From Escherichia phage vB_EcoP_PR_Kaz2018, in the sequence record MN510331.1: a stretch of DNA of 39,704 nucleotides. One strand, written 5' to 3'. This document shows positions 1 to 39,704 of this stretch, piece by piece (position 1 is the stretch's first letter; each line of letters begins with the position of its first letter). Both the position numbers and the translations under genes were made by a program. The notes under the pieces were generated by a model. That model was not told where the DNA came from, ran no database searches, and saw only the letters and a program-made list of their open reading frames with translations.

Positions 1-178
1 TCTCACAGTTCAAGAACCTCAAGTCTCCCCATAGGCCCTCTTTAAGTCCAGACCAAAGGCCCTACCCCAGTCTGTCATAAGGTTGGACCGATGGTCAAGA
101 CTTCAGGTCAACGATAGGTCAAGGCTATGGCTTAGGGAAGGACGATAGGTAGGGGCTATAGGTCTGTCTTTGAGTCTC
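1..178. repeat. Left direct terminal repeat (178 bp)
   Basis: Bases 1..178 are identical to 39527..39704 by direct reading; T7-like genomes carry direct terminal repeats of this order of size. Confidence 0.95.
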
Positions 179-204
179 TATCTGTATCAGACCTTGAGTC
201 ACTA

Positions 205-316
205 CCTACAGTCATAACCTCTACATCTCATAACCATAACTCAAAACCTACAGTCTAACTAACCTACAGTCATAGAACCATCGGTAACCACTACCTACAG
301 TCAGAGACCTACAGTT
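205..316 (+). repeat. Array of five CCTACAGT(C/T) direct repeats next to the left terminal repeat
   Basis: Copies at 205..213, 247..255, 263..271, 294..302 and 308..316, irregularly spaced. Confidence 0.8.
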
Positions 317-567
317 AATAGACACAAAGGTATAGACTTAAGGTCTAAGACATGTTAGTCAAAGACTATATCCTCTTACACCAAGGGGCCGACGATAGCT
401 TAATCAATATTATTTCAAATTACCTATTGACTACAGGTCCAGACTATGGCTTAATAGCTTCCGTCAACACGACACGGCAACAACCGGATAGTGAAGACGC
501 CTGGTCATCCAGGTTAAGTAGACAGCCTGATAAGTCATACGAACAACAGGCAGATGACAATAAGTAG

Positions 568-597
568 TTGACAAGATGTAACGATAAGATGTAAGCT
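568..597 (+). promoter_or_regulatory. Candidate host sigma70 early promoter (TTGACA, 18-nt spacer, TAAGCT)
   Basis: Perfect -35 TTGACA at 568..573 and TAAGCT at 592..597; spacer resembles the T7 A2/A3 early promoters as I remember them. Confidence 0.4.
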
Positions 598-721
598 GTA
601 CCACATCGAAACAACGGTGATGACCAACACTGAAATGGTCTACCTGAAGTCCTCTGACTGAAGGGAATGCTCTTTAACAATCTGGATAAACTCTTAATGT
701 GCGCCGATAGCGACTAACTAC

Positions 722-767
722 AGGGCCTTTGAGTCTACATCTGAAGGCCCTGACTGATAGTCACTAA
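722..767 (+). promoter_or_regulatory. Early intergenic element, copy 1: hairpin plus TGACTGATAGTCACTAA box; putative RNase III site
   Basis: 8-bp stem AGGGCCUU/AAGGCCCU (722..729 with 744..751), then the box at 751..767, directly upstream of a gene start. Confidence 0.45.
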
Positions 768-784
768 CTTAAAGGATGAACACT

Positions 785-1030
785 ATGAAACACTTAAGCA
801 CAATCACTAATCACAATGAAGTATTCGTGAACACTAAAGGTTATGCGTGGATTCAGCTTAAAGAGATGAGAGGAGCGCGTCACCGTGTGGTAGTTCGCAA
901 GGTCTCAAGCAAGCCGTTCAGCAACTACAGCGTAGATACTGTGCGTATAGACAACGAGACCTACCTGATAGATTCGCAGATAACCGTGAGTCCTACAGCG
1001 GGCGTCTCAGCTCCTTATTTCGCTAACTGA
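785..1030 (+). CDS. Hypothetical early protein (about 81 aa)
   Basis: ORF track 776..1030; AAGGA at 772..776 favours the second in-frame ATG at 785; no family recognised. Confidence 0.6.
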   Translation: MKHLSTITNHNEVFVNTKGYAWIQLKEMRGARHRVVVRKVSSKPFSNYSVDTVRIDNETYLIDSQITVSPTAGVSAPYFAN

Positions 1031-1043
1031 GAGTGATTAACTA

Positions 1044-1084
1044 CAGGTCGTTAGACTTATAGCGGCCTGACTGATAGTCACTAA
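1044..1084 (+). promoter_or_regulatory. Early intergenic element, copy 2; putative RNase III site
   Basis: 7-bp stem CAGGUCG/CGGCCUG (1044..1050 with 1063..1069) followed by TGACTGATAGTCACTAA at 1068..1084. Confidence 0.45.
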
Positions 1085-1113
1085 CACATACTTAACTTTG
1101 AGAGGATATAACT

Positions 1114-1623
1114 ATGGAACGTAACGCTAACGCATACTATGAGCTGCTGGCTGCAACCGTTGAGCTGTTCAATGAGCGTATTCAGTACGACGAAATAGCT
1201 GAAGGCGATGACTACTATGATGCGCTGCATGAGGTCGTAGACGGTCAGGTTCCGCACTATTACCACGATATTTTTACGGTGATGGCTGCTGATGGTATAG
1301 ACCACGAGTTCGAAGACTCTGGGCTGATGCCTGAAACCAAGGACGTAACGCGTATACTACAAGCTCGCATCTATGAGGCACTGTATAACGATGTGTCTAA
1401 TAGCTCTGAGGTGGTCTGGTTTGAGGCTGAAGAGGAAGACGAAAAGGCTGAATATTGGGTAGTTGACACTAGAACAGGCGAGATAATTGAGGCAGCTGTA
1501 TCACTTTACGAGGCTATTGCATGTGCAAAAGAACTCTATGAGGAAGGTTTTCACATGCAGGTCGAAGACATCAACGATAACGTAGTGTTCGATCCTGCGG
1601 CTGCTGAGGAGGACTGCGAGTGA
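1114..1623 (+). CDS. 0.3: Ocr-like anti-restriction DNA-mimic protein with a ~55-aa C-terminal extension
   Basis: Residues ~20-105 align with remembered T7 Ocr ([43 protein letters not shown]); strongly acidic; RBS GAGAGGA upstream. Confidence 0.9.
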
Positions 1624-1772
1624 TGGTAACTTATGGTCTCTGCCAGCACCACGTCACCAACGCCAGGCTTATGGTCAAGACCGGGCGATTAAACCACGAG
1701 GAGTCTATGCGTCTCTTGAAAGTGGTCTACAGGAGACGCAAGCGCATACACGACAGCTTACACGCTAAGTGA
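1623..1772 (+). CDS. Hypothetical small basic protein (49 aa)
   Basis: ATG overlaps the ocr stop (TGATG); GAGGAGGA at 1606..1613; below the 60-aa cutoff of the ORF track. Confidence 0.35.
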   Translation: MVTYGLCQHHVTNARLMVKTGRLNHEESMRLLKVVYRRRKRIHDSLHAK

Positions 1773-1779
1773 TAGACTA

Positions 1780-1820
1780 CAGGTCATCGAATGCTAGGTG
1801 GCCTGACTGATAGTCACTAA
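1780..1820 (+). promoter_or_regulatory. Early intergenic element, copy 3; putative RNase III site
   Basis: 7-bp stem CAGGUCA/UGGCCUG followed by TGACTGATAGTCACTAA at 1804..1820. Confidence 0.45.
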
Positions 1821-1839
1821 AACTGATAGGGGTTAACTA

Positions 1840-2007
1840 ATGAAATTTACAATCATCGCACTTTACATCGCCAGCATTCTGTCATGGCTAACTGCGGTCA
1901 TAGTCGATGGGAATGCACTACGTCTTGGCTGGCTGGCAGTGGACATAATATTCTCTCCGGTAGGGATCGTGCGCGGTCTACTGATGTGGATTGGACTGGC
2001 GGGATAA
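1840..2007 (+). CDS. Hypothetical small membrane protein (55 aa)
   Basis: Hand-translated MKFTIIALYIASILSWLTAVIVDGNALRLGWLAVDIIFSPVGIVRGLLMWIGLAG; two hydrophobic segments; follows element copy 3. Confidence 0.45.
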   Translation: MKFTIIALYIASILSWLTAVIVDGNALRLGWLAVDIIFSPVGIVRGLLMWIGLAG

Positions 2008-2010
2008 TCT

Positions 2011-2208
2011 ATGAGTCTTGCACTATTGATAGCCATAGGCTATGGACTTATCACCTACGTGCTGGTGAGAGACATCGACAAAGCGCGTAAAGTCTACAAA
2101 TTCAACTATGTACGTCTGGGCCGCTGGACTGTACGTCAACCTAACGGACGATTCATGCGCAACTTAGCGAACGTCTGGGACATAGCAACTATTGGGAGTA
2201 AACTGTAA
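2011..2208 (+). CDS. Hypothetical small protein with N-terminal hydrophobic helix (65 aa)
   Basis: ORF track; starts 3 nt after the preceding stop, suggesting translational coupling. Confidence 0.45.
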   Translation: MSLALLIAIGYGLITYVLVRDIDKARKVYKFNYVRLGRWTVRQPNGRFMRNLANVWDIATIGSKL

Positions 2209-2288
2209 TGAAAACCGTATACATTAACAAGCCATCTATCCGTTAGCCGTATAGAGCAATACAGCGTGACGTGTTCTTACATAGTCGC

Positions 2289-2468
2289 ATGAAGGCTGAG
2301 GGCCATAAGTCCGAACTGATGTGTCTGGCGTATGGTGGACGACCGATCACTGACGATGGTAGACTTTTAGTCTCAGGCTGGAAGGCGATAGACCAACGGT
2401 CAACCATCAAGCACACGACTCATGGTGACTTCAGTCATCTTCACGCTAACCCACTGATATGCAAGTAA
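2289..2468 (+). CDS. Hypothetical protein (59 aa from the internal ATG)
   Basis: ORF track 2271..2468 starts on GTG; first ATG at 2289; no clear RBS. Confidence 0.25.
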   Translation: MKAEGHKSELMCLAYGGRPITDDGRLLVSGWKAIDQRSTIKHTTHGDFSHLHANPLICK

Positions 2469-2473
2469 TTATG

Positions 2474-2496
2474 ACTTAACTATCACTATAGGACTC
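2474..2496 (+). promoter_or_regulatory. Phage-RNAP promoter upstream of the RNA polymerase gene
   Basis: ACTTAACTATCACTATA-GGACTC, +1 G at 2491; same core as the ten other copies. Confidence 0.7.
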
Positions 2497-2565
2497 AAGG
2501 TCTAAGACTCCAAGTGAAAGACCAAAGAGACTTTAAGTGAAAGACTAATAACAAGGACTTTAAGT

Positions 2566-5247
2566 ATGAGCGTCATCTCTATTGATAAACACGACTTCTC
2601 TGATGTGTCGAACGCCATTGAGCCGTTTAACCTGCTGGCCGACCACTACGGGCAAGATCTTGCAGTCAAACAGCTTCAGCTTGAGCATGAGGCATACACT
2701 GAAGGCGAGCGACGTTTCATCAAGAACCTTGAGCGACAGACTGAGCGCGGGGAACTGGCAGACAATCAGGTCGCCAAGCCTTTGATGCAGACTCTGGTCC
2801 CTAAGATTGCGCAAGCCGTCAAGGAGTGGCACGAAGGTCCAGACGGGAAGCTGTCAACCTCTCGTCCTAGCGTAGCGTTCACCATGTTGAGCACTGAAGA
2901 GAAGGCCGTCAAGGACCGCTCACTGCGTATCTCTTGCGAGTCTGCTGCGGTCATCATACTGAAGGTCATACTCTCCAAGCTGGTCAAGCCTGAGGGGATA
3001 CCAATTACACCGATGGCTTCCGCGATAGGTCGCACACTTGAGGATGAAATCCGCTTCGGTCGCATCCGTGACAAGGAGAAGGAGCACTTCAAGAAGGCGA
3101 TAGCTGAGAACCTGAACAAGCGAGCTGGGGTATCCTACAAAAAAGCCTACATGCAAGCGGTTGAGACCTCCATGTTGGAGCAAGGACAACTTGAAGATGC
3201 GTGGGGAACTTGGAGTCCTACAGAGGCTGTCCACGTTGGCATCAAGATGCTTGAGATTGTCATCCAGTCAACACAACTGGTAGAGCTTAAGCGGTACGGT
3301 GCTGGCAATGCAGCGGCTGACGTAGAGATGGTCCACCTGTCAGACTTCTGGGTCAAGAAGATGGCACAACGAGGATTCAGCCTTGCGGGTATCGCTCCAG
3401 TCTACCAGCCTTGCGTCGTTCCACCTAAGCCGTGGACTGGTGTCGTAGGTGGCGGGTACTGGGCCAAAGGTCGCAGACCGCTGCCCCTGATTCGCTTAGG
3501 GTCTAAATCAGCGGTGGCACGTTATGAAGACGTATACATGCCTGAAGTCTATGACGCTGTGAATATCATCCAGAATACACCTTGGAAAGTGAACAAGAAG
3601 GTTCTAGACGTGGTGAACATGGTCGAGAAGCTGAACAACACGCCTATTGATGACATCCCTCAGATGGAACCGCTGAAGCCTGAAGACTATGCGGGTGAGA
3701 CTGAAGAGGAACTCAAGGCATGGAAGAAGGCTGCTGCTGGTATCTACCGCCGAGAGAAGGCCCGGCAGTCACGCAGATTGTCACTGAGCTTTATCGTTAA
3801 CCAAGCGAACAAGTTCTCTCAGTTCAAGGCCATCTGGTTCCCGTACAACATGGACTGGCGCGGTCGCGTCTACGCTGTGCCGATGTTCAACCCTCAGGGT
3901 AACGACATGCAGAAGGGTCTCCTGACTCTGGCAGTCGGTAAGCCTATTGGTGCTGACGGTTTCAAATGGCTGAAGGTCCATGGTGCAAACTGCGCGGGTG
4001 TTGATAAAGTCACCTTCGAGGAGCGCATCAAGTGGGTGGAAGACAACCACGAAAACATCATGGCTGCTGCTAAGGCACCGATGGATAGTATTGAGTGGTG
4101 GGGCAAGTTAGACTCTCCGTTCTGCTTCCTTGCGTTCTGCTTCGAGTATGCTGGTGTAATGCACCACGGATTGTCTTACTCCTGCTCACTGCCGATAGCG
4201 TTCGATGGGTCATGCTCAGGGATTCAGCACTTTAGCGCGATGCTTCGTGATCACATCGGTGGACATGCAGTAAACCTAACGCCTTCCGGTAAGGTCCAAG
4301 ACATCTACCGAATCGTGTCCGACCGCATTGAGGGAGAGCTTAAAGTCCTGCTGGTTAACGGCACGGACAACGAGATGGTAACTCACGAGGACAAGAAAAC
4401 TGGTGAGATTACCGAACGCCTCAAGCTGGGGACACGAGAGCTGGCCCGGCAGTGGCTGACTTACGGCATGTCACGCAAGGTCACTAAGCGTTCAGTAATG
4501 ACTCTGGCCTATGGGTCGAAAGAGTACGGCTTCGCAGACCAAGTTTATGAGGACATCGTGATGCCAGCGATTGACTCAGGGTCTGGCGCTATGTTCACCG
4601 AACCAAGCCAAGCGTCCCGCTTCATGGCTAAGATGATTTGGGAAGCTGTGAGCGTGACCGTAGTTGCTGCGGTTGACGCGATGAAGTGGCTTCAGGGTGC
4701 TGCCAAGCTGCTGGCTGCTGAAGTGAAGGACAAGAAGACTGGAGAAATCCTGAAGCCTTGCCTTCCGGTACACTGGGTAACACCTGATGGTTTCCCGGTC
4801 TGGCAGGAATACCGCAAGAAGGATACCACTCGTCTGAACCTGATGTTCTTAGGGTCATTCAACCTTCAACCTACGGTCAACAAAGGCACGAAGAAAGAGC
4901 TTGACAAGCACAAGCAGGAGTCAGGCATTAGCCCGAACTTCGTCCACTCACAAGATGGTAGCCACCTCCGCAAGACTGTAGTCCACACGCATCGCAAGTA
5001 TGGCGTGATGTCATTCGCAGTGATTCATGATAGCTTCGGGACCATCCCGGCTGACGCTGAACATCTGTTCCGTGGTGTCCGTGAGACGATGGTCGAGACC
5101 TACCGCGACAACGATGTGCTGCTTGACTTCTACGAGCAGTTTGAATACCAGCTTCATGAGAGCCAGCGCGACAAGTTGCCTGAGCTTCCGAAGAAAGGTA
5201 AACTGAATATCGAAGACATCTTGTCTTCAGACTTTGCATTCGCTTAA
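2566..5247 (+). CDS. 1: Single-subunit DNA-directed RNA polymerase (893 aa)
   Basis: Colinear with remembered T7 RNAP over the whole length (e.g. FPYNMDWRGRVYAV, HGANCAGVDKV, DGSCSGIQHFSAMLRD, IHDSFGT, ending SDFAFA). Confidence 0.98.
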   Translation: MSVISIDKHDFSDVSNAIEPFNLLADHYGQDLAVKQLQLEHEAYTEGERRFIKNLERQTERGELADNQVAKPLMQTLVPKIAQAVKEWHEGPDGKLSTSRPSVAFTMLSTEEKAVKDRSLRISCESAAVIILKVILSKLVKPEGIPITPMASAIGRTLEDEIRFGRIRDKEKEHFKKAIAENLNKRAGVSYKKAYMQAVETSMLEQGQLEDAWGTWSPTEAVHVGIKMLEIVIQSTQLVELKRYGAGNAAADVEMVHLSDFWVKKMAQRGFSLAGIAPVYQPCVVPPKPWTGVVGGGYWAKGRRPLPLIRLGSKSAVARYEDVYMPEVYDAVNIIQNTPWKVNKKVLDVVNMVEKLNNTPIDDIPQMEPLKPEDYAGETEEELKAWKKAAAGIYRREKARQSRRLSLSFIVNQANKFSQFKAIWFPYNMDWRGRVYAVPMFNPQGNDMQKGLLTLAVGKPIGADGFKWLKVHGANCAGVDKVTFEERIKWVEDNHENIMAAAKAPMDSIEWWGKLDSPFCFLAFCFEYAGVMHHGLSYSCSLPIAFDGSCSGIQHFSAMLRDHIGGHAVNLTPSGKVQDIYRIVSDRIEGELKVLLVNGTDNEMVTHEDKKTGEITERLKLGTRELARQWLTYGMSRKVTKRSVMTLAYGSKEYGFADQVYEDIVMPAIDSGSGAMFTEPSQASRFMAKMIWEAVSVTVVAAVDAMKWLQGAAKLLAAEVKDKKTGEILKPCLPVHWVTPDGFPVWQEYRKKDTTRLNLMFLGSFNLQPTVNKGTKKELDKHKQESGISPNFVHSQDGSHLRKTVVHTHRKYGVMSFAVIHDSFGTIPADAEHLFRGVRETMVETYRDNDVLLDFYEQFEYQLHESQRDKLPELPKKGKLNIEDILSSDFAFA

Positions 5248-5261
5248 CAGGAGAGAGAGCT

Positions 5262-5477
5262 ATGAAATTTGCACACAAGCATACTGGCGTTAATGGTGGG
5301 ACTCAAATCGTGACCGTAACAGAACACAACGGCGCGGGTCTGGTGAAGACCACGGTCATCCCGACCAAGATGTCCAAGCAGCTTAACATCCCGTTCAAGA
5401 CTCTTGTAGATCTGGTCGAGTCCAGCCACGAGAAGTACCTGAAGGACGCAGTGTCCAAGCTGGAGCAGGCCAAATGA
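5262..5477 (+). CDS. Hypothetical protein (71 aa)
   Basis: ORF track; strong RBS AGGAGAGAGAG 6-8 nt upstream; lies between gene 1 and the first middle promoter. Confidence 0.55.
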   Translation: MKFAHKHTGVNGGTQIVTVTEHNGAGLVKTTVIPTKMSKQLNIPFKTLVDLVESSHEKYLKDAVSKLEQAK

Positions 5478-5551
5478 CAGACCTACAGTTACTGGCCTTG
5501 TGGCTGGGAGCACTAGCAGTATTCACTTTAATCCAACGCAGAAGAGGTTAA

Positions 5552-5574
5552 CCTAAACTATCACTATAGGATTA
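5552..5574 (+). promoter_or_regulatory. Phage-RNAP promoter
   Basis: CCTAAACTATCACTATA-GGATTA, +1 G at 5569. Confidence 0.8.
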
Positions 5575-5616
5575 GACTCAAGGTCATGACTCAAAGTCGT
5601 GGCCTTCATGATTAAC
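5573..5616 (+). promoter_or_regulatory. Late-type hairpin element (TAGACTCAAGGTCAT ... GTGGCCTTCATGATTAAC); putative RNase III site
   Basis: 8-bp stem AAGGUCAU (5580..5587) with GUGGCCUU (5599..5606); same element at 12860..12900 and 36453..36496. Confidence 0.5.
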
Positions 5617-5647
5617 CCTAACTAATCAATACAGGAGCTTTAACACC

Positions 5648-5828
5648 ATGTATCAGAACACTATCAACTTCGAGCGCATCCGTGAACGTCAGCAGACTTG
5701 AAGATTACATTCCGAAGGGCCGCAAGCTGAACAAGACTAAGCGGGGCGGAGGTGTCAAAGGCGCTTTCCGTAACGCTGAAGGCAAAGACTCTCTGGTTAA
5801 CCAAGAGAAGTATTTCGTAGGAGCATAA
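5648..5828 (+). CDS. 1.1: Gene 1.1 homolog, apparently interrupted by a +1 frameshift
   Basis: ATG 5648 with AGGAG RBS gives MYQNTINFERIRERQQT then TGA at 5699; the overlapping frame to 5828 encodes ...SRLEDYIPKGRKLNKTKRGGG..., matching the KGRKLNKTKR core I remember in T7 gp1.1. Confidence 0.4.
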
Positions 5829-5832
5829 CCAA

Positions 5833-6096
5833 ATGGGCCGACTTTATAGTGGCAACCTCAACGCTTTCAGAGCAGCGTGTAACAGGCTCTACCAGTTAGA
5901 CTTCTGCGTGATACAGCAGGAGGTACGAGGCCATCTGTCTCGGAAAGAGTGCATGAGACTTCAAGTCGAGGACCGAGCCGGTAACATCTTCGCGCTTGAG
6001 ACCTTCGCACACTACGATGAAGACGTGCTGTATAATACTGCAACAGACTACCTCAACGGTCTCGCTGACCATATCGACACATGGAGCAAAGCATAA
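5833..6096 (+). CDS. 1.2: gp1.2-like protein (dGTPase inhibitor family)
   Basis: MGRLYSGNLNAFRAA...IEDR..G....FAHYDEDVLYN aligns along its length with remembered T7 gp1.2. Confidence 0.9.
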   Translation: MGRLYSGNLNAFRAACNRLYQLDFCVIQQEVRGHLSRKECMRLQVEDRAGNIFALETFAHYDEDVLYNTATDYLNGLADHIDTWSKA

Positions 6097-7118
6097 TGAC
6101 AACTATTAAAACCAACCCGCACCGCGCTGTAGATTACTCTGAGTCTGGCGTTAAGAAGGCACTGGAAGCAGCCGGGTCTCTGGAAGCTGAAGTGAAATAC
6201 GACGGTGTGCGCCTGAATCTCCCGGTACTGCGTGAAGGTGAGACCTACTGGCTGAGTCGTGAGTCTAAACCTCTTCCAGCCTTGGAGTGGATGAACTCTG
6301 AGTTAGGGAATGCGTGGACCCAAGCTGACTGGCGATGGTTCCTACGTCAAGCTGGCTACGAAGGTGTGGGCATGATGATTGATGGCGAGGTCATGGTCAA
6401 AGGTGTAGACTTCAACACCTCCTCAGGTCTCATCCGAACGAAGTGGCTGAAGCCCAACAACGAGGAGTTCGCTGAATGCTATCCGGGCCGTGGTAAGAAG
6501 GTCCAGTTCTGGGTAGCCCGGTCAAGACTTAAGATTGTGGTCTACGGTGTCGTCGACATGACAACCATTGCTGACCCGAAAGCCGAAGGTCCTATCCATA
6601 GCGTAACCCGCCTGAAGGCCGAAGCTATAGTCCCTCTACTCCAGAAATACTTCCCGGAAATCGACTGGGTTCTCTCTGAGAGTCATACGGTCTATGACCT
6701 TGAGTCGCTCAACTCCCTGTACGAAGAGAAGCGTCTGGAAGGACACGAGGGTCTGGTAGTCAAGGACCCACTTGGCAAATATAAGCGTGGCAAGAAGTCT
6801 GGCATGTGGAAGATGAAGCCAAGTGAGGATACCGACGGGACCGTGTGTGGCCTCGTGTGGGGGACTCCTTGTAAGGCTAACGAAGGTAAGGTCATCGGCT
6901 TCGAGGTTCTGCTTGAGGACGGCATGGAGGTCTCCGCAACTAACATTAGTCGCGCCCTTATGTCCGAGTTCACAGAGAATGTTAAGTCAGACCCTGACTA
7001 CTACAAGGGGTGGGCTTGCCAGATTACCTACATGGAGCGGTTCCCAGATGGTTCCCTTCGTCATCCCTCGTTCAAGTGCTGGCGCGGAACGGAAGATAAC
7101 CCAACTGTTAAGAGTTAA
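6096..7118 (+). CDS. 1.3: ATP-dependent DNA ligase
   Basis: Adenylation motif KYDGVR; EGHEGLVVKDP, KRGKKSGMWKMKP and WACQITYME match T7 ligase; start taken at ATG 6096 (TAATG overlap, GGAG RBS) rather than track start 6081. Confidence 0.95.
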   Translation: MTTIKTNPHRAVDYSESGVKKALEAAGSLEAEVKYDGVRLNLPVLREGETYWLSRESKPLPALEWMNSELGNAWTQADWRWFLRQAGYEGVGMMIDGEVMVKGVDFNTSSGLIRTKWLKPNNEEFAECYPGRGKKVQFWVARSRLKIVVYGVVDMTTIADPKAEGPIHSVTRLKAEAIVPLLQKYFPEIDWVLSESHTVYDLESLNSLYEEKRLEGHEGLVVKDPLGKYKRGKKSGMWKMKPSEDTDGTVCGLVWGTPCKANEGKVIGFEVLLEDGMEVSATNISRALMSEFTENVKSDPDYYKGWACQITYMERFPDGSLRHPSFKCWRGTEDNPTVKS

Positions 7119-7129
7119 CTAAACATCAA

Positions 7130-7160
7130 CCCAGTGGTCTTATGACTGCTGGGTTTCCTT
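7130..7160 (+). terminator. Intrinsic terminator after the ligase gene (position of T7 TE)
   Basis: 10-bp stem CCCAGUGGUC/GACUGCUGGG with UUAU loop, then UUUCCUU. Confidence 0.6.
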
Positions 7161-7182
7161 GCGTCTGGGCCACCAGCTAGAC

Positions 7183-7205
7183 CCTAAGCTATCACTATAG
7201 GACAA
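7183..7205 (+). promoter_or_regulatory. Phage-RNAP promoter (variant TAAGCT)
   Basis: CCTAAGCTATCACTATA-GGACAA, +1 G at 7200. Confidence 0.75.
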
Positions 7206-7229
7206 CCATCAACAACCTAAGGAGACTCT

Positions 7230-7487
7230 ATGTCTAAGAACTTAATGTTCAACCGTTATTCCAATACCTTCCACCTGTCTCACAACCCGTTCGCTTGCAT
7301 TAAGCGCAACGAGAAGCTGGGATACTTCGGGAAGGCCGTTAAGCTGTCACCTACAGTCTTCGCTCTGATTACTCCCGGCAAAGCTGAAGAGGCTCGCCAG
7401 AAGCGTGAGACCGACGTACCTGTGGTATACACCAAGTGGCCTCGCGTTCGTCTGTTTATTGAGTTCGTGAAGGAGGTGATCTTATGA
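7230..7487 (+). CDS. Hypothetical protein (85 aa); gene 1.6 position
   Basis: ORF track; RBS AAGGAGACTCT upstream; assignment by position only. Confidence 0.7.
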   Translation: MSKNLMFNRYSNTFHLSHNPFACIKRNEKLGYFGKAVKLSPTVFALITPGKAEEARQKRETDVPVVYTKWPRVRLFIEFVKEVIL

Positions 7488-7930
7488 CTACTTATGATAA
7501 TATGATTATCAAGCTAATCGATATGAACGATGGTAATCCAGACCATTTATATAACTGTTCCTTCAATTGTGCTGGAGTTCCTTGTAACATCTGCCCCGCT
7601 AAGGATGATGACGATATGACCTTAGGTGAAATCCGAGCGATGGACCCGCGTAAATCTCATCTGAATAAACTTGAGGTAACTCCTACAGATGACCAGCCTT
7701 CCACTGAATCAATCGAAGGTGTCACTAAGCCTTCCCATTACATGCTGTTCGACGACATTGAGGCTATCGAAGTGATTGCCCGTTCAATGACTCGTGAGCA
7801 GTTCAAAGGGTACTGCTTAGGGAACATCCTTAAGTACCGCCTACGCGCTGGTAAGAAAGTCAGAACTTGCTTACTTAGAGAAAGCCAGGGCGAAAGTTGG
7901 ATTCTATCAGGAGCTGTTCGACCTGCATAA
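7484..7930 (+). CDS. Hypothetical protein with Cys cluster (148 aa); gene 1.7 position
   Basis: ORF track; strong RBS AAGGAGGTGAT; motif CSFNCAGVPCNICP; function not established from sequence. Confidence 0.7.
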   Translation: MTTYDNMIIKLIDMNDGNPDHLYNCSFNCAGVPCNICPAKDDDDMTLGEIRAMDPRKSHLNKLEVTPTDDQPSTESIEGVTKPSHYMLFDDIEAIEVIARSMTREQFKGYCLGNILKYRLRAGKKVRTCLLRESQGESWILSGAVRPA

Positions 7931-7941
7931 AGGTAAGTGCT

Positions 7942-8169
7942 ATGACGCGTGAAGAACTTCAAGCTGCATCGGCGAAGCGTAGAGCGCAAAGATTTTATCG
8001 TGCATACAAGGCGCTGCGTAAGGGTATGTCGATGTTCAAATTAGGACACAGGGAGTATTGTGATAGCGACCTCCTACCGTTTGCTTATAAGAAGACACCT
8101 AGTCTGATTATCAAGGTAGAGGAGTATGAATATTCTGATGACTGTGTTATGGTGAACCGCTATGCTTAA
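7942..8169 (+). CDS. Hypothetical protein (75 aa)
   Basis: Track ORF 7897..8169 starts on TTG; first ATG at 7942 with AAAGG 8 nt upstream. Confidence 0.55.
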   Translation: MTREELQAASAKRRAQRFYRAYKALRKGMSMFKLGHREYCDSDLLPFAYKKTPSLIIKVEEYEYSDDCVMVNRYA

Positions 8170-8266
8170 CGATGTTCTGTACTTCGGCTTAATTTGCGCT
8201 GGAGTAGGCGCGTTACTTCGCTTAATGTATTGGGAGATAGAGGTGGAATATGGTAAAACCAAGTGA
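8162..8266 (+). CDS. Hypothetical small hydrophobic peptide (34 aa)
   Basis: Hand-translated [34 protein letters not shown]; ATG overlaps the preceding stop. Confidence 0.3.
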   Translation: MLNDVLYFGLICAGVGALLRLMYWEIEVEYGKTK

Positions 8267-8348
8267 GTGGTGCCGTGAGATGTATGAGAAGACGCTCAAC
8301 CCGGACTACATCACGTTATACAACCAATGGAAGGAGCGCGGTTTATGA
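8250..8348 (+). CDS. Hypothetical small protein (32 aa)
   Basis: RBS GGAGATAGAGGTGG upstream; stop overlaps the gene 2 start (ATGA). Confidence 0.35.
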
Positions 8349-8503
8349 CTGAGGTTGAAAAGAAATACATCGTGGAGCTTGAGGGACGCGTTCAGTCCTT
8401 CGAGGTTCCGTTGTACGCAAAGTCTCTTGAAGAGGCTACCCTGAAGTCCCAAGAGTATGAGGACGCTGGGTTTGTGGTCGGACGGATTCGTCCTGAGACC
8501 TAA
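8345..8503 (+). CDS. 2: gp2-like inhibitor of host RNA polymerase (52 aa)
   Basis: Hand-translated ...[35 protein letters not shown] matches remembered T7 gp2 ([34 protein letters not shown]); AAGGAG RBS. Confidence 0.85.
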
Positions 8504-8521
8504 ACTATCACTGTAGGACAG
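8499..8521 (+). promoter_or_regulatory. Phage-RNAP promoter (variant CTGTA at -5 to -1)
   Basis: CCTAAACTATCACTGTA-GGACAG, +1 G at 8516; the gene 2 stop TAA is the TAA of the promoter. Confidence 0.7.
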
Positions 8522-8560
8522 ACGTCCAGTTCGTAACTTTTAAATAGGAGATTTACACCG

Positions 8561-8614
8561 ATGGCTAAAGAGCAACTGAAGACTTTCACCACTCCGGTAG
8601 CTGGTATCGTTTGA
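8561..8614 (+). other. Upstream in-frame segment of gene 2.5 ending at an opal codon
   Basis: ATG 8561 with AGGAG RBS encodes MAKEQLKTFTTPVAGIV then TGA at 8612..8614, in frame with the SSB ORF; resembles remembered T7 gp2.5 N-terminus MAKKIFTSALGTAEPYAYIA. Confidence 0.5.
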
Positions 8615-8623
8615 GCCTTACGC

Positions 8624-9259
8624 ATGGCTGACAAAGCAGACACCAAGTTTAATGATCGTGGTGAGCATAAGGTTAACCTGACTTTCGACCTGAGCAACCC
8701 GAAGGTCCGTAAGATGATTGATGTCTTACAGAAGATTCACGACGATGCGTATGCGAAAGCACTCGCAGACCACGAGAAGAACCCGCCTCAGGTTCAGCGT
8801 GGCAAGAAGCCTATCGAGCCGCGTGAAGGCGATATGCCGTGGATTGAGAATGGTGATGGTACTGTTACCCTAAAGTTTAAATGCTTTGCGTCTTACCTTA
8901 AAGACGGCAAGTCAGAGCCTATCGTATTACGGTTCTACGACACCGATGCTAAGTTAATCCGTGACGTCCCGAATATTGGCGCTGGCTCAAAGCTGAAGGT
9001 CAAGTTTAAAGTCCTGCCGTTCAAGTGGAACGCTGCGACTGGTGCAAGCGTTAAGCTCCAGCTTGAGTCCTGCCTTCTGGTAGAACTGAAGGAGTGGAAA
9101 GGTGATGGTGCTGGTGGCGATGGTGGCTGGGGCGATGATGAAGACCTCGGTACTGGCTACAAAGCGTCAACCGATGGTGACTTCGGTGACGATGACTTCG
9201 GTGATGATGGTTCCGAAGGTGGTGGCGACTCCAACTCTGGTGGCGACTACGACTTCTAA
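8624..9259 (+). CDS. 2.5: Single-stranded DNA-binding protein with acidic C-terminal tail
   Basis: GDMPW..NGDGT, SKLKVKFKVLPFKWNAATGASVKLQLES and tail ...GGDYDF match T7 gp2.5; the ORF may really begin at 8561 (see findings). Confidence 0.9.
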   Translation: MADKADTKFNDRGEHKVNLTFDLSNPKVRKMIDVLQKIHDDAYAKALADHEKNPPQVQRGKKPIEPREGDMPWIENGDGTVTLKFKCFASYLKDGKSEPIVLRFYDTDAKLIRDVPNIGAGSKLKVKFKVLPFKWNAATGASVKLQLESCLLVELKEWKGDGAGGDGGWGDDEDLGTGYKASTDGDFGDDDFGDDGSEGGGDSNSGGDYDF

Positions 9260-9711
9260 TGGCCCAATGGTCTGCAAAACGGGGGCACTCTGTGGGTGCC
9301 TACCGCTCTGGACTTGAAGCCAAGAACCAGCAGTGGCTGGAACATAACGGCGTCAAAGCGGAGTACGAAAGCCATTATATCAACTATGTGATTCCGGCTT
9401 CCGACCACAAGTACACACCAGATTTTATTCTTCCTAACGGTATTATCGTGGAGACCAAAGGTATCTTCGCAGTGGATGACCGTAAGAAGCATCTTCTGGT
9501 ACGAGAACAGCATCCAGAGTTAGACATCCGGTTCGTGTTCTCAAGTTCCCGCTCCAAGCTATACAAAGGGTCTCCTACCACGTATGGCGCATGGTGCGAA
9601 AAGAACGGCTTTAAGTATGCCGATAAATTCATCCCTGTTGAGTGGCTGCGAGAGGCGACTGTACGTCTGCCCTCAGGTATACTCATCCCGAAGAAAGGAG
9701 TTAAGAAATGA
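9259..9711 (+). CDS. 3: Endonuclease I (Holliday-junction resolvase)
   Basis: YVIPASDHKYTPDF, VETKG, DDRKKHLLVREQHPELDIRFVFSSSRSKLYKGSPTTYG match T7 gp3. Confidence 0.95.
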   Translation: MAQWSAKRGHSVGAYRSGLEAKNQQWLEHNGVKAEYESHYINYVIPASDHKYTPDFILPNGIIVETKGIFAVDDRKKHLLVREQHPELDIRFVFSSSRSKLYKGSPTTYGAWCEKNGFKYADKFIPVEWLREATVRLPSGILIPKKGVKK

Positions 9712-10178
9712 GCAAGCAGTTTAAACTGTTAAGTGCTGAGTGTGGCTGGCCTTGTGGGACTATCGTTACCCAGTGTGAGAAGGACCCCCAGCCAGCGATA
9801 GGAATGATTCTAGTTGAGTGCCAGACTCCAGGCACCTACAAACACGGGTCTAAAGGCCACAATACGCAACCTGAGGGAATGTGGGGAGCGTGGGTCTGTA
9901 CTGAACGCCTTGAAGAAATCAAGACAGAAGAGAAACACCAAGTCCTGCCAACTTCGAGCGTACCTCCTGTGACTGTGAAGCGTGAAGTCCTGACCATTGA
10001 TAAAATCCCGGTAGGCTATGCGTTTATCGTCCACGGTAAGCCGGGTGAAGTGTACGTGAAGATTAGTAACTCTCACGTCTTCAACCATAAGTTACTCCAG
10101 ATGCACACCACCGGATGCACACCGCTTCCAACGTCATCTGAACCTCGTAGCTGTAGAGCTGGTGGTGTACAATGGTGA
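9708..10178 (+). CDS. Hypothetical Cys-rich protein (156 aa)
   Basis: ORF track; strong RBS AAAGGAG; start overlaps the gene 3 stop (ATGA); no counterpart in T7 as I recall. Confidence 0.7.
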   Translation: MSKQFKLLSAECGWPCGTIVTQCEKDPQPAIGMILVECQTPGTYKHGSKGHNTQPEGMWGAWVCTERLEEIKTEEKHQVLPTSSVPPVTVKREVLTIDKIPVGYAFIVHGKPGEVYVKISNSHVFNHKLLQMHTTGCTPLPTSSEPRSCRAGGVQW

Positions 10179-10630
10179 GTAAGGTGCAATTCAACCCACG
10201 GTCCCGGACTGACGCTATCTTCGTTCACTGTTCGGCTACCAAGCCAGAGATGGACATCGGGGTAGAGACCATCCGTATGTGGCACAAGCAGCAAGGCTGG
10301 CTGGATGTAGGCTACCACTTTATCATCAAGCGTGACGGTACTGTGGAAGATGGTCGCCCGGTAAATGTCGTAGGGTCACACGTTAAGGATTGGAACTCCC
10401 GGTCAGTAGGCGTCTGCCTTGTAGGTGGAATTGACGCTAAGGGTCAGTTTGAAGCTAACTTCACTCCAGCCCAGATGAACTCCCTGCGCAACAAGCTGGC
10501 TGACCTGAAGGTCCTGTATCCTCAGGCAGAAATCAAAGCACACCATGACGTAGCACCTAAGGCGTGTCCAAGTTTTGACTTGCAACGCTGGCTGTCTACC
10601 AATGAACTGGTCACTTCCGACCGTGGTTAA
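10172..10630 (+). CDS. 3.5: Lysozyme (N-acetylmuramoyl-L-alanine amidase; T7 RNAP inhibitor family)
   Basis: DAIFVHCSATKP, WLDVGYHFIIKRDGTVE, GVCLVGGID, HHDVAPKACPSFD, NELVTSDRG match T7 gp3.5. Confidence 0.95.
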   Translation: MVSKVQFNPRSRTDAIFVHCSATKPEMDIGVETIRMWHKQQGWLDVGYHFIIKRDGTVEDGRPVNVVGSHVKDWNSRSVGVCLVGGIDAKGQFEANFTPAQMNSLRNKLADLKVLYPQAEIKAHHDVAPKACPSFDLQRWLSTNELVTSDRG

Positions 10631-10654
10631 TAAACTCTAAGGGAGAACAACCCA

Positions 10655-10870
10655 ATGATTAAACTTATCGAATTTCTTGGTCGTCTGGTGGTGCGTGGGT
10701 ATCGTCGTGCTGCGGTACTGGAACGAAAGGTAGAAAAGAAGACTGCGGACGGTGCGGCTGATGCTGCTGCTCTGGCTGACAAGCTGACCATAGCGTCACT
10801 GGAAGCTGGCATGAAGGCGCGTCAGGCTGACACCAAAGCTGACCAGTTGGCTCAGTTATTCAAAGCCTAA
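10655..10870 (+). CDS. Hypothetical protein (71 aa)
   Basis: ORF track; RBS AAGGGAGAA upstream; stop TAA lies inside the next promoter. Confidence 0.6.
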   Translation: MIKLIEFLGRLVVRGYRRAAVLERKVEKKTADGAADAAALADKLTIASLEAGMKARQADTKADQLAQLFKA

Positions 10871-10888
10871 ACTATCACCTTAGGGATG
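10866..10888 (+). promoter_or_regulatory. Phage-RNAP promoter, degenerate (CACCTTA), followed by a stable hairpin
   Basis: CCTAAACTATCACCTTA-GGGATG, +1 G at 10883; transcript begins with 10-bp stem 10883..10907 and a U-rich tract. Confidence 0.55.
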
Positions 10889-10935
10889 GGACCATTAGTC
10901 CTGTCCCTTTGTTCGCATTTGTGACTAAGGAGTGA

Positions 10936-12856
<1,921 letters not shown>

Positions 12857-12859
12857 GTC

Positions 12860-12900
12860 TAGACTCAAGGTCATTCATAGCGAGTGGCCTTTATGATTAG
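12860..12900 (+). promoter_or_regulatory. Late-type hairpin element, copy 2; putative RNase III site (T7 R4.7 position)
   Basis: TAGACTCAAGGTCAT ... GTGGCCTTTATGATTAG; stem 12867..12874 with 12884..12891. Confidence 0.5.
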
Positions 12901-12920
12901 ACTAAAGCGGAGGATTAACC

Positions 12921-14936
12921 ATGTTTGACCTTAAGAGTATCTGGGGTTCTGACATCGAGACCAACGGTCTCCTTGATACAGTCTCCCAGTTTCACTGTGG
13001 GGTCCTGATTAACGCCGAGTCGAATGAGACCCTTAAGTATGGGGTAGCTCCGATGGTCGGTATCGTCGGCGGCTTCAAAGAGTATGTTCATAAAGTGGAA
13101 GAGATTGCCGCATCACCTGATGGTATGCTGGTATTCCATAACGGTATCAACTATGACGTCCCGTCTATAGACAAGCTGAAGCGTTTGTACTTTGGGAAAC
13201 GCTTTAACTTCCCGAAACATAAGATGATTGATACCTTGGTGCTGGGACGCTTGATGTATCCAAACATTAAGTTCTCAGACATGGGCGCGGTGAAAGCTGG
13301 TCGTCTGCCACCTAAGATGATGGGACGCCAGTCTCTTGAGGCTTGGGGCTATCGTCTCGGTGAGATGAAAGGTGAGTACAAACACGATTACGTTGCCAAG
13401 TGCAAGGCTGAAGGTATCGAATATAAGGCTGGGGACGAATGGTTGTTCCCGTCTCAGGAGATGCTGGACTATAACGTTCAAGACGTTGTGGTCACACTGG
13501 CGTTGTTCAAGAAGTTCCTGACTGACAAGTATTACTTCCAGTCTGAACAGTTCGCTTTCGACCAGATTTATGCGTTGCGTCTGGAACATGATGCTGCGTG
13601 GACCTGTGCGAAGATGGAGCGTAACGGCTATCCGATGAACACCGAGATGGTCGAAGGCTTATATCGTGAACTCACTGTCAAACGTGCAGAGTTGCTGGAC
13701 AAGCTGCGTTCGACTTTCGGTAGCTGGTACGCACCAAAGGGAGGCAAGGAGTTCTTCAGGCATCCACGGACAGGTAAGGACCTTCCGAAGTATCCGAGGG
13801 TCGTGTATCCTAAGGTCGGTGGCATCTTTAAGAAGCCGAAGAACAAAGCTCAACGCTTATGTCTTGAACCTTGTGAACGCGATACGCGAGACACGATGGA
13901 AGGAGCACCATTCACGCCAATCACTTACGTTGAGTTTAATCCGGGAAGCGGAGACCACTTAGCGAAAGTCCTGATGGAGCGTGGCTGGGAGCCTGTTGAC
14001 TTCACTGACACCGGGAAACCTGTAGTCGATGACGAGACGTTGGAACACGTTAAGTTACCAGACGCAGAGGCTCAGGCTTGCGTAGAGCTGGTCCGTGAGT
14101 ATCTGGTAGTCCAGAAGCGCATCGGACAGGCTGCTGAAGGTAAGAACGCATGGTTGAAACTTGTAGGTCCAGACGGACGTATGCACGGTTCAATCAACCC
14201 TTGTGGAGCAGTAACCGGACGTGCGACCCATAGTTCACCAAACATGGCTCAGGTCCCGGCTAACGGTGCTCCGTATGGTGAGACTTGCCGTGGTGCTTTC
14301 GGTGCAGCGTGGAACAAGAAGGATGGCAAGCCAGACCCTTGGATTCAAGTAGGTGTGGATGCTTCAGGTCTTGAGCTTCGTTGTCTGGGGAACCGTGCGT
14401 CTCCGTTCGATGGTGGCGAATACGCGAAGACTGTGGTCGAAGGTGACATCCACTGGGCCAATGCGGTCAACGCAGGGTTAGCACCTAACGTCCCACGCGA
14501 TAAGTCTAACCACGACCATGAGGCTTTCCGCAACAACGCCAAGACGTTCATCTATGCGTTCCTGTATGGTGCAGGGGCCGCTAAGATTGGACTGATAGTT
14601 GGCGGTGGTAAGAAGGAAGGTTCAGCTCTCATGAAGAAATTCATTGAGGGTACACCAGCCATCAAGGACCTCAGGGAAGCTGTGAGTAATACGTTAATAT
14701 CAGACTCTAAGTGGGTGGACGGAGAGAACATCGTCAAGTGGAAACGCCGTTGGCTGCGTGGACTTGATGGTCGTCGTATCCACATCCGGTCCCCGCACTC
14801 AGCACTTAACGCCCTACTTCAGGGTGACGGTGCGGTGGTCTGTAAGCACTGGATAGTCGAGACCGAGCGTATGCTTGAAGAAGCTGGCTATGTCCACGGC
14901 TGGGAAGGTGACTTTGCGTACATGGCTTGGGTTCAT
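12921..14936 (+). CDS. 5: DNA polymerase, exon 1 (672 codons)
   Basis: Colinear with T7 gp5 from the 3'-5' exonuclease domain to ...GDFAYMAWVH; the ORF then hits TAA where T7 continues DEIQ... Confidence 0.95.
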
Positions 14937-15534
14937 TAACATCATGGTGCACATTAAATCTGGTGAACTCGGTGAACTCCTAATGGGACAATACCGAGCC
15001 AAGCCATAGGGAGGATGTATGAGAGGCAAGAAGTTAATTCTTGAGGCCACTGAGACTGGCTGCATAATCCCTACGTCACATAAATTGAATCAGGATGGAT
15101 ACTTCCGAAAGAGGACTAACGGTGTCCTTGAGATGTATCATAGAACTGTATGGATTAAAGCTAATGGTCCAATACCTGAAGGTTTCGAAGTAGACCACAA
15201 GTGTCGTAATAGAGCTTGTTGCAACGTCGAACATCTACAAGTATTAGACCGTGACTCACACTTAGTCAAGACCAACCAAGAGCGATACGCTGCTAGGAAG
15301 CTAGAAGCACGAGACTACTGGGTAGAGACTGGGTGTACAGGAACGAAGTTAGCCGAAGTATTCAATGTGTCGTTCTCAGCCGCCTGTGGGTGGATTAGAG
15401 AGTGGAAGGCGTAGAGACTATCCGAAAGGAGTAGGGCCGTGGGTGAGATTCCCACGTAACCCGAAGCGCCAGACAGTCACCTCAAAGACTGATGATATAG
15501 TCCGACACTTCCAGTAATGGGAGAATACAGAAAG
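14937..15534 (+). mobile_element. Group I intron in the DNA polymerase gene, containing an HNH endonuclease ORF
   Basis: 5' exon ends in U (14936) and intron ends in G (15534); candidate guide sequence GUGAAC (14963..14968 or 14972..14977) pairs with exon GUUCAU with a U-G wobble; flanking exons rejoin in frame. Confidence 0.8.
15019..15414 (+). CDS. HNH homing endonuclease encoded within the intron
   Basis: Motif EVDHKCRNRACCNVEHLQVLDRDSH is a His-Asn-His metal-finger signature; RBS GGGAGG upstream. Confidence 0.85.
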   Translation: MRGKKLILEATETGCIIPTSHKLNQDGYFRKRTNGVLEMYHRTVWIKANGPIPEGFEVDHKCRNRACCNVEHLQVLDRDSHLVKTNQERYAARKLEARDYWVETGCTGTKLAEVFNVSFSAACGWIREWKA

Positions 15535-15690
15535 GATGAGCTGCAAATTGCGTGTCGTACTCAGGAGATTGCCGAAGAAGTCGTCAAGATTGCTCAACTT
15601 GCTATGCGTAAGGTGGGCGAGTTCTATAACTTTAAATGCGTCCTTGACACCGAAGGGAAGATTGGACCAACGTGGAAGGAGTGCCACTAA
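15535..15690 (+). CDS. 5: DNA polymerase, exon 2 (51 codons plus stop)
   Basis: Hand-translated DELQIACRTQEIAEEVVKIAQLAMRKVGEFYNFKCVLDTEGKIGPTWKECH matches the remembered T7 gp5 C-terminus. Confidence 0.85.
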   Translation, partial: DELQIACRTQEIAEEVVKIAQLAMRKVGEFYNFKCVLDTEGKIGPTWKECH

Positions 15691-15938
15691 TGGCTATGAC
15701 CAAACGTATGCGAGTATCGTTCTCGCTGGGTGCTGTGCTGTCTACTGAAGACGTGAAGCAGTTCGAGAAGTCTCTCTGTGAGCTGAGCCGTAAGGTCCTG
15801 AACGGTGAGAAAGTCTCAGGGTTCGAGCGTAAGATGGTTGAAGTTGGCGTGACTGAAGGTCTGGAAGCTGTAGTCGAGCTGGTCTTCAAGAAAGGTATCT
15901 GTCGATGGTCTGAAAGAGGACCTGAGCCACTACGCTGA
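15690..15938 (+). CDS. 5.5: gp5.5-like protein
   Basis: Track ORF 15672 starts on GTG; ATG 15690 has AAGGAG 8 nt upstream and overlaps the polymerase stop (TAATG); MAMTKRMRVSF resembles the remembered T7 gp5.5 start. Confidence 0.7.
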   Translation: MAMTKRMRVSFSLGAVLSTEDVKQFEKSLCELSRKVLNGEKVSGFERKMVEVGVTEGLEAVVELVFKKGICRWSERGPEPLR

Positions 15939-15977
15939 CCAACCGTCCTTCGGTGACTTCCGAGTGGAGTTCAAACG

Positions 15978-16187
15978 ATGAGCGAATACTTACGGGTCCT
16001 AGCGGCCCTTAAGTCCTGCCCGAAGACCTTCCAGTCCAACTATGTGCGCAACAATGCAGCACTGGTGGCTGAGGCTGCGAGTCGTGGACATCTGAGCTGC
16101 CTGTCTATGGACGGGCGTAACAACGGTGCGTGGGAGATTACCGCTGCTGGCACCAAGTTCCTGAACCAACATGGAGGCTGTCTATGA
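15978..16187 (+). CDS. 5.7: gp5.7-like protein
   Basis: MSEYLRVLAALKSCPKTFQSNYVRNNAALVAEAASRGH..GAWEITAAGTKFL closely matches T7 gp5.7. Confidence 0.85.
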   Translation: MSEYLRVLAALKSCPKTFQSNYVRNNAALVAEAASRGHLSCLSMDGRNNGAWEITAAGTKFLNQHGGCL

Positions 16188-17050
16188 GTGAGAAGAAGAT
16201 TGCTCTGGTTCTGGATGGTGACTATCTGGTATTCTCTTCTATGGCTGCTGCCGAGGACGAGACTGACTGGGGCGATGACATCTGGACCCTTATCTGCGAC
16301 CATGAGAAGGCCCGTCGCATCCTTGAGAACACCATCGCTGAAATCGTTAAGAAGCGAAAGGCGTGGAAAGACGCTAAGATTGTGATGTGCTTCACCGACG
16401 ATTACAACTGGCGTAAGGACGTTCTGCCAACCTATAAGTCCAACCGCAAAGTTTCTCGCAAGCCTGTGGGATACAAGAAGTTCGTAGCCGAAGTAATGGC
16501 TGACCCACGGTTCAACAGCTTCCTGCGTCCTACGCTTGAGGGTGATGACTGTATGGGCATCATCGGGACCCGACCTCAGATTGTCGGCTGTGATCATGCG
16601 GTTCTGGTATCCTGCGATAAGGACTTCAAGACCATCCCGAACTGTGAGTTCTTCTGGTTAACCACTGGTGAAATCCTGAGTCATACGACTGCTGAGGCAG
16701 ACTACTGGCACATGGAGCAAACCATCAAGGGTGACACTACAGATGGCTACGGTGGCATTCCGGGGATGGGTGAGGACACCACTCGTGCGTTCCTTGACGA
16801 GCCGTACTACTTCGTGCAGGAGAGCCGTGAGCTTAAGACTGGTAAGAACAAAGGCCAGATTAAGACTGAGTGGAAGAAGTATCCAAAGCGTGAAGACATG
16901 ACGCTGTGGGACTGCATGGTGACTCTGGCTGCTAAAGCGGGGATGACCGAGGAGGAACTTCTGGTCCAAGCTCAGGTCGCTCGTATTTGTCGAGCCTCTG
17001 ACTACGACCCTAAGTCAAAGGAGGTCATCCTGTGGACACCATCCATGTAA
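16184..17050 (+). CDS. 6: 5'-3' exonuclease
   Basis: KPVGY, LEGDDCMGII, SCDKDFKTIPNC, TIKGDTTDGY, WDCMVTLAAKAGMTEEE match T7 gp6; start at ATG 16184 (ATGA overlap, GGAGG RBS) rather than track 16130. Confidence 0.95.
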   Translation: MSEKKIALVLDGDYLVFSSMAAAEDETDWGDDIWTLICDHEKARRILENTIAEIVKKRKAWKDAKIVMCFTDDYNWRKDVLPTYKSNRKVSRKPVGYKKFVAEVMADPRFNSFLRPTLEGDDCMGIIGTRPQIVGCDHAVLVSCDKDFKTIPNCEFFWLTTGEILSHTTAEADYWHMEQTIKGDTTDGYGGIPGMGEDTTRAFLDEPYYFVQESRELKTGKNKGQIKTEWKKYPKREDMTLWDCMVTLAAKAGMTEEELLVQAQVARICRASDYDPKSKEVILWTPSM

Positions 17051-17176
17051 TTTACTGGGCCGGACTTCTGGCCCTTTACTGCATGTACAAGTGGTTCGGG
17101 TCGAACAACCGCCCTAAACACTGAGTCTAACCGATAGTCATATCCTATCAATCCAACAGTCATCCATAGGTGAAAT

Positions 17177-17199
17177 ACTAAACTATCACTATAGGGACT
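17177..17199 (+). promoter_or_regulatory. Phage-RNAP promoter
   Basis: ACTAAACTATCACTATA-GGGACT, +1 G at 17194. Confidence 0.8.
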
Positions 17200-17260
17200 T
17201 TAGGACCTAAGATATGACTATAAGATAGACTTTAGTCTTAACTTAAAGAGGAGATTCAAG

Positions 17261-17533
17261 ATGGCGATTAATGCTATTGAAAACGTTGTTAAGCAGTTAC
17301 AGGAAGAAAGACTTGATGTCCCTAACATCTCCCAGTCTGCCATCCAGTTCCTGCACGTATTGTTCAACGCAAGCTATGCTGAGAAGATGGGAGCTATCAG
17401 TCTCCTCAAGCAGCAAGGCTACAGCGATGCGTTCATTGCCGGGTTCATCAAGGGTCTCCAGTATTGTTCTGACACTCTCGACTCTGCGATTGCTATGCGT
17501 CGTGAGCTGAAAGATACCGTTCAGTTCGATTAA
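17261..17533 (+). CDS. Hypothetical protein (90 aa); gene 6.5 position
   Basis: ORF track; RBS AAAGAGGAGA; assignment by position. Confidence 0.8.
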   Translation: MAINAIENVVKQLQEERLDVPNISQSAIQFLHVLFNASYAEKMGAISLLKQQGYSDAFIAGFIKGLQYCSDTLDSAIAMRRELKDTVQFD

Positions 17534-17547
17534 CTGTAGGAGGGACT

Positions 17548-17772
17548 ATGTGTTTCAGTCCAAAGATTAGCACTCCGAAGCCTTCGGTCCAAGCACCTGA
17601 ACCAGCACCTCTGAGTGAGGAAGTTGCGTCAGTTGACATCGGGGCTGAATCGGATGTTGACACCAACGAGACCAAAGGTATCAAAGACCTGAAGGTCAAG
17701 AAGGAGTCTGCACCTAAAGATAAATCGTCAGTTAGCCGCGCTATGCGAGCCTCTGGCGTCAACATGGGGTAA
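17548..17772 (+). CDS. 6.7: gp6.7-like virion protein
   Basis: MCFSPKISTPKP...EPAPLSEEV resembles remembered T7 gp6.7 (MCFSPKIKTPK...EPAPLTQEV). Confidence 0.85.
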   Translation: MCFSPKISTPKPSVQAPEPAPLSEEVASVDIGAESDVDTNETKGIKDLKVKKESAPKDKSSVSRAMRASGVNMG

Positions 17773-17776
17773 GACA

Positions 17777-18181
17777 ATGCTACCATATCTCAACTCACGC
17801 GAAGGTCGCCACATGTGCGCTTGTCGCCTCTGGGAAGACGGGCAGTCTAACTTCAAGTCATTCGAGGACTTCAAGGCTCATACTTACCGTATTGCTGACG
17901 AGTTCGATGGTGAAGAGTACACAATCTACGATGTCTCAGGTCAACCAGTAGCGTATCTCTACATGCTGGCTACCGCATCATGGCACCGACAGACTCCCGG
18001 TCTTGACCTTTCAATCGTCGCTATTCGTCGTGACTCGCAGTCCTCCCGCAAGGTTCTTGAGACTGTCAGGCATATCATAAACGAAGAGTGCAAGCGTTGG
18101 GGTCTTGGCTGGTATTCCCGTGTCAAGCATGTTTCCGGGTCGGTAGACATCGTAACAACTAAGGAGATTAACCATGGGTAA
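17777..18181 (+). CDS. Hypothetical protein (134 aa); gene 7 position
   Basis: ORF track; assignment by position only. Confidence 0.75.
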   Translation: MLPYLNSREGRHMCACRLWEDGQSNFKSFEDFKAHTYRIADEFDGEEYTIYDVSGQPVAYLYMLATASWHRQTPGLDLSIVAIRRDSQSSRKVLETVRHIINEECKRWGLGWYSRVKHVSGSVDIVTTKEINHG

Positions 18182-18422
18182 ATCAATCAGTAAGGCTTTC
18201 AAGAAAGTGGTGAACAGCGCGTTAGGGACCGTTGGTCTTGGCTCTGACGATGCGCCTAAGGTTGTTGAGGCTCCGACCCCAGCAGCACCAGTGGAAGTAC
18301 CAAACGACAAAGTGGAAGATGTGGATACCGAAGCGACTGCATCTGACGAGAAGAAAGTGAAGCGTTCCGGTAAGCGTAGCCTTCAGGTCTCTCGTACCTC
18401 TGGTGGCGGTATTTCTATTTGA
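18174..18422 (+). CDS. 7.3: gp7.3-like tail/virion protein
   Basis: ORF track; small Ala/Pro/Val-rich protein just upstream of portal, as for T7 gp7.3; RBS AAGGAG. Confidence 0.75.
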   Translation: MGKSISKAFKKVVNSALGTVGLGSDDAPKVVEAPTPAAPVEVPNDKVEDVDTEATASDEKKVKRSGKRSLQVSRTSGGGISI

Positions 18423-18433
18423 CCGGGTGACTA

Positions 18434-20002
18434 ATGGCTAAACGCGAAGGATTTGCCGCTGAAGGCGCGAAGTCAGTTTATGATAGACTGAAGAACGGTA
18501 GACAGCCATATGAGACACGCGCTCAGAACTGTGCTGCTGTCACTATCCCATCACTGTTTCCTAAGGAGTCAGACAACTCGTCTACAGAGTACACAACTCC
18601 GTGGCAAGCTGTAGGTGCTCGCTGCTTGAACAACTTAGCTGCAAAGCTGATGTTGGCATTATTCCCTCAGTCACCGTGGATGCGACTGACAGTCTCCGAA
18701 TATGAGGCAAAGACCTTGAGTCAGGACTCAGAGGCGGCTGCTCGTGTTGATGAAGGGCTGGCTATGGTCGAGCGTGTGTTGATGGCTTACATGGAGACTA
18801 ACAGTTTCCGTGTCCCATTATTCGAGGCGCTGAAGCAGCTTATCGTCTCAGGTAACTGCCTGCTCTACATCCCTCCTCCAGAACAAGGAACCTACAGTCC
18901 TATGCGAATGTACCGCTTAGTGTCCTACGTTGTTCAACGTGATGCTTTCGGTAACATCTTACAGATTGTGACTCTCGACAAGGTAGCGTTTAGTGCTCTA
19001 CCGGAAGACGTGAAGTCTCAACTCAACGCAGACGACTATGAGCCTGACACCGAGCTTGAAGTGTATACGCACATCTACCGTCAGGACGACGAGTATCTGC
19101 GCTACGAGGAAGTGGAAGGCATTGAGGTGACAGGGACCGATGGTTCCTACCCGCTGACTGCATGTCCATACATCCCGGTACGAATGGTTCGACTGGATGG
19201 TGAAGACTACGGTCGTTCTTACTGCGAGGAGTATCTGGGAGACCTGAACTCGCTGGAGACGATTACAGAAGCTATCACTAAAATGGCTAAGGTAGCCTCC
19301 AAGGTGATTGGCCTCGTTAACCCGAACGGTATCACGCAACCTCGACGTCTGAACAAGGCGGCTACAGGTGAGTTCGTGGCTGGTCGCGTTGAGGACATCA
19401 ACTTCCTGCAACTGACGAAAGGTCAGGACTTTACGATTGCCAAGTCGGTGGCTGATGCTATCGAGCAACGTTTAGGCTGGGCCTTCCTTCTTAATAGTGC
19501 TGTTCAGCGTAATGCCGAGCGAGTCACTGCTGAAGAGATTCGTTATGTTGCTGGCGAACTGGAGGCGACCTTAGGTGGCGTGTACTCAGTACAGTCACAA
19601 GAGCTTCAGTTACCTATCGTCCGTGTTCTGATGAACCAGCTTCAGTCTGCTGGAATGATTCCTGACCTTCCGAAAGAAGCGGTAGAGCCTACGGTCTCCA
19701 CTGGTCTGGAAGCGTTAGGTCGTGGTCAAGACTTAGAGAAGCTGACTCAGGCGGTGAACATGATGACTGGACTTCAGCCTCTGGCTCAGGACCCGGACAT
19801 CAACTTGCCGACCCTTAAGCTGCGACTCCTGAACGCTCTGGGTATAGACACCGCTGGACTACTCCTGACGCAAGACGAGAAGATTCAGCGCATGGCTGAA
19901 CAGTCGTCTCAACAGGCAGTAGTCCAAGGTGCTGGTGCTGCTGGTGCCAACATGGGCGCTGCTGTAGGTCAGGGAGCTGGTGAGGACATGGCTCAAGCCT
20001 AA
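18434..20002 (+). CDS. 8: Portal (head-tail connector) protein
   Basis: YETRAQNCA, TPWQAVGAR.LNNLA.KLMLALFP, YRLVSYVVQRDAFGN, RMVRLDGEDYGRSY, VTAEEIRYVA match T7 gp8. Confidence 0.97.
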   Translation: MAKREGFAAEGAKSVYDRLKNGRQPYETRAQNCAAVTIPSLFPKESDNSSTEYTTPWQAVGARCLNNLAAKLMLALFPQSPWMRLTVSEYEAKTLSQDSEAAARVDEGLAMVERVLMAYMETNSFRVPLFEALKQLIVSGNCLLYIPPPEQGTYSPMRMYRLVSYVVQRDAFGNILQIVTLDKVAFSALPEDVKSQLNADDYEPDTELEVYTHIYRQDDEYLRYEEVEGIEVTGTDGSYPLTACPYIPVRMVRLDGEDYGRSYCEEYLGDLNSLETITEAITKMAKVASKVIGLVNPNGITQPRRLNKAATGEFVAGRVEDINFLQLTKGQDFTIAKSVADAIEQRLGWAFLLNSAVQRNAERVTAEEIRYVAGELEATLGGVYSVQSQELQLPIVRVLMNQLQSAGMIPDLPKEAVEPTVSTGLEALGRGQDLEKLTQAVNMMTGLQPLAQDPDINLPTLKLRLLNALGIDTAGLLLTQDEKIQRMAEQSSQQAVVQGAGAAGANMGAAVGQGAGEDMAQA

Positions 20003-20020
20003 ACTATCACTATAGGAACA
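19998..20020 (+). promoter_or_regulatory. Phage-RNAP promoter
   Basis: CCTAAACTATCACTATA-GGAACA, +1 G at 20015; the portal stop TAA is inside the promoter. Confidence 0.8.
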
Positions 20021-20110
20021 ACACAACGTAAGTGAGCCAACTCTAGGTGAGTCGTAACTAGACGGCAGGCAGTTGTGTTACCTATTAACTACTCAAAGGA
20101 GAATGACTTA

Positions 20111-20995
20111 ATGTCCCAATCAGTTTATGCCGAGTTCGGCGTTAGCCCTAATGCAATCACTGGCTCCGTTGAGGACCTTAACGAACACCAACAGTCTATG
20201 CTGGAGAAGGACGTAGCTGTCCGTGATGGCGATGATGCCATTACCTTCAAGCAACTGGAAGCCGAGCAGGAAGAGGCGACCGAAGAAGACGAGAACGTCG
20301 AAGAGACTGAGGGTGCTGAAGACCACGAGTCCGATGACGAAGAGTCTGAGACCGACGGTGAGCAGCCTGAGTTCATTGAACTGGGTGATGCACCGAAAGA
20401 GCTGACCGAAAGTGTCACCGCTCTGGATGAAAACGAAGCTGCATTCGACGACATGGTGTCTTCTGCTGTGGAAGCTGGCAAGGTCACTGCTGATGAAATT
20501 ACCGCTATCAAGGCTGAATACGCCAAGGACGGTAAGCTGTCTGACGCATCCTACGCTAAGTTGCAGGAAGCAGGTTACACCAAGCGTTTCGTAGATTCGT
20601 TTGTCCGTGGTCAGGAAGCTCTGGCTGAACAGTATGCTGCTGGAGTGGTTCGCTACGCTGGTGGAGCTGAACAGTTTAACCGCATTCTGTCTCACCTTGA
20701 GTCCAACGACCCGTCAACTCGTGAAGCATTGGAAGCTGCCATCGTTCGTAAGGACATTGCGACTACCAAAGCTCTGCTGAATCTGGCTGGCAAGACTCTG
20801 GGTAAAGCTGTGGGTGTTAAACCTCAGCGCACCATCACCACTCAGGCTAAACCTGTTGTAGCACCTAAGGCTCCTCAGACCGAAGCATTCAGCTCCAAGG
20901 CTGACATGATTAAGGCTATGAGTGACCCGCGATACCTTCGTGACGCTAAGTACACGATGGAAGTACGCGCTAAGGTAGCTGCCTCAAGCCTGTAG
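20111..20995 (+). CDS. 9: Capsid assembly (scaffolding) protein
   Basis: Acidic; VYAEFGV, ESYAKL.EAGYTK.FVDSFVRGQEAL.EQY, IKAMSDPRY match T7 gp9; start at ATG 20111 (AAGGAG 9 nt upstream) rather than track GTG 20075. Confidence 0.9.
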   Translation: MSQSVYAEFGVSPNAITGSVEDLNEHQQSMLEKDVAVRDGDDAITFKQLEAEQEEATEEDENVEETEGAEDHESDDEESETDGEQPEFIELGDAPKELTESVTALDENEAAFDDMVSSAVEAGKVTADEITAIKAEYAKDGKLSDASYAKLQEAGYTKRFVDSFVRGQEALAEQYAAGVVRYAGGAEQFNRILSHLESNDPSTREALEAAIVRKDIATTKALLNLAGKTLGKAVGVKPQRTITTQAKPVVAPKAPQTEAFSSKADMIKAMSDPRYLRDAKYTMEVRAKVAASSL

Positions 20996-20996
20996 G

Positions 20997-21019
20997 ACTA
21001 AACTATCACTATAGGGAGA
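20997..21019 (+). promoter_or_regulatory. Phage-RNAP promoter for the capsid gene (closest to the full GGGAGA consensus)
   Basis: ACTAAACTATCACTATA-GGGAGA, +1 G at 21014. Confidence 0.9.
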
Positions 21020-21135
21020 CCAAGAGATGCTCTGAAATGAACAGACTCAAGGTTTCCCTATTACTTCAGTCCATACGGATTGGGCGTACAGTAAGTAATA
21101 AACTTTATCTTTCAATTGAATAGGAGAATTATCAT

Positions 21136-22179
21136 ATGGCAAACGTTCCGGGTCAGAAAGTTGGTACAGACCAAGGTAAAGGCAAATCTGGTTCCGACGC
21201 TCTGGCGTTGTTCCTGAAGGTCTTTGCTGGTGAAGTCCTGACTGCATTCACTCGCCGCTCTGTAACCGCTGACAAGCATATTGTCCGTACCATTCAGAAC
21301 GGTAAGTCTGCTCAGTTCCCGGTCATGGGTCGCACCTCTGGTGTGTATCTGGCTCCGGGTGAGCGACTGTCCGATAAGCGTAAAGGTATCAAACATACCG
21401 AGAAAGTGATTACCATTGATGGTCTGCTGACTGCCGATGTGATGATTTTCGACATTGAAGACGCGATGAACCACTATGACGTGGCTGGCGAGTACTCCAA
21501 CCAGTTGGGCGAAGCTCTGGCTATCGCTGCCGATGGTGCGGTACTGGCTGAGATGGCTATTCTGTGTAACCTACCGGCTGCATCTGATGAAAACATCGCT
21601 GGTCTTGGCAAAGCGTCTGTGCTGGAAGTTGGTACTAAAGCCGACCTGAACACTCCGGCTAAGCTGGGTGAAGCAATCATCGGTCAACTGACCATTGCTC
21701 GTGCGAAGCTGACATCCAACTACGTTCCTGCTGGCGACCGTTACTTCTACACCACGCCTGACAACTACTCTGCAATCCTCGCGGCTCTGATGCCGAACGC
21801 TGCTAACTATGCTGCGCTGATTGACCCAGAGACTGGTAACATCCGTAACGTAATGGGCTTCGTGGTTGTTGAAGTTCCACACTTGACTCAGGGTGGTGCT
21901 GGGGAAACTCGTGGTGACGATGGTATCACTATTGCGACTGGTCAGAAGCATGCCTTCCCAGCTACTGCTACTGGTGATGTTAAAGTTGCTCTGGACAACG
22001 TTGTGGGCCTGTTCTCTCACCGTTCTGCTGTAGGTACTGTTAAGCTGCGTGACTTGGCGCTGGAACGTGACCGTGACGTCGATGCTCAGGGCGACCTGAT
22101 TGTTGGTAAGTACGCTATGGGTCACGGAGGTCTGCGTCCAGAAGCGGCAGGAGCACTGGTTTTCACAGCCGCGGCGTAA
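21136..22179 (+). CDS. 10A: Major capsid protein
   Basis: LALFLKVF.GEVLTAF, KHTEKVITIDGLLTADV, DIEDAMNHYDV, YAMGHGGLRPEAAG match T7 gp10A. Confidence 0.97.
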   Translation: MANVPGQKVGTDQGKGKSGSDALALFLKVFAGEVLTAFTRRSVTADKHIVRTIQNGKSAQFPVMGRTSGVYLAPGERLSDKRKGIKHTEKVITIDGLLTADVMIFDIEDAMNHYDVAGEYSNQLGEALAIAADGAVLAEMAILCNLPAASDENIAGLGKASVLEVGTKADLNTPAKLGEAIIGQLTIARAKLTSNYVPAGDRYFYTTPDNYSAILAALMPNAANYAALIDPETGNIRNVMGFVVVEVPHLTQGGAGETRGDDGITIATGQKHAFPATATGDVKVALDNVVGLFSHRSAVGTVKLRDLALERDRDVDAQGDLIVGKYAMGHGGLRPEAAGALVFTAAA

Positions 22180-22310
22180 GCACTTTTAGCCAACCTAACG
22201 TCGCTACAGTAGCGGCTGCACCTGAAGAGGAGACTCTAACTCCTCAACAGAAAGCTGCGCGTACTCGTGCTGCGAACAGGGCCGATAAACTGGCTGAGTC
22301 CAACAACTAA
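22158..22310 (+). other. 10B: Slippery site G GUU UUC and -1-frame extension: predicted minor capsid protein 10B
   Basis: GGTTTTC at 22158..22164, five codons before the 10A stop; the -1 frame is open for ~50 codons to TAA 22308..22310. Confidence 0.55.
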
Positions 22311-22314
22311 TTGA

Positions 22315-22352
22315 AACCCCTTGGGTGCCTTCGGGTGCTTGAGGGGTTTTTG
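22315..22352 (+). terminator. Intrinsic terminator after the capsid gene (T-phi equivalent)
   Basis: AACCCCTTGGGTGCCTTCGGGTGCTTGAGGGGTTTTTG: long GC-rich hairpin plus U-run, nearly identical in form to T7 T-phi. Confidence 0.85.
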
Positions 22353-22372
22353 CTTAAAGTGAGAGTAAACCT

Positions 22373-22939
22373 ATGCCTCAATACATTCCACTGAATGCTA
22401 ACGATGACTTAGACGCCATCAACGATATGTTAGCTGCTATCGGTGAACCAGCAGTCCTACAGCTTGACGAAGGTAACGCTGACGTCTCGAACGCTCAACG
22501 CATCCTGCATCGTGTCAATCGTCAGGTCCAAGCTAAAGGCTGGAACTTTAACATCAACGAAGCTGCTGTCCTGACGCCTGATGTCCAAGACAACAGGATT
22601 CGATTCCTGCAGTCTTACCTTCGGGTCATGACTGCTGGTGCTACCAGTTACTACAGCAACATGGGGGGCTATCTCTATGACCTGTCCACTCAGTCCACCA
22701 CTTTCACCGACCCTATCACGGTAGAGCTTGTGGAGATGAAGCCATTCTCCGAGATGCCTGTGGTCTTCAGGGACTACATCGTCACTAAAGCTAGCCGTGA
22801 GTTCAACGCTAAGTTCTTCGGTAGCCCAGAGTCTGAACTGTACCTTCGTGAGCAGGAAGCAGAACTCTATCAGCAGGTCATGGAATACGAGATGGATACT
22901 GGTCGCTACAACATGATGTCCGACATTGGGAGGGACTAA
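22373..22939 (+). CDS. 11: Tail tubular protein A
   Basis: N- and C-terminal segments (RILHRVNRQVQAKGWNFNI, FRDYIVTKASREFN, YEMD.G.YNM) match T7 gp11. Confidence 0.95.
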   Translation: MPQYIPLNANDDLDAINDMLAAIGEPAVLQLDEGNADVSNAQRILHRVNRQVQAKGWNFNINEAAVLTPDVQDNRIRFLQSYLRVMTAGATSYYSNMGGYLYDLSTQSTTFTDPITVELVEMKPFSEMPVVFRDYIVTKASREFNAKFFGSPESELYLREQEAELYQQVMEYEMDTGRYNMMSDIGRD

Positions 22940-25296
22940 TGCCGCTTATTACTCAATCAATCAAGAACCTTAAAGGTGGTATTAGCCAACAGCCTGATAT
23001 ACTTAGGTTCTCAGACCAAGGCGAGGCACAGGTTAACTGCTGGTCATCCGAGAGTGATGGACTCCAGAAGCGTCCACCTACAGTCTTCAAGCGACGTCTT
23101 AACATCGACGTTGGAAGCAACCCTAAGTTCCACCTGATTAACCGTGATGAGCAGGAGCAGTATTACATCGTGTTCAATGGGTCAAACATTCAGGTAGTTG
23201 ACTTGAGTGGTAATCAATACTCAGTGTCAGGTTCGGTAGACTACGTTAAGTCCTCCAACCCACGAGATGACATCCGTGTCGTTACCGTGGCAGACTATAC
23301 GTTCGTCGTTAACCGTAAGGTTGTCGTCAAAGGTGGAAGCGAGAAGTCACACTCTGGTTATAACCGCAAAGCACGAGCTTTAATTAACCTGCGTGGTGGA
23401 CAGTATGGTCGAACCCTTAAGGTGGGAATCAACGGTGGCGTTAAGGTCTCGCATAAGCTACCAGCAGGTAATGATGCTGAGAATGACCCGCCTAAGGTGG
23501 ACGCTCAAGCCATTGGTGCAGCTCTGAGAGACCTTCTTGTTACTGCCTACCCTACCTTCACGTTTGACCTTGGGTCTGGATTCCTGCTAATCACAGCTCC
23601 TTCAGGGACCGATATTAACTCAGTGGAGACGGAGGATGGCTACGCTAACCAGCTAATAAGCCCAGTCCTAGACACTGTGCAGACAATCTCTAAACTACCT
23701 CTTGCCGCTCCTAATGGGTATATCATTAAGATTCAAGGTGAGACCAACAGTAGCGCCGATGAATACTACGTGATGTATGACTCCAACACTAAGACGTGGA
23801 AGGAGACAGTGGAGCCGGGAGTTATCACTGGGTTCGATAACACCACAATGCCACACGCTCTGGTACGACAATCTGACGGCTCCTTTGAGTTCAAGGCTCT
23901 GGACTGGTCTAAGCGTGGTGCTGGTAATGATGACACAAACCCTATGCCTAGCTTCGTGGATGCTACGATTAACGATGTGTTCTTCTATAGGAACAGGCTA
24001 GGGTTCTTGTCAGGCGAGAACGTAATCATGAGCCGTTCAGCAAGCTACTTTGCGTTCTTCCCTAAGAGTGTGGCGACACTGAGCGATGATGACCCTATTG
24101 ATGTAGCTGTAAGTCACCCTAGAATCTCAATCCTTAAGTATGCCGTTCCGTTTAGCGAGCAGCTACTACTTTGGTCAGATGAGGTGCAGTTCGTGATGAC
24201 AAGCTCAGGGGTCCTTACCTCGAAGTCTATCCAGCTTGATGTAGGCTCAGAGTTTGCCTTAGGAGATAATGCCAGACCGTTCGCTGTAGGACGCTCAGTC
24301 TTCTTCTCAGCGCCTCGTGGGTCATTCACCAGCATTAAGCGATACTTCGCTGTAGCAGATGTGTCTGACGTGAAGGATGCCGATGATACCACTGGTCACG
24401 TACTATCCTATATCCCTAACGGGGTGTTTGACATTCAGGGAACAGGGACTGAGAACTACATCTGCGTCAACTCTACAGGTGCATACAACCGAATCTACCT
24501 CTACAAGTTCTTGTTTAAGGACGGCGTACAGCTTCAATCCTCTTGGTCTCACTGGGAGTTCCCTAAAGCTGATAAGATTCTGGCGTCTGCATCGATTGGC
24601 TCTACCATGTTCATTGTTCGTCAGCACCAAGGAGGCGTGGACCTTGAGCACCTTAAGTTCATCAAGGAGGCAACTGACTTTCCGTCAGAGCCGTATAGAC
24701 TCCACGTTGACTCCAAGGTGTCTATGGTCATCCCAATTGGCTCGTTTAATGCTGACACATATAAGACTACGGTTGACATTGGTGCTGCTTATGGTGGTAA
24801 TGCTCCGTCTCCCGGTCGGTACTATCTGATTGACAGTCAGGGTGCTTATTTGGACCTTGGGGACTTGACCAGTATCTCTACTGTGATTACCCTCAACGGC
24901 GATTGGTCAGGACGTACAGTGTTCATCGGACGGTCCTATCTGATGTCCTACAAGTTCTCACGGTTCCTGATTAAGATTGAAGATGATAGTGGCACTCAGT
25001 CTGAAGACACTGGTCGTCTACAGCTTCGTCGGGCTTGGGTCAACTACAAGGACACTGGCGCTCTGAGACTCATTGTCAGAAACGGTGAGCGAGAGTTCGT
25101 TAACACCTTTAATGGGTACACCCTTGGTCAGCAAACCATAGGGACTACTAACATTGGTGACGGGCAGTATCGATTCGCTATGAATGGTAACGCATTAACC
25201 ACGAGTCTAACCTTAGAGTCCGACTATCCTACCCCAGTGTCAATCGTTGGATGCGGCTGGGAGGCATCATACGCTAAGAAAGCTCGTTCAATCTAA
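22939..25296 (+). CDS. 12: Tail tubular protein B
   Basis: Colinear with T7 gp12 (SIKNLKGGISQQPDILR, DPIDVAVS, ILKYAVPFSE, RLQLRRAWVNY, IGCGWE). Confidence 0.97.
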   Translation: MPLITQSIKNLKGGISQQPDILRFSDQGEAQVNCWSSESDGLQKRPPTVFKRRLNIDVGSNPKFHLINRDEQEQYYIVFNGSNIQVVDLSGNQYSVSGSVDYVKSSNPRDDIRVVTVADYTFVVNRKVVVKGGSEKSHSGYNRKARALINLRGGQYGRTLKVGINGGVKVSHKLPAGNDAENDPPKVDAQAIGAALRDLLVTAYPTFTFDLGSGFLLITAPSGTDINSVETEDGYANQLISPVLDTVQTISKLPLAAPNGYIIKIQGETNSSADEYYVMYDSNTKTWKETVEPGVITGFDNTTMPHALVRQSDGSFEFKALDWSKRGAGNDDTNPMPSFVDATINDVFFYRNRLGFLSGENVIMSRSASYFAFFPKSVATLSDDDPIDVAVSHPRISILKYAVPFSEQLLLWSDEVQFVMTSSGVLTSKSIQLDVGSEFALGDNARPFAVGRSVFFSAPRGSFTSIKRYFAVADVSDVKDADDTTGHVLSYIPNGVFDIQGTGTENYICVNSTGAYNRIYLYKFLFKDGVQLQSSWSHWEFPKADKILASASIGSTMFIVRQHQGGVDLEHLKFIKEATDFPSEPYRLHVDSKVSMVIPIGSFNADTYKTTVDIGAAYGGNAPSPGRYYLIDSQGAYLDLGDLTSISTVITLNGDWSGRTVFIGRSYLMSYKFSRFLIKIEDDSGTQSEDTGRLQLRRAWVNYKDTGALRLIVRNGEREFVNTFNGYTLGQQTIGTTNIGDGQYRFAMNGNALTTSLTLESDYPTPVSIVGCGWEASYAKKARSI

Positions 25297-25303
25297 CTTA
25301 TTG

Positions 25304-25353
25304 AAGGGCCTATAGATTTACCTTAACTATCACTATAGGGACTATAGGCCCTT
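25304..25353 (+). promoter_or_regulatory. Perfect 12-bp inverted repeat enclosing a phage promoter; putative RNase III site (T7 R13 position)
   Basis: AAGGGCCTATAG (25304..25315) and CTATAGGCCCTT (25342..25353) are exact reverse complements. Confidence 0.6.
25322..25344 (+). promoter_or_regulatory. Phage-RNAP promoter
   Basis: CCTTAACTATCACTATA-GGGACT, +1 G at 25339. Confidence 0.8.
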
Positions 25354-25372
25354 AAGGTTATAAGGAGACTTT

Positions 25373-25843
25373 ATGTATATTCGCAAGGCTACGGAACCGG
25401 ATGTCCACTACTTTCTGTGGCATCTTTCAGCAGATGATGTTAATGAGTGCAAAGCAAACTACGGGTCAACCGTTGGTCTCTCTGAAAGACTGCTTAAGCA
25501 CCTATCTCCGTCATCTGTGGTTTTAACGAACGGTGTAGGAGAAGTGTTTGCCTATGGTGGAAACCAAGGGGATAACGTATGGTTCTTGACTTCCGGTCTG
25601 GTCTATAAGCTGAGACCTAAAGAGAAGCGAGAGTTCATAAAGCGTATCTCTGAGTACAGGGACTTAATGTTAGACCAATACGGGACCATCTGGAACTACG
25701 TGTGGTCAGGCAATAAGTCTCACATTAAATTCTTGAAGTTGCTTGGGGCTAAGTTCCATGATGATTGGACTATCAGCCCGGTAACTGGTGAGCGTTTTCA
25801 ACTATTCACTATCTCTAAGGAGGACGTATGTGCGAGCCAATAA
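25373..25843 (+). CDS. Hypothetical virion/assembly protein (156 aa); gene 13 position
   Basis: ORF track; RBS TAAGGAGAC; assignment by synteny. Confidence 0.75.
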   Translation: MYIRKATEPDVHYFLWHLSADDVNECKANYGSTVGLSERLLKHLSPSSVVLTNGVGEVFAYGGNQGDNVWFLTSGLVYKLRPKEKREFIKRISEYRDLMLDQYGTIWNYVWSGNKSHIKFLKLLGAKFHDDWTISPVTGERFQLFTISKEDVCASQ

Positions 25844-26415
25844 GCATAGGCATGGGTGTACTGTCTGTAGCCGGGGCCACTATGTCCGCATCCCAGCAGG
25901 CCAAGGCCGAAGGTGCAGCAATTGACGCTCAGAACCGACAGGCTCAGGAAATGGTTAAGCAGATGAACTACTCTGACGCCAACCTGAAGATGCAGGAGCG
26001 AGACCTGAAGGAGCAGCAGATGGCTGAACTGACAGAGACCACGCTCAACGGTATCCGCAATCAGGGTATGGTCCGAGCTGCGGTGGCTGAGTCCGGTCTG
26101 GAAGGTAACTCTATGGACAGGATTGAACGTCAGGTCGCAGGAGATACAGTCAAGGAGCGAGCAGGGATTACCGAAAGTTACAACCGCGACTATGCGGCTA
26201 TCTTCGGGAACCGTATCGCCAACATTGAGAACACCAAGTCTGCTATCCGTGGTCAAGGTAAAATCATCAAGACCAGCCCACTGGCTCATGCACTTAATGT
26301 TGCTAACGCCGGGATGCAAGGTTACGCCGCTGGTAAGTCAATCTCTGGAGCGTCCAGCTCTGGTGGTGCTGCACCAATTAGTGCTGCTAAAGGCACACCT
26401 ACAGGTCATAGCTAA
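25828..26415 (+). CDS. 14: Internal virion protein A
   Basis: MCEP...; GNSMDRIER and the Ala/Gly-rich C-terminus match T7 gp14. Confidence 0.9.
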   Translation: MCEPISIGMGVLSVAGATMSASQQAKAEGAAIDAQNRQAQEMVKQMNYSDANLKMQERDLKEQQMAELTETTLNGIRNQGMVRAAVAESGLEGNSMDRIERQVAGDTVKERAGITESYNRDYAAIFGNRIANIENTKSAIRGQGKIIKTSPLAHALNVANAGMQGYAAGKSISGASSSGGAAPISAAKGTPTGHS

Positions 26416-26426
26416 GAGGAGGACTA

Positions 26427-28709
26427 ATGGCTAGTAATATTGAATCAGCTCTGGCTAATCGTACTATGGGTCGTGGCAGAGCGCCGGGTAAAGCTATCGC
26501 CGTAAACTATCAAGCAGCCAGCGTTCAGGCTCCGACTGGGGACTCCGGTCTGGCTCGTGCGTTAACCAACTTCGTTGAGTCCGGGACTGGATTGTACAAG
26601 CAGTTCAAGGACGAGGAGAAGACACGGGCCGACGAGCGGTCTAACGAGATTATCCGTAAGCTGACACCTCAGCAAAGACGTGAGGCTATCCAGAACGGTA
26701 CACTGCTGTATCAGGACGACCCTTACGCTATGGAAGCACTTCGAGTCAAGACAGGTCGTAACGCTGCCTTTGCGGTGGATGACGAGATTAACGTTAAGAT
26801 TCAGAACGGTGAGTTCCGTACACGTCAGGACATGGAAGAGTATCGCCACCAGCGACTTCAGGACGCCGCTAAGTCCTATGCTGAAGAGGCTGGTATCAAC
26901 CCTACCGACGAGTTCTTCCAGCGTGGGTTCAACGATAACATCACAGACCGCAACATCGCTATCTATGGGTCTTTCAATAAGTATTTCAGCAAGCAGTCTG
27001 AAGAGACAGCAATGTTGAACACCCGTATTGAGATGAACTCATTCCTGAACGATGGCGACCTGATGCGTGCACCTGAGTCTGGCAAGACATTCATGGCCTA
27101 CCTTCGTGACGGACTGACTACTGCTGCTATCCCCTCGGACCAGCGAGCGCGGGAGGTCATTACCCAGACGGTCCGTGACGCAATCCAGAAGTCAGGCGGC
27201 TCAAACTTCCTACAGCAAGTACGAGGCGAGCGAATCACCCTTAACGGCGTGGATGCTACAGTCGAAGAGATTGTAGGACCTGATGTCTTCAACGCTGCTA
27301 TTGTTGAGGCACAAGGAACTGAGTACAAGCTGGTGGCTAAGTATCAGGAAGACTTAGCGTTAGGCGTTCAGTCTGCGATTCTTCAGGACGACCCAACCAT
27401 CGGTCTTGCCCAGATTCAGAAACTCAAGGAGCAGAACAACCTGCTTCAACCGGGTGAAGAACTCACACCTCAGCGTCAGATGCTTATTAATGCCGAAGCC
27501 AGCTTACTGGAAGCGGTAAAGCGTAAGTCTGCTGAACAGGCGAAGGAGAACACGAAGTTAATCCAGACCCAGAACAAGCAACTGGTCATTGACCAAGTTT
27601 ATCAGCGACGTCTGGCTGGAGACAACGTGTCCACCAGCTATGAGGACCTTCCGGTCTCTGAAGCTACAGGAGAGTTCAAGCGTTCAGACATGAACAACTA
27701 TGCGTCTGCTAAGCTACAGCAGATTGACCAGATGGACATCCCTGAGGCTTCTAGGGACGCCCAGAAGGTTGCATTGTTAAGGGCTGACACTAACAACGGT
27801 CCGTTCCGTAATGCCTTCCAGACTCTTACTCAGGACGCTGCTGGTGAGTGGCAGGCTGCGGTCATCCGTGGACAGTACGACCCAGACAAGATGCAACGCT
27901 TCGAGTCTCTTCGTCGTGCCTACACTCAGGACCCTTCAAGTTTTGCTGCTCTGTATCCTGACCAAGCTCAGTTGTTCTCTACGTTCGACCAGATGGACAA
28001 GATGGGTCTGGACCCTCAGACGATGATTGAAGCTGATAAGCAAGCTGCAAGTCAAAGCCGTGAGATGCGCATTGAGTCAGACAAGGCGTGGCAGGAGTTG
28101 AAGAACGACTCTCGGAATAAGGACCTTTCGCGTCTTCCTACGTCTCTGGACGCAAGTGCTCGTAAGGTCTGGGACTCATGGTACTATCGTACAGGTAACG
28201 CTGACGCTGCAACTCAGCAGACTCAACGCTGGCTGAATGAGAACACCGTAACGTTCCAGTCTGAAGGTTCTGATGGTAAGTCAATCGGCATGGTGTCCAA
28301 GCACCAGCTTATGGTCGGGGATAACCCAGAGTCGTGGCAGGTTGGTCGAGACATTATCGACACCGCTCGTAAGCAGCTCATTAAGGCCAACCCTTGGGTA
28401 GTGAACTCTCAGTTGTCCGTTGTTGAACAGAACGGCTCTATCTTCCTCCAAGACGCTACAGGGACTATTCGTATTCGCTACGATAAAGAACTTGTAGGTA
28501 AACTCTACCGCGAACAACAGCAGAAGGCACAAGATGCCGCATACGCTCAGGCAGAACGTGACGCTAACAAGCGAGCGCGTATCGTCGGGACTAAAGCTGC
28601 TGGTGACAAACGTCGAGCTGACCGAGAGGCCAACATCGAGAAGCGCGGTGGGATGTACAATGACGTCTCACTGGAGGGTATCGCAAACGTACTAATTGGT
28701 AAGGAGTAA
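26427..28709 (+). CDS. 15: Internal virion protein B
   Basis: Size (760 aa), position and helical charged composition agree with T7 gp15. Confidence 0.92.
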   Translation: MASNIESALANRTMGRGRAPGKAIAVNYQAASVQAPTGDSGLARALTNFVESGTGLYKQFKDEEKTRADERSNEIIRKLTPQQRREAIQNGTLLYQDDPYAMEALRVKTGRNAAFAVDDEINVKIQNGEFRTRQDMEEYRHQRLQDAAKSYAEEAGINPTDEFFQRGFNDNITDRNIAIYGSFNKYFSKQSEETAMLNTRIEMNSFLNDGDLMRAPESGKTFMAYLRDGLTTAAIPSDQRAREVITQTVRDAIQKSGGSNFLQQVRGERITLNGVDATVEEIVGPDVFNAAIVEAQGTEYKLVAKYQEDLALGVQSAILQDDPTIGLAQIQKLKEQNNLLQPGEELTPQRQMLINAEASLLEAVKRKSAEQAKENTKLIQTQNKQLVIDQVYQRRLAGDNVSTSYEDLPVSEATGEFKRSDMNNYASAKLQQIDQMDIPEASRDAQKVALLRADTNNGPFRNAFQTLTQDAAGEWQAAVIRGQYDPDKMQRFESLRRAYTQDPSSFAALYPDQAQLFSTFDQMDKMGLDPQTMIEADKQAASQSREMRIESDKAWQELKNDSRNKDLSRLPTSLDASARKVWDSWYYRTGNADAATQQTQRWLNENTVTFQSEGSDGKSIGMVSKHQLMVGDNPESWQVGRDIIDTARKQLIKANPWVVNSQLSVVEQNGSIFLQDATGTIRIRYDKELVGKLYREQQQKAQDAAYAQAERDANKRARIVGTKAAGDKRRADREANIEKRGGMYNDVSLEGIANVLIGKE

Positions 28710-28713
28710 CATA

Positions 28714-31700
28714 ATGGCGACTCGTGGTATTCGCAATAACAATCCGGGTAACATCCGGGTAAGTAAGGACCAATGGGAAGGAATGACTGGAGATGATGGC
28801 GCATTCGTCACCTTCGATAGTCCAGAGTCTGGCGTCCGAGCTTTAGGTAAAAACCTGCTGTCCTACGGTCGCCAAGGTTATGACTCCATCGAGAAGATTA
28901 TCAACCGATGGGCACCTCCTAACGAGAACGAAACTAAGGCTTATATCGACTCAGTGGTGGCTGCAACTGGTATTCCAGCTACCCAGAGTCTCGACCTATC
29001 GGACCCTGACACCCTGTCTTCTCTGGCTCAAGCTATCAGCTTCCATGAGACAGGCTCCCGGTACGACCCTGAAGTCTATCAGAAGGGAGTCGCGCGAGCA
29101 CTCAATGGCATTAGCCCAAAGACTCCACCAGTAAGCGCTAACGTATTTGACGCACTCACGGAAGGACTCAAGGCTAAACCTAAAGTAGCTCTGGGCGAGA
29201 ACCTTCCGACCGCTGCTGGTCTAAACATTGAGGGTCAAGCACCTGAAGCTGCCAACGAATCGTTCGGTGAGATGTTCTATAAGTCTACTGGCGAGACCAT
29301 GCAGGAACGAGAGGATCGCTCTACGTGGTTCGGTTTCGGCTCGGCTACAGAAGCTGAAGTGAAGAACTCTATGGTCGGCGTGGCTATCCGCGCTGGTCAG
29401 ACCGAGGACTCACTTGATGTCATTGGCGATGTGTTCAACCCTGCCCGCTGGAACAACCATAAGTGGTCTCGTGAGGAGCTGGACCAGATTCGTAACGCTG
29501 GAGTTCTCCCTCAGTATTACGGTGTCATTACTGGTGGCTCTCCTCAGAACCTGACCGAGCTTATTAACTTGGCGCTTGAGAACCAGAAGTTGGACCAAGA
29601 GAAGGCCAAGGCTGGGACTGGTGCTCAGCTAGCGGCTGGTGTGATTGGTGCTGGTGTAGACCCACTGACCTACGTTCCTATCGCTGGACAGGTTGGCAAA
29701 GGTGCGAAGCTGGTCAACAAGATGTTCACCGTGGCTGCTCAATCTGGAGCACTTGCTGGTGTATCAGAGATGGCCCGTACCTCAGTGGCTGGTGGGGATG
29801 CTCATGTGGCTGAAGCTATCCTTGGTGGTGCTCTCTTTGGTGGTGGTATGACTGCCATCGCTGATGGGTTAGGCAGAGCCTTAGGCAAGTCCACTAATGA
29901 GTTTGCTGGCCCAGCTACACGTCTGGAAGCTCGTGAGACCGCTCGTAACGTTGATGGTCAGGACCTGTCTCGTCTTCCTATTCAGGAAGGTGAGCAGACC
30001 TTTAGTCATCAAGGCGTTAAGTTCGCTGACGTTCCTAATGAGCCGGGAAGTGTACGATTAGAAGATGGTTCAATCCTGATTGGTGAGAACCCTCTGAACC
30101 CTAAGACACGTCAAGTCTTCGACGAAGTGATTGAGCCAGAACGTGCCGCTGCTGGTGTGAACCTTGGTGGACTTACCGAGATTGGTCTGAAGCTGCTTCG
30201 GTCTGAGAACCCTGAGATTCGTGGAGTAGCTGCTGACTTAGTACGTTCACCGACTGGTATGCAGTCTGGGGCCTCAGGTAAAATAGGGACAACTGCGTCA
30301 GACGTGTTCGAGAGGCTTCGTGCTGTGGACCATCGGTTCTACAACGACATCGACGATGCGGTTACTGAGGCACTAAAGGACCCGTACTTCCAGACAGCAT
30401 TCTGGCGAGACTCTGGAGCATTCCGTCAGGACATCTACCAGCGCGTGTCTATGGCTATCGAAGATGGCAGCGGAAACCTGAAGGCTGAACTGACTCCGGG
30501 AGAACTTAAAGTCTATGACCTACTGAAGAACCAGTTTGACGCCAAGCGTGAGATGATGGAGAACCCAGCTATGTTTGGTCGGTCAGACGCTCAGTCTATC
30601 TTTCCGGGTAGCCGCTTCAAGGGAACCTACGTCCCTCATGTGTATAGCAAACAGATGAAGGAGCTGTACACCAAGGAGCTTGGGAGTCCAGAGGCGTTGC
30701 AGGAGGCCATCAAGAAGTCATGGTTGACCAGCTATGCGTCTCGACCTGAAGTCAAGAAACGCGTGGACGAGGCACTCTTAGAGTCTGACCCTACGTTGAC
30801 TCCAGAAGGACTTGCGGCTGCGGTCGATAAGTACGCCAACGATAAGGCTTACGGTATCTCCCACACCGAGCAGTTCGAACGTTCATCCGTAATGGAAGAG
30901 AATATCAACGGTCTGGTTGGTCTGGAGAACAACAGCTTCCTTGAGGCTCGTAACCTGTTCGATAGCGATATGTCAATCGTCCTACCTAGTGGTCAGACCT
31001 TCAGTGTCAACAACCTGCGTGAGTGGGACATGGACAAGATTGTCCCGGCATACAACCGTCGAGTTAATGGTGACATTGCTATTATGGCTGGTACAGGCAA
31101 GACAACGAAAGAAATGAAGGACTTGGTTGAGACCATGATGAACAAGGCTGGGGATGACGGTAAGTTGAAAGGTGAAGTATCTACCTTACGTGACACCTTG
31201 AAGATTCTAACTGGTCGTGCTCGACGTGATGGTGCTGATGATGCGGCCTTCGCTACCGTGATGCGCACAATGACAGACCTATCGTTCTTCGCCAAGAATG
31301 CCTACATGGGTGTTCAGAACTTAACGGAGATTGGTGGTATGCTGGCCCGTGGTAACGTTCGTGCAATGCTGCATGGAGTCCCAATTTTCAGTGACCTAGC
31401 CTTCCGTAACAAGAAAGTTGGGGCCTCAGAGATTAAGGACCTGCACAATGTTATCTTTGGTAAGGAGCTGGATGACTCAATCCGTCCGTCTAAACAGGAT
31501 GTCATTGACCGTCTGCGATCTTACAGTGACCTCGGTCGTGGTGCAGCTACAGCTCTGGGGACTGCCAAGTATTACACTGGCGAACTTGCAGTACGCTCTC
31601 CGTTCACTAAAGTCCTCAACGGTACGACCAACTACCTGTTAGATGCTGGACGTCAAGGCTTCCTGTCTGACATCGTGGAGCATAGCCTGACTGGTAGTAA

Positions 31701-32601
31701 GCGTAAGTTCGATGACCGCTGGCTGAAGACCGCTGGTATCTCTGACGAGCAGTGGAAGGGAATTAAGTCCCTCATCCGTGAATCAGTGACTCGTGGTCCA
31801 GACGGGAAGTATACCATCAAGGATAAGAAGGCGTTCAGTCAGGACCCAAGGGCTATGGACCTGTGGCGTATGGGTGATACCATCGCTGACGAAACGTTAC
31901 TCCGGCCCCACAAGCTGTCCAACATGGACGCCAAGGCTTATGGTCCTCTCGCTAAGACTGTCCTTCAGTTTAAGAACTTCGTCATCAAGTCCATCAATGG
32001 ACGTACCATGCGAACCTTCTATAACGCCACGAAGAACAACCGAGCGATGGACGCTGCTCTATCCACTGTGATCTCTATGGGTCTTGCTGGTATCTACTAC
32101 ATGGCTCAGGCGCACGTCAAGGCTTACGCTATGCAGGATGGTAGAGACCGTGATTACCTCAAGCAAGCTCTTGACCCGACGATGATTGGGTATGCGGCTC
32201 TGTCCCGTAGTTCACATCTGGGCGGTCCACTTGGGGTAGCTAACATTCTGGGTGGCATCGCTGGGTATGAGGACACTAAGATGCTCCGTTCGTCTATCCT
32301 ACCTCGTTCGCCTACAGAGAAGCCTGAACGTGCCATCGCGTATGGTGCAGCTACAAGTGACCCTGTGATGAATGTTGTTGGTAACTTCTTGGAGCAGGTT
32401 CCAGCTTTCGGATATGCTGCTAACGTTGGCGCTTCGGCTTACAACTTGGCTGGCTACCTCAAGGCTGATACTCGTGTCAACGAGCGTGACTACATGACCG
32501 GGATGTATAATACGTTCCGTGAACTGGTTCCGAACGACCCAATTACCCAGAAGCTGTTGCTTGGAACGTTTGAGGAGCAAGGTATCCACATCAAGGACTA
32601 A
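28714..32601 (+). CDS. 16: Internal virion protein C (ejection protein); N-terminal domain unlike the T7 transglycosylase
   Basis: From ~residue 250 colinear with T7 gp16 (ARWNNHKW, LRSPTGMQSGASGK, ENNSFLEARNLFDSD, YNRRVNGDIAIM, LSRSS.LG); start at ATG 28714 (AAGGAG 7 nt upstream) rather than track 28696. Confidence 0.95.
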   Translation: MATRGIRNNNPGNIRVSKDQWEGMTGDDGAFVTFDSPESGVRALGKNLLSYGRQGYDSIEKIINRWAPPNENETKAYIDSVVAATGIPATQSLDLSDPDTLSSLAQAISFHETGSRYDPEVYQKGVARALNGISPKTPPVSANVFDALTEGLKAKPKVALGENLPTAAGLNIEGQAPEAANESFGEMFYKSTGETMQEREDRSTWFGFGSATEAEVKNSMVGVAIRAGQTEDSLDVIGDVFNPARWNNHKWSREELDQIRNAGVLPQYYGVITGGSPQNLTELINLALENQKLDQEKAKAGTGAQLAAGVIGAGVDPLTYVPIAGQVGKGAKLVNKMFTVAAQSGALAGVSEMARTSVAGGDAHVAEAILGGALFGGGMTAIADGLGRALGKSTNEFAGPATRLEARETARNVDGQDLSRLPIQEGEQTFSHQGVKFADVPNEPGSVRLEDGSILIGENPLNPKTRQVFDEVIEPERAAAGVNLGGLTEIGLKLLRSENPEIRGVAADLVRSPTGMQSGASGKIGTTASDVFERLRAVDHRFYNDIDDAVTEALKDPYFQTAFWRDSGAFRQDIYQRVSMAIEDGSGNLKAELTPGELKVYDLLKNQFDAKREMMENPAMFGRSDAQSIFPGSRFKGTYVPHVYSKQMKELYTKELGSPEALQEAIKKSWLTSYASRPEVKKRVDEALLESDPTLTPEGLAAAVDKYANDKAYGISHTEQFERSSVMEENINGLVGLENNSFLEARNLFDSDMSIVLPSGQTFSVNNLREWDMDKIVPAYNRRVNGDIAIMAGTGKTTKEMKDLVETMMNKAGDDGKLKGEVSTLRDTLKILTGRARRDGADDAAFATVMRTMTDLSFFAKNAYMGVQNLTEIGGMLARGNVRAMLHGVPIFSDLAFRNKKVGASEIKDLHNVIFGKELDDSIRPSKQDVIDRLRSYSDLGRGAATALGTAKYYTGELAVRSPFTKVLNGTTNYLLDAGRQGFLSDIVEHSLTGSKRKFDDRWLKTAGISDEQWKGIKSLIRESVTRGPDGKYTIKDKKAFSQDPRAMDLWRMGDTIADETLLRPHKLSNMDAKAYGPLAKTVLQFKNFVIKSINGRTMRTFYNATKNNRAMDAALSTVISMGLAGIYYMAQAHVKAYAMQDGRDRDYLKQALDPTMIGYAALSRSSHLGGPLGVANILGGIAGYEDTKMLRSSILPRSPTEKPERAIAYGAATSDPVMNVVGNFLEQVPAFGYAANVGASAYNLAGYLKADTRVNERDYMTGMYNTFRELVPNDPITQKLLLGTFEEQGIHIKD

Positions 32602-32619
32602 ACTATCACTATAGGAAAC
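32597..32619 (+). promoter_or_regulatory. Phage-RNAP promoter for the tailspike gene
   Basis: ACTAAACTATCACTATA-GGAAAC, +1 G at 32614; the gene 16 stop TAA is inside the promoter. Confidence 0.8.
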
Positions 32620-32665
32620 GGGAGGCGCTATCATAGGTCTCCGTTTAATTCATAAAGGAGGCATA

Positions 32666-35600
32666 ATGTCCACGATTACACAATTCCCTTCAGGAAACAC
32701 TCAGTACAGGATTGAGTTCGACTACCTCGCCAGAACGTTTATTGTTGTTACGCTGGTGAATAGCTCTAACCCTACCCTGAACCGTGTACTGGAAGTTGGT
32801 CGAGATTACCGATTCCTTAATCCAACGATGATTGAGATGTTGGTTGACCAATCAGGTTTCGACATCGTTCGTATTCACCGTCAGACTGGAACTGACTTAG
32901 TGGTAGACTTCAGGAATGGCTCAGTGTTGACAGCTAGTGACCTGACCAATTCAGAGCTTCAGGCTATCCATATTGCAGAAGAAGGTCGAGACCAAACGGT
33001 TGACTTAGCGAAGGAATATGCCGATGCTGCTAGTAGCTCTGCTGGCAACGCTAAGGATAGCGAGGACGAAGCACGACGAATCGCTGAGAGTATCAGGGAA
33101 GCTGGTCTAATTGGCTATATTACCCGTCGCTCCTTCGAGAAAGGCTACAACGTTACAACATGGAGCGAGGTCCTGCTATGGGAAGAGGATGGTGATTATT
33201 ACCGCTGGGATGGTACGCTTCCAAAGAACGTTCCTGCTGGTTCAACTCCTGAAACTTCCGGTGGGATTGGATTAGGTGCGTGGGTTAGTGTTGGTGATGC
33301 TGCTTTAAGAAGTCAGATTTCAAATCCTGAAGGGGCAATACTCTACCCTGAATTACATAGAGCACGCTGGCTTGATGAAAAAGATGTTCGTGGTTGGGGT
33401 GCTAAAGGTGATGGTATCACTGATGATACAGCAGCGTTAACGAGCGCATTAAACGACATACCGGTTGGACAAAAGATTAATGGCAATGGGAAGACATATA
33501 AGGTCACATCCCTGCCTGACATTAGTCGCTTCATCAACACTCGTTTCGTTTATGAGCGCATTCCCGGACAACCTCTTTATTATGCCTCTGAGGAATTTGT
33601 TCAGGGTGAGTTGTTCAAAATAACGGACACCCCTTATTACAATGCGTGGCCTCAGGATAAAGCGTTCGTATATGATAATGTGATATATGCACCTTACATG
33701 GGTAGCGATCGTCATGGTGTTAGTCGTCTGCATGTATCATGGGTTAAGTCTGGTGATGATGGGCAAACATGGTCTACTCCAGAGTGGTTAACTGATCTGC
33801 ATCCAGATTACCCTACAGTGAACTATCACTGTATGAGTATGGGTGTATGTCGCAACCGTCTGTTTGCCATGATTGAAACACGTACTTTAGCCAAGAACGC
33901 ATTAACCAATTGTGCATTGTGGGATCGCCCCATGTCTCGTAGCCTGCATCTTACTGGTGGTATCACTAAAGCTGCAAATCAGCAATATGCAACAATACAT
34001 GTACCAGACCACGGACTATTCGTGGGTGATTTTGTTAACTTCTCTAATTCTGCGGTAACAGGTGTCTCCGGTGATATGACTGTTGCAGCCGTAATAGATA
34101 AGGACAACTTCACGGTTCTTACACCCAACCAGCAGACTTCAGATTTGAATAACGCTGGAAAGAATTGGCACATGGGTACTTCTTTCCATAAGTCTCCATG
34201 GCGTAAGACAGACCTTGGTCTAATCCCTCGTGTCACAGAGGTGCATAGCTTTGCTACTATTGATAACAATGGCTTTGTTATGGGTTATCATCAAGGCGAT
34301 GTAGCTCCACGCGAAGTTGGGCTTTTCTATTTCCCTGACGCTTTCAATAGCCCATCTAGTTATGTTCGTCGTCAGATACCATCTGAGTATGAACCAGATG
34401 CGTCAGAGCCATGCATCAAGTACTATGACGGTGTATTATACCTTATCACTCGTGGCACTCGTGGGGATAGGCTAGGTAGCTCTTTGCATCGTAGTAGAGA
34501 CATAGGTCAGACTTGGGAGTCACTGAGATTTCCACATAATGTTCATCATACTACATTACCTTTTGCTAAAGTAGGGGATGACCTTATTATGTTTGGTTCA
34601 GAACGTGCAGAAAATGAATGGGAAGCAGGTGCACCAGATGATCGTTACAAGGCATCTTATCCTCGCACCTTCTATGCACGCTTGAATGTAAACAATTGGA
34701 ATGCAGATGATATTGAATGGGTTAACATCACTGACCAGATTTATCAGGGCGGAATAGTTAACTCAGGTGTAGGTGTTGGTTCGGTAGTTGTGAAGGATAA
34801 TTACATCTACTACATGTTTGGTGGAGAGGACCATTTTAACCCATGGACCTATGGAGATAACTCAGCGAAGGACCCATTCAAAGCGGATGGTCATCCCTCA
34901 GATTTGTATTGCTACAAAATGAAGATTGGCCCAAGCAATCATGTTTCCCGTGATTTCAGGTATGGTGCTGTACCTAACAGAGCTGTTCCCGTGTTTTTTG
35001 ATACGAATGGGATTCGCACTGTTCCTGCGCCAATGGAATTTACAGGGGATTTGGGTTTAGGCCATGTGACCCTTAGAGCCAGCACCAGTAGTAACATTCG
35101 CTCTGAAGTTTTAATGGAAGGTGAATATGGGTTTATCGGGAAGTCTATACCGACTGATAACCCGGCAGGGCAGCGCACCATATTTTGCGGAGGTGAAGGC
35201 ACCAGTTCAACGACTGGCGCACAGATTACGCTTTATGGTGCAAATAACACCGACTCAAAGCGAATAGTTTACAATGGTGATGAGCATCTGTTCCAGACTG
35301 CTGACGTTAAGCCTTATCACGATAACGTCATTGCGCTTGGTGGACCAAGTAACCGTTTCACAACTGCATATCTCGGAAGCAACCCTATTGTTACTTCTAA
35401 TGGGGAGAAGAAAACAGAGCCGGTAGTTTTTGATGATGCTTTCCTCGATGCCTGGGGTGACGTTCACTACATCATGTATCAATGGTTAGATGCTGTTCAA
35501 CTGAAAGGCAATGATGCTCGTATTCACTTCGGGGTTATTGCTCAGCAAATTCGTGATGTATTCATTGCACACGGTCTGATGGATGAAAACAGTACGAATT

Positions 35601-35860
35601 GTCGTTATGCCGTTCTGTGTTATGACAAGTATCCACGGATGACCGATACGGTATTTTCGCACAATGAAATCATTGAACACACTGACGAGGAGGGTAATGT
35701 CACTACTACGGAAGAGCCTGTATTCACTGAGGTGGTTATCCATGAAGAGGGTGAGGAGTGGGGTGTTCGGCCTGACGGAATTTTCTTTGCTGAAGCCGCT
35801 TATCAGAGAAGAAAACTGGAAAGAATCGAAGCCAGACTTTCTGCTCTTGAACAGAAGTAA
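32666..35860 (+). CDS. 17: Tailspike: gp17-like adaptor + endosialidase + C-terminal chaperone domain (1064 aa)
   Basis: First ~140 aa match T7 gp17 (FDYLARTFIVVTL, LVVDFRNGSVLTASDL, IHIAEEGRD); two sialidase Asp-boxes SGDDGQTW and SRDIGQTW; C-terminal ~150 aa resembles self-cleaving chaperone domains. Confidence 0.95.
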   Translation: MSTITQFPSGNTQYRIEFDYLARTFIVVTLVNSSNPTLNRVLEVGRDYRFLNPTMIEMLVDQSGFDIVRIHRQTGTDLVVDFRNGSVLTASDLTNSELQAIHIAEEGRDQTVDLAKEYADAASSSAGNAKDSEDEARRIAESIREAGLIGYITRRSFEKGYNVTTWSEVLLWEEDGDYYRWDGTLPKNVPAGSTPETSGGIGLGAWVSVGDAALRSQISNPEGAILYPELHRARWLDEKDVRGWGAKGDGITDDTAALTSALNDIPVGQKINGNGKTYKVTSLPDISRFINTRFVYERIPGQPLYYASEEFVQGELFKITDTPYYNAWPQDKAFVYDNVIYAPYMGSDRHGVSRLHVSWVKSGDDGQTWSTPEWLTDLHPDYPTVNYHCMSMGVCRNRLFAMIETRTLAKNALTNCALWDRPMSRSLHLTGGITKAANQQYATIHVPDHGLFVGDFVNFSNSAVTGVSGDMTVAAVIDKDNFTVLTPNQQTSDLNNAGKNWHMGTSFHKSPWRKTDLGLIPRVTEVHSFATIDNNGFVMGYHQGDVAPREVGLFYFPDAFNSPSSYVRRQIPSEYEPDASEPCIKYYDGVLYLITRGTRGDRLGSSLHRSRDIGQTWESLRFPHNVHHTTLPFAKVGDDLIMFGSERAENEWEAGAPDDRYKASYPRTFYARLNVNNWNADDIEWVNITDQIYQGGIVNSGVGVGSVVVKDNYIYYMFGGEDHFNPWTYGDNSAKDPFKADGHPSDLYCYKMKIGPSNHVSRDFRYGAVPNRAVPVFFDTNGIRTVPAPMEFTGDLGLGHVTLRASTSSNIRSEVLMEGEYGFIGKSIPTDNPAGQRTIFCGGEGTSSTTGAQITLYGANNTDSKRIVYNGDEHLFQTADVKPYHDNVIALGGPSNRFTTAYLGSNPIVTSNGEKKTEPVVFDDAFLDAWGDVHYIMYQWLDAVQLKGNDARIHFGVIAQQIRDVFIAHGLMDENSTNCRYAVLCYDKYPRMTDTVFSHNEIIEHTDEEGNVTTTEEPVFTEVVIHEEGEEWGVRPDGIFFAEAAYQRRKLERIEARLSALEQK

Positions 35861-35993
35861 TAAACAAAACCCTTTTGCCATTAAGTTGGTGGGGTAGATG
35901 TTAGAAGGTTGTGGAGGTAGAGGCTAACTACACGCTAGACAACATAGGTAACAACTTTGGGTCACGGACGACCCGCTTTAAACTGGAGGTTTT

Positions 35994-36188
35994 ATGATTG
36001 AGTTAGACTTCAAGAATGAGGTCCTTAAAGCCTCTCCTATCGTCGGGACCGCTGCGGCTGATGGTGCCAGTCGGTTCTTCTTCGGACTTACACTGAACGA
36101 ATGGTTCTATGTTGCAGCTATCGCGTACACCGTTGTCCAGATTGGTGTGCTAGTCTACAAAACGATTAAAGGAGGTGGTAAAACATGA
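35994..36188 (+). CDS. 17.5: Holin (class II)
   Basis: MIELDFKNEVLKASPIVGT...FFGLTLNEWFYVAAIAYTVVQIG matches T7 gp17.5. Confidence 0.85.
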   Translation: MIELDFKNEVLKASPIVGTAAADGASRFFFGLTLNEWFYVAAIAYTVVQIGVLVYKTIKGGGKT

Positions 36189-36448
36189 CGCAGATGGACT
36201 TAGAGAAGTTCCTCTTGATGCTTGATACTGAGCGTGCTCGACTTATGCTGCAAGACTTGCGGGATGACACTAAGCGTTCACCTCAGCTCTACAACGCCAT
36301 TGAGAAGCTGCTTGCTCGTCACAACTTTGTGTTAAGCAAGGTGTCTGTTGACGAGAAGACGCTGGCTGATATGGAGGCCCTGAACGCAGAGTACGATAAG
36401 GTGCTCTCAGCTACGGAAGATAATGACACCGGGTATGGTGTTCAATAA
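36185..36448 (+). CDS. 18: Terminase small subunit
   Basis: LLMLDTERARLMLQDL.D..RSPQLYNAIEKLLARH matches T7 gp18; position before Rz and terminase large. Confidence 0.9.
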   Translation: MTQMDLEKFLLMLDTERARLMLQDLRDDTKRSPQLYNAIEKLLARHNFVLSKVSVDEKTLADMEALNAEYDKVLSATEDNDTGYGVQ

Positions 36449-36452
36449 GTGT

Positions 36453-36496
36453 TAGACTCAAGGTCATTACTATATGTAGTGGCCTTTATGGTTAAC
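36453..36496 (+). promoter_or_regulatory. Late-type hairpin element, copy 3; putative RNase III site (T7 R18.5 position)
   Basis: TAGACTCAAGGTCAT ... GTGGCCTTTATGGTTAAC; stem 36460..36467 with 36479..36486. Confidence 0.5.
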
Positions 36497-36550
36497 ACTA
36501 ACTAGTGGAGGCGACTCTACGTGAAAATCTGATAAACCGGGAGGGCAACT

Positions 36551-37000
36551 ATGCTCGAATTTTTAAAGAGAGCGGCTCCGTGGTTACTTGCAGCAGTGAT
36601 GTTTGCTGGTGGCTACCACACCGCTAACAATAAGTGGGAGGCTAAGGTCAATGAAGAATACACCTCTAATCTTAAGGCATCGGAAGATACAAGGCTTGCT
36701 GTCCAAGCTGAAGTCAACAAAGTGTCCAAACGGTTTCAGGACGAAATGTCCTCGCTGGAAGGCAGCACTGATAGGATTATTGCTGACCTTCAGTCTGACA
36801 ATAAGCGGCTGCGCATCCGAGTCAAGCCAACGAGTGGAACCACGCAAAGTGACGGTCGATGCGTCATTGATGGTTACGCCGAACTTGACGAACGAGATGC
36901 TAAACGTCTTATCGCCATCGGAGTGAAAGGAGACAAGTGGATTAAGGCCCTTCAGGACACTGTGAGAGCCTTGCAGCAAGATAAGGAGGTGACGCATTGA
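36551..37000 (+). CDS. 18.5: Rz-like i-spanin
   Basis: [21 protein letters not shown] (N-terminal TM), [30 protein letters not shown] match T7 gp18.5. Confidence 0.9.
36651..36926 (+). CDS. 18.7: Rz1-like o-spanin lipoprotein, embedded in the +1 frame of Rz
   Basis: [25 protein letters not shown] (lipobox) and [14 protein letters not shown] match T7 gp18.7; ATG 36651 with GGGAGG 9 nt upstream. Confidence 0.8.
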   Translation: MKNTPLILRHRKIQGLLSKLKSTKCPNGFRTKCPRWKAALIGLLLTFSLTISGCASESSQRVEPRKVTVDASLMVTPNLTNEMLNVLSPSE

Positions 37001-38757
37001 GTAAAGATTTAGTGGCGCGTCAGGCGCTAATGACTGCCCGTATGAAGGCAGACTTCGTGTTCTTCCTGTTCGTCCTGTGGAAAGCTCTGTCACTACCAGT
37101 CCCGACTCGCTGTCAGATTGACATGGCGAAGAAACTATCGGCTGGGGACAACAGGCGTTTCATCCTACAGGCGTTCCGTGGTATCGGGAAGTCCTTCATT
37201 ACGTGTGCATTCGTGGTCTGGAAACTATGGAATAACCCAGACTTGAAGTTCATGATTGTGTCGGCCTCAAAGGAACGAGCCGATGCGAACTCCATCTTCA
37301 TCAAGCGAATCATAGACCTCATGCCTCAGCTTCAGGAACTTAAACCTAAGCAGGGGCAGCGAGATGCGGTTATCAGCTTCGACGTTGGACCAGCCAAGCC
37401 AGATCACTCACCTTCGGTTAAGTCCGTTGGTATCACTGGTCAGTTGACTGGTAGTCGTGCTGACATCCTGATTGCCGATGACGTGGAGGTTCCTAACAAC
37501 TCAGCGACTCAGGCTGCACGAGACCGTCTGTCAGAGCTTGTGAAAGAGTTCGACGCTATCCTGAAGCCGGGAGGTACAATCATCTATCTGGGTACTCCTC
37601 AGAACGAGATGACCTTGTATCGTGAGCTGGAAGGTCGTGGATACACCACTACCATCTGGCCCGCTCGCTACCCACGCGATAAGAAGGACTGGCAGTCTTA
37701 CGGCGACCGTCTGGCTCCTATGCTTCAGGCAGAGCTTGAAGAGGACCCTGAGTCCTTCTACTGGCGTCCTACCGATGAAGTACGATTCGATGATACGGAC
37801 CTGAAGGAACGTGAGCTGTCATATGGTAAAGCTGGCTTCGCTCTACAGTTCATGCTTAACCCTAACCTGAGTGATGCCGAGAAGTACCCTCTGAAGCTCC
37901 GTGACCTTATCGTAGCAGACTTGGACCCAGCGTCTAGCCCAATGGTCTACCAATGGCTTCCTAACCCTCAGAACAAGCGTGAGGACGTTCCTAACGTTGG
38001 ACTCATGGGCGACTCATACCACACGTATCAGACTGTAGGTTCTGCCTTCAGTTCGTACACCCAGAAGATTCTGGTCATTGACCCTAGTGGTCGTGGTAAG
38101 GATGAAACGGGTTATGCGGTACTGTACCAGCTAAACGGCTACATCTTCGCTATGGAAGTTGGCGGTATGCGAGGTGGCTATGAAGACTCTACGCTGGAAG
38201 CCTTGGCTAAGATTGGTCGTAAGTGGAAGGTAAACGAATACGTCATTGAGGGTAACTTCGGTGATGGTATGTACCTTGAGCTATTCAAGCCTGTAGCTTC
38301 CCGTATTCATCCTGCTGCTGTAACTGAAGTGAAGAGTAAAGGTCAGAAGGAACTCCGCATCTGTGACGTTCTGGAGCCTATCATGGGGTCTCACCGACTT
38401 ATCGTCAACGCTGCTGCTATCGTCCAAGATTACCAGTCTGCCTCTGATAAGGATGGTGTTCGTAACCCTATCTACTCTCTCTTCTACCAGATGACACGTA
38501 TCTCTCGTGAACGTGGGGCCTTGGCACACGATGACCGACTTGATGCGCTGGCTATCGGTGTACAGTTCTTCGTTGAGTCTATGGCGAAGGATGCCAACAA
38601 AGGCGAACGTGAAGTCACTGAGGAGTGGCTGGAGGAACAGATGGAGAACCCACGGAAAGGCTTCGAGTCCATCCACACGGAGTTCTGGGACAATGGGGTC
38701 CGGGTAACTCACGATACCGACGAGCTGGGACTAGGGTCCTACGTTACGTTCCACTAG
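36997..38757 (+). CDS. 19: Terminase large subunit
   Basis: [80 protein letters not shown] match T7 gp19; apparent TTG start 7 nt after AAGGAGG. Confidence 0.97.
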
Positions 38758-38851
38758 CTGAATGAATAACTATAGGCGAAAACTGAATGAATAAGCAGTT
38801 AGTAACCTATAGTTACTACCAGTCTAACCTACTGTTTTACAAGGAGTTTGG

Positions 38852-38874
38852 ACTTAACTATCACTATAGGAAGA
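38852..38874 (+). promoter_or_regulatory. Phage-RNAP promoter near the right end (phi-OR position)
   Basis: ACTTAACTATCACTATA-GGAAGA, +1 G at 38869; same 20-nt sequence as the promoter at 2474. Confidence 0.75.
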
Positions 38875-39052
38875 CCCCCGGTTACTTATAGTATTACTGT
38901 AGTGAATATACATATGCAGACTTTATGCAAGACCTTAGGAGGCAGACTCCGAGTTCTTACCTAAGGCTTGCACCGATGGAAGGAGGTGATATTAATCATA
39001 ATCCCTCCAATACAGATAGTCACCGACCATAGATACAGGAGGTATGTAGCAT

Positions 39053-39214
39053 ATGGCAAAGACCAAAGCTGTACTTAAAGCTCTGGCGACCAATCGAGCT
39101 ACATACAGGTTTCTTGCTGCTGTTCTACTTGCTGCTGGCGTTACTACTGCTGGAAGTCAGTGGGTCGGGTGGGTCGAGACTCTCGTATGTTCTCTGGTGT
39201 CTCAGTGTAGTTAA
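39053..39214 (+). CDS. Hypothetical small hydrophobic protein (53 aa); gene 19.5 position
   Basis: Hand-translated MAKTKAVLKALATNRATYRFLAAVLLAAGVTTAGSQWVGWVETLVCSLVSQCS; AGGAGG upstream. Confidence 0.45.
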   Translation: MAKTKAVLKALATNRATYRFLAAVLLAAGVTTAGSQWVGWVETLVCSLVSQCS

Positions 39215-39249
39215 CGCAATCATGATAACAATCAACGAAAGGAGATAGA

Positions 39250-39318
39250 ATGGACGAAGAGTCTTACGGTTCGTTCTCTGAAGAGGACTATCAGACGGAG
39301 TGGGAATACGCTCATTGA
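39250..39318 (+). CDS. Hypothetical acidic mini-ORF (22 aa)
   Basis: AAAGGAG RBS 5 nt upstream of ATG; MDEESYGSFSEEDYQTEWEYAH. Confidence 0.3.
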   Translation: MDEESYGSFSEEDYQTEWEYAH

Positions 39319-39450
39319 AGACCTAAGGTCAGTTCATAGCTAACGCTACTCTACTGACCTTAGCTACTGTAGTCAAGGACTTTAGGTAACACCTTAAGAG
39401 AAGCTCACTTAGTGTCATCCTACTTATTGGTCTATCCTAGTGTCGCCTGA

Positions 39451-39489
39451 CCTACGGTCCTTGACCTACAGTGGCTGTGGCCTACAGTA
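39451..39489 (+). repeat. Three CCTAC(A/G)GT repeats next to the right terminal repeat
   Basis: CCTACGGTC 39451..39459, CCTACAGTG 39465..39473, CCTACAGTA 39481..39489. Confidence 0.6.
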
Positions 39490-39526
39490 GTGACGATGAG
39501 TTTTGGACCAAAAGTTTGAGACCACA

Positions 39527-39704
39527 TCTCACAGTTCAAGAACCTCAAGTCTCCCCATAGGCCCTCTTTAAGTCCAGACCAAAGGCCCTACCCCAGTCTG
39601 TCATAAGGTTGGACCGATGGTCAAGACTTCAGGTCAACGATAGGTCAAGGCTATGGCTTAGGGAAGGACGATAGGTAGGGGCTATAGGTCTGTCTTTGAG
39701 TCTC
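39527..39704. repeat. Right direct terminal repeat (178 bp)
   Basis: Identical to 1..178. Confidence 0.95.

Follow-up and report, generated by a model that had tools for sequence, protein, structure and literature searches.

Which receptor-binding protein is specified by the long open reading frame upstream of the holin gene in this podophage DNA, and how were its parts brought together? The window analyzed here, which is the whole stretch of 39,704 nucleotides, carries this frame on the plus strand, and the program-made list of open reading frames gives it an ATG start and 1064 codons followed by a stop, exactly as described in an earlier note on this DNA. That note had proposed a chimera made of a T7-gp17-type anchor, an endosialidase and, at the C terminus, a domain acting as chaperone; searches with Pfam, PDB and BLASTP agree on this architecture. 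Combined, the comparisons indicate with a probability of about 0.97 that the frame is gene 17 of a K1F-like phage of the T7 group (Kayfunavirus) and that it encodes the homotrimeric endosialidase tailspike EndoNF. The positions of the gene, of its expression signals and of its domains are given in Table 1.

Table 1. Features of gene 17 and its upstream region (window coordinates)
Feature	Residues	Position	Strand	Evidence
phi17-type phage-RNA-polymerase promoter, AACTATCACTATAGGAAAC		32601..32619	+	19-mer scan
Shine-Dalgarno sequence AAGGAGG		32652..32658	+	7 nt 5' of ATG, direct sequence reading
Gene 17, predicted endosialidase tailspike precursor		32666..35860	+	ORF, identity to K1F gene 17, K1F annotation
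T7-gp17-type N-terminal anchor (particle-binding)	~6-120	32681..33025	+	BLASTP, PF03906, PDB 7BOZ
Tailspike N-terminal 'neck' domain PF18668	156-211	33131..33298	+	Pfam, E 4.6e-19
Endosialidase N-terminal extension	246-312	33401..33601	+	PF12218, E 8.5e-37
Catalytic six-bladed beta-propeller	313-754	33602..34927	+	PF12217, E 4.5e-222 (cut-off 24 bits)
Asp-box 1, SGDDGQTW	362-369	33749..33772	+	
Beta-barrel inserted in propeller	424-506	33935..34183	+	PF12195, E 1.7e-47
Asp-box 2, SRDIGQTW	610-617	34493..34516	+	
Stalk (triple beta-helix / tailspike domain)	757-910	34934..35395	+	PF12219, E 5.3e-78
Predicted autoproteolytic cleavage site, Thr910/Ser911		35393..35398	+	K1F mat_peptide boundary
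C-terminal intramolecular chaperone domain (CIMCD / Peptidase S74)	911-1064	35396..35857	+	PF13884, PDB 3GW6

Genetic setting and expression signals

The order gene 16, gene 17, holin gene 17.5 corresponds to the position of gene 17 in the late operon of T7-group phages, with a phi17 promoter ahead of it. This promoter and the stop codon of gene 16 (32599-32601) overlap by one base, the first of the promoter and the last of the codon, and a promoter phi17 is annotated at the equivalent place in T7 and EcoDS1. When up to 3 mismatches were allowed, 10 copies of the 19-mer were found on the plus strand of the window whilst 0 were expected from 100 shuffles. As the sequence shows, gene 17 is transcribed from this phage-polymerase promoter of its own and specifies a precursor of 1064 aa. 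Scans for other signals gave numbers close to those of shuffled sequences, with 6 sigma-70 promoters (7.2 in shuffles) and 2 intrinsic terminators (2.8 in shuffles), none of the latter being called in the intergenic stretch 3' of gene 17. No Rfam family reached its gathering score between positions 32300 and 36300, and the RNA fold predicted for 35855-35995 was not notable (z = -0.74).

Domain organization of gp17

Homology of the N-terminal part to T7 gp17 had been claimed over ~140 residues; the homology was observed, whereas its extent is shorter and ends near residues 113-120. BLASTP aligned residues 6-113 with T7 gp17 at 39% identity (E 8e-19), PF03906 was detected on residues 10-120 (E 1.2e-15, 57.9 bits for a cut-off of 25.2) and PDB 7BOZ was matched by residues 6-115. 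Beyond residues 6-113, BLASTP revealed no further significant similarity to T7 gp17, as expected from the claim that the remainder of the protein is unlike it. A helical linker separates the anchor from the neck, which is included in a conserved module (residues ~150-245) missed by the earlier note. PDB matches over residues ~150-265 comprise the CBA120 tailspike 4OJ5 together with 5W6H, 5W6F, 6NW9 and others, and 9VVR was matched over residues 1-264. The anchor of K1F gp17 is a working docking module in engineered phages (PMC13352976).

The endosialidase itself begins with an N-terminal extension that starts just 3' of a GAKGDGxTDDT motif corresponding to a recurrent recombination junction. 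Residues 245-910 were aligned with the EndoNF structures 1V0E and 3GVL with a score of 1545 bits and ~18 substitutions over 666 residues (~97% identity). The comparison with endosialidase structures that had been suggested was made by sequence, and 1V0E, 3GVL and 3GW6 were all matched at about this level. The residues H350, R549, E581, R596 and R647, to which catalytic and substrate-binding roles have been attributed (PMC13564897), are all unchanged in gp17. Two Asp-boxes had been reported near positions 33750 and 34495 and were found exactly there; the pattern S.D.G..W has a mean of 0.0095 occurrences in shuffled versions of gp17, two or more copies were obtained in 0 of 20,000 shuffles, and none is present in the 40 other CDSs of the window (9,749 aa). 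The beta-barrel inserted in the propeller is a polysialic-acid binding site in EndoNF (PMC13564897). The stalk forms the end of the mature protein: crystal constructs stop at T910 and the K1F mat_peptide gp17* stops at the equivalent base.

Because gp17 is 97% identical to the crystallized enzyme and all catalytic and substrate-binding residues are conserved, its predicted substrate is the polysialic acid of the K1 capsule, the specificity that the earlier note had put forward. According to their records, K1 hosts (O18ac:K1:H7, K1 LU_100) served for the isolation of several of the closest relatives.

The chaperone domain and the predicted maturation of the spike

The C terminus had been proposed to resemble the cleavable chaperone domain of endosialidases, and two matches point to such a domain: PF13884 (Peptidase_S74) on residues 914-971 (E 5e-9, 36.7 bits for a cut-off of 22) and PDB 3GW6, the construct of the EndoNF intramolecular chaperone, on residues 790-1064 (E 3e-182). 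The boundary between gp17* and gp17-CTD in AM084414 (35390/35391) corresponds to window positions 35395/35396, and the sequence NPIVT/SNGEKK is conserved around it. We take the catalytic dyad to be S911/K916, a numbering that relies on an equal spacing of 5 residues. Both residues are present in gp17, as are N912, G956 and the K1F-type extended loop T977-H1026. N912 and G956 have been named as essential for K1F, for which the same source describes the dyad only through its MYRF counterparts, S578/K583 (PMC3742443).

By analogy with published work on K1F, residues 911-1064 would chaperone trimerization and the folding of the stalk; the domain would then remove itself through autoproteolysis between T910 and S911, dependent on Ser911 and Lys916. 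The mature spike (residues 2-910) would dock on the tail, at the gp11/gp12 interface, via its T7-gp17-type anchor. Binding sites for alpha-2,8-polysialic acid would lie in the beta-barrel, in the propeller and in the stalk, and the propeller active site would cut the polymer, which may open the phage a path across the K1 capsule as far as the outer membrane. For this allele, activity and cleavage are both predicted from homology.

It could be imagined instead that gp17 is a catalytically dead spike that only binds its substrate, or that the gene is a pseudogene with residual similarity to endosialidases. Such a decay is extremely improbable: the frame of 1064 codons is unbroken, the promoter and ribosome binding site are intact, none of the catalytic and autoproteolytic residues has been lost, and 58 of the 87 nucleotide differences from K1F gene 17 affect third codon positions. 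A functional EndoNF thus remains the preferred reading.

Relation to K1F and to other alleles

Between gene 17 of the window and that of K1F, identity is 97.3% for nucleotides and 97.4% for the protein (1036/1064 residues), and the coordinates are those of DQ111067. The K1F records annotate gene 17 as endo-N-acetylneuraminidase or gp17 precursor, with gp17* and gp17-CTD as products, and they agree with the length of 1064 aa that the earlier note had given. No observation was found to speak against the EndoNF assignment.

Of the 28 residues that differ from K1F, 5 lie in the anchor, 2 in residues 151-245, 2 in the N-terminal extension, 7 in the propeller with its barrel, 9 in the stalk and 3 in the chaperone domain. 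These substitutions might leave the fold and family unchanged and yet shift specificity or processivity, by retuning either the K1 strains that are recognized (O-acetylated polysialic acid, O-antigen background) or the sialic polymers that are used (e.g. K92). They are most closely spaced in the stalk (9 in 156 residues compared to 7 in 442 for the propeller), a region that a deep-mutational scan termed an adaptive 'tuning knob' acting on processivity and host discrimination (PMC13564897). However, 24 of the 28 changes are common to Mt1B1_P3, and the allele is an ordinary one within its clade. The residues are exchanged conservatively (R865K, S878T, V783I and I803L are examples), and none of the changes affects the catalytic and substrate-binding residues listed above. 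We therefore consider a shift of this kind unlikely. That the unrecorded allele, with its substitutions concentrated in the stalk and including R865K and N885H, could measurably alter processivity or the discrimination between K1 strains appears slightly more doubtful still; if true, the allele would test, as a natural variant, the 'tuning knob' role that the 2026 deep-mutational scan gave to the stalk. The preferred reading is that of an EndoNF with the K1 specificity of its relatives.

The nearest alleles are those of the Kayfunavirus phages Mt1B1_P3, vB_EcoA_ASO2B and vB_EcoP_FFK3, with 99.0-99.2% nucleotide identity (27-32 differences over 3195 positions); gp17 of Mt1B1_P3, at 99.2% nucleotide identity, differs by 6 residues. 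I251, A475, K865 and H885 were seen neither in K1F nor in Mt1B1_P3, and 6 nucleotides of gene 17 are carried by none of 11 natural alleles. No recorded protein is identical to the 1064-aa sequence, and the 80-nt stretch 35250-35329 has no exact match in IMG/VR. We also considered that gene 17 might be a majority consensus of natural alleles; this was rejected, as it shows 49 differences from the consensus of the 11.

Over the whole window, positional identity to K1F is 95.28% for 39,704 bases, with 1,875 substitutions and 0 indels. The threshold for assigning phages to the same species is ~95% nucleotide identity over the genome, which places the window at the borderline. Substitutions in the right arm are nearer to Mt1B1_P3 and ASO2B, and a difference of 23 nt is present near 35885 in Mt1B1_P3. 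The window appears to be a K1F-coordinate sequence and not K1F itself; since indels are absent, it appears to be K1F-templated, and therefore this precise allele of gene 17 may not occur as such in a natural isolate.

Mosaic structure and horizontal acquisition

The earlier note had suggested that the depolymerase part was acquired horizontally, and this is well supported, by mosaic homology more than by composition. Firstly, the 5' part of the gene belongs to a block (residues 1 to ~216, neck included) that is common to Kayfunavirus-type phages with differing spikes. Nucleotide identity of ~95% is confined to positions 1 to ~635 of the gene in many phages of Salmonella, Klebsiella, Enterobacter and E. 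coli, and gp17 of EcoDS1 is near-identical up to residue ~216. In phage 101120B1-2, whose spike has 843 aa, identity is 94% over residues 1-263 with divergence past residue ~252, and 214 nt of the 3' end of gene 17 are retained behind this different spike. Secondly, the remainder of the gene recurs elsewhere. Identity of ~91% is confined to positions 952-2303 in K1E/K1-5-type Vectrevirus phages, and the cassette starting between residues ~141 and 235 is found in Shuimuvirus IME207 (92% aa identity) and in UE-M3 of the Schitoviridae (86%). The exchange junctions lie at ~33300 (residues ~212-216) and ~33424 (residue ~253) on the left, neither of which matches the end of the T7-like segment, and at ~35647 or 35937 on the right. 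Combined, these alignments indicate that gene 17 is a mosaic of an anchor and neck conserved in the lineage (residues 1 to ~216/252) and of an endosialidase-chaperone cassette that, judged by its distribution, circulates among unrelated phage families.

With regard to composition, GC content is 0.453 in gene 17 compared to 0.499 in the genome, and GC3 is 0.39 compared to 0.554 for the other genes pooled. The 665-codon catalytic block has a GC3 below that of all 110 blocks of the same size taken from other genes. Within the gene, the best GC3 split falls after codon 188 (position 33230; 0.479 on the left, 0.371 on the right, z = 2.75), a step that is not significant alone, the same z being reached in 67 of 500 permutations; for raw GC, the change point is at 33304 with z = 1.8. 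An AT-rich shift from about 33200 onward, as claimed earlier, is thus correct in its direction and approximate place, whereas the internal change point is weak. The robust signal of composition is the difference between the gene and the genome rather than an internal step.

These data bear on the possibility that gene 17 owes its AT-richness to selection within the phage, acting on codon usage or amino-acid content, and was not acquired horizontally. The lack of a significant internal step is consistent with it, as are the somewhat low GC3 of the anchor part itself (0.46) and the similarly low GC3 of gp17 of EcoDS1, another Kayfunavirus spike (0.41-0.44 throughout). Homology at the DNA level is nevertheless mosaic with sharp junctions, the same cassette is present in Vectrevirus, Shuimuvirus and Schitoviridae backbones, the remnant in 101120B1-2 adjoins a replacement spike, and the K1E endosialidase gene is likewise low in GC (0.419) and GC3 (0.328). 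A purely native origin is therefore very improbable, and horizontal acquisition of the cassette is preferred.

Comparison with known systems

The biology of gene 17 is already published, and the gene represents a textbook example, not a discovery. Few phage depolymerases are as well characterized as EndoNF, for which crystal structures exist of both the enzyme and the chaperone domain (PDB 1V0E, 1V0F, 3GVJ-L, 3JU4 and 3GW6). Its domain architecture and a full deep-mutational scan have been reported (PMC13564897), it is used in phage engineering (PMC13352976), and for the exchange of receptor-binding domains, T7 and K1F gp17 have been called a 'type example' (PMC6872550). The present analysis is of use in that it confirms the identification made in the earlier note, sharpens the boundaries of the modules and flags a K1F-coordinate sequence.

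The closest known system is gp17 of K1F (gene 17.0 in DQ111067, gene 17 in AM084414), which has the same length, genome coordinates, domain order, and catalytic and cleavage residues. The tail fibre gp17 of T7 shares a homologous anchor, the same gene position and the phi17 promoter, and is unrelated past residue ~120; it is a lipopolysaccharide-binding fibre in contrast to a capsule-degrading enzyme (PMC6872550). In the K1E/K1-5/K1A-type endosialidases of Vectrevirus (e.g. Z36986, 811 aa), propeller and barrel are near-identical (residues 318-750), overall identity is 72% over residues 234-1055, and the protein likewise has a stalk followed by a chaperone domain that can be cleaved off. However, their stalk is divergent, their chaperone domain is devoid of the extended loop of ~45 residues and they carry no T7-type anchor; attachment relies on a separate adaptor protein (PMC6872550). 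Lastly, phi29 gp12 (PDB 3GUD, over residues 915-1014) and T5 pb1 (4UW8) gave direct PDB matches to gp17, and the PF13884 core with its Ser-Lys dyad is common to gp17, these two proteins and the eukaryotic MYRF, whose link to intramolecular chaperone or Peptidase S74 domains has been described (PMC3742443). What sets gp17 apart from other S74-family domains is the K1F-specific loop T977-H1026, which is required for endosialidase folding and is missing in most other members of the family (PMC3742443).

Gene 17 encodes the complete endosialidase domain series

A single long open reading frame (32666..35860, plus strand, 1064 aa, start codon ATG) was found in the ORF listing between a gene-16-type ORF of 1301 aa on one side and a holin-type ORF of 64 aa on the other. 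A Pfam search of its product, gp17, returned the full ordered set of domains from the T7-type anchor through Peptidase_S74 (see table). The two sialidase Asp-boxes claimed in the earlier note are both present where it placed them. The pattern S.D.G..W occurs on average 0.0095 times per gp17 shuffle, with two or more copies in 0 of 20,000 shuffles, and was not found in the window's other 40 CDSs (9,749 aa); the motifs are therefore real, correctly placed and not due to chance. The proposed C-terminal chaperone domain was likewise recovered, both as Peptidase_S74 and as a match of aa 790-1064 to 3GW6 (stalk plus intramolecular chaperone). The T7-like N-terminus is present, but measurable similarity ends at aa 113-120 and not at residue 140; T7 gp17 (7BOZ) matches aa 6-115. 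Two crystal constructs of EndoNF, the gp17 of coliphage K1F (1V0E and 3GVL), match aa 245-910 with ~18 substitutions, and an 843-aa tailspike (9VVR) matches aa 1-264 (E 7e-181).

The region up to ~aa 216 forms a lineage-conserved block that includes a PF18668 domain unnoticed in the earlier note. K1F-type gp17 is commonly drawn as "anchor only". PF18668 of gp17 is related by homology to the part that comes before the beta-helix in solved spikes such as the CBA120 tailspike 4OJ5. In some phages (EcoDS1) the domain accompanies the anchor, and in IME207 it accompanies the endosialidase.

A phi17 promoter is annotated in T7 and EcoDS1 at the position equivalent to that of the phage-polymerase promoter preceding gene 17. 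Scans of the region surrounding gene 17 gave no RNA family, no convincing terminator and no unusual RNA structure. Ten 19-mer copies of the T7-group promoter core (A)ACTATCACTATAGG are present in the window, all on the plus strand with 0 expected by chance, and probably mark the phage-RNA-polymerase promoters of the genome.

Features of gene 17, its product and the promoter set
Feature	gp17 residues	Window position (nt)	Strand	Evidence
Promoter-core 19-mers		2478, 5556, 7187, 8503, 17181, 20002, 21001, 25325, 32601, 38856	+	window scan
Phage-polymerase promoter AACTATCACTATAGGAAAC		32601-32619	+	1 of 10 plus-strand copies, 0 expected by chance
Ribosome-binding site AAGGAGG		7 nt upstream of gene 17 ATG	+	sequence
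Phage_T7_tail	10-120			Pfam, E 1.2e-15
Tail_spike_N (PF18668)	156-211	33131-33298		Pfam, E 4.6e-19
End_N_terminal	246-312			Pfam, E 8.5e-37
End_beta_propel	313-754			Pfam, E 4.5e-222
Asp-box 1	362-369	33749-33772	+	string read in gp17
End_beta_barrel, inserted in propeller	424-506			Pfam, E 1.7e-47
Asp-box 2	610-617	34493-34516	+	string read in gp17
End_tail_spike	757-910			Pfam, E 5.3e-78
Peptidase_S74, "Chaperone of endosialidase"	914-971			Pfam, E 5.2e-09

Residues assigned to maturation and catalysis are conserved

At the nucleotide level, gene 17 is 97.3% identical to K1F gene 17, which has identical coordinates in the K1F record DQ111067, and 99.0-99.2% identical to the alleles of the Kayfunavirus relatives Mt1B1_P3, ASO2B and FFK3. 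It differs from K1F by 87 nt (58 at third codon positions) and 28 aa; from Mt1B1_P3, gp17 differs by 6 aa. The K1F record AM084414 labels the product "precursor of gp17", with mature peptides gp17* and gp17-CTD split between T910 and S911 (window 35395/35396).

S911, K916, N912, G956 and the T977-H1026 loop are unchanged in gp17, and we take S911 and K916 to be its Ser-Lys dyad. This dyad is given only as the MYRF equivalents S578 and K583 in PMC3742443, where the roles of N912, G956 and the T977-H1026 loop are described. Also unchanged are H350, R549, E581, R596 and R647, which PMC13564897 gives as catalytic or substrate-binding residues of EndoNF.

The architecture and conserved residues come from sequence analysis, and the following steps are drawn from published K1F work (PMC13564897, PMC3742443, PMC6872550). 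The C-terminal domain would drive trimerisation and folding and then excise itself at S911, and the T7-type anchor would dock the mature trimer on the tail. Barrel, propeller and stalk would bind polysialic acid, which would be cut in the propeller, binding and cleavage together allowing the phage to pass through the K1 capsule.

PV615262 (Acinetobacter phage vB_Aba_01KA, recorded host Acinetobacter baumannii) carries a gene 17 98.3% identical to the K1 endosialidase gene of the window, and in its near-twin PV615263 (vB_Eco_1RS) gene 17 is broken into three ORFs over 3193 nt; a wrong host assignment and frameshift errors in the records seem likely.

Homology across phages argues for an exchanged cassette

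The GC content is 0.499 for the genome and 0.453 for gene 17. GC3, which is 0.554 when pooled over the other genes, is 0.46 in aa 1-150, 0.337 in aa 151-245, 0.377 in aa 246-910 and 0.409 in aa 911-1064, and 0 of 110 same-size blocks elsewhere are as low as the catalytic block (665 codons, aa 246-910). The best internal split, after codon 188 (nt 33230), lies close to the AT-rich shift previously placed at ~33200, but 67 of 500 permutations equal it; because of this, the within-gene step taken alone is weak evidence for horizontal acquisition.

The main support for the proposed horizontally acquired chimera is homology across phages, which is stronger than composition and gives strong evidence that gene 17 was assembled in this way. 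In many Salmonella, Klebsiella, Enterobacter and E. coli phages, megablast identity of ~95% is limited to gene nt 1-~635, and in a few of these phages it reaches nt 750. EcoDS1 gp17 (767 aa) is near-identical until ~aa 216 and unrelated beyond. The 843-aa spike of 101120B1-2 matches gp17 over aa 1-263 at 94% identity, diverges past the GAKGDGxTD motif (~aa 252) and has a chaperone domain of its own, only 30% identical to that of gp17. K1E-type endosialidases have a near-identical propeller (aa 318-750) but lack the anchor, and their chaperone domain is shorter. The entire endosialidase-plus-chaperone cassette is found in Shuimuvirus IME207 (92% aa identity from ~aa 141) and in Schitoviridae phage UE-M3 (86% from aa 235).

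Directly downstream of its replacement spike, 101120B1-2 (vB_EcoP-101120B1-2, MZ234022) carries at 4043-4256 a remnant corresponding to the final ~214 nt of a K1F-type endosialidase gene (window 35647-35860). The remnant is annotated as a 54-aa ORF, "tail fiber protein", and lies within an alignment 93% identical overall. It is a recombination scar and shows replacement of the endosialidase cassette in this lineage. On the left, the homology breakpoints thus place natural junctions at ~nt 33306 or 33424; those on the right fall at ~nt 35647 or 35937.

In UE-M3 (PP301342, N4-like; 1332-4979), the chaperone and stalk end (aa ~895-1064, window 35340-35857) is almost identical to that of gp17 whereas the propeller is clearly more diverged, so that mosaicism goes on inside the cassette. 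A K5 lyase is encoded directly after this endosialidase.

The window is colinear with K1F

The window and DQ111067 are equally long (39,704 nt) and can be superimposed base by base: they share the same exact 178-nt terminal repeat and are separated by 0 indels and 1,875 substitutions (4.7%), 374 of them in the 7,196 non-coding positions. Natural relatives of similar identity each align in 7-17 BLAST pieces with many indels. The substitutions look natural in character because 79% of coding differences lie at third codon positions, 41 of 41 CDSs are open, and 1,043 of the 1,755 alignable differences from K1F carry the Mt1B1_P3 base. In the right arm, the window sides with Mt1B1_P3 at SNPs by ~4:1 and yet agrees with K1F at every indel, among them the 23-nt indel at 35885. 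The colinearity suggests a K1F-templated window (a SNP-only reference-guided consensus or otherwise derived) rather than an independent natural assembly, and such an origin is its simplest reading. Gene 17 is 3195 nt long in all natural alleles (n = 11 compared), and the window allele has 6 bases unseen in them, against 8-58 for each natural allele relative to the others; with no length change and so few unseen bases, the reading of gene 17 is therefore unaffected.

At 607 nt, the longest K1F-identical stretch (14934-15540) spans the homing-endonuclease insertion (15019-15414) of the K1F DNA polymerase gene, a segment without counterpart in Mt1B1_P3.

Comparison with the known K1F tailspike

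By every defining feature, the gene 17 product is K1F gp17 (EndoNF). The finding of the earlier note is correct and already known: the same three-part architecture has been described together with a complete mutational scan of EndoNF (PMC13564897), and the anchor and enzymatic parts of K1F have been exchanged by experiment (PMC13352976).
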